From assembly GCA_964461725.1 (NCBI GenBank), contig CAYWVN010000002.1:1-46061 (forward strand): a DNA stretch of 46,061 nt, read 5' to 3'. Origin of the DNA: an uncultured Coriobacteriia bacterium (GTDB lineage Bacteria > Actinomycetota > Aquicultoria > CAYWVN01). The notes under the pieces are model-generated. The model was not told the DNA's origin. It worked only from the letters and a program-made list of their open reading frames with translations, and searched no databases. How positions within the stretch are numbered: position 1 is the first letter of the stretch; each line of letters opens with the position of its first letter. This document shows positions 1-46,061 of the stretch, piece after piece. The position numbers and the translations under genes are program-made.

Positions 1-1356
1 CCGCGGCCCAATGACGCCGCGCGTGGGGCTCTTGCACTCCAGGTGGACCTGCTCCAAGCGTTGGGTCATGTCGATCATCTCTCCCCCGCACGAGCCGAAG
101 ACCTCGATGACCTTGCCGGCGTACTCGCTCTGCACGTCGACCACCGCCAGTTCGATGGGCTCGAGCGTCACCCCGCCCTCGCGCTTGAGGATGACACGAG
201 GACGCCCGACCTGAAACTCGAACCCCTCACGGCGCATGGTCTCCATCAGCACGGAGAGGTGCAGCACGCCCCGGCCGGCCACCTCCATCCCGTCCTTGCC
301 CCCGGTCTCGGTGATCCGCATCGAGATGTTCGACTCCGCCTCGCGCAGCAGCCGCCCCTTGAGCTGGCGGCTGGTCACTAGGCACCCCTCCTGCCCGACC
401 AGCGGGCTCGTCGACGCGGAGAAGACGACCGACATCGTCGGCTCCTCAAGGTGGATCGGGTCGAGCTCGATCGGGTCGATGCGACACGTGAACATGTCGC
501 CGATGTCGGCATCTTCGACGCCGACCACCGCCACGATGTCGCCGGCGTGCGCAGCCTCAGTCTGCCGGCGGCCCAGCGCCTCGAACGTGTAGAGCTCTTT
601 GACCTATGCCGCGTAGCGGGCGCCGTCGTTCTTGATCACCAGGATCTTGTCGCCGCTGCGCATGGTGCCGGAGAAGATGCGCCCGATGCCTATGCGGCCG
701 ACGTAGTCCGAGTAGTCGATGGTGCAGACCTGCATCGCGACCGGGCCGTCCGGGTCGCAGTCGGGCGCCGGGACGCGGTCGAGGATAGCGTCCAAGAGCG
801 GGAGCATGTCCATGTTGCCGTCGTCGGGCTCGAGGCGCGCGTAGGCGTGAGTCGCGCTGGTGTAGACGATGGGGAAGTCGAGCTGGTCGTCGTTCGCGCC
901 CAGCTCCAGCATGAGATCGAACGCCGCGTCGACGACCTCGTGGGGACGGGCGCCCGGCCGGTCGATCTTGTTCACCACGACCACGGGCTTCAGTCCGTGC
1001 TCGAGGGCCTTCTTCAGCACGAAGCGCGTCTGCGGCATCGGGCCCTCGAAGGCGTCGATGATGAGCAGCGCGCCGTCGGCCATGTTGAGCACGCGCTCGA
1101 CCTCGCCGCCGAAATCGGCGTGCCCGGGCGTGTCGATGACGTTGATCTTGGTGTCCCTGTGCCGGATCGATATGTTCTTAGACAGGATGGTGATGCCGCG
1201 CTCGCGTTCCTGGTCGTCCGAATCGAGCACGCGCTCCGCCACCTGCTGGTTGTCCCGGAAGACGTGGGTGGTGTGCAGCAGGCGGTCGACCAGCGTCGTC
1301 TTGCCGTGGTCGACATGGGCGATGATGGCTACGTTGCGGACGTCGTTTTGGCGCAT
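1..1356 (-). pseudogene. typA: Translational GTPase TypA/BipA. The 3' end runs off the window, and the frame is broken by one in-frame TAG at 604-606 (possibly a base-call error).
   Basis: ORF 604..1374 carries G-domain motifs [20 protein letters not shown] and NKID. The probable start is the Met at 1356 ([12 protein letters not shown]). After the TAG the same minus-strand frame stays open to base 1 and reads VKELYTFEALGRRQTEAAHAGDIVAVVG...SPLVGQEGCLVTSRQLKGRL...RPRVILKREGGVTLEPIE, which is TypA domains II-V. Confidence 0.9.
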
Positions 1357-1457
1357 GGCGTGACACCCTAGCACGATTCAGGCCGGCCGACAACGAACGC
1401 GCGGGCGGCCGCGAAGGGCGCGGCCCGGGCGGGCGGGCGAGATCGGCAGCGCCGCTA

Positions 1458-1646
1458 CCCACGCCGGCCGTAGTCGCGCTTGTCCAGGCAGGCGTCGTAC
1501 GTGTCGCGGTCGATGCGGATCCAGTCGGGGCCATCGATGCCGCGCGTGTTGGCGCTCGCGGGGCTGGAAGGATAGGCGCAGGCGACCTTGATCCAGCGGT
1601 TCTGCTCCCGCGCGATCGCCTTGATCCGAAGGAACAGTGAGCCGGC
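1458..1646 (-). pseudogene. Orphan C-terminal ORF remnant (63 codons, no ATG/GTG/TTG start), family unknown
   Basis: Stop-to-stop open frame AGSLFLRIKAIAREQNRWIKVACAYPSSPASANTRGIDGPDWIRIDRDTYDACLDKRDYGRRG* with protein-like composition. It is cut off upstream by the TAG of the adjacent relic ORF and looks like the 3' end of a gene truncated at the island border. Confidence 0.3.
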
Positions 1647-1829
1647 CTACTCCACCTTCACCGCGCCGTCGTCCAGGACACGCATCGTCTGCCACTCGTA
1701 GCGCTCCTTCTCAACGGCGCGCTCGACGCTCTTCTGGAGGCGCCGGCGTACGTTCTCCTGCCAACCGCGTCCGGCCAGTGTCACTGCCCCTCGATACAGT
1801 AGCTCCACGATCCCCGACGCCAACGACAC
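1647..1829 (-). pseudogene. Relic of a second nuclease module: leader element R fused to the last 33 codons of a paralogue of gene 3786..4295
   Basis: The ORF reads MSLASGIVELLYRGAVTLAGRGWQENV then RRRLQKSVERAVEKERYEWQTMRVLDDGAVKVE. The first part is read from repeat R. The second part is about 93% nt-identical to 3786-3887. Confidence 0.7.
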
Positions 1830-1838
1830 CGCCCGCCG
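1750..1838. repeat. Repeat R, copy 1 (89 nt)
   Basis: 87 of 89 nt identical to 4868-4956, same orientation. The two mismatches are C/A in ccagtgt[C/A]actg and G/C in cagta[G/C]ctcc. Confidence 0.9.
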
Positions 1839-1870
1839 TCGGCGAGCGCGGCGTTGGGGTAGGCGTATGC

Positions 1871-1966
1871 TTGGTATTGCTATAACAATGCCAAACGATT
1901 ATGGTGACCAAGGAAGGGTCGTCAATTGGCTCACGACTTACATTGGTATTGATATAGCCATAGGAA
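1871..1966 (+). promoter_or_regulatory. Putative AbiEi operator/promoter region with two related inverted repeats in an AT-rich block
   Basis: IR1 at 1871-1894, ttggtattgctataacaatgccaa, pairs 10 of 12 positions. IR2 at 1943-1966, ttggtattgatatagccataggaa, pairs 8 of 12. Both open with TTGGTATTGnTATA and their starts are 72 nt apart. They lie just upstream of the AbiEi SD and ATG (2015). Confidence 0.45.
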
Positions 1967-2014
1967 GGCTACTCGAAAGCCAACATAGGACGAGCGGTGA
2001 AGGAGGAATAAGGA

Positions 2015-2827
2015 ATGGCGTCGGCACGGAAGAAGCTGCCACTGAGTATGCCCCCGGTTCCCCCGGTCTTCACCGCCGACGAGTGGATCTCCGCACAGCC
2101 TGACACGCCCAGGGCAACCGCCTTTGATCGGCTGCGACGCGCCCGTCAGCGAGGATTCGTGAAGGCAATAGGGAGCGGTACCGGAGTATATGCCGTTGTC
2201 CCGCCTGGTGTCAGCGCAGAGGCGTACGTGCCAGACAAGATGGTGGCTGCCAGCAAGTTGCTGCCGGATTGCCCCGTGGCCTACCATTCTGCCCTGGAGG
2301 TGCTCGGCCGCGCGCATTCCGTAGGAATGGCGGACATAACGATGCTGTGTACGAAGCAGACGCCGCCCCGCCGGCTCGGTCCATGGAGCGTCAAGCCGGT
2401 GCGGGCTCCCCGAGCGCTTCGTGACAAGAACGCGGCGAACTTCGGCGTCACGAAGTTCAAGCGGCAAGACGGCGAGGCTCTGGTAACGAATGCGTCCCGC
2501 ACGCTCGTGGATTGCCTGGACCGCCTGGAGCTCGGAGGCGGCTTCGAAGAGGTCGTGCTGAGCCTGGAGAGCTACCCGACCGTGGATTTTGACGAAATAC
2601 TGGCGTACCTAGATCTGCTCGGGAGCCCGACAACCGTTGCGAGAGTGGGCTACGCACTCGATGCCTATGCGGAGCGCCTCTACTTCACGGACGAGGTCCA
2701 AAGCAGATTCCGGGACAGGCTGCCGTCGCGGCCCGTCTATCTGAGGCGCGAGACTCCGACACGCCTGGTAGCCAAGTGGCGCCTTCTCGTGCCGGAGAGA
2801 CTGCTCCCCGAGGAGTGGGAGGAATGA
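2015..2827 (+). CDS. AbiEi-family antitoxin / transcriptional regulator (type IV TA, abortive infection)
   Basis: 270 aa with a strong SD (GAAGGAGGAATAAGGA). It has an N-terminal wHTH-like segment (FDRLRRARQRGFVKAIGSGTGVYAVV) and a ...CPVAYHSALEVLG... core typical of AbiEi. Its stop overlaps the next start (ATGA at 2824-2827). Confidence 0.8.
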   Translation: MASARKKLPLSMPPVPPVFTADEWISAQPDTPRATAFDRLRRARQRGFVKAIGSGTGVYAVVPPGVSAEAYVPDKMVAASKLLPDCPVAYHSALEVLGRAHSVGMADITMLCTKQTPPRRLGPWSVKPVRAPRALRDKNAANFGVTKFKRQDGEALVTNASRTLVDCLDRLELGGGFEEVVLSLESYPTVDFDEILAYLDLLGSPTTVARVGYALDAYAERLYFTDEVQSRFRDRLPSRPVYLRRETPTRLVAKWRLLVPERLLPEEWEE

Positions 2828-3780
2828 GCCTTAGTCCGGCACGAATCGACCTGGCCGGCCTTGACCAGTCAACGCGGGAGAAGGTCGACCGGCTCGTGGA
2901 TGTGCTGTCCGAGGTGGCGAAGCATCCTCTGCTAGGAGAAGTGCTGGCGCTCAAGGGCGGCACCGCCATCAATCTCTTCTGGCTGGATCTCCCACGACTG
3001 TCAATCGATATAGACTTCAATTGCCTCATGGGTGCAGAAGAGCCGGCCACGGGCGGGGTCCGCCGCGAAATCGAGCTTGCTGTCAGTTCGGTGGCAAGGG
3101 CAATGGGATACACCGTGCAGATGGGTAAGGACGCTCATGCCGGCCGCAAGATCTTCCTCAACTATGTCGGGGAGGCCAGCCGCAAGACCGACAACCTGAA
3201 AGTCGACCTGAACTTCCTGATGCGGGCCAAGCTGGTCGACCTTGAGAACCGGGTGGCCAGGTGGCCCGGCGCTTCCCAGCCCCTTCCGGTGCTCCGTATG
3301 GAGGAGATATACGGTAGTAAGGTTGCAGCCCTCGTGCAGCGCACGGCGGCGCGAGATCTGTTTGACGTCTACGCGCTGCGCCACTCCGGGGTGGAGATGG
3401 ACGGCCCGCTACTGCACGCCTGTGCCGCCTTCTATCTGTCGCTGACGAAGACGTTCCCCGAGAACATGGGGGACAGAGCGCTGGAGCGCGCGGGAAGGCA
3501 CACTGATCTCGGCGATCTGGCCGGCCTGGTCAGTGCCGATTCGCTGCCGGGTCCTCGTGAGATGGCGCAGGCTGCGGTAGAGGTGATAGAGCCGATGATC
3601 GACCTCACGGGATTCGCGGCATCCTACTACCAGGCCATGAGCCGAGGCGAATACAGGCCGGAGCTGATCTTCGGCGCCTGGCCGACCGTCCTCGAGAACG
3701 CCAGGGACCATCCGGCGGGTCGCTGGAAAGCCAAGAACATCGCCGAGCATCGGGAGAAGCAGTCATCCTCCAACGCCTGA
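2824..3780 (+). CDS. AbiEii/AbiGii-family nucleotidyltransferase toxin (DUF1814)
   Basis: 318 aa from ATG 2824. The LALKGGTAINLFWLDLPRLSIDIDF signature is characteristic of AbiEii toxins. It is translationally coupled to AbiEi. Confidence 0.85.
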   Translation: MSLSPARIDLAGLDQSTREKVDRLVDVLSEVAKHPLLGEVLALKGGTAINLFWLDLPRLSIDIDFNCLMGAEEPATGGVRREIELAVSSVARAMGYTVQMGKDAHAGRKIFLNYVGEASRKTDNLKVDLNFLMRAKLVDLENRVARWPGASQPLPVLRMEEIYGSKVAALVQRTAARDLFDVYALRHSGVEMDGPLLHACAAFYLSLTKTFPENMGDRALERAGRHTDLGDLAGLVSADSLPGPREMAQAAVEVIEPMIDLTGFAASYYQAMSRGEYRPELIFGAWPTVLENARDHPAGRWKAKNIAEHREKQSSSNA

Positions 3781-3785
3781 GCGGC

Positions 3786-4295
3786 CTACTCCACCTTCAG
3801 CGCGCCGTCGTCCAGGACGCGCATCGTCTGCCACTCGTAGCGCTCTTTCTCGACGGCACGCTCGATGCTCTTCTGGAGCCGCCGGCGCTCGGCGCTCCTC
3901 GTGCGGCCGTCCAGCAGCATGACGTTCTTTATCGGCTCGCAGTCGTGCATGCCGTTGAAGACCACGTAGTCGACCGGGTGGAACATCGCCTTGGCGTCCT
4001 GCGGGTCCAACTTCAGCGGACTGCACACCGGGTCGAGCTGCCTTACCCTGGCCTTGGCCTCCTTCCGCCCGGCGTCGGTCCCCTTCTGCTGGAGCGCGGA
4101 TCTCTCGAGCTCGATCTTCTCCTCCAGCTTGTCCAGGCGCGCGATCTCCCTGTCCAGCGCGTCCATCCAGTCGGCCTCCGGTTTCTTCCTCAGGTAGATG
4201 CGGCAGTCGCTTAGGCGAAATAGCTCCGCGCAGTTGGGACAGACGCCGAAGATCTGCCGGTGCAGCGTGAAGAACCTCTGGATGTCCGACTTCAT
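3786..4295 (-). CDS. COG4741/PF10107-like protein (endonuclease related to archaeal Holliday junction resolvase), paralogue B
   Basis: 169 aa. It has an N-terminal Cys pair (CPNC), a central coiled-coil-like segment (DREIARLDKLEEKIELERSALQQK) and a C-terminal block FHPVDYVVF...LLDGRT...AVEKERYEW. Its ATG overlaps the corrected stop of paralogue A (ATGA at 4292-4295). Confidence 0.7.
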   Translation of the reverse strand: MKSDIQRFFTLHRQIFGVCPNCAELFRLSDCRIYLRKKPEADWMDALDREIARLDKLEEKIELERSALQQKGTDAGRKEAKARVRQLDPVCSPLKLDPQDAKAMFHPVDYVVFNGMHDCEPIKNVMLLDGRTRSAERRRLQKSIERAVEKERYEWQTMRVLDDGALKVE

Positions 4296-4802
4296 CGGGC
4301 CACCTCCGGCTCATAGGTGTCCCACACGACGCGTCCTTCCTCGACCGCCTTCTTGATCTGGAGCTGCGGCCCGGCCAGGCGGCTCTTCCCGGTCTTCACC
4401 TCGAGGAACACGATGCGGCTGACCGACCCCTTTCTCGCTCAGGCCCTCGAAGACCATGAAGTCGATGGGGTCGAAGAGCGACCGGCAGTCGTGGCGCTCG
4501 AAGCGGAATCCGGGCAGGCACGGGAGGAAATGCTCCACCTGCTTTCCGATGTTTGCCGCCTGCGCCTGCCGCTTGGACGTCTCGGGGATCTGCTTCTTGA
4601 GCTCCCGCAGCGCCTTCTTCCGGGCTTTGAGCTCGGCCAGGCACCGCTCGTAGGTCTCCTCGGCCGCGGGCATGAACTCGTCCAGAAAGAAGAGACCGGC
4701 GTCCTTGAGGCGCACCGGCGCCCCGCAGCACGGGCACTCCGCGAAGAACTTGCCCTCCTGGAGTTCGGTGATGACCTTGTGCGCGTCCGCTGGTTGGTTC
4801 AT
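4292..4802 (-). pseudogene. COG4741/PF10107-like nuclease, paralogue A, with an apparent +1 frameshift in a GGGG run
   Basis: ATG 4800-4802 is preceded by SD GGAGAAAGGA. The protein reads MNQPADAHKVITELQEGKFFAECPCCGAPVRL...FDPIDFMVFEGLSEKG, then the called frame degenerates (VGQPHRVPRGEDREE...). Skipping one G of the run (plus-strand cccc at 4427-4430) gives SVSRIVFLEVKTGKSRLAGPQLQIKKAVEEGRVVWDTYEPEVAR*. That tail aligns without gaps to paralogue B and restores a D...ExK motif. Confidence 0.75.
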
Positions 4803-4849
4803 GGGTGGTTCCTTTCTCCGGGGCGTGGCGTGTCCGCCGGGACCTAGTA

Positions 4850-5015
4850 TCACTTCGCCACCGGTGCACGTTCTCCTGCCAACCGCGTCCGGCCAGTGTA
4901 ACTGCCCCTCGATACAGTACCTCCACGATCCCCGACGCCAACGACACCGCCCGCCGCCCGCCGCACCGCCGGCACTCCATGTCACTTCGCCACGGGTGCC
5001 CATTCTCCTGCCACC
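4850..5015. repeat. Direct repeat of about 34 nt at 132-nt spacing (1.25 copies of a 132-nt unit containing R)
   Basis: 4850-4884, tcacttcgccaccggtgcacgttctcctgccaacc, against 4982-5015, tcacttcgccacgggtgcccattctcctgccacc: about 31 of 34 identical. A short (CCA)4(GCA)3 microsatellite follows at 5011-5031. Confidence 0.75.
4868..4956. repeat. Repeat R, copy 2 (89 nt), in the 5' leader/promoter region of paralogue A
   Basis: 87 of 89 nt identical to 1750-1838. It lies 66-154 nt upstream of ATG 4802 on the minus strand. Confidence 0.9.
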
Positions 5016-5046
5016 ACCACCAGCAGCAGCAGCGCGGGCCCCGCGG

Positions 5047-5228
5047 GGTTGTCGCAGATTGCGACAACCTTCTCCCTCAGACCCGCGCCCTGTCTGTCCA
5101 GTGAAACAGCGTGTGTTTGAGATGCCATTCTGGCACCTGAAGCCGCGCTTGAGATCGCAATTTGTGACCTCCGAACTGTTTGCCCAGCTCGCCAAGGGGA
5201 ACTTGATATCGCAAATTGCGATATCAAG
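5047..5228. promoter_or_regulatory. Three related palindromes with core TCGCA-N3/4-TGCGA (operator-like)
   Basis: 5047-5069, ggttgtcgcaGATtgcgacaacc, has perfect 10-bp arms. 5151-5171, gagatcgcaatttgtgacctc, is imperfect. 5202-5228, cttgatatcgcaaAttgcgatatcaag, has perfect 13-bp arms. All lie in the divergent non-coding region between paralogue A and the wHTH-MNT gene. Confidence 0.5.
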
Positions 5229-5276
5229 ATGCTACACTTTCACCATTTCGTAGCACGCCCGGTGCCGGCCCGGGGT

Positions 5277-5317
5277 TTGCCCCTTCGGGCAGAAGGACTG
5301 CCCCTTGGTACGTACCG
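5277..5317 (+). repeat. Repeat E, copy 1 (41-nt core, weaker similarity to about 5336)
   Basis: ttgccccttcgggcagaaggactgccccttggtacgtaccg matches 8651-8691 at 37 of 41 positions, same orientation. It contains the hairpin TTGCCC-CTTC-GGGCAA, which overlaps an alternative hairpin GGGCAG-AAGGA-CTGCCC. Confidence 0.85.
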
Positions 5318-5381
5318 TCAGCCCTTCCACGGCAGGCACCCTGACACCGCACCGGCTGAAAGGCACCTGCGTTATGGATAC

Positions 5382-5410
5382 TTGACCGGCTGATATGGCT
5401 ATGCGAGTAT
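5382..5410 (+). promoter_or_regulatory. Sigma-70-like promoter giving a leaderless wHTH-MNT mRNA
   Basis: TTGACC (5382-5387), a 17-nt spacer, then GAGTAT (5405-5410). ATG 5417 is 7 nt downstream of the -10 element and has no SD. Confidence 0.4.
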
Positions 5411-5416
5411 CCAGTT

Positions 5417-6034
5417 ATGAAGACGAGCGGGGTCGTCGAACTGCTTTTCGGATCGCCGGGGAGGGTGAAACTCCTGCGCCGTCTGGCCGAGGCCCCTCAG
5501 CCACTTTCGGGGCGGCAGGCGGCGGAGCTGGCCGGTCTTACGCATCGCGGGGCGATCCAGGCGCTCTCGGTCTTGGTCGACTTGGGGGTCGTCACGCAGC
5601 GCCAGGCCGGACGGGCCTACCAGTATGCCCTCGCGGAGAGCAACATCCTGGTGCAAGAGATCGTGCTCCCGGCTTTCGCCGCGGAAAAGCGGCTCCGTCG
5701 TATCTTGGAGGAAGACATCGTGGACCAGTTCGCCGGCTTGGCTCTGTCGCTCGTCCTCTTTGGAAGCGTCGCCAGAGGGGAACAGACGCCGCAAAGCGAC
5801 GTCGACTTGTTGGCGGTGGTTGCCAACGAGAAGGACAGAGAGACCATGGAAGAGATCGCAAGCAGCCGGGCGCCCGCGTTCCAGTCAAGATTCGGAGCGC
5901 CGCTGGCGGTGCATGTGCTCACCGTAGGCCAACTGAGAGAGAAGCGTCGCTCCCCCTTCTTGGTCGAGGCAGCCCGCGACGGCGTCGTCCTCCATGGCAA
6001 GCCGCTGAAGGAGCTGAGCCGGAGCCGTGGGTAG
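5417..6034 (+). CDS. Winged-HTH fused to a minimal nucleotidyltransferase (MNT-type antitoxin of HEPN/MNT modules)
   Basis: 205 aa. The N-terminus is wHTH-like (LSGRQAAELAGLTHRGAIQALSVLVDLGVV). The NTase motif is LFGSVARGEQTPQSDVDLL (GS-x9-DxD). Confidence 0.75.
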   Translation: MKTSGVVELLFGSPGRVKLLRRLAEAPQPLSGRQAAELAGLTHRGAIQALSVLVDLGVVTQRQAGRAYQYALAESNILVQEIVLPAFAAEKRLRRILEEDIVDQFAGLALSLVLFGSVARGEQTPQSDVDLLAVVANEKDRETMEEIASSRAPAFQSRFGAPLAVHVLTVGQLREKRRSPFLVEAARDGVVLHGKPLKELSRSRG

Positions 6035-6424
6035 TCGCAAGGTCAGGCGGGCCGGCAAGACCGATTCCGCGGTCTTCATCGGAAAGGCCGAGCAGTTCCT
6101 CGCAACCATGGAGCCGGCGCTTAGTTCCTCGCGATGGGACTCGGCGGGCCTGCAGGCTGTCCACGCGGTGATATCGGCGCCGATGCCGTAGTGGCCTACT
6201 ACTCCGGTGTCCGCAGCGCCGACAACGATCACCGGGCCGCGGTGGCAGTGCTTCAAGAGACCTTGGGGTCCAAGTCCGCGTCCGCTTCCCGGCATCTGAG
6301 CCGCGTCATCGCGAAGAAGAACGTGGTCGAGTACGAACAGCGTCGCCTGACGGAGAAGGAGGCGCGGGACATGTCGCGCGACGCGACTCGTTTCGTCTCG
6401 TGGGCCCGCGGGATGTTGCCCTAG
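6027..6424 (+). pseudogene. HEPN-domain toxin partner of the MNT, with an apparent 1-nt deletion
   Basis: GTG 6027 overlaps the MNT stop (GTGGGTAG). It opens VGSRKVRRAGKTDSAVFIGKAEQFLATMEPALSSSRWDSAGLQAVHAVISA and then hits TAG at 6189-6191. The neighbouring frame (ORF 6134..6424) continues ADAVVAYYSGVRSADNDHRAAVAVLQ..., which contains the HEPN Rx4-6H motif (RSADNDH). One base appears to be missing near 6177-6181. Confidence 0.7.
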
Positions 6425-6460
6425 GGCCGGAGTCCCTGGCGGCTACAGTATGCGACCCGA

Positions 6461-7642
6461 TCACACCACCACGAGCTCCCCGTCGGCACACACGGTCACG
6501 TTGTCGGCCACCTCGGCGAGCGCGCCCGGATTCTCCGTGTGAATCGGGATCACCCGCTTTGCGCCCACGGCGGCCGCCAGCCGGCGCAAGTCCTCAGGCT
6601 CCGCGTGCCCGCTCGCGTGGATGAACTGTGGCTCTGTCCCGTGCCGCTCGCAGAACGGCCTGAGGCAGGCGTCCGAATCCCAGTAGCCTGGCCACAGCGA
6701 CCAGACGATACCCACTCGGCTCTCATCGCCCAGCATCTCCAGCAGCTTGACCGCGAACCCGTTCGACCGCGCGATCATCACCGTCTCCGAGCGCCCGCGC
6801 TTGATCTCGTCGCGCTTGATGCCTCTGCGGCGGGCACGCTCGAGGACGAAAGCCGTGTAGAGGTCGATCACCAGCAGGCGCCCGCACCGCTTGGCCGCCC
6901 AGTATACCGAAACCAGCCGGTCGATGTTCTGTGCCGAGCAGACCGTGACGATGAGGTCAGGGTGCGACGAGAAGAGGCGGACCAGCCCGTCTTCCACGTC
7001 CGTCTCGCTGCGGCAATCGCGCGGGCTCGAGCCGAGGGTCGTACCCTCGAGGAGCAGCACGTCCACGTCGCGCGGCGGCTCGGCGACCAGCGCCTCGAAG
7101 CGCCAGCCCGTGCGGCTGTGCGAGCGCAGGTCGCCGGAGTACAGGACGCGGCGGCCGTCGGCCTTGACCAGGATCGCCCGGGAATCCGGCGCGGCGTGGT
7201 CGACAGGGATGCCGCAGATGGTGAAGGAGCCGATGGCGACAGCATCTTCGTCCGGCAGCTCGCGCATATTCCTGGGCAGCGCGGCGTCAGGGACGAAGAG
7301 GTGCGATACCTTGAGCATCTCGATTGTGCCGCGGCTGCCGTAGACGGGCACGTCCGGATGGACGTGATGCGCCAGACCGTGGTGATCCAGGTGGGCATGC
7401 GACAGCACCAGGGCCGAGAACTCGGGCACCGAACCGGCGTACAGCCCGTCGATGTCAGGGAGCACGCCTTCGGCGCGGAGCTCCTGGCCCGGGCGGCGCA
7501 TTGTGCCGCGCGGCCAGTCGCCGCCGTCAGGCTGGGCCAGCGGCATCCCGACATCGAGCAGGATGCGCTCGCCGCTGTCGGCCCGAAGCTCGACGCACGA
7601 ACCGCCGATCTGGTGTGAGCCACGATGGATGGTCAGCTGCAT
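6461..7642 (-). CDS. MBL-fold metallo-hydrolase, RNase J / beta-CASP-like nuclease candidate
   Basis: 393 aa. HxHxDH motif SHAHLDHHG. The C-terminal FIHASGHAEPEDLRRLAAAVGAKRVIPIHTE resembles the SGHA...P.HGE signature of RNase J/beta-CASP enzymes. Its start is 4 nt after the upstream stop and has no SD of its own. Confidence 0.75.
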   Translation of the reverse strand: MQLTIHRGSHQIGGSCVELRADSGERILLDVGMPLAQPDGGDWPRGTMRRPGQELRAEGVLPDIDGLYAGSVPEFSALVLSHAHLDHHGLAHHVHPDVPVYGSRGTIEMLKVSHLFVPDAALPRNMRELPDEDAVAIGSFTICGIPVDHAAPDSRAILVKADGRRVLYSGDLRSHSRTGWRFEALVAEPPRDVDVLLLEGTTLGSSPRDCRSETDVEDGLVRLFSSHPDLIVTVCSAQNIDRLVSVYWAAKRCGRLLVIDLYTAFVLERARRRGIKRDEIKRGRSETVMIARSNGFAVKLLEMLGDESRVGIVWSLWPGYWDSDACLRPFCERHGTEPQFIHASGHAEPEDLRRLAAAVGAKRVIPIHTENPGALAEVADNVTVCADGELVVV

Positions 7643-7646
7643 GTCA

Positions 7647-8582
7647 CTACTTACAGTGGATTAGGTCGCGGAACCGCTGCTTGAAATCATCCAGGTCATA
7701 GGCGGCCTGTTCCCAAAGTCCGTATCCGGCGAAGCAGCTTGTGGCGACCTTGAGCTGCGCACCCGGGCAATCCTTGGGGGATATGCTGTCGAGTTCTTGG
7801 CGCAGGATGTCCGACTCTGGGTCGTGATTGGCCAACATGAAGATGTACTCTGGCTTGTCGTCGCTGAAGCTCGTCACGCAGTTCCGCGTCGGGATCAGGC
7901 CCAGTTCGTGCTTCTGCTGGAAGACCGTGAGCAGCTCATCCTTGAGCTTGTCGACATGCGCCCGGTCGGCAAGGAACTCGCTCATGTCAGTGACGTGCTT
8001 TCTTAGGCCCGCGCTGCCACGGATCGAACCGTCACCGCATTTCAGCTCAATCAGCGCCAGCCCAACGCCGTCGGAACGCTTACGGGCGGCGGTGGTCGAG
8101 CGCCATTTCACGGCGACCATGTCGAAGCGCGCCTTGCGGTACGGGTACTCCATGTCGCAGATGAAGTAGTCAGTGGACGTCGCAGCCTTGCCGAAGTTGT
8201 TGTCTCTGACAATGAGCTGCTGGTACTCGCGCTCGTCCTTGCGGCGCTTGCCGAACCAGAGGTCCATGGCGTGCTTGAGGCGCGGGATGGCGGCGATCCA
8301 GTGGGCGGCCTCATCCTCAGTCTCGATGGCGGGTCCTGGGAGATGCCGCACGAAGTCGCGATCTGCTTCTGCAACGTACTTCTCGTCGAACACCCTCGCC
8401 GTCGGCGACTTGCGCCAGTTCTCGATTCTGAGCAGGCTGCCACCGCGGTAGTAGACGTTGAAGTAGTCGTCGCGAATCTCGAGGCACAGTGTCGAGTCCT
8501 GCTTGACGGAATCAAGGATTGGCTTCAGGCGTCCGCTCTTGAGGTCGTGCAGTAGCTTCGGGGACAGTCCACGTTTGGGCAT
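7647..8582 (-). CDS. Hypothetical protein with a PD-(D/E)xK-like nuclease signature
   Basis: The likely start is MPKRGLSPK at 8582, which has a strong SD (GGAAGGAAGAG); the track ORF extends to 8687. Motifs EREYQQLIV, RFDMVAVKW and GLALIELKCGDG fit an E...D...ExK core. The N- and C-terminal regions are unassigned. Confidence 0.55.
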   Translation of the reverse strand: MPKRGLSPKLLHDLKSGRLKPILDSVKQDSTLCLEIRDDYFNVYYRGGSLLRIENWRKSPTARVFDEKYVAEADRDFVRHLPGPAIETEDEAAHWIAAIPRLKHAMDLWFGKRRKDEREYQQLIVRDNNFGKAATSTDYFICDMEYPYRKARFDMVAVKWRSTTAARKRSDGVGLALIELKCGDGSIRGSAGLRKHVTDMSEFLADRAHVDKLKDELLTVFQQKHELGLIPTRNCVTSFSDDKPEYIFMLANHDPESDILRQELDSISPKDCPGAQLKVATSCFAGYGLWEQAAYDLDDFKQRFRDLIHCK

Positions 8583-8650
8583 CTCTTCCTTCCGTTCGGC
8601 CACGAATAGTCGGTCGCCAGCAATATACATGGCGCGTCTGACAGGCGCGG

Positions 8651-8691
8651 TTGCCCCTTCGGGCAAAAGGACTGCCTCTTGGTGCATACCG
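8651..8691 (+). repeat. Repeat E, copy 2
   Basis: ttgccccttcgggcaaaaggactgcctcttggtgcataccg matches 5277-5317 at 37 of 41 positions. It lies in the divergent intergenic region between the PD-(D/E)xK-like gene and the RhuM gene. Confidence 0.85.
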
Positions 8692-8765
8692 CCTGCCGTT
8701 CCGTGAAGGGTACCGTGGGCGATGGCTGCGGCAGCAGCTGTGTGGAACGGCTAGACGGAGGCCTG

Positions 8766-9332
8766 ATGGGCGTGGAGAAGCAGCCAGAACGGGGTGGAAT
8801 CGTCCTCTATCAATCCCCGGGGGGTCAGGTCCGGCTTGACGGGCGCCTCGAACGGGACACCGTCTGGCTGTCGTTGGACCAGATGGCCGCGCTCTTCGAG
8901 CGAGACAAGTCCGTGATCTCGCGGCACCTGCGAAACGTGTTTGCGTCCGGTGAGCTGGAGAGACAGTCAGTTGTTGCAGAAAATGCAACAGCTGCTGCTG
9001 ACGGGAAGACCTACCAGGTCGACTACTTCAACCTCGACGCGATAATCTCCGTCGGATACCGGGTCAATTCCAGGACAGGCATCCAGTTCCGGATATGGGC
9101 CACCGCCACGCTGCGAGATCATCTGCTGCGCGGCTACACGCTCAATGAGCGACGACTGCGTGAGAGAGGCTTCGACGAAATCGAGCAGACCGTCGGGCTC
9201 TTCGGGCAGGAACGCGGCAACCAACTCGGCGCCATCGTGGGCGCGGTAGAGCAGACCTTCGACGGACAAACGCTGTACCCGAGCGTTCAGGCGCGCGCCG
9301 CTCACCTGCTCTACTTCGTCATCAAGGCATGA
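8766..9332 (+). pseudogene. RhuM-family protein with the beginning of a Fic/Doc-like C-terminal domain, 3'-truncated
   Basis: From ATG 8766 the protein reads MGVEKQPERGGIVLYQSPGGQVRLDGRLERDTVWLSLDQMAALFERDKSVISRHLRNVF...YFNLDAIISVGYRVNSRTGIQFRIWAT, which is RhuM-like. The tail FDGQTLYPSVQARAAHLLYFVIKA* stops just before the position where the HPFxDGNKR motif would be expected. No frame downstream supplies that motif. Confidence 0.65.
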
Positions 9333-9450
9333 ACAAATGTAGACCTTCTTGTGTCACGAGACGGGTGCCATCGCCACACCAATCGTCCGGCGTGCGCGGG
9401 ATTCCTGCTCCACCGGGCCCCCTTTGCCAGGGGTTGCGGTACCGCAAAGG

Positions 9451-10710
9451 CTATCGTTTGGTGCGCGGGGTGATGAGCTCCAGGCCGCCGGCGTGGGGGC
9501 GTAGGGCCTCCGGGACGACGATGGTACCGTCGGCCTGCTGGTAGTTCTCCATGATGGCGATCAGCATCCGGCCGATGGCGACCGCCGTGCCGTTCAGCGT
9601 ATGGAGTATCTCCGGCGGGGCGGACGGCCCCGGCTTGTACCGGATGCCCATCCGCCGCGCCTGGAAGTCGGTGCAGTTGCTGCAGGAGTGCGTCTCCCTG
9701 TACTTGCCTTCGGTCGGGATCCACGCCTCCATGTCGTACTTCTTGGCGGCCGGCGCGCCCAGATCGCCTGTGCACATCGGCACCACCTGGTAGGGAATCT
9801 CCAGCGCCCGCAGAACCTTCTCCTCTTGGGCCACCAGTAGCTCTTGCTCGTCCCACGATTCTGAAGGATTGCAGAACGAGAACATCTCCACCTTGTCGAA
9901 CTGATGCACTCTGAGAATGCCGCGGACGTCCTTGCCGTAGGATCCGGCTTCGCGGCGGAAGCAGGTCGAGAAGCCCACGTAGCGGAGCGGCAGATCGTCC
10001 GCCGCGAAGGTCTCGCCCCCATGCATGCCGAGAATCGACTGCTCGGATGTGCCGACGAGATAGAGGTCGTCCTTGGCGGTCTTGTAGATCTCCTCCTCAC
10101 CGCCGGGGAGGTAGCCGCCGCCCTGCATGACCTCACGCTTGACCATGACCGGCGGCACCACCGGCACGAACCCGTCCTCGCCCAAGAGCGACATGACCAG
10201 CTGGACCAGGGCGAACTCCAGGGTGACAGCGGCGCCTTTCAGGTAGTAGAAACGGCTGCCGGAGGCCTTGGCGGCCCGCTCGATGTCGATGATGTCCAGC
10301 GCCTCGCCGAGGGCGATGTGATTGCGCGGCTCGAAGTCGAACTTCCGCGGCTCGCCCCACTTGCGCACGACGACGTTCTCGCTCTCGTCGCGTCCGACCG
10401 GCACCGATTCGTGCGGGAGGTTCGGCACCTGGAGCAGCAGCTCGCCGCGCTGGGCTTTCAGCTCGTCGGCCGCCGCCTCAGCCGCCCGCTGCTCGTCGCG
10501 AAGCGCGCGCATGGCCTCCTTGTCGACCTCGCCGCGATGCTCTTTGGACTTCTTCTTTTGTTCGGCACGCAGCTGCTCGGCGGCGGCCAGCTTCTCGCGG
10601 AACGAGGCGTCCAGTTCCAGCAGCCGATCGATATCGACATCGACCTGCTTGTCGGCCGCGCCTTTCTTCACCGCATCGGGATTCTGTCGGATGAGTTTGA
10701 TGTCTAGCAC
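9451..10710 (-). CDS. serS: Seryl-tRNA synthetase
   Basis: 419 aa with a GTG start. It has the N-terminal coiled-coil arm and a class II core (FRREAGSYGKDVRGILRVHQFDKVE, GTAVAIGRMLIAIMENYQ). Confidence 0.95.
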   Translation of the reverse strand: MLDIKLIRQNPDAVKKGAADKQVDVDIDRLLELDASFREKLAAAEQLRAEQKKKSKEHRGEVDKEAMRALRDEQRAAEAAADELKAQRGELLLQVPNLPHESVPVGRDESENVVVRKWGEPRKFDFEPRNHIALGEALDIIDIERAAKASGSRFYYLKGAAVTLEFALVQLVMSLLGEDGFVPVVPPVMVKREVMQGGGYLPGGEEEIYKTAKDDLYLVGTSEQSILGMHGGETFAADDLPLRYVGFSTCFRREAGSYGKDVRGILRVHQFDKVEMFSFCNPSESWDEQELLVAQEEKVLRALEIPYQVVPMCTGDLGAPAAKKYDMEAWIPTEGKYRETHSCSNCTDFQARRMGIRYKPGPSAPPEILHTLNGTAVAIGRMLIAIMENYQQADGTIVVPEALRPHAGGLELITPRTKR

Positions 10711-11588
10711 GGCCGGCCTCCGGCCGCCGGATCGCCGCCCGGTCCGTCCCCAGAGTCATCGGCCATCGGATAGGAGCCGAGCACCTTGACCTCCCGCAGC
10801 TTGCATTGGAGGCACTTCAGGGCGTCGGCCGCGGTCTCATCGTCCGCATGCCCTTCGAAGTCGATCCAGAAGCAGTAGTCGCCCAGCGCCTTCTTGGTCG
10901 GGCGCGACTGTATCTTGGTCAGGTTGATGTAGCGGAAGGCGAACTCCTGCAGGATCATCAGCAGGCTCCCCGGGCGGTCCTCGTAGATGAAGCAGACGAG
11001 CGAGGTCTTGTCGTGCCCGGTCGGGGCCGGCCGGTCCTTGCCGACCACCACGAACCGTGTCTTGTTGTCCTCGTAGTCCTCGATGTCCTGGTCAAGTGTT
11101 TCCAGACCGTAAAGCCGGCCGGCGAGAGCTGTGCCGATGGCCGCGCGCCCGCCGTCGGCCTCGGCCACCTGCTGGGCGGCGTCCGCCGTGCTGTAGGCGG
11201 CCCTCACCTGGACGCCGGGGAGCTTCTCGGCCAGGTACCGGCGGCACTGGGCCGTCGCTTGGGGATGTGAGACGATCTCGCGGACATCCGCCATCGCCAC
11301 GCCCGGACGGGCGAGCAGGTGATGCCGGACCGGCGCCACGATCTCACGCTCGATGCGAAGGTCATGCGTCTCGAAAGTGAGCACGTCCATGGTGGCGTTG
11401 ACGCCGCCCTCGATGGAGTTCTCGATGGGGACGATGCCGCGGTCGACCTCGTCGCGCTCGGCGGCCAGGATGACCTCGGCTTCCGTCGAGTAGGGAACCA
11501 TATCGGCTTCGCCCACGCCCATCGTGGAAAGGGCCGCCTCTTCAGTGAACGTCCCCCGCGGACCAAGGAACCCGAGCTTACCAGCCAA
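10704..11588 (-). CDS. pheA: Prephenate dehydratase with a C-terminal ACT domain
   Basis: 294 aa. Motifs GFLGPRGTFTEEAA, NKTRFVVV and the ACT-type tail SLVCFIYEDRPGSLLMILQEF. Its stop overlaps the serS start. Confidence 0.9.
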   Translation of the reverse strand: MAGKLGFLGPRGTFTEEAALSTMGVGEADMVPYSTEAEVILAAERDEVDRGIVPIENSIEGGVNATMDVLTFETHDLRIEREIVAPVRHHLLARPGVAMADVREIVSHPQATAQCRRYLAEKLPGVQVRAAYSTADAAQQVAEADGGRAAIGTALAGRLYGLETLDQDIEDYEDNKTRFVVVGKDRPAPTGHDKTSLVCFIYEDRPGSLLMILQEFAFRYINLTKIQSRPTKKALGDYCFWIDFEGHADDETAADALKCLQCKLREVKVLGSYPMADDSGDGPGGDPAAGGRPC

Positions 11589-11649
11589 AACGACACCTCC
11601 TGAATATGCCAGGTAGTTTACCCCATCAGGTGGTCTAAGGGGATAGCGA

Positions 11650-13182
11650 CTAGGTGTCGTCGCGCGGGGAGCAGACGCGGTTGCGCCCGGTCGTCTTGGC
11701 GATGTAGAGGGCGTCGTCCGCCTCGCGCAGGAGCGCGCTCACGTCTTCCGCGTGCATCGGATAGGTGGCCACCCCGAGCGATATTGTGAGCTGGACCGTG
11801 CGCTGCCCGTCGCCCCCTGGGAACCGGTACTCGGACACCAGCTCGCGCAGCTTCTCCGCCGCCACGAACGCGCCGGAGATGTCGGTCTCCGGCAGGAGGA
11901 AGCAGAACTCCTCCCCGCCGTAGCGGGCCACGAGGTCGGTCTCGCGCGAGTGCTCCGAGAAGAGCGCCCCCATCTCGGCCAGCACCTGGTCGCCCTGCAG
12001 ATGTCCATAAGTGTCGTTGTAGAGCTTGAAGTCGTCGACATCGATCATGATGAGCGAGAGCGACCGGTTGTAGCGCTGGGCGCGGTCGTGCTCGGTCTGG
12101 AGTTGCTCCTGTAGGTGCCGGTAGTTGAATAGCTCGGTCAGCTCGTCGGTTATCGCCAGCTTGCGGGTGAGCTCGTAGAGGCGGGCGTTCTCCACGGCGA
12201 CGGCCAGCTCGCTGGCGACAGCCGAGAGGACCAGCATGTCCTCCTCCGAGAGCTCGTCGATCGGCCCGGATTCGGTACACAGCACGCCCATCATCTTCTC
12301 CTGGTCCAGGATAGGCCTGCACTTCAGATAAGGCGCGTCAGGTTCCTGGGCGTTGCCGGGCGCCATGTCCCCGCTCGCGACGCCCAGCATGAGGTTCTCG
12401 GCCGCCTTCTCCGGCAACCCCTGCGCGGCTTGAAAGAGGATCTCCCCTTTCTTCTTGTCCATGATCATCAGCGCGCAGCGCCTGAGGTTCAGAACCTTCT
12501 GGAGAAGATCCAGGACGAGTTTGGCCAATGCGTCGAAGTCCAGGGTGGCGTGGATGACCATCGCCATCTCCGAGACCGCGTGGAGCTCCGTGATGCGCCG
12601 CTGCAGCTCGATGTTCGCGTCGGAGAGCTGCTCGTTCAGCCTCTTGACCTCGCTCTTTTCTATGCGCCCAAGCTCCGATATCCAGCTGATCATGATGGCG
12701 ACGCCTATCATGAAGACGGACTTCACTATCATGTCGAACCATTGCCCGGAGAGCACCTGCTGGTAGTTGAAGGCAAGGAAGGCCGCGCCGGAGAGAGCGC
12801 CGACCACCGCGCCCACGCGGAGCGAGAAGTACAGGGCGTAGACCGCCGATAGGATGAAGTAGCCAAGGTAGAAGATGCTGTTGTGATGCCCGGTGATGGA
12901 AGTAGTGAATCCGATGTAGACGATATCTATCGGCAGGATGCTGAAGTAGAGCAGAGTATGGCGCTGGGGATAAAGCATCAGGCCGAGGCAGAACGCCAGG
13001 CTGACGACGCTGAAGGCGGACAGGGTCAGGGTGTAGGCGTGGACGGCGGCCCCACTCTCCAGGCGATTCGTCGGTGCGATCAGCGGTCCCAGCCAGACCA
13101 GCGCAAGCAGGCCGACGCGCACCCCGACGTAGGTGCGGTCAAGCAACGAAAAATTCGACCACAGGCTCTTTTTCTCCGCCAT
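11650..13182 (-). CDS. Membrane-anchored GAF-GGDEF diguanylate cyclase
   Basis: 510 aa. About 6 N-terminal TM helices, a GAF-like middle region, and a GGDEF domain with an RETD I-site five residues before GGEEF. Confidence 0.9.
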   Translation of the reverse strand: MAEKKSLWSNFSLLDRTYVGVRVGLLALVWLGPLIAPTNRLESGAAVHAYTLTLSAFSVVSLAFCLGLMLYPQRHTLLYFSILPIDIVYIGFTTSITGHHNSIFYLGYFILSAVYALYFSLRVGAVVGALSGAAFLAFNYQQVLSGQWFDMIVKSVFMIGVAIMISWISELGRIEKSEVKRLNEQLSDANIELQRRITELHAVSEMAMVIHATLDFDALAKLVLDLLQKVLNLRRCALMIMDKKKGEILFQAAQGLPEKAAENLMLGVASGDMAPGNAQEPDAPYLKCRPILDQEKMMGVLCTESGPIDELSEEDMLVLSAVASELAVAVENARLYELTRKLAITDELTELFNYRHLQEQLQTEHDRAQRYNRSLSLIMIDVDDFKLYNDTYGHLQGDQVLAEMGALFSEHSRETDLVARYGGEEFCFLLPETDISGAFVAAEKLRELVSEYRFPGGDGQRTVQLTISLGVATYPMHAEDVSALLREADDALYIAKTTGRNRVCSPRDDT

Positions 13183-13206
13183 AGGAACAAGGGCCCGCCC
13201 TGAGCT

Positions 13207-13692
13207 CTAGGCCATGGCTCGGGCGATTGCCTCTTTCTCCTCCTTGGAGAGGTTGTACGGGGACTGCCCCTTCTCGACAGGCTTGGCGTAGCTGCGGCTT
13301 TCCTGCCGGCCGCTTATGGCCGTGAGCACCGCTCCGTCGCCTTCGTTGTTCAGTAGCGCGACCGAGAAACTGAGCGCCCCGCCCGCGTCCTCGAAGGCGT
13401 CGAACCGGACCAGCCCGACGCGCTGCACCGCCTTGTCGATTCGTTCCCCGATAGTGATATTCTCGTCACCCAGCGCCGAGACTTGAGCCTGGAGATGCTG
13501 GAGATCGCGGATGTTGCCGGTGACCACTTCCATGATGTTGCCCGCCTTGGCCGCCTTGGCGACGGTGCGGCGCTGGGAAGAAAAGGCAAAGAGCCAAGCA
13601 GTGAGGATGCCCAACCAGATCAGACATACAACGAAAAGCAGCACCGTGATCCAAAAGGCTGCGGGCGTGACGTAGAATGCGGATTGGGGCAT
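13207..13692 (-). CDS. DUF4446-family membrane protein
   Basis: 161 aa with one N-terminal TM helix. The VGLVRFDAFEDAGGALSFSVALLNNEGDGAVLTAISGRQ core is typical of DUF4446. Confidence 0.7.
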   Translation of the reverse strand: MPQSAFYVTPAAFWITVLLFVVCLIWLGILTAWLFAFSSQRRTVAKAAKAGNIMEVVTGNIRDLQHLQAQVSALGDENITIGERIDKAVQRVGLVRFDAFEDAGGALSFSVALLNNEGDGAVLTAISGRQESRSYAKPVEKGQSPYNLSKEEKEAIARAMA

Positions 13693-13822
13693 ATCCTGCG
13701 GTGCTCCTTCTGTGGACGCGGCCCAGGCGATTATACAACATGGTCTTCCGGCTTTGCATTACAATACGTGCGCGAGGCCGACAAGGCCCTCCACGTGCCG
13801 GAATCCTCCCGTAGGAGGTCGC

Positions 13823-14599
13823 ATGAGCGGTTTGGAGAAGCGAGTCGAGGCGCTGCTGGAGGAGGTCCGGCGCGGCGACGTATCGGTGGCCGATGCCGTC
13901 AACCGCCTGCGCTCGCTCCCCTTCGAGGATCTCGGCTTCGCCAAGGTAGACCATCACAGGGAGCTCCGAAGCGGCGTCCCGGAAGTCATCTTCTGTGAGG
14001 GCAAGACAGCGGACCAAGTACGCGAGATCGCCGCTGCCCTGGCCGGACGAGGCAACCCCGTTCTGGCCACGCGGGCTTCCGCTGAGGTCTTCGAGGCCGT
14101 TCGCTCCGCGCTTCCCGCCGCCGAGTACAGAACCCAGGCCCGGGTGATTGTGGTACCGGGAGAGCGGGCGGACGTCGGCGTCGGGCGGGTGCTGGTGGTC
14201 GCGGCCGGCACCAGCGACATCCCGGTCGCGGAAGAGGCGGCCGTCACCGCCGAAACGCTGGGCGCCGCAGTCGACCGCGTCTACGACGTCGGAGTGTCCG
14301 GCCTGCACCGGCTGCTGGCGCACCGCGAGCAGTTGGATGCCGCCCGTGCCATAGTGGCGGTCGCCGGAATGGACGGGGTGCTCCCCAGCATCGTGGGCGG
14401 CCTAGTCGCGGCCCCGGTCATCGCTGTCCCAACCAGCATCGGCTACGGGTCCAGCTTCGAGGGTCTGGCGGCGCTACTCACAATGCTGAACTCCTGCGCG
14501 TCCGGCGTGGCCGTGGTGAACATCGATAACGGATTCGGCGCCGGGTACATGGCCGCCATCATCAACCGCCAGTCGGTCGAGGCCGGTGAGCAGTCGTGA
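13823..14599 (+). CDS. larB: Nickel-pincer cofactor biosynthesis protein LarB (PurE-like carboxylase/hydrolase)
   Basis: ATG 13823 follows SD GGAGG (13814-13818). MSGLEKRVEALLEEVRRGDVS...DHHRELRSGVPEVIFCEGKT...AGTSDIPVAEEA...VAGMDGVLPS is typical LarB. Confidence 0.85.
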   Translation: MSGLEKRVEALLEEVRRGDVSVADAVNRLRSLPFEDLGFAKVDHHRELRSGVPEVIFCEGKTADQVREIAAALAGRGNPVLATRASAEVFEAVRSALPAAEYRTQARVIVVPGERADVGVGRVLVVAAGTSDIPVAEEAAVTAETLGAAVDRVYDVGVSGLHRLLAHREQLDAARAIVAVAGMDGVLPSIVGGLVAAPVIAVPTSIGYGSSFEGLAALLTMLNSCASGVAVVNIDNGFGAGYMAAIINRQSVEAGEQS

Positions 14600-15780
14600 A
14601 GATCGCCTATTTCGACTGTTTCTCGGGTATCAGTGGAGACATGGTACTGGGCGCCATGATCGACGCCGGTCTCGACTTCGAGCAGCTCAAGTCCGAGCTG
14701 GCCAAGCTCCCGCTCTCGAACTACCGCATCGAGGTGGCCAAGGTAGAGAAGCGGGCCATCGCGGCGACCAAGGTAAACGTTGTGGCCGAGGAGAAGGGCG
14801 TCGTCCGAACCTGGCCGAATGTCGCCGGTCTCCTTGACGCGAGCTCCCTTGACGAGCCTATCAAGGCGAAGGCGCGGGCTGTCTTCCTGCGGCTGGCGCA
14901 AGCCGAGTCTAAGATCCACCGCAAGGCGCTCGACCAGGTCCACTTCCACGAGATCGGCGCCGTGGACTCCATAGTCGACGTCGTGTCGGCGGCGGCCGGC
15001 CTGCACCTGATGGGCGTGCACGAGGTGTACTCGTCGGCCCTGGCCACCGGCATCGGACTGATCAGGACGGAACACGGTCCGCTTCCCAACCCGGCACCCG
15101 CCGTGCTGGAGATCCTGGAGGGCGCGCCGATCTACAGCACGGGCATTCCCGCCGAGCTGGTCACACCGACCGGCGCGGCGATAGTCAGGACCGTCGCGCG
15201 GGAGTTCGGCGACATGCCGCCGCTGAAGGTGGAACGAATCGGCTACGGCGCCGGCACCGCCGACCTCGACATCCCCAACGTCCTGCGCATCGTGATCGGC
15301 GAGGCCTGGCCGGACCGCGGGAAGGGCGACCTAGAGCTGGTCCTGCTCGCCGAGACCAACATCGACGATGTCAGCCCGCAGGTCTACTCGTATCTCACCG
15401 AGAAGCTCTTCGCGGTAGGTGCCTTGGACGTTTGGCTGACGCCCATCTACATGAAGAAGAACCGCCCCGGCACATCCGTCTCCGTCCTGGCGCCGCTGGA
15501 CAAGGAACAGGCGGTACTCGACGCGCTGTTCGAGGAGACGGCGACGCTGGGCGTGCGCGTGCTGCGGCAGCCTCGGCGCGTGGCCGAGCGCGAGGTCGTG
15601 GAGGTGGAGACCGAGCTCGGCAAGGCCCACGTCAAGCTGGCACGCCTGGGAGAGCGCTCGGTGAACATCGCCCCGGAGTACGAAGACTGCGCGCGCCTCG
15701 CCCGCGAGACGGACCGGCCCATCCGCGAGGTCATGGAGCTCGTGCGCGCCGCCGCCAGGAAGCAGCTGGGGCTCGACTAG
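14596..15780 (+). CDS. larC: Nickel insertion protein LarC (DUF111)
   Basis: 394 aa. GTG start overlapping the larB stop. The N-terminus [25 protein letters not shown] is the LarC signature. Confidence 0.9.
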   Translation: [394 protein letters not shown]

Positions 15781-15781
15781 C

Positions 15782-15806
15782 GAGGCCCCGCTCGTCGCGG
15801 GGCCTC
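15782..15806. terminator. GC-rich hairpin between larC and tRNA-Leu (possible bidirectional terminator, no clear U-tract)
   Basis: gaggccccg-ctcgtcg-cggggcctc, a 9-bp perfect stem with a 7-nt loop, followed by tt. Confidence 0.4.
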
Positions 15807-15807
15807 T

Positions 15808-15893
15808 TGGTGGGCGAGAGGGGAGTCGAACCCCTACGCCCTTGCGGGCACTAGGTCCTGAACCTAGCGCGTCTACCATTTCACCACTCGCCC
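15808..15893 (-). tRNA. tRNA-Leu (anticodon CAG), type II long variable arm, CCA encoded
   Basis: The reverse complement is GGGCGAGTGGTGAAATGGTAGACGCGCTAGGTTCAGGACCTAGTGCCCGCAAGGGCGTAGGGGTTCGACTCCCCTCTCGCCCACCA. It folds with acceptor GGGCGAG/CTCGCCC, anticodon stem CTAGG/CCTAG with loop TTCAGGA, and T-arm GGGGTTCGACTCCCC. Confidence 0.95.
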
Positions 15894-16037
15894 AAATCGC
15901 TGTCGCGGGCTTGCCCCGCGCAGCCGATGCAACTCCGGATAATAGTACATTCAGCCCGGCAAACCAACGCCTTGGCCGCCTTGCCTTTTCCAACTGCGCA
16001 GGAGAGAATATTCAATTAGCAGTCGGTCGTATCAGTC

Positions 16038-18107
16038 ATGTCGCAGAAGAGAGTCGCAGCAGCCATGGAACCACTCGCAGATGACGAACTGCTCTTAGGC
16101 CGCTACCGCGTCCTGGATACCATCGGGACAGGTGGTTTCGGCCGCATCTACAAGGCGTTCGACACGCGCATGGAGCGCAACGTCGCGCTGAAGATGATCC
16201 CCATCAATCCCAAGACGACGCCGCGGACCATCCGCGAGGCCAAGACGGTGGCACTGCTCAACCACTCCAACATCGTGACCCTCTACGAATTCGACCAGAC
16301 CGAACGCGACTACGTGCTCGTCATGGAGTACATCGACGGCATCACGCTGGCGGACATCTTGCGCCAGCGGGCACGGCTGACCGTGGAGGAGGCGGCGGCG
16401 ATCGCCATCCAGGTGTGCCGAGGCCTGGAATGTGCCCACTTGAACCACGTCATCCACCGCGACGTCAAGCCGCAGAACTTGATGCTGATGCGCGACGGCC
16501 GCGTCAAGGTGATGGACTTCGGCATCGCGCGCCTGAAACACACGCCCGTGACGAGAGACGGCAACATCCGCGGCACGCTCGCCTATATGTCGCCCGAGCA
16601 GGTCGAGGGCGAGCTGGTCGACGAGACAACCGATCTGTTCGCGCTCGGCGTAGTGCTCTACGAGATGCTGACGGGGATGAACCCATTCGAGGCTGCGACG
16701 CCGGGCGGTATCGTCTTCGCCGTCGTGAACAAGGAGCCCCCGCCGGTGAGCTCCGTGCTCCGGATGGAGCGCGACCAGGCGTCCGAGGGCGACCGCCCAT
16801 GCAAGGACCTTCCGTCCGAGCTAGACCGTGTCTTGGCTCGAGCCCTCGCCAAGCACCCGGACGACCGCTTCCCTTCTGCCGTCGACTTCCGCTACAAAGT
16901 CGAGCGGTTTCTGCCCCCGCGGACACGCGTGGAGGATATCGTGGCTTCGCTGGTTCAAGAAGCGGAGGTCTATCGACCGTCGTCGACGCCCGCGCCCACG
17001 AGGACCCGGCCCGCACGAGACGCGGTCGGAGACGGCATACTCCCCGCCGCCGATAGCGGAGCGGACGAACCTGCGGCGGCTGCTGAGCTGCCGGTCGGCC
17101 TGCCCATGAACGGGATGCGGGAGCGCCTGAACGAGCTCTGGGAACGCCATGCGCCGCTCGTCGCGCGCCTGACCTCGGGGTGCCTTCTGGGCATCTTCAC
17201 CTGGCTCGCGGCACGCTACGCGCCATTCTACCCGGCGGCCGCGCAGATCGTGCTGCCGGTGGTGGTCGCGCTCACCACCGTCATGGTCCCGGCAGTCGGG
17301 ACGGCCTTGGCGCTGGCCGGCGTTGCTCCGCCCATCTACGCGCACTCGATTGCGCTCGGCGCGCTCTGGACAGCCGGCGCGCTCGCCTACTGGCTCAGCC
17401 TGTCCGCGAGACAACCGCTCGCCTCCACCTGGCCGTTCACCGCGCCAGGCTTCTCGATGGCGCGCCTCACGTTCGCCTATCCCATCCTGGCCGGCCTCAC
17501 CTTCGGCCCGGTGCGCGCAGCGTTTCTCGCCTTCCTCGGATCGACGGCCGCAATCGGCTTCCAGCTGATGACCGGAATCGCGGTGCTCGAGACCAAGGTG
17601 CCGACCGGGCTCACCGGCACCTGGTGGGCCCGCCTTGATGGCGTCGCCAACCCGCTCGTGCCCATAGCCGAAATGGTCGGTATCGTCCGAGGCCGGCCGG
17701 AACTGCTCGTCTTCCCCGTCGTCTGGGCCGTCGCCGCCGCCACGACAAGCCTGGTGTCTACACGGCGGACCCCACTCACCTTCTTCACGGCCATCGGGGC
17801 CGGCCTGACGATCCTGGTCCTCGGCTATCAGGGCACGGCGGTGGCACTCGGCGGACCCGCCCTGGAGCAGTTGCTCCAGCACGTCGCCTTCTCGCTGCTC
17901 GCGCTCCTGCTCGTGGGAGTGCTGACCCCTTACGAAGTCGTCGCGGTCCGCCAGAAGCGACCGGTCGGCACGTACGACGGCGAGGAGGAGGACCGCCCAC
18001 CCCGCGCTATCGGCAACGCGTCTCGCCTTGGTCGCCGGGCACAGCGGCGGCGGTCGGCGGCAGACGACTCGGCAGACGACATGGAGCTATTCAGTGAACC
18101 TGCTTAG
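16038..18107 (+). CDS. Hanks-type Ser/Thr protein kinase with a large polytopic membrane C-terminal domain
   Basis: 689 aa. Kinase motifs GTGGFGRIYKA, VALKMI, HRDVKPQN, DFGIAR and SPEQ. The C-terminal half contains about 8 hydrophobic helices. Confidence 0.9.
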   Translation: MSQKRVAAAMEPLADDELLLGRYRVLDTIGTGGFGRIYKAFDTRMERNVALKMIPINPKTTPRTIREAKTVALLNHSNIVTLYEFDQTERDYVLVMEYIDGITLADILRQRARLTVEEAAAIAIQVCRGLECAHLNHVIHRDVKPQNLMLMRDGRVKVMDFGIARLKHTPVTRDGNIRGTLAYMSPEQVEGELVDETTDLFALGVVLYEMLTGMNPFEAATPGGIVFAVVNKEPPPVSSVLRMERDQASEGDRPCKDLPSELDRVLARALAKHPDDRFPSAVDFRYKVERFLPPRTRVEDIVASLVQEAEVYRPSSTPAPTRTRPARDAVGDGILPAADSGADEPAAAAELPVGLPMNGMRERLNELWERHAPLVARLTSGCLLGIFTWLAARYAPFYPAAAQIVLPVVVALTTVMVPAVGTALALAGVAPPIYAHSIALGALWTAGALAYWLSLSARQPLASTWPFTAPGFSMARLTFAYPILAGLTFGPVRAAFLAFLGSTAAIGFQLMTGIAVLETKVPTGLTGTWWARLDGVANPLVPIAEMVGIVRGRPELLVFPVVWAVAAATTSLVSTRRTPLTFFTAIGAGLTILVLGYQGTAVALGGPALEQLLQHVAFSLLALLLVGVLTPYEVVAVRQKRPVGTYDGEEEDRPPRAIGNASRLGRRAQRRRSAADDSADDMELFSEPA

Positions 18108-18846
18108 CGAATTCGAGAGCCGTCTGGAGACGGTCTTCGAGGGCTTCTTCACGCGCCGGTTCAAGACAGGCGTGCAACCCCTGGAAATCGCGAAGAGGCT
18201 CGCCAAGGAGATGGACAGCGGGAGGTCGCTTGGGATCTCACGCGCCTACGCTCCGAACCGATTCACGGTCTGGCTGAACGACGAGGACATGGCCCGGCTG
18301 GGCACGATGGAGAAGACGCTTGCCTCCGAGCTCGCCGAGTTCCTGGCCGGCCACGCTCGGGAACGGGGCTACCGGCTGGTCGCCAAACCACAGGTGGAAC
18401 TGCACGCGCAGGGTGGCGTCCGACTCGGTGAGATCGAGGTCACCGCCCAGGCGGCCGAAGGGAAAGCCGGCAAGGCCAAGGCGGCGCCCGCCAAGGGCGG
18501 CCACACCGAGGTCATCAGCGCCGAGGAGCTGGCCCGCGAGGCCAAGCGTCTGCCGCCGGCCCGGCTGATCGTCCAGGGCAAGCACGACGAGGCCGTGGTC
18601 TCCATCACCCGCGCTACGACGACACTCGGGCGGGCCGAGACAAACGAAGTCATCCTGCCTGACCCCAGCATCTCCCGGTTCCACGCGGAGATCGCTGTCT
18701 CCGATAAAGGGTACCGGCTGCGCGATCTTGGCAGCACCAACGGCACCTTCTTGAACGGCGCCCCCGTCACCTCGGCATACCTCGAGCCGGGCGACCAGAT
18801 CCGCTTGGGCGAAACGGTCATCGAGTTCAGGAGCGGCCTGACGTGA
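18094..18846 (+). CDS. fhaA: FhaA-like protein (DUF3662 N-terminal domain plus C-terminal FHA domain)
   Basis: Probable GTG start at 18094 (VNLLSEFESRLETVFEGFFTRRFKTGVQPLEIAKRL). The C-terminal FHA reads GRAETNEVILPDPSISRFHAEI...DLGSTNGTFLNG. Confidence 0.85.
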   Translation: MNLLSEFESRLETVFEGFFTRRFKTGVQPLEIAKRLAKEMDSGRSLGISRAYAPNRFTVWLNDEDMARLGTMEKTLASELAEFLAGHARERGYRLVAKPQVELHAQGGVRLGEIEVTAQAAEGKAGKAKAAPAKGGHTEVISAEELAREAKRLPPARLIVQGKHDEAVVSITRATTTLGRAETNEVILPDPSISRFHAEIAVSDKGYRLRDLGSTNGTFLNGAPVTSAYLEPGDQIRLGETVIEFRSGLT

Positions 18847-19277
18847 TCAGCTCGACCCTACTGATACTGAAGTTCGCGCTCTTGGGCGTCATGTACATCT
18901 TCGTCTTCCTGGTCGTGCTGCTCATCCTTGCGGACCTGCGCCGGTCCGGGCGCGCGATGCCAACCGAGGCCAACATCGAGCCACAGTTCTACCTGTCCGT
19001 GATCGGAGGGGAAAGCGCCGCCCTAGGACGCCGCTTCCTGCTGACCGAAGACACGGAGATCGGGCGCGACCCGGACTGCGACGTCCAGCTCGATGACCCG
19101 AGCGTGTCGAGCCGTCACTCCCGCCTCCGCCTGCGGGCAGACGGCCTCAGCATCGAGGACCTCGGCAGCACCAACGGCACCCTCCTGAACGGCGCCCAGA
19201 TAGTCGGGGCGGCCGCGGTACGGCCCGGTGACAAGATCAAACTGGGGCGCATCATCCTGCAGCTGGAGACTGAGTGA
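18843..19277 (+). CDS. fhaB: FhaB/FipA-like protein (one TM helix plus FHA domain)
   Basis: 144 aa. GTGA start/stop overlap. The FHA reads IGRDPDCDVQLDDPSVSSRHSRL...DLGSTNGTLLNG. Confidence 0.85.
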   Translation: MISSTLLILKFALLGVMYIFVFLVVLLILADLRRSGRAMPTEANIEPQFYLSVIGGESAALGRRFLLTEDTEIGRDPDCDVQLDDPSVSSRHSRLRLRADGLSIEDLGSTNGTLLNGAQIVGAAAVRPGDKIKLGRIILQLETE

Positions 19278-20038
19278 TGGGGTACGCGGCAGAGACTGAC
19301 ACTGGACGCGTCCGCGACTCCAACGAGGACTCGTTGCTGGCTAAACCGCCGGTGTTCGCGATCGCCGACGGCATGGGCGGCCACTCCTTCGGAGAGATCG
19401 CCAGCGCGCTCGCCCTGAAATCGGTTGCCCGCGGGCTGCGCCGCGTGCGGCCCGGCGAAGAACCCGCCGCCATCGAGCGAGCCATCGAGGACGCCAACCG
19501 CGAGGTCTTCAAGGAGGCCTTCGCCAGGGCCGGCCGCACCGGGATGGGGACGACACTCACCTGCGCGCTGGTGCGCGCGGACACCATTCACATCGGGCAC
19601 GTCGGCGACAGCCGCGCATATCTCTTGAGCGGCGATAGCCTGGCCCAACTCACGGCGGACCACTCGCTGGTCGCGGAGCTGGTCCGCTCGGGGCAGTTGT
19701 CAGAGGAGGAGGCGCGTGTGCACCCGAAGCGTAACGTCATCACGCGGGCGCTGGGCACCGAACCTTCAGTCACGGCGGATACGTCCGCTCATTCCGTGTC
19801 TCCGGGCGACCGGCTTCTGCTCTGCACCGACGGGTTGACCGGGATGCTCCCCGACGAGACCATCGCTCGGCTGCTGGCCGCCGCCGAGCCCGCGGAGGCC
19901 TGCCGAAGCCTCATCTCGGCCGCCAACGACGCGGGCGGCGAAGACAACATCACCGTGGTCGTGGTGGAAATCGATGGCAGCGAGAGCGCCCCGGCAGGCG
20001 GCTTCCTCAGTTCGCTCACAGGGTGGTGGAAGCGATAG
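19274..20038 (+). CDS. pstP: PP2C-family Ser/Thr phosphatase
   Basis: 254 aa. Motifs RDSNEDS, ADGMGGH, GDSRAYL, LCTDGL and GGEDNITVVV. Confidence 0.9.
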   Translation: MMGYAAETDTGRVRDSNEDSLLAKPPVFAIADGMGGHSFGEIASALALKSVARGLRRVRPGEEPAAIERAIEDANREVFKEAFARAGRTGMGTTLTCALVRADTIHIGHVGDSRAYLLSGDSLAQLTADHSLVAELVRSGQLSEEEARVHPKRNVITRALGTEPSVTADTSAHSVSPGDRLLLCTDGLTGMLPDETIARLLAAAEPAEACRSLISAANDAGGEDNITVVVVEIDGSESAPAGGFLSSLTGWWKR

Positions 20039-21402
20039 CCGCCGTCTTGGCGTTCTTCACCAACCGCAACCGCAACTGGGAGCTCGTGGTCCTGCTCTCG
20101 GTCGCCGCGCTGGCCGTCATGGGGCCGGCCGCTGTGGCGCTGGCTGAGGGGGCCCGAGACCTCGGCCCCGCCTACCGACTGGCCACGCTCACGTTGGCCC
20201 CGATTGCCGCGCTGCACCTGATCATGCGCCTGGCGGGCAGGCGGGGCGACGCAGCGCTGCTGCCGGCCGCCGGAGCCCTCTCAGCACTCGGAGTCGCCTT
20301 CATCTATCGCCTGACCCCCAAGCTGGTCGAGGCTCAGATCACCTGGATCCTCATCGGCGTGATCGCCGGAGGGTTGGTCGTCCTGGCGGGCGACCGGTAC
20401 CGCGCGCTGCAGCGCTACAAGTATCTGATAGGCTCGGCCGGTCTCGTTCTGCTGATCCTCCCGGCACTGATCGGTCGCGAGCACTTCGGCGCCAAGCTGT
20501 GGCTGTCCATCGGCGGTGTGAGCTTCCAGCCCTCGGAGATCGCCAAGTTGCTCATGGTCCTCTTCCTCGCCGCCTACCTCGACGAGAAGGGCGCCCTTTT
20601 GGGGGACTTCTCCAAGCGCGTCGGCCCCTTTCGCCTGCCGCGCTTCAAGTACCTCGGGCCGCTCCTCTTGATGTGGGCCATCTCGCTGATGGTCCTTGTC
20701 TTCGAGAAGGACCTCGGCTCATCGCTCCTCTTCTTCGGAGTGTTCTTGAGTATGGTCTATGTGGCCACGGGCCGGCTCTTCTACACGAACCTCGGCGGGA
20801 TCCTCTTCCTCTCTGGCGCAGCGATGTGCTATCGACTCTTCGCGCACGTCCGCACACGCGTGGACATCTGGCTGCACCCCTTCTCTGATGTCACCGGCAA
20901 GAGCTACCAGATCGCTCAATCGCTCTTCGCCATCGCATCGGGCGGTCTCACGGGAGCCGGACTGGCCCTGGGGTTCCCCACCCGGATCCCGGCGGTGCAG
21001 ACGGACTTCGTCTTCTCGGCCATCGCAGAGGAGCTCGGGTTGGTCGGCGCCACCGCAGTGCTGGCCGTCTATCTCATCTTCACCTACCACGGCTTCCGCG
21101 TGGCGTTGCGTGCCCGTGACGACTTCAGCCGGTTGCTCGCCACCGGGCTCACCGCGACGTTCGCCCTTCAGACCGTGGTCATCCTGGGCGGCGTGACGAG
21201 GTTGGTCCCGCTGACCGGCGTCACATTGCCGTTCATGAGCTACGGCGGTAGCAGCATCCTGGCCAACTTCATCCTGCTGGGGATGCTCTTGGCCATCTCC
21301 CACGAGACCGAGTCTCACGAATCGCGCGGCGCGGGTGCGGGTGCGGGCGCCAGTGCCGGCGGGAGCACGGGCGCGAGGCGTCCCTCTGGGAGGTCCAGGT
21401 GA
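20023..21402 (+). CDS. rodA: SEDS-family FtsW/RodA peptidoglycan polymerase
   Basis: 459 aa, polytopic. Motifs SFQPSEIAKLLMVLFLAAYL and TDFVFSAIAEELGL. The start is uncertain (GTG 20023). Confidence 0.9.
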   Translation: MVEAIAAVLAFFTNRNRNWELVVLLSVAALAVMGPAAVALAEGARDLGPAYRLATLTLAPIAALHLIMRLAGRRGDAALLPAAGALSALGVAFIYRLTPKLVEAQITWILIGVIAGGLVVLAGDRYRALQRYKYLIGSAGLVLLILPALIGREHFGAKLWLSIGGVSFQPSEIAKLLMVLFLAAYLDEKGALLGDFSKRVGPFRLPRFKYLGPLLLMWAISLMVLVFEKDLGSSLLFFGVFLSMVYVATGRLFYTNLGGILFLSGAAMCYRLFAHVRTRVDIWLHPFSDVTGKSYQIAQSLFAIASGGLTGAGLALGFPTRIPAVQTDFVFSAIAEELGLVGATAVLAVYLIFTYHGFRVALRARDDFSRLLATGLTATFALQTVVILGGVTRLVPLTGVTLPFMSYGGSSILANFILLGMLLAISHETESHESRGAGAGAGASAGGSTGARRPSGRSR

Positions 21403-22829
21403 ACACCGCCCTCCCAGACACCAAGCGATACGTCCGACAGCTCTCGTTCCTGTTCGTCGTGCTCTTCGTGGCGCTGGGCGCCAACCTCGCCTATCTGCAG
21501 ATAGCCGCCGCGCCGTCGATAACCGCCCAGCCGGGCAACTCCCGGTATCTGCTCGCGCAGATGACCGTTCCCGAGGGGAAGATCATGAGCGCCGACGGCA
21601 AGGTGCTGGCCGATAGCCGCCGCCGCCCGGGAAGCCACCAGTTCTACCGACGCGTCTACCCGCAGGGGGCACTGACCGCCCACATCACGGGATTTGCGAG
21701 CACCAAGTACGGCCGCACCGGTCTAGAGCGGTCGTACGCACGAGAGCTCTCGGCCCAACCACCGGTGCTCACCTGGGAAGACTATGTGGAGCGGATGCGG
21801 CGGGTGCGGCATCCCGGCAACACGCTGGTCACAACGATCGATGTGGCGCTCCAGCGGGCGGCCATGGGCGCACTGGGCCGGCGGCGCGGGGCCATCGTCG
21901 TCATGAGGCCGGACACCGGCGACATCCTCGCGTTGGCCTCATATCCCTCCTACGATCCCGGCACGGTTCACCGCCTCTGGCCGAAGCTCCGCAAGGACCC
22001 GGCCTCTCCGCTGATCAGCCGGGCGGCAGTGGGACGCTACCCCCCGGGGTCCGTCTTCAAGGTCATCACGGCCGCCGGAGCGCTCGACAGCGAGGTGGCC
22101 ACGCCGGACTCCATCTACGAGGGGCCGGCCGAGCTAACGGTCTACGGAGGCAAGGTCATCAACTACGCCGACGAGGGTCGCGGCACGATGCCCCTCTCTG
22201 AGGCGCTCGCTCTCTCTGTCAACACGATATTCGCCCAGGTGGGACTCGACCTCGGCGGCGCGAGGCTGGTGGACTACGCCGACCGGTTCGGGTTTAATCA
22301 GGATGTGCCGTTCGACCTACCGGCCTCCCGCAGCACCATCCCGGCCGCGGGCCGGATGGACAAGCTGGAAGTGGCCTGGAGCGCGGTGGGACAAGGCCGC
22401 GTACTCGTGACGCCGCTCGGGGCTGCTCTGGCGGCCTCGGCCATAGCCAATCGCGGAAGCCTCATGCAACCCCGCGTGGTGGCCGAGGTGCGCGACTGGC
22501 GAAACAACACGGTGCGCTTGATCGAGCCGCGGGAGTGGTCGCGGCCGATTTCCGCCGCGACGGCGCTCAAGATGACTGACATGATGATCGGCGTGGTCGA
22601 GAACGGGACCGGGCAGTCCGCCGCCATCGACGGCGTCAAGGTGGCCGGCAAGACCGGCACCGCGGAGCCGGGGCGGGGAGAGACGCACGCGTGGTTCGTG
22701 GGCTTCGCCCCGGCCGACGACCCTAAGTACGCGGTTTCGGTCGTGGTGGAACACGGTGGCCTGGGAGGACATACGGCCGCACCTTTGGCGAGGCGGATGT
22801 TGATACAGGCGCTCGGCATGGATAAGTAG
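21399..22829 (+). CDS. pbpA: Class B penicillin-binding protein (transpeptidase)
   Basis: 476 aa. SxxK (GSVFK), SxN (SVN) and KTG (KTGTA) motifs. GTGA overlap with the upstream gene. Confidence 0.9.
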   Translation: MNTALPDTKRYVRQLSFLFVVLFVALGANLAYLQIAAAPSITAQPGNSRYLLAQMTVPEGKIMSADGKVLADSRRRPGSHQFYRRVYPQGALTAHITGFASTKYGRTGLERSYARELSAQPPVLTWEDYVERMRRVRHPGNTLVTTIDVALQRAAMGALGRRRGAIVVMRPDTGDILALASYPSYDPGTVHRLWPKLRKDPASPLISRAAVGRYPPGSVFKVITAAGALDSEVATPDSIYEGPAELTVYGGKVINYADEGRGTMPLSEALALSVNTIFAQVGLDLGGARLVDYADRFGFNQDVPFDLPASRSTIPAAGRMDKLEVAWSAVGQGRVLVTPLGAALAASAIANRGSLMQPRVVAEVRDWRNNTVRLIEPREWSRPISAATALKMTDMMIGVVENGTGQSAAIDGVKVAGKTGTAEPGRGETHAWFVGFAPADDPKYAVSVVVEHGGLGGHTAAPLARRMLIQALGMDK

Positions 22830-22886
22830 CGACTTGGTGGAGGCCGACACGGCGCAGAGAGTGCGCCAGAGCAGTAGGAGCAGAGA

Positions 22887-24713
22887 GTGATCGGAGACGT
22901 GTTCGCGGATCGCTACCGCATCACCGCCAAGCTGGGGACAGGCGGTATGGCCGACGTCTATCTGGCCGATGACGAGAAGCTTCAGCGCGAGGTGGCGCTG
23001 AAGGTCCTCCACCCACAATTCGCTACCGACGAGAACTTCGTGGCCCGCTTCCGCCACGAGGCCCAGGCGGCCGCGGGGCTCAACCACCCCAACATCGTCT
23101 CCATCTACGACTGGGGTCAGGAGGACTCCACCTACTTCATCGTGATGGAGCGCGTCGAGGGGCGGGACCTGAAGCAGATCATCCAGGAGGACGGACCGCT
23201 GCCCGCGAGCATGGCGGTCGGCATCGCCTCGCAAGTCGCCAATGCGCTCACCTCCGCCCATCAGAACCACATCGTCCATCGCGATATCAAGCCGCACAAC
23301 ATCGTCATCAACCCGGAGGGCATCGCCAAGGTGACCGACTTCGGCATCGCCCGCGCCACAGCCTCCAATATCACTCAGACGGGATCGGTCATGGGAACGG
23401 CCCAGTACATATCGCCGGAACAGGCACAGGGCCAAGAGGTCGGGCCGGCAACCGACATCCACTCGCTGGGCGTCGTCCTCCACGAGATGATGACGGGCGA
23501 GGTCCCGTTCAACGGCGGCGACAGCGCGGTCGCCATCGCCATGAAGCACGCCTACGAGGCGCCGCCCAAGCCGCGCTCAATCAATCCGAAGGTCCCCCGG
23601 GCGCTGGAGTCGGTCATCCTGCACGCGATGGCCAAGCACCCCGAGCGACGGTACGCGTCCGCCGAGGAGTTGGGGACCGACCTCGCGCGCTTCAGCAAGG
23701 GCCGGCCTGTCTCGGCCGTTCCGGCCGTGGAGCAAACGATGGTCCCGGCACGCGCGGCGGCGCACGCGCGGGGCGCGGCGGCTCAGCCTCGCCGTTCGGC
23801 GCCGGCAGCGCCCCGGCAGACACGCCTGTGGCCATGGATCATCGCCGCGCTGATCGCACTGATGATCCTGGCTGCCGCTGGGTGGGCGGTCGTAAGCTTC
23901 ATCGCCGGAAACAACGTCAAGGTACCCGCCTTGACGGGGAAGACCGTGGCCGAAGCCCGGCAGGAGCTCACCAAGCTCGGACTCAAGTTCGCCATCGACC
24001 AGGTCTATGACGCCAAGGCGCCCAAGGGAGAAGTCACCAAGCAGCAGCCTGAGCCGGGCGAAACCCTGCCCAAGGGGAGCATCGTCTACCTTACGGTGAG
24101 CCGTGGGGTCGAGATGGTGAAGGTGCCCGACGTGAAGGGTGCCTCCCTCGAAGACGCCACCTTCTCCTTATCCCAGGCCGGCCTGCGTGTCGGCAAGGTC
24201 CAGGAGGTCTACAGCGACACCGTGACGAGCGGAAACATCGTCAACCAGAGCCCGGCCGCGAGCAAACAGGTTCCCAAGGATTCCGCGGTGCGCCTGTGGA
24301 CCAGCAAGGGCAAGAACATGGTCATCGTGCCGGCTGTCACCAACATGAGCGAGAGTCAGGCCTACTCGACCCTCGCGTCGCGCGGCCTGACCATGGTCCG
24401 TCAGTGGGACTTCTCTTCCTCGGTGCCCAAGGGGAAAGTGATCGATCAGGACCCGAACGCCGGGGAGCAGGTCGAGCGGGGCGGGTCCGTCACGGTCGTC
24501 ATCAGCAAGGGGAAAGAGATGGTCGGGGTGCCAGACGTCGTCGGATGGAACGAAGCCACCGGCAAGACTAAGCTGGAGAACGCCGGGTTCTCGGTTGAGA
24601 TCGAATACGTGGTCGATCCGCCCAACGCGGGCAAGATCGTCGATCAATACCCCGACGGCGGCAAGCAGGCCGAGAAGGGGAGCATCGTCAAGGTCCAGGT
24701 CGGCAAGGTGTAG
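22887..24713 (+). CDS. pknB: PknB-type Ser/Thr kinase with TM helix and four extracellular PASTA repeats
   Basis: 608 aa. Motifs VALKVL, HRDIKPHN, DFGIA and SPEQ. TM helix LWPWIIAALIALMILAAAGWAVVSF, followed by four repeats of about 65 aa of the V.VP...G form. Confidence 0.95.
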   Translation: MIGDVFADRYRITAKLGTGGMADVYLADDEKLQREVALKVLHPQFATDENFVARFRHEAQAAAGLNHPNIVSIYDWGQEDSTYFIVMERVEGRDLKQIIQEDGPLPASMAVGIASQVANALTSAHQNHIVHRDIKPHNIVINPEGIAKVTDFGIARATASNITQTGSVMGTAQYISPEQAQGQEVGPATDIHSLGVVLHEMMTGEVPFNGGDSAVAIAMKHAYEAPPKPRSINPKVPRALESVILHAMAKHPERRYASAEELGTDLARFSKGRPVSAVPAVEQTMVPARAAAHARGAAAQPRRSAPAAPRQTRLWPWIIAALIALMILAAAGWAVVSFIAGNNVKVPALTGKTVAEARQELTKLGLKFAIDQVYDAKAPKGEVTKQQPEPGETLPKGSIVYLTVSRGVEMVKVPDVKGASLEDATFSLSQAGLRVGKVQEVYSDTVTSGNIVNQSPAASKQVPKDSAVRLWTSKGKNMVIVPAVTNMSESQAYSTLASRGLTMVRQWDFSSSVPKGKVIDQDPNAGEQVERGGSVTVVISKGKEMVGVPDVVGWNEATGKTKLENAGFSVEIEYVVDPPNAGKIVDQYPDGGKQAEKGSIVKVQVGKV

Positions 24714-24720
24714 CTCCGGC

Positions 24721-25389
24721 CTATACCTCCAGCCAATCGACGACCTCGTAGTCGCGCGGTGGGGCGGCAGGCTCTTCATCGGGATAGCCTACCAGAATCA
24801 ACGACACGACCTCCCGTCCGTCCAGAGCAAGAAGCTGAGCCAACTGGTCCTTTACCCACACCGCGGCGGTGCAGCAACACGTCCCAAGGCCGGACTCATA
24901 TGCCTTGAGCTGCATGTTCTGAATCGCACACCCCGCCGCCAGCAGATAGTTGACTCGGTCCAGATGGTTGTCGCTCTTGGGCACGCTCAGCATGATAAGG
25001 ACGGGCGCGCCGCCCAGGTCGACGAAGAACCTCTTCGCCGCCTCACGGTGCTTGCGCCCCATCGAAGCCAACGCGTCTTGGAGATGGACCGTACACATCC
25101 CCACAACGGAGGCGACCTGATCACGGGTCTTGCCGCCCGCCACGTGGAAACACCATGGCTGCAGGTTGAAACTGGAGGGGGCCTGCACGCCGCCGCCTAT
25201 CAGCCCGGCAAGCATCTTCTTGGGTACGGGGTCGGCCTGGTAGCGCAGAACCGTCCGCCGGTTGGCGATGGCACGCTCGAGCGCCAGCGTGATCACCCCC
25301 GTCTGCTTGCGGCCGGCCTCGCCTCGGCCGGTGAACCCAGCGCACTCGTCGGCAGTATCCCATGCACGAGCCGGCACTTCAACACACAC
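24721..25389 (-). CDS. Nitroreductase-family protein
   Basis: RRTVLRYQADPVPKKMLAGLIGGGVQAPSSFNLQPW... and the C-terminal LILVGYPDE are typical of nitroreductases. The start is uncertain (ATG 25389 or GTG 25296). Confidence 0.75.
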   Translation of the reverse strand: MCVEVPARAWDTADECAGFTGRGEAGRKQTGVITLALERAIANRRTVLRYQADPVPKKMLAGLIGGGVQAPSSFNLQPWCFHVAGGKTRDQVASVVGMCTVHLQDALASMGRKHREAAKRFFVDLGGAPVLIMLSVPKSDNHLDRVNYLLAAGCAIQNMQLKAYESGLGTCCCTAAVWVKDQLAQLLALDGREVVSLILVGYPDEEPAAPPRDYEVVDWLEV

Positions 25390-25566
25390 AACCTGCTCCC
25401 CTATTGATTCGCGCGCCCGAGTCTGATTACCTCAAGTGTGTGGGCGGCAGCACCTCCGTCACCCACAGGGGGAACATACGGCTCACGTAACAACTGCTAC
25501 AATTGCCTAAGGACCACCCGTCCGGTCGCCGATGAGAGTGTACAGAGGCTAGGCAGGGAGAAGCAG

Positions 25567-27228
25567 ATGAATACCACCGGCCAGGGTGGGGCTGAGTCCG
25601 ACGACCTCGGCCCTTGGCGCACTGGGTTGTTCCTCTCGCGGGCGGACGGTGCCATCAGCAGCGTGATCGACGTCGACGAGGTCGGCGCTTCCTACCCCCA
25701 TCTGACGGCGGTCGAAGTCCTAGATGACTTCTTCTCCGCAGCCAACAGGCGCCGTCTCTTCACCTCCATCCAGAAGAACCGTCTGGATGGCGTCGTGCTG
25801 GCCGCGGAGTCGCCTTTCTACTACGAGAACTCCCTTTCCGGCTCCCTCTTCCTCGATGAGCTCATCGAACTCGGCATCAACGTGAACCAGATCGGCTATG
25901 CCAACCTTCTCGAGCATGTCGCGCTGCCGCACAAAGGACGGCGGAAGCTCGCCACCATCAAGGCCCGCGCTCTCATCGACGTGGCCTTGGCCAAGGTGCA
26001 CCGGTCCCACCCTGTCGAGATGGTCATCATCGCGCCCCGCCAGTCGGTGTGCATCTTCGGCACCACAATCGGTGGCATCTTCGCCGCCCAGCGGTTCCTC
26101 GAAGCGGGCTTCCGGGTCGACCTCATGGAGGAGCAGGAGGACGTGCGAAGCCGCAGTGACAGCCAGTCGGACTTCGCCTTCACCCTGGGCTATGTCGAAA
26201 GCCACCCGCGGGCGACCTTCCACTTCGGCGTGCGCATCGCCGACGTGTACGGATGGTGCGGAGACTACACAGTCGAGTACGTGGAGGACGGCCGGGCTAG
26301 AACGCTGAACGCCGGCGGCCTGGTCGTGGCCTTGGGCGACGACCGGGACTGGACGGCGCGCCTCCAGCCGCTGGTGCAGATCGACACCGACGAGGAAGGC
26401 CGGTTCCGCGTGAAGAACCCGACCACCCTGCCGGTGCAGACGCGGGACCCGGGCAAAGTCGTCATTCCGTGGACCGGCGAGACCCGCATCCACGAGGAGG
26501 TAGCCTACGCGGACTCCGCCACCCTCACACTGCAGATACCGCTCAGCAAGAAGGAGATAGGACACGCGCTGGTCATGTCGGAACTGGACGAGGACGTGTG
26601 CGGCGGATGCGGGACGTGCGTACGCACCTGCGCCTTCCGGGCCACGACCATCGACCAGGCGCAACGCGTCTCGGTGATCGACCCACGCCGCTGCCGGGGC
26701 TGCGGCAACTGCGTGGTGGCGTGCCCGGTGGCGGCGCGGGACTTAGTAAACTACACCGACCAGTACATCACCGACGCCATCCGCATCCTGGGCGCGGGAC
26801 CGCCGCTGGGCAAGATCAGGATCCTGGCCATGCTCTGCGACGGCTGCGGCTATCCGGCCGCCGACCGGGCCGGGCGCATGGCTGCCGAGGACAAGAGCCT
26901 GCGCTATGAGCCGTACGTGCTGCCGCTCGGTATCGAATGCGGCGGCCGAATCGACACCAAGTACGTGCTGCAGGCTCTGAACGTCGGGTTTGACGGCGTA
27001 ATCATCGCCCGCTGCCGGCGCGGCCACTGCCACAACATCATCGGTAACCGCGACATGGACGGGCGCATGAGCCTCTTCCGGACCGTCATGCGCGCGTTCG
27101 GGCTGGACGACGAACGCCTCCGCATCTTGGACATATCCCCCCAAGAGGGAGAGCGCTTCGCCCGCGAGATCCAGCGTTTCTCCACGGACATGGAGCGGCT
27201 CCGGAAGCAAGTCAAGCAGGTGAGGTAG
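25567..27228 (+). CDS. HdrA-like (degenerate dinucleotide-binding fold) / 2x[4Fe-4S] ferredoxin / MvhD fusion protein
   Basis: 553 aa from ATG 25567. Two ferredoxin motifs, CGGCGTCVRTC and CRGCGNCVVAC. The C-terminal MvhD/FlpD-like segment reads LCDGCGYPAAD...ECGGRID...IARCRRGHCHN. The N-terminal IFGTTIGGIFAAQRFLEAGFRVDLMEE resembles a Rossmann GxGxxG segment but does not conserve it. Confidence 0.75.
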   Translation: MNTTGQGGAESDDLGPWRTGLFLSRADGAISSVIDVDEVGASYPHLTAVEVLDDFFSAANRRRLFTSIQKNRLDGVVLAAESPFYYENSLSGSLFLDELIELGINVNQIGYANLLEHVALPHKGRRKLATIKARALIDVALAKVHRSHPVEMVIIAPRQSVCIFGTTIGGIFAAQRFLEAGFRVDLMEEQEDVRSRSDSQSDFAFTLGYVESHPRATFHFGVRIADVYGWCGDYTVEYVEDGRARTLNAGGLVVALGDDRDWTARLQPLVQIDTDEEGRFRVKNPTTLPVQTRDPGKVVIPWTGETRIHEEVAYADSATLTLQIPLSKKEIGHALVMSELDEDVCGGCGTCVRTCAFRATTIDQAQRVSVIDPRRCRGCGNCVVACPVAARDLVNYTDQYITDAIRILGAGPPLGKIRILAMLCDGCGYPAADRAGRMAAEDKSLRYEPYVLPLGIECGGRIDTKYVLQALNVGFDGVIIARCRRGHCHNIIGNRDMDGRMSLFRTVMRAFGLDDERLRILDISPQEGERFAREIQRFSTDMERLRKQVKQVR

Positions 27229-28260
27229 ATGGCAAAGAAGAGGACGGTCGCCACAGCCTGGCTGTCCGGGTGTTCCGGGTGCCACGTGGCCCTGCTAGAC
27301 CTGGGAGCGGAGCTCCTGGACTTCTTCCAGCAGATGCCGTTGGCCTGCTCTCCGCTGGCCGACACGCGCGTCTTCCCCGAAGTGCACGTGGCGCTGGTGG
27401 AGGGAGCGGTTGCGTCAGAAGCCGATCGAGAGCAGTTGCTCGGAATCCGCGAGAAGTCGACCTACCTAGTCGCGCTCGGCACCTGCGCGGTGTTCGGCGG
27501 CATCGCCGGCCTGAGGAATCTGGTTACCGGGGACGACGCGCTCGCCTGCACCTTCCAGGACGGCGACCAGATCGCGGGCGGAAGTCCGCCCGAGGCAGGC
27601 CAGGTACCCGCGCTCCTGGAGAAGGTCATGCCCTTGGAGGCGGTCGTCGCGGTCGACCTGGCCATCCCGGGGTGCCCCCCGACTTCGGCCATGATCGCCA
27701 AGGCCCTGGAGTCGCTGCTCAAAGACGAGATGCCGGTGTGGCCGTCGCGGAACTTGTGCGTGGAGTGCGATCGCGAGAGGCGGGACATCCTCATCCCCAA
27801 ACAGCAGTTCCTGAGCGACTCCGTCTACGCGCCGAAAGAGCTGCAGGAGTTGGTCGGCTCGGCCTTCCTGCTACCCCGGCGTCCGATGCACGCCGAGAGC
27901 GTCTACGGCTCGTTCGAGCTTCCTGAGATCGACCCCCACCTCTGCTTCCTCGAGCAGGGCGTGCTCTGCATGGGGCCGGCCACGCGTCAGGGTTGCCGAG
28001 CTAGGTGCTTGAACGTCAACGTGCCTTGTCGCGGTTGCTTCGGGCCCGCCCCCACCGCCCTGGAACAAGGTGCGAAGATGATCGACGCGTTGGCCGCCAT
28101 CCTACCGGCCGGCGCGCTCATGTTGATGGAAGACATCGTCGGCACCGGGTATCGATACTCGCTGGCCATGTCCGAGTACGGCCCCAGGCCGCAATCGAAG
28201 ACTCGGCCGGCGGCCCCGGGTGCCGGCCGCAGCCGCCGGAAGGGAGGCCGCCATGGCTAA
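27229..28260 (+). CDS. [NiFe]-hydrogenase small subunit (group 3, Mvh/Hox-like)
   Basis: 343 aa. Motifs WLSGCSGCHVALLD, GTCAVFGG and IPGCPP, plus C-terminal Cys clusters (CVECD, CMGPATRQGCRARC, CRGC). Confidence 0.85.
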   Translation: MAKKRTVATAWLSGCSGCHVALLDLGAELLDFFQQMPLACSPLADTRVFPEVHVALVEGAVASEADREQLLGIREKSTYLVALGTCAVFGGIAGLRNLVTGDDALACTFQDGDQIAGGSPPEAGQVPALLEKVMPLEAVVAVDLAIPGCPPTSAMIAKALESLLKDEMPVWPSRNLCVECDRERRDILIPKQQFLSDSVYAPKELQELVGSAFLLPRRPMHAESVYGSFELPEIDPHLCFLEQGVLCMGPATRQGCRARCLNVNVPCRGCFGPAPTALEQGAKMIDALAAILPAGALMLMEDIVGTGYRYSLAMSEYGPRPQSKTRPAAPGAGRSRRKGGRHG

Positions 28261-29719
28261 GGGCGCCAAGGCAAACAAGGCAACCGGCGCCGCAAGGAAG
28301 CCGGCCGCCGGGAAGACAAGGACGCTTCTGATCGAGCCGGTCAGCCGGGTCGAGGGGCACGCCCGGGTCACCGTCGAGACCGACACGGCCGGCCGCGTCA
28401 AGGGGGCGCGGTTCCACGTCGAGGAGTTCCGCGGCTTTGAAAGGTTCTGCGAAGGCCGCATGTTCTGGGAGATGCCGCTCATCGTAGGGCGCATCTGCGG
28501 AATCTGCCCTACCAGCCACCACCTTGCCTCGGTCAAGACCTGCGACGACCTTCTTGAGCTTGAGATACCGCCGACAGCCAAGATGCTGCGCGAACTGATG
28601 CTGCTCGGCGAGGTCATCAGCTCTCACGCCATCCACTGGTTCTACCTTGCCGCGCCGGATTTTCTCATCCCCGATGCGGCCCCCGCCGAGCGCAGCCTGA
28701 TCGGCCTGGCTAAGCGGCAACCGGAGATGGTCGGCCGAGCCGTCGAGCTCCGCCACATGGCCCAGCGCATCGTGACAGAAGTGGGAGGCCATCCGGTGCA
28801 ACCTGTGACCGCCATCCCCGGCGGTATGAGCCAACCACTCTCCCCAGCCGCCCGGCATCGCCTGCTCAAGGCGACCGAAGGCATCATCGAACATGGAGTG
28901 TTCGGTCTGGAGATCGCCAAGAAGGCCGTCCTTGAGGCCGGTGAGCGCTTCTCCGGGGTGCCCGCGCGGCCGACGGCCTTCATGGCCCTGTCGCAGAGCC
29001 GCGCTTTCGCCATGTACGACGGCGACCTCACCGTGATAGGCGCCGACGGCGTGGAAACCGACGGATTCCCGCCGTCTGAGTACTTCGACCACATCGCCGA
29101 ACACGTGGAGCCCTGGACCTACGTCAAGTTCCCCTTCCTGAAGAAAGCGGGGTTCCCGGGTGGAGTGTTCCGCTGCGGCCCGCTGGCCCGGCTCAACGTG
29201 GCCAACCGCATCGACACAGAACGGGCATCACGCGAGCTTCTGGAGTTCAAGGAACTGGTGCCAGGCCATCCGGTCCAGGGAACCATCTACTACCACTACG
29301 CGCGCCTTATCGAGGTCGTCTACGCGGCCGAGCGGATTCGCGCGCTGCTGGAGGACGACCGCATCGTGGACGGGGAAGTGCGCGTCCGGGCCACCCGCCA
29401 GGAGGGCGAGGGGATCGGACTCGTGGAGGCCCCGCGGGGCGTGCTCCTGCACCGCTATCGCGCCAATAAGTCCGGCAAGCTCGAGGGTGTGACCTTGATG
29501 GTGGCGACCGTCCACAACAACGCGGCCATAAACGCCGACGTACGGGAAGTGGCTCAGCGGCGAGGGGTCGCGCCGTCGCTGGCCGACGAGGCCGCCACTG
29601 AAATCGAGATGATAGTTCGCTGCTACGACCCCTGTTTGTCGTGCGCGACACACATGCTGGAAATGGTGCCGGCCAGGAGCCGCCGGGCACCCCGGGCTCC
29701 CGAGACAGAGAAACCGTAG
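28253..29719 (+). CDS. [NiFe]-hydrogenase large subunit
   Basis: ATG 28253 follows SD GGGAGG. Motifs RVEGH, RICGICPTSHH (N-terminal CxxC) and C-terminal DPCLSCATH followed by a 21-aa extension. There is also a Lys/Ala-rich 22-aa N-terminal tail. Confidence 0.9.
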   Translation: MAKGAKANKATGAARKPAAGKTRTLLIEPVSRVEGHARVTVETDTAGRVKGARFHVEEFRGFERFCEGRMFWEMPLIVGRICGICPTSHHLASVKTCDDLLELEIPPTAKMLRELMLLGEVISSHAIHWFYLAAPDFLIPDAAPAERSLIGLAKRQPEMVGRAVELRHMAQRIVTEVGGHPVQPVTAIPGGMSQPLSPAARHRLLKATEGIIEHGVFGLEIAKKAVLEAGERFSGVPARPTAFMALSQSRAFAMYDGDLTVIGADGVETDGFPPSEYFDHIAEHVEPWTYVKFPFLKKAGFPGGVFRCGPLARLNVANRIDTERASRELLEFKELVPGHPVQGTIYYHYARLIEVVYAAERIRALLEDDRIVDGEVRVRATRQEGEGIGLVEAPRGVLLHRYRANKSGKLEGVTLMVATVHNNAAINADVREVAQRRGVAPSLADEAATEIEMIVRCYDPCLSCATHMLEMVPARSRRAPRAPETEKP

Positions 29720-29728
29720 GGAGCATCG

Positions 29729-29977
29729 GTGATGGAGGTAACGGCGGCCCTCGAAGCGGTTGTGAAACCCCGGCTGGAGGACGCCTTCGGCAAGGGCATC
29801 GCCATGCTCATCGTGGTAAGCTCCGCCAACGGCGCCAACCTACCCCTAGTGGGCCTATCCAAGACACACTACACCAAGCTCATCAAGGCGATCTGTTGTG
29901 ACCATCGGGTAATGGAGCTGTGGGGAGATGCCGGCGCTGAAGCACAGGAGCGCGAATGGGCGATGCTGCTGGACTGA
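29729..29977 (+). CDS. Hypothetical 82-aa protein downstream of the hydrogenase genes
   Basis: Co-directional ORF starting 10 nt after the large-subunit stop. No motif recognised. Confidence 0.35.
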   Translation: MMEVTAALEAVVKPRLEDAFGKGIAMLIVVSSANGANLPLVGLSKTHYTKLIKAICCDHRVMELWGDAGAEAQEREWAMLLD

Positions 29978-29995
29978 GTCACCCAGCAACGGCAA

Positions 29996-30991
29996 TCAGT
30001 GTCCGGTCACTTTGAGATCCGCCGGGGACAGCGCCTCGATTGTCGCAAGAAAGCGGGTCCCACCGGAGTTCACGCCCTTCAGCTGGTAGTAGGGAATCAA
30101 GTACTTCTGGTCGTCGCCATCGGCATGGCTGTAATAGGCCAAATGCACTGAGAGCACGCGCCCAGAAGTTCCCGGAGCTGGGCGCTGCTCGCCTTGAGTC
30201 AGGATTTGACCGCGCCCGGACTCGATGCCACTTGCTGCGGCTTCTGGCGCGATAATCCGATACCTGGCTATGGGAGTGTCCTCCGCTTCACGCCAGACGC
30301 AGTCCGCTCCAACGATCTTGCCGGCGTCCCCAAACTCAACCCATATCTTCTCCCCGACTCCGGTCACCGGGATGCCGGATATCTCCCTGTGCCGAAACAC
30401 CGCCACAACCGAGAACGGATATGTGACGTCCTTGCCGTCCACGAGCCGGCTAGCCGTGTTCTTGACGACCCGGTCGAACTCAGCGCTTGGCTTCATCAAG
30501 CCGTTCTTGGCCAGGAAGTCCGTCGCCAGACGACGATACTCTTCGTCAGGCAGCACAGCACTCAACGGCTCAACTCCGGACTCCCCGGAAGCGGAAGAGT
30601 AGCTCCATCGGCCAGTCTGTTTGTTGACAACCAGTTCTCCTGACCCGGACCGCGCAAGGAATGCCCAATCGCGGTCCTGCACGGTCGCGCCCAACCCGAG
30701 GCGATCCGCCATGCCCTGTGCGGTCTGACGATCCACGTCCGCATTCCTGACCGCATACACCGGCACGTCGTCCGGCAGGGGGGGCAGCGTGCAGTCTATC
30801 GTCAACTCGCGGAGCACAAACGAGTGCGCTGCTCTAGCCAAGGGGGGCGTTTCCAGCCGTCGACCCCGGGCTGCACCGACGACATCGGAGACCGATTTGC
30901 CGCAGCCAGCCAGAAGGCCTAGCGCGCCTGCTAGCGCAAACAGCAGGCGAACATGACGATGCGCTGTGTCGATCCAGCGAGCACTCTCCAC
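29996..30991 (-). CDS. Predicted lipoprotein, unknown function
   Basis: Probable GTG start at 30991 (SD GAGGA), 8 nt after the upstream stop. The signal peptide with lipobox reads RLLFALAGALGLLAGC. The track ORF extends to 31156 and overlaps the upstream gene. Confidence 0.6.
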   Translation of the reverse strand: MESARWIDTAHRHVRLLFALAGALGLLAGCGKSVSDVVGAARGRRLETPPLARAAHSFVLRELTIDCTLPPLPDDVPVYAVRNADVDRQTAQGMADRLGLGATVQDRDWAFLARSGSGELVVNKQTGRWSYSSASGESGVEPLSAVLPDEEYRRLATDFLAKNGLMKPSAEFDRVVKNTASRLVDGKDVTYPFSVVAVFRHREISGIPVTGVGEKIWVEFGDAGKIVGADCVWREAEDTPIARYRIIAPEAAASGIESGRGQILTQGEQRPAPGTSGRVLSVHLAYYSHADGDDQKYLIPYYQLKGVNSGGTRFLATIEALSPADLKVTGH

Positions 30992-30998
30992 GTCATCC

Positions 30999-31808
30999 TC
31001 AAGTGTTGTAGTCCAAACGCACGTAGTTGCTCTTGTTGTCCCAGTAGCGCCCCGGGTCGCTGCTGACAGTGCCATAGCGCCACAGGTGGTCTTCGGCGCA
31101 AGGTTTCGCGGTGAACACACTGGGTCCGTTCCCATCGGGCTGCGTTTCCTGCGCATACTTCACCCATGAACTCTTGACCGTGTAGCTCATGATTGCCCAG
31201 TTAGAGAAATGCGTACCACCATTGGCATGAAGTGTCATGTCGGTTCGATAGCCACAGATCGAATGCAGTCCGTCGCACACACGGCCATACACATCACGGT
31301 TGGACCCCTCCAGGAAATGGCACGTGAACGCCAGCAACCACTCTGCGTCCTTGTCCCCCAAGTCCATTTCTGTGGTTTCGGCATACCAGTCGTCCATCTG
31401 AATCTGGAATACGAACTTGTTACTCCATCCGTGTCCCGCCCAGGCAACGAGGTCCACGTCGTCTGCGGCATAGTCGTCGTCGCCCCCAAGCCTGGACGTG
31501 TCCTTGAAGTCCCGCTCCCAAGCCAGGTCTTCGCCATACGAGAACTGCCAGCCCCAGCCCGTGTCCGGATCGTCCACGATATCCTTCAGCGTTTCCGCAT
31601 TTCCCCTTGCAGAGGGTCGCGCCATCCCTGCAGCTGGCCCCGTGTCGTATTCTGTAACCCACTCCACGCCTATTTCCACCGGGCTCCCAGACGGATCAGC
31701 CCACGCGACAGCAGGGACTGAGGCGCAAGCGCATATCCCCAGTAAGCCTGCGACGACCCACCTACGGAGAGCCCTCAAAGCGTCCTCCAGGTTCACGCTT
31801 GACCGCAT
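30999..31808 (-). CDS. Secreted protein with a possible His/Cys (clan CD peptidase-like) dyad
   Basis: 269 aa. Signal peptide RRWVVAGLLGICACASVPAVAWA. The segments AWAGHGW and LLAFTCHFL resemble the HG...(A/T)C arrangement of caspase/gingipain-like folds, but the similarity is weak. Confidence 0.55.
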   Translation of the reverse strand: MRSSVNLEDALRALRRWVVAGLLGICACASVPAVAWADPSGSPVEIGVEWVTEYDTGPAAGMARPSARGNAETLKDIVDDPDTGWGWQFSYGEDLAWERDFKDTSRLGGDDDYAADDVDLVAWAGHGWSNKFVFQIQMDDWYAETTEMDLGDKDAEWLLAFTCHFLEGSNRDVYGRVCDGLHSICGYRTDMTLHANGGTHFSNWAIMSYTVKSSWVKYAQETQPDGNGPSVFTAKPCAEDHLWRYGTVSSDPGRYWDNKSNYVRLDYNT

Positions 31809-31857
31809 CCGACCCCACCCACATGCGACAACGGAACATCACATCTTGCCTGCATTC

Positions 31858-31886
31858 AGGCTATGTGCGGGGGGGTGTCATGTCAA
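31858..31886 (-). promoter_or_regulatory. Sigma-70-like promoter for the secreted-protein operon
   Basis: On the minus strand: TTGACA (31886-31881), a 17-nt spacer, then TAGCCT (31863-31858). This predicts a 5' UTR of about 43 nt before ATG 31808. Confidence 0.5.
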
Positions 31887-31889
31887 TGC

Positions 31890-31911
31890 GTGAAACGTCC
31901 GTGAAACGTCC
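31890..31911. repeat. Tandem 11-nt direct repeat (gtgaaacgtcc x2) abutting the -35 element, with related ACGTCC/GGACGT copies to 31932
   Basis: 31890-31900 and 31901-31911 are identical. Downstream, GGACGTGCGTCC (31921-31932) contains the same hexamer inverted. Confidence 0.6.
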
Positions 31912-32079
31912 GTCTCTTCTGGACGTGCGTCCAGGCCACGGAGTCCCGAACTCCCGCCCCAAGACCGCCGGAGCACGGGAACTCGAGTCGACCCAACTCG
32001 TCGACTGGTCGGCCGGAGGTATCCGGAGACATCTAGGACTGGGTGGGCCCATGTGTTGCGGTGGGAGCGCAGGTTTCGT

Positions 32080-33576
32080 CTAGGCCGTGGCGGGGACGCC
32101 ACTGTCCTCGAGCTGCGCCACCGGTTCGCTCTCGATCACGCGGATGAGCGCCTCCACCGCCATCGGGTCGAGTTGGGTGCCCGCCACCCGCCGCAACTCC
32201 GCAACCGCCTCGTCGTAGCTCATGGCCTTGCGGTACGGACGGTCGGCGGTCATCGCTTCGAATGTGTCGCAGACGGCCAGCACCCGCGACTGCATCGGTA
32301 TGTCTTCTCCCCCGATCCCGTCCAGATAGCCGGCGCCGTCGAATCGCTCGTGGTGGTGATAGATGATGTCGATGGCGTCGGTCAGGCTCTCGATCGGCTG
32401 CAGGATAGCCGCCCCGATGGCAGGATGCTGCTTGACCTGCTCGAACTCTTCATCGGTGAGCCGCGACGGCTTGAGCAGAATCTGCTCCGGAACGCCGATC
32501 TTGCCGACGTCGTGCAGGAGAGCTGAGGTCTCCAGCAGCTTCAGCTCCGCCGCCGCCATACCCATCTCCCGTCCGACAGACACCGCCAACTCGGTCACGC
32601 GCACCGAGTGCCCCCGCGTGTAGCGGTCCTTGGCCTCGATGGCCTGCACGAGCGCCGCGATCGTGCTAAGGTTCGCCTTCTCCATCTGCTTGAAGAGCCT
32701 GGCAGTTTGAATGTAGATGGCGGCCTGCCTGGCGATCGAGGAGAAGAGCTGGAGGTCCCGCTTGGCGAACGTCTTTGCGCCCCGCTTGTCGTTTATCGAG
32801 ATGACGCCCAGGACTTCGTCTCTCGTCTTCAAGGGCACGCACATCGCGTCCTTGACATTGCGTACGCCGTCGAACCGGTGATCCTCGACACCGTCAAGCA
32901 GGAGCAGCGGCTCGCCGGTCTGCGCGACATAGCCGGAAATCCCTTCGCCCAGACGCCGCTTCACGTTGTCGACCAGTCGTTGGTCCAGGTCGCGAGCTGC
33001 GGCGATGGTCAGGGTGTCGCCGTCCTCCTCCAGGAGCATGATGGAGCCGGAGGTGGCCCGCATGAACTTGATGCACATGTGAAGCAACCGATCCAGCCGC
33101 ATCTCCAAACTCAAGTTCTCTGCCAGCGTCTCGCTCAGCTTGAGGTAGAACTGCAGCTCAGCGATGTGCTGGTCCCGCTCGAAGAGCACTCCCTGCAGCT
33201 TGTCGCGGCTGGTGCGCTGCCGCTCTACGAAGCTGTAGGCGGCAAACGCCGTGCCGGCGATCAGGACCACCCGGATGGCCAACTCCATTATGTAGGTCGT
33301 CGGCGCCTGACGGACCGCCTCGAAGCCGATGGCGAGCACGAAGGCCGACGCGAACAGGGTTGCGGAGACGGCTGTGAACCATATGACATAGCGGCGCGAG
33401 CAGTAGAAGGCGGCCGCAATCACGGGCACGAAGAACAGGATGTCCGTCAAGTGGGCAAGGTCGCGGCGCTGCCACGCGTACATCAAGCCGCTGACAGAGA
33501 CCAGGAACGTTATCAGCAGTATGGGCAACCGCCCGGCCGCGATGCGCTCGGCGCGGCCCGCCTCAGGTGTTCGCAC
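32080..33576 (-). CDS. Membrane-anchored GAF / HD-GYP c-di-GMP phosphodiesterase
   Basis: 498 aa with a GTG start. N-terminal TM helices, a GAF-like middle region, and an HD-GYP domain (HSVRV, LLHDVGKIGVP, HHERFDGAGYLDG). Confidence 0.9.
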   Translation of the reverse strand: MRTPEAGRAERIAAGRLPILLITFLVSVSGLMYAWQRRDLAHLTDILFFVPVIAAAFYCSRRYVIWFTAVSATLFASAFVLAIGFEAVRQAPTTYIMELAIRVVLIAGTAFAAYSFVERQRTSRDKLQGVLFERDQHIAELQFYLKLSETLAENLSLEMRLDRLLHMCIKFMRATSGSIMLLEEDGDTLTIAAARDLDQRLVDNVKRRLGEGISGYVAQTGEPLLLLDGVEDHRFDGVRNVKDAMCVPLKTRDEVLGVISINDKRGAKTFAKRDLQLFSSIARQAAIYIQTARLFKQMEKANLSTIAALVQAIEAKDRYTRGHSVRVTELAVSVGREMGMAAAELKLLETSALLHDVGKIGVPEQILLKPSRLTDEEFEQVKQHPAIGAAILQPIESLTDAIDIIYHHHERFDGAGYLDGIGGEDIPMQSRVLAVCDTFEAMTADRPYRKAMSYDEAVAELRRVAGTQLDPMAVEALIRVIESEPVAQLEDSGVPATA

Positions 33577-33578
33577 GT

Positions 33579-33661
33579 TGTAACCTCCAGAGCTGCGCTT
33601 CTCCGTGCAGGCAGCATCTGTATCGGCATCAGGGCTGGAAAGACTTTAGCCGGAGGTTACA
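33579..33661 (-). promoter_or_regulatory. 5' UTR helix able to sequester the SD of the HD-GYP gene
   Basis: gtaacctcc (33580-33588, complement of the SD GGAGGTTAC) and ggaggttac (33652-33660) are perfect 9-10 bp inverted repeats 63 nt apart. In the mRNA the upstream GUAACCUCC can pair with the GGAGGUUAC SD located 4 nt before GTG 33576. Confidence 0.4.
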
Positions 33662-33723
33662 GCCAGGGGGAAAAGGGCCGGTCGAGACGCCCAGCCGTCA
33701 AGACTCAAAGGGTGCGGGCGGAA

Positions 33724-34045
33724 TCAGCCGCCCTCTCCCGTGACGCGGACCGCGCACGCGCAACCATCCTGGCGCCGGTCCGACTCTCGTCGGTTGGTGG
33801 GCACCGCAGCCTCTGCCCGACGCCGCTCATCGAAGCGGCGGTCCAGGAAGACGACAGCGTCAGGCCAATACTGGAAAGCCTCCGCTATCTTGGCGCGCAC
33901 GGGAGCGAAGTCGCGGGCGACAATCACCTTTTGCACTGAGCAATAGGGACAGGCATGGAAGTGTAGGCTCCCGCTGGTGTAGCTGGTCCGATTGCACTTT
34001 GGACACGTGTACTCTTCCGCTGTGGGTCCCCTCCTCGGCGAACAC
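33724..34045 (-). pseudogene. Small zinc-ribbon protein; N-terminal part reachable only through a +1 shift in a G-run
   Basis: The track ORF 33724..33936 (GTG) is preceded in the same frame by ...PTAEEYTCPKCNRTSYTSGSLHFHACPYCS with no start codon. GTG 34045 lies in the adjacent frame (VFAEEG...). Dropping one G of the GGGG run (plus-strand cccc at 34028-34031) joins them into MFAEEGPTAEEYTCPKCNRT... Confidence 0.45.
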
Positions 34046-34092
34046 TCAGAGTGGTGTTGACTCGTGATTATAGAACCCTTGGCCGCATTTGG

Positions 34093-35094
34093 CTAGTACT
34101 TAGCTTCCCTAAGCTCCCACCAGGCCTGCAGGCCGAGGAGGACGATTACCAACAGGATGAGCACGCCGACAGCCACATCGACAGAGAACGCGTGGAGACC
34201 CCACCGATTGTACCAGACGATATCCGCGCTCGCGTACGTGATGGCCAGCTGAACGAGGCTAAGGAGCGCCACCGTGATCCCGGTGCTGAACCGCGGGGCG
34301 GCGACCCGTGGCATCCAGAAGAAGAGGCCCGCCGTCACGACCAGCAGGAACAACCCGATTCCGCCGATGCTGATGACGAACCAGAGCGGGCTCATCCAGC
34401 TGTCGGGCCGGCCCGTCAAGCCGAAGTGGGTGGCGACGCGCGACGGCAGCGATGTGTAGTTGTAGGCCATGATCCAGACGCTGGACAGATAAAGGCCCAC
34501 CGGGATGGCCAGGTACGCGGGCGAGATGAGCGCCGGCTTGGGCACGTCGGCCGGGCTGCTCCTTTCGCCCAGGGCGCCCTTGGCCGCTACGACCGCGTGT
34601 CTCATCTCCGCCTCGAAAGCACGAGGATCGGCGGGGCTCACCAGGATCTTGCCGGCGCCGCCCCGCGTCTCGACGAGCACGGTCTCCGCGCGGTTGGTGC
34701 AGTACATGCGGAACGCGCCGAGGTCGGGTGAGGCGAAGTGGCCGATCCACCCGAACAGCCCTCCGTCGCCGAAAGTGCGCACCGTCTTCCAGCCCGCGGC
34801 ATGAGGTTGATACGACACGTGGGTGACCACATTGAGCGGGATCCGGATGGGTTTCAGCCAGTGACGCCTAATCGACAGGTGGGACGCGACGAGATCATAG
34901 GAGACAGGCGCCATCGCCCAGGTAGCGAGCACGCTGATGCCCAGGATGGTGGGCAGCGCCAGAGCGGCGGCGCCGACCAGCGGCGCCAGCGGAACTTCTG
35001 TCACCACAGAGAACGCGAAGAACGCCAGCGTCGCGTAGGTGATGATGCGCGCGTGCCCGTCCAAAGGCGCAGCCGGATGGGTCGTCACCGGCAC
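34093..35094 (-). CDS. Membrane protein with a bacterial PH-like N-terminal half and a DUF1648/SdpI-like C-terminal half
   Basis: 333 aa with several TM helices. The C-terminal YNYTSLPSRVATHFGLTGRPDSWMS resembles DUF1648. An alternative GTG start at 35088 has better SD spacing. Confidence 0.6.
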   Translation of the reverse strand: MPVTTHPAAPLDGHARIITYATLAFFAFSVVTEVPLAPLVGAAALALPTILGISVLATWAMAPVSYDLVASHLSIRRHWLKPIRIPLNVVTHVSYQPHAAGWKTVRTFGDGGLFGWIGHFASPDLGAFRMYCTNRAETVLVETRGGAGKILVSPADPRAFEAEMRHAVVAAKGALGERSSPADVPKPALISPAYLAIPVGLYLSSVWIMAYNYTSLPSRVATHFGLTGRPDSWMSPLWFVISIGGIGLFLLVVTAGLFFWMPRVAAPRFSTGITVALLSLVQLAITYASADIVWYNRWGLHAFSVDVAVGVLILLVIVLLGLQAWWELREAKY

Positions 35095-35145
35095 CTCCTC
35101 TGTCCCCCCGGCCGGGCGGTCGTCCTCGCCTCACCGGAGAAACGC

Positions 35146-35649
35146 TCAGTCCAGCGCGACGATGCGCGCCTCGAGCCCCACCCCGCCGGCACTGCCCGAT
35201 TCCAGGAGCGCCACCGTCATGTGGTCCGAGAACCGCTTGTCGGTCGGGCTGCCTGGGTTCACCATGAGCACCCCGTCTATCTCCTTGATGCCTGCCTCGT
35301 GCGAGTGCCCGTAGACGATCGCCGCCACGTCATCGAACAGCGGCCGGAGTCCCTCGGCGAGGCCCTGCGGGGCGCCCCGGCCGTGCGCCAGACCGACTCT
35401 GCAGACACCTAACTCTATAACAAGTTGCTGCGGCAGCGTCCAGCGCAGGTCCGGATGGTCCATGTTGCCGGCGACTATGTGGAGCGCCGGGCCCAGCCCG
35501 CGCAGGTACTCGACGACCTCGTGGCACACGCTGTCGCCGGCGTGCAGGATCATGTCCACCTCGGCCACGAACGGTTCGATGGCCGCCGCCAAGGCCGGAA
35601 TCTCGACCCGCGTGTTGACGTGGGTGTCGGATATGGCCAGAGCCCTCAT
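35146..35649 (-). CDS. YfcE/MJ0936-family metallophosphoesterase
   Basis: 167 aa from ATG 35649. Motifs ISDTHVN, AGDSV, GNMD and GHSH. The ATGA overlaps the TusA stop. Confidence 0.8.
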   Translation of the reverse strand: MRALAISDTHVNTRVEIPALAAAIEPFVAEVDMILHAGDSVCHEVVEYLRGLGPALHIVAGNMDHPDLRWTLPQQLVIELGVCRVGLAHGRGAPQGLAEGLRPLFDDVAAIVYGHSHEAGIKEIDGVLMVNPGSPTDKRFSDHMTVALLESGSAGGVGLEARIVALD

Positions 35650-35879
35650 TCGGAGGTTTTCCGGACGTAGGTGCGGTACTCGCCGTTCTCCTCGTCCAGC
35701 CCCAAGAACTCGTTGCCCGTCGCTTTCGCCCAGGCCGGCATGTCGGTCTTGATGCCCTCGTCGTCGGCCACCACCTCGAGCACCTGGCCGACCTTGAGCT
35801 CCTTCATCTTCTGGCTGGTCTTGACGATCGGCATCGGGCAGTAGAGCCCGGTGCAATCGAGCGACACATCAGCCTCCAT
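35646..35879 (-). CDS. tusA: TusA/SirA-family sulfurtransferase
   Basis: MEADVSLDCTGLYCPMPIVKTSQKMKELKVGQVLEVVADD contains the conserved CPMP cysteine motif. The likely start is Met at 35879. Confidence 0.85.
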   Translation of the reverse strand: MEADVSLDCTGLYCPMPIVKTSQKMKELKVGQVLEVVADDEGIKTDMPAWAKATGNEFLGLDEENGEYRTYVRKTSE

Positions 35880-35897
35880 CGGCAACTCCTCTCGCAA

Positions 35898-36383
35898 TCA
35901 GATGAACAGCGCGAGCTTGCTTTCGCGCGCTTCTTGGACGAACGTGGCCGCGCCCACGTAGCCGTCGACCCCCGGGATGAGGTCCTCTTTCGATATGGCC
36001 ATGATGCCCAGAGTGGTCGTGCAGGCGTAGAACTCGACGCCCATCTCCTTGGCCAGCTTGATGGCCTCGGGGATTCCCAGGACGTTCTTTTCCTTCATCA
36101 TCTTCTTCATCATCCAGGTGCCCATGCCCGCCATGTGGAATTTGGAGAGGTGCAGGCGGCTCACCCCGCCGCGATTGAGCATGTTGAGCATGTTGCGCAT
36201 CAGGCCCTTGGACTTGATGCGCCCCCGGTCCTTTTTCAGCACGTTCAGCCCCCAGAACGTGAAGTACATCTTGACCGGCATTCCCATCGCGGCCGCCGCC
36301 AGCGCGATGTTGAAGCAGGCGATGACCTTGTCCAGGTCGCCGCTGAAGACGACGATGGTCGCCTTGTCCTGTTGCTCGATCAT
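35898..36383 (-). CDS. DsrE/DsrF-like (DrsE_2) family protein
   Basis: 161 aa from ATG 36383 (SD GGGAGG). MIEQQDKATIVVFSGDLDKVIACFNIALAAAAMGMPVKMYFTFWGLNVL is typical. The longer track ORF to 36743 is an Arg/Ala-rich GC artefact. Confidence 0.8.
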   Translation of the reverse strand: MIEQQDKATIVVFSGDLDKVIACFNIALAAAAMGMPVKMYFTFWGLNVLKKDRGRIKSKGLMRNMLNMLNRGGVSRLHLSKFHMAGMGTWMMKKMMKEKNVLGIPEAIKLAKEMGVEFYACTTTLGIMAISKEDLIPGVDGYVGAATFVQEARESKLALFI

Positions 36384-36453
36384 GTGACACCACCTCCCGC
36401 GCGCCGGCTTCCGGCGCGTTTGCTGCCCTATCCACTGCCCGTCTGCTACCCGG

Positions 36454-37071
36454 CTACTCCCCGGCCGGCTGCTCGCCACTCGAGCTTCCGCCCGGCGCCG
36501 CGATCTCGGCGCCGCAGCTCGGGCAGTGCGTGGCACCCATCTTGACGGGCTTCTCGCAGCTCGGGCACCGTCCGATCTCCTTGCCGCACGTCCGACATAT
36601 GGGCAGGGCCATCTCCGTGGCCCCCTCGCAGTACGGGCAACTGCAGCCTGTCTCCACTTCCGCCTCCTTCTTGGGTCCGCCGGCGGCCGCTGGTTCGGCG
36701 CCGCGCCGGCTCTCGTAGTCCTCGATGGCCTTGTGCAATGCATCCGCGCCCAGGTTCGAGCAGTGCATCTTGTTGGGCGGCAGACCCATCAGCTCCTTGG
36801 CCACCTGGGCGTTCGTTATTCTTTTGGCTTCCTCCACCGTCTTGCCCTTGGCGAGCTCGCTGACCATGCTGGAGACCGCGATAGCGGCGCCGCAACCGAA
36901 CGTCTGGAACTTCACGTGATCGATGCGGCCGTCCGCCACCTTGATGTAGAAGGTCATCATGTCGCCACAAACGGGGTTGCCCACCTCCCCGATGCCGTCG
37001 GCGTCCCCTATCACCCCGACGTTGCGCGGGTTCCGGAAGTGCTCCATTACCACGTCACTGTAGAGCGGCAT
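36454..37071 (-). CDS. nifU: IscU/NifU-type Fe-S scaffold with a C-terminal double zinc-ribbon extension
   Basis: The scaffold cysteines are in NPVCGDMM, FGCGAAIA and MHCSNLG. The C-terminal 70 aa carry CSCPYC, CRTC, CPSC and CPSC pairs. Confidence 0.9.
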   Translation of the reverse strand: MPLYSDVVMEHFRNPRNVGVIGDADGIGEVGNPVCGDMMTFYIKVADGRIDHVKFQTFGCGAAIAVSSMVSELAKGKTVEEAKRITNAQVAKELMGLPPNKMHCSNLGADALHKAIEDYESRRGAEPAAAGGPKKEAEVETGCSCPYCEGATEMALPICRTCGKEIGRCPSCEKPVKMGATHCPSCGAEIAAPGGSSSGEQPAGE

Positions 37072-37107
37072 CCACTCAACACCTCCTCCGGCCCGCCCTC
37101 AGCGGGC

Positions 37108-38295
37108 CTATCGGTTCTGCTCGTTGATGAACTGCGTGTACAAAGGAGACATGCTCCTCAGGCGCTCTACCACCGGAGGCATCGCCTCGAGCACGTGCGT
37201 TATGTCCTCGTCCGCGTTGTCTCGCCCTAGGCCGAAGACCACCGAACCCTGGGCGATCTCGTGCGATATGCCCATCGCGATCAGCACATGCGACGCCTTA
37301 AGCGCGCGCGAGGTGCAGGCCGAACCCGATGAGACCGCGATTCCCTCGTCCGCCAGGAACATCAGCATGGATTCGCCCTCGATGAAGCGCACGCAGAAGC
37401 TGGCGTGCCCGGGCAGGCGGGCCTCACGCGAGCCCGTGACCGTCGTATGAAAGATAGCGGCCGGCAGGCTGTCCAGCAGCCGGTCACGCAGAGGTCGCAG
37501 ATGGGACGTCCGCTCCGCCATCTCGGCTTTCGCCAGCTCGGCCGCCTTGCCCAGCCCCACTATGCCCGGAACGTTCTCCGTCCCGGCCCGGCGACCGCCC
37601 TCCTGGATACCGCCGTCGAGCTGGGGCTGGAGGCGGACCCCTCTGCTCAGGAAGAGCGCTCCTGAGCCCTTGGGCCCGTAGAACATGTTGCCGGCCAGCG
37701 ACAGGGCATCGACGCCCAGCTCCCGCACGTCTACGGGGATGGTGCCCGCCGCCCCGACGGCGTCGGTGTGCACGATGACCGCCTCGTCTTTGGCCTTGAC
37801 CGCTTTCGCGATCTCAGCCACCGGTTCGACAGTTCCCACCTCGGTGTTCGCGTGCATCACCGACACCAACACGGTGTCCTCCCGGACGGATTTGGCAACG
37901 TCATCCGGCAGAACGAGGCCGGAGGAATCGACCGGCACCTCGGTCACCTCGAAGCCGAGTTTCCCTAGCGACTTGCCTGAGTGGAGCACCGAGAAGTGCT
38001 CGATGGCGGACACGACGATGTGTTTCCCGCGCTTCTGGTTGGCCATCGCCAGGCCCTTCAACGCCAGGTTGTTGGCCTCGCTCCCGTTGGACGTGAAGAT
38101 GACCTCCTCTGGGGAGCAGCCTATCAGCCCGGCGACGCGTCCCCGGGCGGTCTCGAGCGCGTCACGAGGGGCATCGCCCCAGCCGTGGAGGCTGCTCGGG
38201 TTGCCGAAGTGCTCCTCCAGGTAGGGCAGCATCTCCGCCAGCACATCCGGGTGCAGCGGGGTGCCGGCCGTGTTGTCCAGATACGCTATGTCCAT
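37108..38295 (-). CDS. nifS: NifS/IscS-like class V aminotransferase-fold protein lacking the PLP-binding His-Lys
   Basis: 395 aa, colinear with IscS. The active-site loop SSGSACTS is retained, but the expected S(G/A)HK(I/F)YGPKG reads AGNMFYGPKG (AAC ATG at 37684-37689). Confidence 0.85.
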   Translation of the reverse strand: MDIAYLDNTAGTPLHPDVLAEMLPYLEEHFGNPSSLHGWGDAPRDALETARGRVAGLIGCSPEEVIFTSNGSEANNLALKGLAMANQKRGKHIVVSAIEHFSVLHSGKSLGKLGFEVTEVPVDSSGLVLPDDVAKSVREDTVLVSVMHANTEVGTVEPVAEIAKAVKAKDEAVIVHTDAVGAAGTIPVDVRELGVDALSLAGNMFYGPKGSGALFLSRGVRLQPQLDGGIQEGGRRAGTENVPGIVGLGKAAELAKAEMAERTSHLRPLRDRLLDSLPAAIFHTTVTGSREARLPGHASFCVRFIEGESMLMFLADEGIAVSSGSACTSRALKASHVLIAMGISHEIAQGSVVFGLGRDNADEDITHVLEAMPPVVERLRSMSPLYTQFINEQNR

Positions 38296-38918
38296 GGTGT
38301 CCCCTCGGCCACGACCTTGAGCTTCTCCGCGAGCTTGCGGCCGCTCTCGTATGCGTCGGCGAGCGCGCTCGGGTGCTTCTCAATCGCCCCCTTTGCGTCT
38401 ACGCCCTCGTAGAACAGGTCGCCTTCATAGGTCACGTTGACCACAGCGAAGAAGATACGGACCAGCTTCCTTGCCGCCTCGAATTAGTCCTGCCGCTACA
38501 TGCCGCCTACGCAAAGGAACAGCCGAAGACGCCGGGACTTGCCCCCATCGGCCACAATCGGCATCGTCAGCAGGTCCTTGTACACCCACAAGCTCTGGAA
38601 GCGGTCAATCATGCCTTTGACCTGGGCGGGCAGGCTACCGAAGAAGATGGGTGACGCTATGATGAGGCCGTCGGCCCGGCGCACGGCGTCGTAGACACGC
38701 TCACCGTCGTCCTCGTATGTACACGCACCTGTCTCATCGCAGCCCGCGCAGTCCTGACAAGGAAGGATGTCCATCTCGTTCAGGATGAGCGTCTCCGTCT
38801 CGGCACCCGCTGCCCGGGCGCCTTCGAGGGCCCGGTCGAGGAGGAGCTCAGCGTTCCCCCCGCGCCGCGGGCTACCCAACACTCCCACCACAAACACCGC
38901 TATCCCTCCGTTCTCCAC
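38286..38918 (-). pseudogene. Iron-sulfur flavoprotein (Isf-like, NADPH-dependent FMN reductase fold) interrupted by two in-frame stops
   Basis: N-terminus (V)FVVGVLGSPRRGGN plus the compact cluster motif CQDCAGCDETGAC. The frame reads ...LFLCVGGM-TAG-RQD-TAA-FEAARKLVRIFFAVVNVTYEGDLFYEGVDAKGAIEKHPSALADAYESGRKLAEKLKVVAEGTPWT*, ending in an overlap with the nifS ATG. The likely start is GTG 38897 (SD GGAGGG). Confidence 0.8.
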
Positions 38919-38928
38919 ACGTGTAGCC

Positions 38929-38976
38929 GGTCGCCCGGTCGGTCGCCCGGTCGGTCGCCCGGTCGATCGCCGGACC
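38929..38976. repeat. 12-nt tandem repeat ggtcgcccggtc x3 plus one degenerate unit, just upstream of the Isf-like gene
   Basis: 38929-38940, 38941-38952 and 38953-38964 are identical. 38965-38976 is gatcgccggacc. Confidence 0.8.
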
Positions 38977-39263
38977 GGCCGTACGGCAGGGCTCCCACCA
39001 GAGAGTTCGCCGGCCCGTCCGCCGTATCCTGCCGGCAGCGGCTCCGCTTGTCCTCACGCCCGCCGCCCGACGCGTATCGTTGTGGCTACCTAGCTGCGAA
39101 AACATGCCGTTGGACGAACGTCCTCTACCGAGAACATACAACGTGGCCCGCCGGCCTGTCAGCGGACTTAACCAACCGCCGACAATTTCTACATGAAATT
39201 CTCACAGTTTCGCGCTACAATAGGGTCAGTCTCACGGACACCACCTGGCGTGCTAGTGCCTCA

Positions 39264-39346
39264 GCCGCCGCGTACCGTGGGGCTACGCGGCGGCGGTTGC
39301 CGACAAGAAGTTGACCCGCAACGGAAACCGCCGCTGCACCCTTTTT
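39264..39346 (+). promoter_or_regulatory. trpF leader with mutually exclusive hairpins (antiterminator/terminator-like) and a U-tract
   Basis: Hairpin 1 is 39264-39274/39284-39294 (gccgccgcgta/tacgcggcggc, 11 bp). Hairpin 2 is 39287-39298/39326-39337 (12 bp including one G-U), followed by TTTTT at 39342-39346. The 3' arm of hairpin 1 overlaps the 5' arm of hairpin 2. An AT-rich block with TACAAT (39216-39221) lies upstream. Confidence 0.45.
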
Positions 39347-39398
39347 CTGGGCTTTCACCTGGACCTCGTGGTCGGCTCGTTGCGATCCGGGAGCGCCC

Positions 39399-40079
39399 AT
39401 GGAACCGACGACCGATCCCATGGTCAAGATCTGCGGCCTCACTGCCGTTGAGGACGCGGAGTTCGCCTGCCGAACCGGCGCCGACTTCATCGGCGTGATC
39501 GTGGACACTCCCGAATCGCCGCGCAGCGTGGATGCCGATACGGCGCGCCGGGTCATCGCGGCCGCACAGTGCCCCGCCGTCGTCCTCACCTGCGACCTAT
39601 CGGCTTCAGCAGCCGAAACGCTCGCCCGCGCGCTCGAACCGTTCGCGATGCAGCTGGCCGGCGATGAGGACATGGACACCGTTGGCGAGCTCACGCGGGG
39701 CGGGATACGTGTGTGGAAGTCCCTGCACGTGCGGCCTGACGAGACCGCGTCTGCCCTGCCCGCACTCCTGACGCAGGCCGAGGCCTATGTCGCCGCCGGG
39801 GCGGATACCATCGTCCTAGACACCGCGGTACTGGCCGGCGGGGTCAAGCGTCACGGCGGCACCGGCCGCACCCACGACTGGGACCTTGCCCGGGAGGTTA
39901 TCGCTCAGACGCGCGTGCCCGTGCTCGTGGCCGGCGGCATCACGCCCGAGAACGCCGCCCGGGCGCTCGCCGCGACAGGGGCTTGGGGAGTCGACGTCTC
40001 GAGCGGAGTGGAGCTTTCCCCGGGCCACAAGGACCCCGGCAAGATCAGCGCGCTCATCGAGGCCGTGCGAGGGCGCTAG
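39399..40079 (+). CDS. trpF: Phosphoribosylanthranilate isomerase
   Basis: 226 aa. VKICGLT, ADFIGVI, LQLAGDE-like, HGGTGRTHDW and VLVAGGITPENA are typical TrpF segments. Confidence 0.9.
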   Translation: MEPTTDPMVKICGLTAVEDAEFACRTGADFIGVIVDTPESPRSVDADTARRVIAAAQCPAVVLTCDLSASAAETLARALEPFAMQLAGDEDMDTVGELTRGGIRVWKSLHVRPDETASALPALLTQAEAYVAAGADTIVLDTAVLAGGVKRHGGTGRTHDWDLAREVIAQTRVPVLVAGGITPENAARALAATGAWGVDVSSGVELSPGHKDPGKISALIEAVRGR

Positions 40080-41339
40080 CTACTCCGGCACGTTGTACTC
40101 GCGCGACAGGCTCTCAGCCAGTATCTCGGCCTTGCGCACCTGCTCATAGGGGAATGAGCCGGTCGCCAGCACATAATGCGGGGGTTTGCGGTCGTACTCC
40201 AGGCCGAACTCGGCCGCCCGATCCCGGAGCGCTGTGCCGGGCAGCACGTGCAGCGTGGAGAAGACGAGGGTAGTGGGCCTCAAGCCCGCGATGAACCGCA
40301 CCGAGTCCGCGAAGCGGAACATATTGTCCTCAGGAAGACCGATCATGAGATCGCAGAGCACGTGGATGCCCTGCACCTTCAAGAGCCTGATGCCTTCCGT
40401 GAACTTCTCGCGGTCGAAGTAGCGGTTGACGCACTCGAGCGAGACCTCGTTTCCGCTCTGCGGCCCGGTCTCCACGCTGACCACGCCGGCTTCCTTCAGC
40501 AGCCGGGCGGTCTCCTCGTCGATGAGTTCCGTCATCACCTCGACAGTGTGCAGCCAGGTGTTGTTCACGCGCGTCAGATGCAGCATCTTGGCCAACGCTT
40601 TCGTCTTGTCCTTCTTCAGGTTGAAGACGGGGTCGATGAAGGAGAAGCTCTGGACCTCCGGCGAGCGGGCGATGAGCTCGATCTCCGCCTTGGTCCGCTC
40701 CTCTGAGAAGTGGCGCAGCTTTGGGTAGTCCTTGCCCTCGTAGCAGTACGCGCAGTTGTAGGGGCAGCCGCGGTAGGTCTCCAGGTAGGTCGCGTGGTCG
40801 CGAAGCGCGATGGCCCCCGTGAGCCACGGCGACGGTATCTCGTCCAGCGGGTCGATCAGCGCGCGGTCCGGCGTGCTCCTGGGGCCCTCTTTGCCTTGAT
40901 AGGTGATTCCCTCGATCTCCCAAAGGCGCCCTTGCCCCGTGGCGTAGTGACGCAGGAGTTCGGCGAACGTCGCCTCGCCCTCGCCACGGACGACGACATC
41001 GACGGCCGGGTTCTCGGCCAGCCACTGTTCGGCCACAGGGCCGACCTCGGGACCGCCTGCGACGATCTTGGTGTCCGGCCGGACCTGCCTGGTGAGCCGC
41101 GCCAGGTCGCTCATCTTCTCGCCGCTCCAGCAATAGACGGAGAGACCGATGACGTCCGGGTTCATCTTGGCGAAGTAGTAGACGATCTGGGCAACGTCGT
41201 TGCAGTCCACGCAGAAGTCCATCGTCTCGATGCTGTACATGGCGTCTGCGCCCTCATCTTTCAGCGCGTAGGCCTTGAGGTACCCAAGAGAGAGCGACAC
41301 GTACCCATGTTGGTTGAATGACAAGAGGAGGACGTTCAC
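40080..41339 (-). CDS. B12-binding-domain radical SAM protein (class B-like)
   Basis: 419 aa from GTG 41339, with a GTGA overlap with the upstream stop. The N-terminal Rossmann-like region is VNVLLLSFNQ...DVIGLSVY. The radical SAM motif is YRGCPYNCAYCYEG. Confidence 0.8.
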   Translation of the reverse strand: MNVLLLSFNQHGYVSLSLGYLKAYALKDEGADAMYSIETMDFCVDCNDVAQIVYYFAKMNPDVIGLSVYCWSGEKMSDLARLTRQVRPDTKIVAGGPEVGPVAEQWLAENPAVDVVVRGEGEATFAELLRHYATGQGRLWEIEGITYQGKEGPRSTPDRALIDPLDEIPSPWLTGAIALRDHATYLETYRGCPYNCAYCYEGKDYPKLRHFSEERTKAEIELIARSPEVQSFSFIDPVFNLKKDKTKALAKMLHLTRVNNTWLHTVEVMTELIDEETARLLKEAGVVSVETGPQSGNEVSLECVNRYFDREKFTEGIRLLKVQGIHVLCDLMIGLPEDNMFRFADSVRFIAGLRPTTLVFSTLHVLPGTALRDRAAEFGLEYDRKPPHYVLATGSFPYEQVRKAEILAESLSREYNVPE

Positions 41340-42205
41340 CGGGCCCCCCTCAGCGCCGCGATGTCGGCCGAGTGCGCGCTCGCCGTCACCGTCTGGAACT
41401 CCTCCTCGCCACGAGCCTCCACGTACCGGCCCGGCGGACCTGGGCAGGCGACAGCCAGTTCGCAGCGATCGCACGCGGCGACGCGCACGGCCCCGGTCCA
41501 GCTCGGCTGCGCATATGACTCCGAGACATGATGCTCGTAGCCCGCCATGACGCAGTGGGGAAGCCGCTCCGTCCACACCCACAGACGGTTGAAGGCGGCC
41601 GTCTCGATGGCGTTCATGAGATACGGCACGGCATCCGACATCGCCAGCGCATCGTCGGCGAACTCAAGCGTCACGCGGTCCACCTTGAGCGGGACCGCCG
41701 TCTGGACGAGCTGCTCCGCGTGCGCGACGTTGCCGGCCGTCAAGAAGACGCGCAGCCCGATGAACGGGGCGGCCAGGCGACCCTCGTATCGGTCGATGGC
41801 CTTGAGGTACTGGATAGCCTGGGTCGCCTGGGCGAAACTCCCATCGACCCCGGTTACCGCGTCATGGACCGCGGGCGATGGACCATGCAGCTTGACCTCG
41901 TAGACGTGGATGCCCGCCTCGACGGCCGCCTGGGCGCGCGAGTAGTCGCTATAGGCGCGGGCGTTTGTCACGATCTTGACGCGCCGGAGGGCCAGGCGCT
42001 TGGCGTAGCGGGCCAGCTCGATGAGGTCGGCCCGGGCGGCCGGGTCCCCGCCCCAGAACTCAACGCCGTCAGAGGCCCCCGAGTCCGTGAGCTCCTGCCG
42101 GATCTCGTCGGCGGGTCGGCTCTCGCGCGGCTGCCCGTCGAACTCGCAGGCCGCGCACTTGTTCTCGCACTCCGTGCCCACGAAGATGCGCTTGTACCCG
42201 ATCAA
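41336..42205 (-). CDS. Radical SAM protein, unknown substrate
   Basis: CxxxCxxC motif in GTECENKCAACEF, GGE-like motif FWGGDPAA, and C-terminal Cys residues (CDRCELAVAC). The start is uncertain: TTG 42205 is proposed, and the track ORF extends to 42364. Confidence 0.65.
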   Translation of the reverse strand: MIGYKRIFVGTECENKCAACEFDGQPRESRPADEIRQELTDSGASDGVEFWGGDPAARADLIELARYAKRLALRRVKIVTNARAYSDYSRAQAAVEAGIHVYEVKLHGPSPAVHDAVTGVDGSFAQATQAIQYLKAIDRYEGRLAAPFIGLRVFLTAGNVAHAEQLVQTAVPLKVDRVTLEFADDALAMSDAVPYLMNAIETAAFNRLWVWTERLPHCVMAGYEHHVSESYAQPSWTGAVRVAACDRCELAVACPGPPGRYVEARGEEEFQTVTASAHSADIAALRGAR

Positions 42206-42216
42206 GGCGCCACCAC

Positions 42217-43617
42217 TTACATCATGCCCCCTTGACGCACCCGGCCGACGTTGGCGCGTGCGAATTCGACCAGCGCTCCCACATAGTCGGCCAATCGGGG
42301 ACATGAGATTCCGGAGCCTTCCAGGTCGGCGGTCGCGTTGGTCGCGTCGAAGTGGACCGGGCATCGGAAGTAGTCGACCATCTCCGGCTGGATACGGATG
42401 AAGCTCTCGATCGGCCCGACCGAGAGCGCGGCCTTCATGACGACCCCCGGCACCCGCAGGAAGACCATGTTCTTGCCCAGCTCAAGGGCGAAGAGCTCCA
42501 GCATCTCGCGAACCGTGAGCGGCTCCTGGTCGACCAGATGGTAGGTCCGCCCTGAGGGCTGCTCCAGGGTCGAGAGGTGCGAGACGGCCTCGACCACGAA
42601 GTCCACCGGAACCACGTTCAGCTCGGCCGCTCCATTCCCCGCCCGGGCCATGAAGAAATAGGACGGCAGCTTGTTCATGAAGAGCAGCGGGCGATATGCG
42701 TCGTCGAACCGCTCGGCCTCACCGGTGCCGGAATCGCCTACGATGATGGCGGGGCGGTAGATGGTCACGGGGAGGTTCGCCGCCTTCTCGGCCACCTCTT
42801 TCTCGGCCAGCATCTTGGTCTTCTCGAGCGGGTTCTTGAAGCCCTGCCCTATGTCCAGCACGGCCTCCCGATATGTCCCTGTCGTCCAGCCGGAAACGTA
42901 GGCCGTACTCATGTAGTGGAAGCGCTTGAGCCGCGGGCACTGCGCGGCAAGGTCCAGCGCGTGCATGGTGCCCTCGACGTTGACCTTCTGGCCGGTCGCC
43001 TCAGAGATTCCGAGGTCGTTCGCGGCCGCCAGGTGGAAGAACTCCGTTACTTTCCCGCGAACGGAGAACGAGTCGTCCGGGAAGCCAAGGCCGGGCTCCG
43101 TGATGTCGCCCAGGACCATCTTGATCTTGCCGGCATGCTGTTGGTGGCGGGCGAAGATGCCCGAGATCATCCGGCCCGCGACGCCCTCGTACTTGGGCTG
43201 CACCAGCACGATGAACCGCGCTCCGGGACGTTTGCGGACGAGGCACTCCAGCAAGCGCGAGCCGACGAAGCCGGGGAAGCCGGTCACGAACACTGTCTCG
43301 CGTGGGGCCTCTTCCGAGACCTCGAGTTCCGGTTCCTCTGTCACATCCTCGTCGGCCGGATGAAGCTCGACGGCCGCCAGATCGTCCATGACGAACTCGT
43401 CCGGCACCGACTTCCTGCGCGGTGCCTTCCTGGGGGCAGCCTTCTTGGGTGAAGCCGTCCCGGGAGCAGCCTTCCTCGGCGGAGCCCCCTTGGGCGACAC
43501 CTTCACGGATGGACTTCCGTTGGATTGGGCCTTCTTGGAGGACGTCTTCTTGGACAGTCTCTCGCTGGGCGGAGTCTTCTTCGACGGACTGCTGCTGGGT
43601 GGAGCGTCTTCTGCCAT
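42217..43617 (-). CDS. Extended-SDR / thioester-reductase-like NAD(P)-binding protein with a Lys/Pro/Ala/Ser-rich N-terminal tail
   Basis: 466 aa. The roughly 105-aa low-complexity basic tail reads SKKTPPSERLSKKTSSKKAQ...PKKAAPRKAPRRK. Rossmann motif VFVTGFPGFVGSRL. The expected NxYxxSK reads NPLEKTK, with Leu where the catalytic Tyr aligns. Confidence 0.75.
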   Translation of the reverse strand: MAEDAPPSSSPSKKTPPSERLSKKTSSKKAQSNGSPSVKVSPKGAPPRKAAPGTASPKKAAPRKAPRRKSVPDEFVMDDLAAVELHPADEDVTEEPELEVSEEAPRETVFVTGFPGFVGSRLLECLVRKRPGARFIVLVQPKYEGVAGRMISGIFARHQQHAGKIKMVLGDITEPGLGFPDDSFSVRGKVTEFFHLAAANDLGISEATGQKVNVEGTMHALDLAAQCPRLKRFHYMSTAYVSGWTTGTYREAVLDIGQGFKNPLEKTKMLAEKEVAEKAANLPVTIYRPAIIVGDSGTGEAERFDDAYRPLLFMNKLPSYFFMARAGNGAAELNVVPVDFVVEAVSHLSTLEQPSGRTYHLVDQEPLTVREMLELFALELGKNMVFLRVPGVVMKAALSVGPIESFIRIQPEMVDYFRCPVHFDATNATADLEGSGISCPRLADYVGALVEFARANVGRVRQGGMM

Positions 43618-43733
43618 GATGCGCCCATGTTAGGCAACGCGCCGCGGAGTGTCAAAGCCGCCGCTCAACTAGGCGGGCCGACGGGCCGATAGCACACCTG
43701 TAAGGCCGAACCGTCACACACGGGGGTAGCGCC

Positions 43734-43934
43734 ATGGAAGAGAACGAGAGGACCAAGACGTGCCCGTTCCTGTCTGCCAAGCTGGTGGACGGCTCAGGCC
43801 AAGTCGTCCGAACGTTCCCGGCCGAGGCGGCCTGCACGCGGGACGACTGCGCGTGGTGGTACGCGCCCGCGGGCTCGTGCGCGATGGTCGCCGTCCCGCA
43901 GGCGCTGCATCTCTCCGGGATGCCGCAGGAATAG
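43734..43934 (+). CDS. Hypothetical 66-aa Cys-containing protein
   Basis: ATG preceded by GGGGG. MEENERTKTCPFLS...AACTRDDCAWWYAPAGSCAM contains four Cys residues. No family recognised. Confidence 0.35.
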   Translation: MEENERTKTCPFLSAKLVDGSGQVVRTFPAEAACTRDDCAWWYAPAGSCAMVAVPQALHLSGMPQE

Positions 43935-43943
43935 CATCTACCT

Positions 43944-44019
43944 TGGTGGAGACGATCGGATTCGAACCGACGACCCCCGCCGTGCAAAGGCGGTGCTCTC
44001 CCAACTGAGCTACGTCCCC
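43944..44019 (-). tRNA. tRNA-Ala (anticodon UGC), CCA encoded
   Basis: The reverse complement is GGGGACGTAGCTCAGTTGGGAGAGCACCGCCTTTGCACGGCGGGGGTCGTCGGTTCGAATCCGATCGTCTCCACCA. It has the G3-U70 Ala identity pair, anticodon loop TTTGCAC and T-arm GTCGGTTCGAATCCGAT. Confidence 0.95.
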
Positions 44020-44145
44020 GACTAGACCACCCGCCCGTCGAGCCAAGCGCGCCTATGCGCTACGCGCTCAGGCCCACGCGGCACAGGCGGGCAGGCGTAA
44101 TGAGTGTAGGGAAAACAATGGTGGCGGGCAACCGCCCCCGGTCTG

Positions 44146-46047
44146 CTACTCACCGGTGAGCTTCTTCAGGGCCGCCTCGGCCGCCTTCGCCACCTCAGGG
44201 GACGCGTCGCGCGAAACCTCGACCAGCACGTTCTGTACCGAGCGGCTGCCAAGCTCGCCGAGCGCCCAGGCGGCCTTGGTGCGCACTTCATCGGGCTTGG
44301 TACGCCGGCGCGACCACATCCCTTCCCGGCGCAGGACGTCGACAAGGGTCGGGGCGACCTCCGAGTTCTTCAGGCATCCCAGCGCATGCACCACCTCCAG
44401 CTGCAGCGACGGGTGCTCGTCGTCGGCCCGGCGCGACTTGTTGGTGACCAACACCGCCAGCGCCCCAGCCACGCTCTTCTCGCCGGAGTCGCCCAGGAGA
44501 CGGGCGGCATCCAGCCGGATGGACAGGTCGGGGTCCCTCAGGGCCTTCACCAGGTACGCCAGCGACTTCATCGACCGGATGCGGGCCAGCGCGCGCACGG
44601 CTTGCCGGCGCACCGGCACCTCCGGCGACTCCATCACGGAGAGGATCTCATCGACCACCGTGAAGTCGCCGACCTCCCCCAGCACCATGAGGATGCTCTC
44701 AGCCAATTGAGGCGGGGTGTCCGGCCTGAGCTCCCCGCCCAGGCGCTGGGACACACTCGGCCCGATACCCCTTAGCGCCTGGACGACGTTCTTGTGGATA
44801 CGGGGATCGGCCGTCTCCCGCAAGGTCGTAAGCAGCGGGTCCACCGCGCCGTCTCCGATGCGGGAGAGCGCGGTCGCCGCCTTGGACTGGACTTCCGCGT
44901 CATCGGACTCGAAGTCGGCGATCAGCGACTTGGAGCACTCGCGCGTGAACTCGGAGAGCGCTATCTCGATCCGCTCATGCTGTCTGACCGGGCGCTCGGA
45001 CTTCTCGCTCAAGTGTCGCCGAAAGAACCCGAGCGCGACCAGCACAGGGTCCAGCTCGGTGCGATTGACATGCGAGATGGCGAGTTGGGTCAGGGCGTCC
45101 GCGAGCACGCCGTAGACCTCGATGTCGCCCTCCTTGTTCATGGCGCCGATGATCGTCTCCTCGAACGGCGCCAGCGCTTCCAAGTTGTCCGCCCGGATGG
45201 CCTCCTCGCACAGGGAACAGAATGCCTTGGCGGCCTGCAGCCTGATGGATGGGAACTTGTCGCCCAGGTTCGCCAGCAACTTCTCGACCATGTTGCGGGC
45301 AAGTTCCACGCGGTCGGTGTCGATGAGCTTCCGGAAGAGCGGTGGAAGCTTGGCCACCGTGCCCTCATCGAGGAGGTTCAGGCGGTCCTTCTCGTCCAGG
45401 CGCCTGGCTTCCCGGGCCGCCGGATCATGCTCGGACGGTTTGTGGGCCGGTGGGCGCTTGACGATGCCGGAGTCGATTAGCCGGTCGTAGACCTTGGGCA
45501 ACACGGTGCGTCCTTTCGGACCCGTCATGATCTCATTCAAGAGCTTCTTCAAGCGTCGCGCCTGATCTTGGGCAATGGGCCCCACCAACCCCTTCCTGGC
45601 GAGCAGTTGGAAGCGGCCGGCGATCTCCTCGACGAGGCGCGCCGTACCATCTTCCGAGAGACGACGAACGATCTCATCGCGGTCGCTGATGCGGCCGGCC
45701 TCACGCGACAGGTCCTGTGTGAGGAGCGACGCGAGCGACGACGGGTCCAGCGAGGAGACCATCTCGCTCAACTTCCCGGAGAGGGCCTTGCGAAGCTCCG
45801 GATCCTCCGGGGCCGCTTCAGCGACACGCTCGAGTCCGGCGGCCATCTCCGTGGGTCGCTTGGTCATGCTTTTCAGTAACCCCGCCACCTCCTCGGGGTT
45901 ATGCACGAGGTCCTCGGCCGCCGCAGGGTCTTGCGACATCCCCTTCAGGAACGCCAGGAAAGCCTCCGAGCGCTGCCTCGCCTCCTCCTCCGTGAGCGCG
46001 CCCGGCGGCCCTTCAGGGCCGAATCCGGGGGGCGCCTGGGGCGCCAT
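44146..46047 (-). CDS. HEAT/PBS-lyase-repeat protein
   Basis: 633 aa, helical repeat composition. The C-terminal repeats are D..VR..A..AL (DPRIHKNVVQALRGIG, EVPVRRQAVRALARIR, DLSIRLDAARLLGDSG, EVRTKAAWALGELG). Confidence 0.7.
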   Translation of the reverse strand: MAPQAPPGFGPEGPPGALTEEEARQRSEAFLAFLKGMSQDPAAAEDLVHNPEEVAGLLKSMTKRPTEMAAGLERVAEAAPEDPELRKALSGKLSEMVSSLDPSSLASLLTQDLSREAGRISDRDEIVRRLSEDGTARLVEEIAGRFQLLARKGLVGPIAQDQARRLKKLLNEIMTGPKGRTVLPKVYDRLIDSGIVKRPPAHKPSEHDPAAREARRLDEKDRLNLLDEGTVAKLPPLFRKLIDTDRVELARNMVEKLLANLGDKFPSIRLQAAKAFCSLCEEAIRADNLEALAPFEETIIGAMNKEGDIEVYGVLADALTQLAISHVNRTELDPVLVALGFFRRHLSEKSERPVRQHERIEIALSEFTRECSKSLIADFESDDAEVQSKAATALSRIGDGAVDPLLTTLRETADPRIHKNVVQALRGIGPSVSQRLGGELRPDTPPQLAESILMVLGEVGDFTVVDEILSVMESPEVPVRRQAVRALARIRSMKSLAYLVKALRDPDLSIRLDAARLLGDSGEKSVAGALAVLVTNKSRRADDEHPSLQLEVVHALGCLKNSEVAPTLVDVLRREGMWSRRRTKPDEVRTKAAWALGELGSRSVQNVLVEVSRDASPEVAKAAEAALKKLTGE

Positions 46048-46061
46048 GGTTGCCGTAGCGG

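Follow-up and report, generated by a model that had tools for sequence, protein, structure and literature searches.

The window analysed here, i.e. the whole stretch of 46,061 nt, carries in an accessory stretch between typA and serS a module of two adjacent genes, paralogue A and paralogue B, which is flanked by an AbiEi/AbiEii cassette on one side and by a wHTH-MNT/HEPN pair on the other (Table 1). With these flanks, the defence-island setting that the first-pass annotation had given to the module is borne out, in the form of a toxin-antitoxin/abortive-infection island.

Table 1. Coordinates of the module and of its surrounding features in the window.
Feature	Positions	Strand	Description
Deletion remnant of a second module copy (predicted)	1643..1843	(-)	On the far side of the AbiEi/AbiEii cassette
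AbiEi/AbiEii cassette	2015-3780		Flanks the module
Paralogue B	3786..4295	(-)	Intact ORF, 169 aa; remodelled site R85, D88, K102, H106, D109, D129-G-R131
ATGA overlap	4292..4295	(-)	Stop of corrected A and start of B; context CCCG-ATGA-AG
Paralogue A	4292..4802	(-)	Predicted canonical-site PF10107 nuclease: C23/C26 CxxC, long helix, E90, D114, E134-V-K136
GGGG run	4427..4430	(-)	Site of the one-base insertion that breaks A, shortly before the ExK strand; the plus strand reads CCCC
Leader	4834..5013	(.)	Upstream of A; two copies of a 48-nt direct repeat, 4834-4881 and 4966-5013; 132-nt spacing
wHTH-MNT/HEPN pair	5417-6424		Flanks the module

The duplicated leader of the pair was also found to be real by a shuffle test, the copies of the 48-nt direct repeat being 81% identical and their 32-nt core being found twice against 0 expected in shuffles. 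Searches between positions 3600 and 5500 for an Rfam match, a sigma-70 consensus and a terminator found none of them. A sigma-54-type promoter in the leader repeat (TGGCAGG-N5-GTGCA, minus strand) was considered and rejected by eye, its GG-to-GC spacing being one base too long.

Paralogue A starts with an ATG at 4802, preceded by the Shine-Dalgarno-like sequence GGAGAAAGGA, and its length as sequenced amounts to 169 codons, a stop and one extra base. The zero-frame reading runs to ...FEGLSEKG (FDPIDFMVFEGLSEKG at its end) and the homologous continuation, SVSRIVFLEVKTGKSRLAGPQLQIKKAVEEGRVVWDTYEPEVAR with its stop codon, is encoded one base downstream. Without correction, translation of A terminates at 4311 and yields a frameshifted product of 163 aa, devoid of the ExK strand and of the C-terminal helix. 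The HMM match to A breaks at the GGGG run, where positions 1-126 and 123-166 are matched in two frames. Deletion of one G from the run restores A to 169 aa, and this corrected protein aligns without gaps to the intact homologues of 166-172 aa. The one-base frameshift that had been placed at 4427-4430 is consequently confirmed. In the restored frame, the TGA of A overlaps the ATG of B, in support of the translational coupling of the two genes proposed earlier; a 4-nt overlap of the same kind (ATGA or GTGA) is present in 15 of 38 listed pairs. A GGAGG, also Shine-Dalgarno-like, is found 6-10 nt upstream of the B ATG.

Membership of both proteins in Pfam family PF10107 (Endonuc_Holl; gathering score of 23.8 bits) was evaluated by profile comparison. 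Corrected A scored 82.9 bits (E 2.8e-23, profile positions 59-157 of 159) and B 40.3 bits (E 3.7e-10), uncorrected A being matched at 41.1 bits with a profile match that ends at 119, and the database homologues all have a precomputed PF10107 match. By profile, B belongs to PF10107, as a divergent member. When a profile of 33 A-type sequences was aligned by hhalign with one of 22 B-type sequences, a probability of 99.1% was obtained (E 4e-19) over residues 20-169 of A and 16-164 of B. These Pfam scores and this full-length profile alignment agree with the previous description of A and B as PF10107 paralogues of like architecture. B is an ancient paralogue of A with the same architecture.

For an intact homologue of A (L001), AlphaFold2 gave from a 109-row alignment a model with a mean pLDDT of 73.6, which displays, in this order, a short N-terminal helix, a beta-hairpin with the CxxC, a confident helix from 45 to 95 and a strand-strand-strand-helix core (strands 106-108, 115-119 and 129-133, helix 144-154) in which the pLDDT is only about 60-70. 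At this core confidence, the secondary structure of the model follows the alpha-beta-beta-beta-alpha-beta order of PD-(D/E)xK enzymes, with acidic residues on helix 1, at the start of strand 2 and on strand 3. The model of B, made from 22 sequences, has a layout like that of A, but with a poor confidence (pLDDT 60). No significant match was found when the A-homologue model was compared with the PDB by Foldseek (best E 1.1), and profile searches of PDB sequences matched no solved structure. Therefore, the basis of the fold assignment is the Pfam profile together with published work on fold recognition (PMC1189080). NCBIfam searches returned no match to A or B and PHROGs no meaningful match. In PADLOC-DB v2, B had no match and A only a weak sub-threshold LmuB-like coiled-coil match (E 0.003, 14 bits); no model being matched by either protein, the earlier statement that the pair is not a named system stands as far as the PADLOC library reaches.

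The residues of the predicted active site were then compared in 75 A-family and 154 B-family sequences (Table 2). The signature reported for the family is E-(V/I)D-E(V/I)K (Feder and Bujnicki 2005, PMC1189080), and all of its elements are found in the window A as E90, I113-D114 and E134-V135-K136, whereas B retains only both Asp (D109 and D129). Paralogue A is hence predicted to carry a complete canonical PD-(D/E)xK site. In the alignment, E134-V-K136 of A faces D129-G-R131 of B, so that the DGR noted in the first pass at the ExK positions of A is aligned as claimed; this DGR is, on the other hand, a minority variant of the B-family D-R-x, position 130 being R in 131 of the 154 sequences and G in 8, the window B among the latter. 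Because a different polar set is almost invariant across the B family, the site of B is remodelled but conserved and B is not a decaying copy. On these residue patterns, B would be a pseudo-nuclease partner under conservation or else a nuclease whose site has been relocated; its alternative site could mean that B is itself active, and the label "non-catalytic" would be premature for it.

Table 2. Conservation at predicted active-site and other positions in the two families.
Position	A family (75 sequences)	B family (154 sequences)
N-terminal Cys	C23, C26 in 75/75	C19 invariant, second Cys in 118/154
Helix-1 Glu position	E90 in 75/75	Position 85 is K or R in 147/154
Strand-2 Asp	D114 in 75/75	D109 100%
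Strand-3 acidic residue	Position 134 is D (53) or E (22)	D129 99%
Strand-3 Lys position	K136 in 75/75	Variable (E, Q, K, R, others)
Further conserved residues	C106 in 75/75	D88 99%, K102 99%, H106 100%, R130 85%, Q141 99%, S143 98%

The paired occurrence in the neighbourhoods of PF10107 homologues, a survey that the first-pass annotation had proposed, was addressed by a pattern scan with the B alignment in one genome per species, which yielded 41 loci among 185,579 species genomes; the same scan with a single B sequence as query gave no match. In 37 of the 41 loci, B is immediately preceded by an A-type gene in the same orientation; of the remaining four, one is interrupted by the end of its contig, two contain B as a solo C-terminal fragment and one encodes a 405-aa protein with an A-like C-terminal domain. 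The pair was likewise present in every metagenome context fetched from an A or B homologue (L001, L043-L052) and on the single IMG/VR viral contig found (L053), and the spacing between A and B is an overlap or at most 10 nt in 33 of 38 listed pairs. Consequently, the coupled pair is not an oddity in a usually single-gene family, as had been supposed: for the CxxC/long-helix subfamily, the pair is the rule. The hosts belong to about ten phyla and include Gemmatimonadota, Acidobacteriota, many Bacteroidota, Chloroflexota, Planctomycetota, Nitrospinota, Ignavibacteria, Syntrophaceae and three CPR lineages, as well as the archaea Bathyarchaeia and Micrarchaeota.

Across 35 loci, the pairwise identities of A correlate with those of B (Mantel r 0.86, reached by 0 of 2000 permutations) and the mean pairwise identity is 47% for A and 49% for B, implying that both proteins are comparably constrained and move together. 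The cassette is horizontally mobile and co-inherited across bacteria and archaea. The subfamily is at the same time rare, with a sparse and patchy distribution: 481 clusters (50% identity) were retrieved at E<=0.001 among 1.84 billion representatives, 190 of them reaching 1e-10, and no relative of the pair was found among PLSDB plasmids and INPHARED phages.

Evidence of turnover was found at the locus itself. Positions 1643-1748 match the final 106 nt of B (3782-3887) with 93% identity and are fused directly to a segment (1743-1843) that is 94% identical to the leader (4861-4961). By this likeness, 1643-1843 reads as the remnant of a second copy of the module that has lost nearly the whole of A and B by deletion. 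In the alignment with the coding part of B, as read by eye, seven differences were counted, of which five are synonymous and two conservative (I to V and L to V), suggesting that the lost copy had diverged under purifying selection. A comparable arrangement exists in an unrelated metagenome contig (L051/L052), where the last ~111 nt of B are repeated with 89% identity about 850 nt downstream and a DUF4258/DUF2283 toxin-antitoxin pair lies between the repeats, and solo C-terminal fragments of B occur in L037 and L040. Direct repeats of the B 3' end, about 110 nt long, are thus found flanking AbiE here and DUF4258/DUF2283 elsewhere, which hints that the B 3' end may be a recurrent recombination point for small cassettes.

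No third gene beside the pair is conserved across the loci. Among the neighbours are an AIPR with a REase-like gene (L046), an OLD-like ATPase-TOPRIM with PLD and HNH genes (L047), an AAA_15/21 ATPase (L043), a methylase (N6/N4) with a transposase (L049) and HEPN, PemK and DUF4258/DUF2283 genes (L051), and SIR2-HerA is met beside other pair loci. The frequency of defence, toxin-antitoxin and mobile neighbours is suggestive, and anecdotal in that it comes from about 7 contexts and a tally of the two nearest genes per side with no background control.

The state of the window copy depends on the nature of the frameshift in A. None of the other A homologues (about 75) is shifted at the GGGG site. 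Intact A copies, seen in >45 loci and about 40 database clusters, are single ORFs of 161-174 aa, and the other A loci have a single intact frame except L012, which is truncated with its N-terminal part missing, and contig-end cuts such as L016; the nearest intact A relative is only 55% identical. Broken copies are found at other loci, in B for L038 and L040 and in A for L012. The evidence on the site itself comes from assembler contigs and not raw reads, only run X1 covering it since the contigs of X2-X4 do not span it. The GGGG is reproduced in the Logan contig of X1, which has 1033 nt and a word depth of 3.4. This contig does not differ from the window between 4200 and 4700, and over 4300-4916 it departs from it in one letter, upstream of the A start (4920); it is the single contig at the frameshift and is probably made of the same reads as the window. 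The neighbouring HEPN gene, 1.7 kb away, is frameshifted as well (...AVHAVISA / DAVVAYYSGVRSADNDH...) and reads the same, with no difference, in contigs of four runs, showing that genuine frameshifts exist in the island. In typA, on the other hand, an in-frame TAG (604-606; A at 606) is contradicted by a contig of X2, which reads GAG where no other run gives coverage, and the window therefore contains unsupported or variant bases.

Taken together, a real inactivating mutation in A is regarded as fairly likely, and the most likely cause is real decay, the same island containing a further frameshifted gene as well as the deletion remnant of a second copy. Since the insertion in A removes the ExK strand, the window copy of the cassette is probably non-functional. 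A low-coverage sequencing or assembly error, which would leave the organism with an intact and functional A-B cassette, is a possible but doubtful alternative. It would fit with the word depth of 2-6 at which the organism is present in all runs, with the typA TAG of the same window being read as GAG in X2 and with an insertion located in a homopolymer, where one G less gives a gap-free 169-aa A. An error of this type had been taken in the first pass for the simpler explanation, and this it is not clearly: the same GGGG is seen in Logan's independent assembly of X1 and the HEPN frameshift recurs in contigs of four runs. Short reads, moreover, rarely contain indel errors in runs of 4 bases. A +1 shift on this run had been mentioned as a possibility in principle, and a GGG-reading Gly-tRNA could re-pair perfectly one base downstream on GGGG. 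Programmed +1 ribosomal frameshifting on AAA-GGG-G, by which full-length A would be made in a regulated way, is unsupported and very unlikely in view of these sequences, since 0 of about 75 A homologues are frameshifted there, the other A copies being intact single frames, and no stimulatory element accompanies the run, which is followed in the zero frame by GTC, neither a slow nor a stop codon, and for which no Rfam match or structural element was detected.

With real decay as the favoured origin of the frameshift, the locus is best described, as judged by sequence comparison, as a broken copy of an uncharacterised and widespread two-gene nuclease cassette of a known family. The function to which we incline, with a confidence slightly on the favourable side, is that this conserved mobile cassette encodes a putative asymmetric A/B nuclease acting in genetic conflict. 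A would be a small cytoplasmic PD-(D/E)xK nuclease of the PF10107/COG4741 family, consisting of an N-terminal CxxC knuckle, a ~50-residue helix ending in the catalytic Glu and a minimal resolvase-like core with E...D...(D/E)xK. Translational coupling would allow A and B to be made in a fixed ratio, and the two proteins would pair via their long helices, perhaps with a shared Cys/His metal site, to form a hetero-oligomer that would be asymmetric, each A/B unit having a single canonical active site. A heteromer of this catalytic/non-catalytic kind is plausible from the coupling, the co-divergence (r 0.86) and the long helix shared by both predicted structures. As to substrate and biological role, we infer that the A/B enzyme would nick or cut a DNA structure or foreign DNA and that the cassette would serve in genetic conflict (defence or addiction) rather than in housekeeping repair. 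A bolder version, offered tentatively as an idea that is on balance improbable, is that the CxxC/long-helix cassette represents an undescribed conflict module, an obligate asymmetric nuclease joined by a coiled coil and perhaps by a shared Cys/His metal, directed against invading DNA or serving addiction, and that the B 3' end may be a recurrent recombination or integration point for toxin-antitoxin cassettes.

The same two genes could also constitute a toxin-antitoxin-like addiction pair, in which A would be a toxic nuclease and B a degenerate antidote working through inactive mixed dimers or substrate occupation. This reading is considered unlikely, even though the two small coupled genes are spread horizontally and lie here between bona fide toxin-antitoxin/Abi modules, PemK and DUF4258/DUF2283 pairs adjoin the cassette elsewhere, B has its own Shine-Dalgarno sequence and the gene broken in the window is that of the catalytic partner, whose loss would leave an orphan antidote. 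Typical antitoxins evolve fast, whereas B is as conserved as A (49% against 47%) and has an almost invariant polar site; at the other loci, breaks in B (L038 and L040) are no rarer than breaks in A (L012), and no DNA-binding autoregulator domain was detected in either protein. A housekeeping role in recombination or repair, as a bacterial Hjc-like Holliday-junction resolvase of two different subunits, would agree with the distant relationship of the family to archaeal Holliday-junction resolvases (Pfam name; PMC1189080) and with a minimal dimeric PD-(D/E)xK core typical of resolvases, but is highly improbable for a cassette that is so sparse and patchy (41 species-genome loci and 481 clusters in the searches above), that has variable flanks with no conserved repair neighbours and whose window copy is broken and located in an accessory island between typA and serS.

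The asymmetric A/B nuclease can be placed against known systems. In the literature retrieved, PF10107/COG4741 is known only via computational predictions in three surveys of PD-(D/E)xK enzymes (PMC1189080, PMC3045609, PMC3424549), apart from incidental mentions, and the archetype of COG4741 is a single gene with an N-terminal hydrophobic segment, either transmembrane or leader (PMC1189080). The proteins described here are like this family in that both score above the Pfam threshold, that A bears the signature and that the core is a minimal one of about 80-120 C-terminal residues. Unlike the archetype, neither A nor B has a hydrophobic N-terminus, no hydrophobic segment having been found in either sequence (maximum 19-residue Kyte-Doolittle mean of 0.86 for A and 0.71 for B); a CxxC knuckle and a ~50-residue helix are found instead, and the genes form an obligate A/B paralogue pair in which B is devoid of the signature Glu and Lys. 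No description of this paired CxxC/long-helix form of PF10107 was found in the literature searched. By a published profile relationship, archaeal Hjc and YraN/UPF0102 belong to the same superfamily and share the minimal alpha-beta-beta-beta-alpha-beta core (PMC1189080), and a weak UPF0102 match was obtained for A (E 0.18). Hjc differs from the pair in being a symmetric homodimer of one gene product.

In XPF-ERCC1, Mus81-Eme1 and the crenarchaeal alpha/beta tRNA-splicing endonuclease, a catalytic subunit is associated with a conserved paralogue without the canonical catalytic residues. The A/B pair may follow the same active/degenerate logic, by analogy only since it is unrelated to these enzymes in sequence. 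Type II toxin-antitoxin and abortive-infection pairs such as the flanking AbiE and MNT/HEPN are similar to the cassette as two small coupled genes that are horizontally mobile and found in the same type of island; the cassette differs in that A and B are paralogous to each other.

The cassette is of moderate interest as a candidate and the broken copy of the window is of less. What the present analysis adds is a survey of the pair, a map of its residues and evidence of decay and cassette turnover at the locus. PF10107/COG4741 has been purely computational since 2005, and one of its branches is now shown to be a co-inherited pair of a canonical and a remodelled nuclease. If the reading as a genetic conflict system is true, the cassette would be a new minimal immune or addiction module, and if the A/B heteromer is true, it would be a prokaryotic example of the "active plus pseudo-nuclease" design of XPF-ERCC1-type enzymes.

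The AbiEi/AbiEii cassette is bracketed in the window by direct repeats of about 106 nt of the B 3' end, and no integrase was found between them. These repeats flank the cassette because the remnant of a second copy of the A-B pair, the two adjacent PF10107 paralogues, is present on its far side. The same repeat-cassette-repeat layout was observed in L051, where the last ~111 nt of B recur downstream as a second copy of 89% identity and a DUF4258/DUF2283 toxin-antitoxin pair sits between the two repeats. At other loci, solo C-terminal fragments of B were recovered (L037 and L040) as well as an N-terminal fragment of A (L020).

Features of the window and of loci carrying A-B homologues (L handles)
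Feature	Location	Strand	Remark
typA/bipA in-frame TAG	window 604-606	minus	TypA/BipA GTPase gene
Second A-B module copy	window 1643-1843		deletion remnant, B 3' end fused to leader
48-nt direct repeat	window 4834-5013		132-nt spacing; leader upstream of A
Perfect palindrome GGTTGTCGCA-GAT-TGCGACAACC	window about 5047-5068		leader upstream of A
20-nt inverted repeat	window 5148-5167 and 5209-5228		leader upstream of A
HEPN partner of wHTH-MNT gene	window 6027-6424	plus	frameshift-split
Metallo-beta-lactamase/RMMBL-type hydrolase (393 aa), then 346-aa protein	window 6461-8687	minus	
B 3'-end repeat pair	L051:7382-7492 and 8359-8469; also L052		metagenome contig unrelated to window
A N-terminal fragment	L020:1745-1867		
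A without N-terminal half	L012:4450-4740		
B, frameshifted	L038:4968-5506		
B, frameshifted	L040:3712-3979		
~453-470-aa gene after B	about 5530-6980 in L021, L022, L029		acidobacterial

Damaged genes were also found in homologous modules, B being broken in L038 and L040 and A in L012; therefore, breakage of the module is not limited to the catalytic gene. In the window, the HEPN gene is interrupted near 6175-6190, one frame ending in ...AVHAVISAPMP* and another reading ...DAVVAYYSGVRSADNDH... Since its sequence is identical, with zero differences, in contigs from four separate sequencing runs, this frameshift is genuine. The TypA/BipA GTPase gene is colinear apart from one in-frame TAG (...ARYAA*VKELYTFEALG...), position 606 being A in the window whereas it is C in the Logan contig of run X2, the sole run covering the site, which thus reads GAG (Glu). 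Consequently, this stop is explained either by variation between strains or by a mistake in the assembly, and it is not a property of the genetic code.

The leader upstream of A has no Rfam match. Sequences of a related ...ACGTTCTCCTGCC... type are present in contigs of other runs, and the leader repeat may therefore be dispersed. The 346-aa protein following the metallo-beta-lactamase/RMMBL-type hydrolase gave zero Pfam or PADLOC matches.

Downstream of B, a gene of ~453-470 aa lies on the same strand after a gap of 20-70 nt in five loci (L021, L022, L029, L005 and L016). DUF2779 (PF11074) was matched by 3 of the 125 neighbour proteins scanned, a tally that does not show which three, and our guess would be that they are these genes. 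The gene following B may represent a lineage-specific third component of the module.

Follow-up and report, generated by a model that had tools for sequence, protein, structure and literature searches.

RNase J is the bacterial and archaeal beta-CASP 5'-3' exo- and endoribonuclease, and enzymes of this type degrade their substrates from 5'-monophosphate ends. Other beta-CASP nucleases, those of the SNM1/Artemis type, participate in end processing and cross-link repair. A histidine at beta-CASP motif C, a feature reportedly described by Callebaut and co-workers in 2002, is said to be an RNA-type signature. Nucleases of the metallo-beta-lactamase (MBL) fold also act in immunity. For example, HamM/HamMAB, Avs-trypsin-MBL and Canu CanC are protease-gated MBL pro-nucleases of defence systems (PMC12799240, PMC13069673). 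Such pro-nucleases are similar to DNases of the competence (ComEC) type, and a neighbouring trypsin-like or caspase protease activates them (PMC12799240). In type VII CRISPR-Cas the effector Cas14 is of the beta-CASP type (PMC13069675, PMC12669027), and it is the only beta-CASP nuclease that we found described as an immune effector in the literature searched.

In the present study we analysed a 46,061-nucleotide stretch of DNA from an uncultured Coriobacteriia bacterium, hereafter called the window, which bears two adjoining genes, A and B. An initial annotation, made from the sequence alone, had proposed that they form an undescribed nuclease module. PADLOC v2, Pfam and NCBIfam contain no model for the pair, and we found no paper describing it, in agreement with that proposal, and neither protein matched PADLOC-DB v2.0.0, even at E<=1. 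Among the defence systems of the literature only trypsin-MBL/HamMAB, 6A-MBL, Guanyin GuyB and Cas14 came up, and none of them fits the pair. With moderate confidence, we interpret the pair as a two-nuclease cassette that is autonomous and horizontally mobile and that most likely serves in defence against phages or mobile DNA.

Results

Organisation of the locus and its surroundings

Both genes were found as co-directional open reading frames (ORFs) on the minus strand, four nucleotides apart as first described (Table 1). A Shine-Dalgarno-like sequence, described at first as strong, abuts the ATG of gene A, and no GGAGG-like sequence was found ahead of the ATG of gene B, again as described. Homologues of A begin at the equivalent of MRGLS, which makes the start at 8582 more likely than the other in-frame ATGs (8630 and 8687). 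From this layout, genes A and B are predicted to be co-transcribed and translationally coupled. The region 8583-8765 had been taken for the native promoter region; a scan found no sigma-70-like promoter there, upstream of gene A. An Rfam scan of the window gave two tRNAs and nothing else.

Table 1. Coordinates of the two genes and of their features in the window
Feature	Position	Strand	Details or basis
Gene A	8582-7647	minus	311 aa, ATG 8582-8580, stop TAG 7649-7647
Gene B	7642-6461	minus	393 aa, ATG at 7642, stop 6463-6461
Shine-Dalgarno-like GGAAGGAAGAG	8583..8593	minus	immediately 5' of the gene A ATG; read from the sequence
4-nt spacer tgac, gene A stop TAG to gene B ATG	7643..7646	minus	sequence
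A residues 1-88, N-terminal alpha/beta domain	8319..8582	minus	AF2 secondary structure, conservation
A residues 117-254, predicted nuclease core (E117, D143, D154, E179-x-K181, N252-H253-D254)	7821..8234	minus	conservation and AF2
B residues 82-87, HxHxDH metal-binding motif (HAHLDH)	7382..7399	minus	invariant in 46 relatives
B residues 342-368, beta-CASP motifs B (HASGHA) and C (IPIHTE, His type)	6539..6619	minus	H342, H346 and H368 invariant
Approximate junction of the ~40-aa in-frame deletion in the B beta-CASP domain	6830..6844	minus	segment lengths compared with relatives, AF2 dip

The pair is flanked in the window by AbiEi/AbiEii, by PDC-M05A/B (an MNT pair) and by PDC-S23/S05 (RhuM). 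The surroundings form a defence and toxin-antitoxin (TA) island, rich in TA genes as had been noted, with AbiE and the MNT/PDC-M05 pair beside genes A and B. The neighbour first called a HEPN/MNT module was confirmed in its MNT half (Pfam NTP_transf_2, PADLOC PDC-M05A); the 96-aa partner of the MNT protein gave no match to Pfam HEPN but matches PDC-M05B (E=6.6e-6). The RhuM neighbour is a real ORF, but a truncated one. At 1643-1843 the Endonuc_Holl region is present again in rearranged form, and the island around the pair holds partial gene duplications.

Protein A has the features of a PD-(D/E)xK nuclease

The family of protein A comprises 641 homologues found and 1917 representatives at 50% identity, and searches of Pfam, NCBIfam and PADLOC gave no match to protein A. 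Residues E117, D143, D154 and E179 do not vary among 149 representatives at 50% identity, at least 90% of which also have K181, and N252-H253-D254 (NHD) is invariant in a 24-sequence alignment. The E...D...ExK motifs recognised initially contain these positions, EREYQQ providing E117, RFDMVAV D154 and IELK E179-x-K181. In the AF2 model (pLDDT 88) E117 falls on helix H117-129, D154 on strand E151-159, and E179 and K181 on strand E173-182, the arrangement of PD-(D/E)xK enzymes (acidic residue on alpha1, Asp on beta2, (D/E)xK on beta3). The succession H117-129, E139-148, E151-159, E173-182, H193-226 and E245-251 corresponds to their alpha-beta-beta-beta-alpha-beta core. The invariant signature and the predicted core topology together identify protein A as a probable, intact PD-(D/E)xK-type nuclease of a previously unannotated family, in keeping with the restriction-endonuclease fold proposed at the outset.

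Comparison with known proteins gave little else. The only recurrent weak match of the family was to PDDEXK_9, below threshold, in 11 of 149 members (best E 8e-4). Sequence and profile searches of the PDB were empty, and Foldseek with the A model against PDB and BFVD returned no match at E<=0.001, with the PD-(D/E)xK nucleases Can1 (E=0.035), EndoMS (E=0.16) and MunI (E=0.45) among the insignificant top matches.

The core had been thought to lie between an N-terminal region of about 130 aa and a C-terminal region of about 110 aa that could not be assigned. A separate N-terminal domain does exist; it covers only about 88 aa, is predicted to comprise two helices and a four-strand meander, and carries a nearly invariant YYRGG motif. 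No significant structural match to it was found with Foldseek in PDB or BFVD. The C-terminal part is the remainder of the predicted nuclease core (beta4, the invariant NHD and beta5). No helix-turn-helix (HTH) was detected in protein A, and the N-terminal (~220 aa) or C-terminal extensions borne by some homologues had no match in Pfam.

Protein B has the features of a beta-CASP nuclease

Protein B matches Pfam Lactamase_B_2 (9e-16) and RMMBL (5e-4). All 46 relatives compared retain D30, H82xH84xD86H87, H149, D171, E199, H342/H346 and H368, which include the residues of the HxHxDH and HASGHA...IPIHTE signature noticed initially. These positions supply MBL motifs 1-4, with HxHxDH, and beta-CASP motifs A (E199), B (H342/H346) and C (H368). 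As motif C is a His of the RNA type, it is not certain that B degrades DNA.

Sequence searches of the PDB also gave matches. The AF2 model (pLDDT 85) was closest by Foldseek to 2az4 (1.6e-26, TM about 0.76) and to RNase J (about 1e-23, TM about 0.75), and matches to RNase J, TTHA0252 and CPSF73 had E values from 1e-24 to 1e-17. The motif B-C region aligns with the same region of 2az4, and the alignment to RNase J stops where the MBL core ends, B having 393 aa. The complete set of catalytic motifs and these structural matches argue, as first suggested, for an RNase J-like MBL protein, most probably an intact metallo-nuclease of the beta-CASP type, whose core resembles that of RNase J but which has no RNase J C-terminal domain. 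We rejected the assignment of B as an RNase J orthologue; besides the missing C-terminal domain, B scores 57.7 bits with TIGR00649 (cut-off 400) and 41.2 with NF047419 (cut-off 820).

One segment of the beta-CASP domain is 38 aa long in the B protein of the window and 74-82 aa long in 153 of 168 relatives. The missing part covers positions that are near-invariant in relatives, and AF2 confidence falls to 63-72 at residues 261-280, where the deletion junction lies. The B protein of the window may be impaired by this deletion of about 40 aa. The copy analysed here could even be a decaying remnant with an inactivated B, whatever the role of the family, and the truncated RhuM ORF and the rearranged Endonuc_Holl copy of the same island, together with the loss of near-invariant positions and the confidence dip, would agree with decay. 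We nevertheless regard this as rather improbable, since both frames are intact with complete catalytic residues, the B model is confident overall and superposes well on 2az4, and the affected segment is naturally variable in length, measuring 52-56 aa in one subgroup of relatives.

A and B are paired, and both exchange partners

The initial proposal depended on the pair recurring beyond this genome. In the co-occurrence check, B adjoins A in 58 of 80 independent A-centred loci, on the same strand in 56, with the order A>B in 47 and B>A in 9. For 31 of 43 pairs, the gap between the stop of A and the start of B lies between -13 and +26 nt. The distance matrices of A and B are correlated (r=0.76, a value reached by none of 2000 permutations), although this mirror-tree correlation could be due in part to shared phylogeny. 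An in-frame A-MBL fusion was seen in a single case, which could be a sequencing artefact.

Seen from B, the association is equally close. The three closest B homologues on long contigs all have an A homologue immediately upstream. At 80 B-centred metagenome loci we counted 52 adjoining same-strand ORFs of 230-400 aa, 23 of which belong to the A family; a D..ExK motif occurs in 18 of the 29 others, as against 9 of 50 non-adjacent ORFs. B relatives almost always adjoin A or another protein of about 300 aa with such a motif. By hhalign, on small alignments, g133 alone of these alternative partner groups is clearly homologous to A (96% probability), the other groups having no significant similarity to it.

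The pairing is conserved, as the initial annotation supposed, but it is not exclusive, A occurring alone or with other nucleases and B with other REase-like proteins. The partner of A is replaceable by other phosphodiesterases: REase-ARP/PDDEXK_13 lies immediately upstream of A at four loci, and at another a calcineurin-like phosphoesterase gene overlaps the A stop codon. Copies of A without B are scattered among paired lineages, some with 74-77% identity to paired copies.

Distribution and genomic context of the cassette

At least 58 species-representative genomes, belonging to many bacterial phyla, contain the cassette, and the search of 185,579 species genomes gave 223 matches, distributed over more than 15 phyla. 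Oscillibacter sp. MSJ-31 and Syntrophomonas zehnderi are cultured carriers, and the pair of S. zehnderi OL-4 is undeleted. A and B are co-inherited across phyla. The cassette is rare (about 0.1% of species genomes) and patchy, and lacks conserved synteny; the pair looks inserted as a bare two-gene unit amid unrelated genes, for example after priA-def-fmt. The possibility that A is a phage- or plasmid-borne gene was considered and set aside, as tblastn gave no match in 50,697 phage records or in 72,556 plasmid records and relatives were present in only 3 of 2.9 million IMG/VR contigs.

Defence-related neighbours at other loci include PLD+SNF2, MZB/PLD/GIY-YIG, PycTM, HEPN-SNF2, Prok-E2/ThiF/JAB, Schlafen-AlbA2 and T5orf172, with PADLOC matches to PD-Lambda-1, mREase_IV, PsyrA, ShosA, BnzB, DrmD and Cas3. 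WYL or wHTH regulators lie inside or beside the operon at some loci. The cassette sometimes stands among anti-phage genes, in part of its loci, and many other neighbours are housekeeping genes (Iso_dh, LpxK, FBPase; rpsO-pnp and sulfatase contexts).

Discussion

The invariant catalytic residues, the pairing, the swapping of partners, the patchy distribution and the defence neighbours are the reasons for which we favour a defence cassette. On genomic context, a defence function with a division into sensor and effector is a credible candidate reading. Protein A, with its N-terminal domain and nuclease core, would recognise foreign nucleic acid (probably DNA) and cut it with no cognate methyltransferase involved, and would double as a targeting or licensing partner of B. 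The substrate might also be RNA, and the outcome might be either direct clearance or abortive infection. B would be made in a fixed ratio to A, probably bound to it, and would then degrade the target exo- or endonucleolytically, starting at the ends made by A. B would be a potentially dangerous effector in need of a partner, and A would be able to persist alone. More tentatively, and with somewhat less than even confidence, we suggest that the pair represents a new class of immune modules, in which a constant RNase J-like beta-CASP effector is licensed by interchangeable REase-fold partners, namely the A family and at least five groups of partners without significant sequence similarity to A.

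Another explanation, which we hold to be unlikely, is a toxin-antitoxin-like or abortive-infection module in which B would be a toxic RNase J-like ribonuclease acting on cellular and phage RNA, and A, or an equivalent REase-fold partner, its neutraliser or a trigger sensor and not a nuclease that attacks the invader. The gene order, partner before effector, would suit such a module, as would the translational coupling, the abundance of TA genes in the window (AbiE, the MNT/PDC-M05 pair) and the RNA-type signature of B (motif C His and HxSGH). Even the unequal dependence of the two genes, B being almost never without a partner of about 300 aa and A often alone, follows the pattern of orphan antitoxins. 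Yet the catalytic tetrad of A, invariant in 149 diverse representatives, would be superfluous in a mere inhibitor; A is also large for that part (311 aa), shows no detectable HTH and pairs with other nucleases too.

A housekeeping or stress module for nucleic-acid processing or repair (end processing, cross-link repair or RNA maturation) without an immune role is very unlikely. The pair is confined to a small share of species genomes (about 0.1%) scattered over more than 15 phyla, lacks conserved synteny, looks inserted bare between unrelated genes and recurs beside defence genes, and its B is far below the RNase J cut-off. In favour of such a role, known beta-CASP enzymes process RNA or repair DNA, at several loci the pair has purely housekeeping genes around it, and EF2904 (2az4), the closest solved relative of B, sits in a metabolic ABC-transporter operon, although it is only 22% identical to B and different in context. 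Homology searches assigned neither family to a known housekeeping pathway, an assignment that the initial annotation had named as grounds for refuting its proposal.

Whatever the function, about 1900 clusters of A at 50% identity gain a predicted fold, an active site and a frequent genomic partner, which turns hypothetical proteins into a testable family, and the B subfamily is distinguished both from true RNase J and from EF2904, a protein of solved structure with an apparent role in a transporter operon. If the defence cassette is indeed an immune system, nucleases of the beta-CASP/RNase J type would join the effectors of innate defence beyond type VII CRISPR, and the modularity of sensor and effector would run both ways, the REase-fold partner being swapped around a fixed nuclease and conversely. 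If B is a licensed effector, its partners of about 300 aa would be a new and diversifying family of proteins that sense invaders. The cassette occurs mostly in uncultured, non-model phyla, which may explain its absence from screens centred on E. coli and Bacillus.

Comparison with known systems

RNase J (PDB 3bk1, 5a0t, 7wnt) shares with B the MBL and beta-CASP core, the metal-binding motifs, motifs A, B and C (His type) and an HxSGH-type motif B. It differs in length (about 555 aa against 393) and has a C-terminal dimerisation domain that B lacks, and identity is about 20%. RNase J is moreover encoded by a universal housekeeping gene, whereas the B gene is rare, mobile and coupled in an operon to a REase-fold protein. 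The best match of B is EF2904 of Enterococcus faecalis, a structural-genomics protein (PDB 2az4; profile E=1.4e-32, Foldseek 1.6e-26, TM 0.76), which is likewise a short beta-CASP protein (~430 aa) without the RNase J C-terminal domain. B adjoins A, whereas EF2904 has no A-like neighbour; its homologues lie between BPD_transp_1 and SBP_bac_1 genes, in an ABC-transporter operon with a 5'-nucleotidase, in enterococci, carnobacteria and streptococci. That family is conserved vertically within this operon in Lactobacillales, and we therefore place B outside it, the 22% identity and unshared operon context leading us to reject membership. EF2904 likely represents a separate subfamily with a metabolic role.

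The protease-gated modules resemble the A-B pair in having an MBL-fold nuclease beside a partner gene and in being modular; they lie in defence islands, with the MBL as effector and the partner as controller. Unlike the MBLs of HamM, Avs and Canu, B is a beta-CASP protein; no protease gene adjoins it, and no PADLOC model matches it. In 150 flanking ORFs no protease family recurred, and the neighbours in the window are the MNT/PDC-M05 pair and RhuM. Cas14 is also distinct, as B scores 13.4 bits with the NCBIfam cas14 model (cas14_MBL_CASP), against a cut-off of 800, and no match to Cas5/Cas7 or other cas families was found among the scanned window ORFs neighbouring the pair. Classical restriction-modification was rejected, since no DNA methyltransferase lies beside the pair in the window; across loci, methyltransferases are not recurrent immediate neighbours, and those present are mostly of the ubiE type.

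Protein A is organised like Shedu/SduA, Hachiman HamA and NucS/EndoMS-like proteins, in which an N-terminal accessory domain precedes a PD-(D/E)xK core; like them it can stand alone and occurs in a defence-island context. It differs from them in having no Pfam or PADLOC match and only insignificant structural matches (to EndoMS and Can1, as given above). Finally, the protein usually encoded with A is a beta-CASP nuclease, not a helicase.

Organization of the gene pair and its surroundings

The two minus-strand open reading frames (ORFs) described in the initial annotation, here called A (PD-(D/E)xK-like) and B (beta-CASP metallo-beta-lactamase, MBL), were read from the sequence of the window just as stated there. 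The start of A at 8582 was preferred to two other ATGs in the same frame (8630 and 8687), because its homologues begin at the equivalent MRGLS. The stop codon of A is separated by 4 nt from the ATG of B, and no Shine-Dalgarno-like sequence precedes the latter in the window sequence.

Features of the A-B region
Feature	Position	Strand	Remarks
AbiEi	2015-2827	+	PADLOC E=1.8e-59
AbiEii	2776-3780	+	PADLOC E=1.9e-64
Two tandem Endonuc_Holl genes	3786-4295, 4311-4790	-	
MNT gene		+	PADLOC PDC-M05A
MNT partner	6134-6424	+	96 aa; PADLOC PDC-M05B E=6.6e-6
Gene B	ATG 7642, end 6461	-	393 aa
Gene A	ATG 8582, TAG 7649-7647	-	311 aa
GGAAGGAAGAG	8593-8583	-	immediately 5' of the ATG of A
RhuM-family ORF	8679-9332	+	PDC-S23/S05; truncated
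67-nt direct repeat	5277-5343, 8651-8717		79% identical
20-nt inverted repeat	5148-5167, 5209-5228		90% complementary, 41 nt apart

Defence and toxin-antitoxin genes lie on both sides of the pair. An adjoining HEPN/MNT module had been announced; the MNT gene is present, but its 96-aa partner has no Pfam HEPN match and instead matches PDC-M05B, which makes the two genes the PADLOC candidate system PDC-M05. The neighbouring RhuM gene also exists, albeit truncated: its match to the PADLOC candidate models PDC-S23/S05 stops after ~140 of ~330 positions, and that to Pfam Virulence_RhuM spans 1-71 of 252; the gene stands at the island edge, with serS next. The AbiEi/AbiEii pair is complete, with overlapping reading frames.

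Several repeats were observed in this region. The direct repeat begins with the hairpin GCCCCTTCGGGC and has just two copies in the window, where none is expected by chance; they enclose the block of the MNT, PDC-M05B, B and A genes, and could either delimit an inserted unit or serve the MNT and RhuM genes, both on the plus strand, as a common leader. A contiguous stretch of ~200 nt (1643-1843) matches, at 93-94% identity, a pair of separate pieces (3782-3887 and 4861-4961) flanking the tandem Endonuc_Holl pair, and looks like a copy of that region minus the intervening 973 nt. The inverted repeat, intergenic and upstream of the MNT gene, looks like a putative operator.

Protein A

Searches with protein A were negative in Pfam, NCBIfam and PADLOC even at E<=1, and also in the PDB, by sequence or by profile; all 641 homologues in a 90%-clustered collection are labelled 'hypothetical'. 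Its profile yielded 1917 matches at E<=1e-3, 605 of them at E<=1e-30, among 1.84 billion representatives at 50% identity. E117, D143, D154 and E179 are invariant in 149 representatives at 50% identity, and K181 is kept in at least 90% of them. In a confident AF2 model (pLDDT 88, pTM 0.87) the conserved residues are located on helix 117-129 and strands 139-148, 151-159 and 173-182, followed by a long helical segment (193-226) and a strand (245-251), a predicted order of elements that is that of the alpha-beta-beta-beta-alpha-beta restriction-endonuclease core. The C-terminal third, considered unassignable in the initial annotation, is the remainder of the nuclease core in this model, and contains N252-H253-D254, invariant in a 24-sequence alignment. 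Residues 1-88 form the sole separate domain, a small alpha/beta unit with a nearly invariant YYRGG.

Structure searches of the PDB and BFVD returned no significant neighbour; the top PDB matches, all non-significant, are PD-(D/E)xK nucleases (Can1, E=0.035; EndoMS, 0.16; MunI, 0.45), and PDDEXK_9 alone recurs as a weak Pfam match within the family (11 of 149 members, best E 8e-4). On the basis of the conserved residues, the modelled core and these weak matches, A was treated as a highly divergent PD-(D/E)xK nuclease, predicted to be catalytically intact. Some homologues carry N-terminal extensions of ~220 aa, of two types (P0310, P0354 and P0383; P0317 and P0358), the first with an additional Cys-rich C-terminal tail; neither the extensions nor the tail had a Pfam match.

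Protein B

Protein B belongs to the beta-CASP MBL nucleases. Pfam detected Lactamase_B_2 (9e-16) and RMMBL (5e-4), and HxHxDH (82-87), H149, D171, E199, H342/H346 (HASGHA) and H368 (IPIHTE) are invariant in 46 relatives. Its AF2 model (pLDDT 85) best matches 2az4, the structure of Enterococcus faecalis EF2904 (E=1.6e-26, TM 0.76), then numerous RNase J structures over their catalytic cores (~1e-23, TM ~0.75), and next TTHA0252 and CPSF73. The earlier description as RNase J-like holds for the fold and motifs of the catalytic core, but B is not RNase J itself, as its TIGR00649 score of 57.7 bits is far below the cut-off (400) and the C-terminal domain is missing.

Nor is B of the EF2904 kind, since that family has its own conserved ABC-transporter context. 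Recovered using the PDB-aligned 2az4 sequence, it is conserved across enterococci, carnobacteria and streptococci, where its gene has an ABC-transporter permease gene on one side and a solute-binding gene on the other, a 5'-nucleotidase gene coming next. On Enterococcus contigs (L172-L174, gene at 5001-6293) the operon consists of an ATPase, two permeases, the MBL gene and a solute-binding protein, with the 5'-nucleotidase gene next. From this context, EF2904 may take part in the scavenging of nucleic acids or phosphodiesters.

One segment of the beta-CASP domain of B measures 38 aa in the window, whereas 153 of 168 relatives have 74-82 aa. These ~40 missing residues, at the junction of which AF2 confidence drops, could mean that this particular copy is decaying; however, segment length varies naturally, and a subgroup with 52-56 aa indicates that length change is tolerated. 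We consider decay unlikely, and the activity of this allele uncertain given the deletion.

Conservation of the pair and exchange of partners

One genome per species was scanned for A (185,579 species), giving 223 relatives, of which 80 loci were kept. B adjoins A in 58 of them, in the order A>B (47) or B>A (9) on the same strand, or on opposite strands (2); it is absent from 17 loci with room on both sides, and 5 stop at a contig edge. Of the 43 A>B pairs in which the interval from the stop of A to the start of B could be measured, 31 have a value from -13 to +26 nt, so that the tight coupling in the window is typical of the family. Pairwise distances of A and B are correlated (45 pairs, r=0.76; 0 of 2000 permutations as high), A and B are joined in frame in one protein (P0101), and for all three closest B homologues on long contigs the gene directly upstream is an A homologue.

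Starting from B, adjacent same-strand ORFs of 230-400 aa were taken from 80 metagenome loci (n=52). The A profile matched 23, and a D..(E/D)xK motif after hydrophobic strands was present in 18 of the other 29, compared with 9 of 50 non-adjacent ORFs. These alternative partners split into several groups; g133 is a remote A homologue (hhalign, 96% probability), and the others have sub-threshold HSDR_N_2 or NucS_C matches only. Co-occurrence elsewhere, proposed as a test in the initial annotation, was thus found from A as well as from B. In L089 and L090, some of the closest B relatives, not preceded by A, have on their 3' side an ORF (~1636-2862) for a UDG (uracil-DNA-glycosylase superfamily)-DUF4268 fusion.

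B-less copies of A are dispersed among paired lineages, for example at 74-77% identity to paired copies, which indicates recurrent and recent loss or replacement of B. At four loci (L008, L017, L020, L021) the gene immediately upstream of A encodes an REase-ARP/PDDEXK_13 nuclease, and L080 has one on the opposite strand; three of the four, the related Binatia loci L017, L020 and L021, carry the REase-ARP gene and A immediately after priA-def-fmt. In L077 a calcineurin-like phosphoesterase gene overlaps the stop codon of A. In L169, from a Sedimentisphaerales genome (9001-12207), an unannotated 308-aa protein, a further alternative partner, follows A after 3 nt in the place of B; the surroundings form a dense defence island, in which a HEPN-SNF2 helicase and an AAA_30/UvrD helicase lie on one side and a Prok-E2/ThiF/JAB gene on the other. 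Several lineages encode a ~196-aa winged-helix protein, either separating A from B or following B, and a WYL-WCX regulator precedes B in L129.

The A family occurs in ~0.1% of the species scanned, from more than 15 phyla, was not found in 50,697 phage and 72,556 plasmid records, and is nearly missing from IMG/VR. Such rarity, phylum spread and phage/plasmid absence characterise a small accessory cassette that moves horizontally. Neighbours at other loci are mixed, comprising plain housekeeping genes and defence-type genes (PLD+SNF2, MZB/PLD/GIY-YIG, PycTM, HEPN-SNF2, Prok-E2/ThiF/JAB, Schlafen-AlbA2, T5orf172/DUF4041), with PADLOC matches to PD-Lambda-1, mREase_IV, PsyrA, ShosA, BnzB, DrmD and Cas3. 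Distribution and context suggest defence.

Possible function and comparison with known systems

These results show a pair of predicted intact nucleases, co-translated and co-inherited, whose partners can be exchanged. A partner with an REase motif accompanies B in nearly all cases; A can occur alone. We propose that A would recognise and cut a target and license B, which may then degrade from the ends newly made by A, as RNase J-type enzymes do; clearance and abortive infection are the candidate outcomes. B has a motif C of the His type together with the HxSGH motif, features that in the beta-CASP family point to RNA or single-stranded substrates. A toxin-antitoxin-like arrangement, in which B would be the toxin, seems improbable to us, and a repair or processing role of the pair very improbable.

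Consistent with the initial remark that the pair matches no named anti-phage system, PADLOC v2 has no model for A or B. HamM, the Avs-associated MBL and CanC are protease-gated pro-nucleases of the ComEC-like MBL type, whereas B is of the beta-CASP type; 6A-MBL and Guanyin GuyB are other MBL defence effectors in the literature, and Cas14 of type VII CRISPR is a beta-CASP effector. Full-text literature searches found no A-like partner beside any of these six. Since PADLOC v2 lacks a model and none of the MBL effectors from these searches is paired with an A-like protein, we rate A and B, from their sequences, as a nuclease-based defence-island cassette that is real, conserved and unannotated, with defence as its candidate function.
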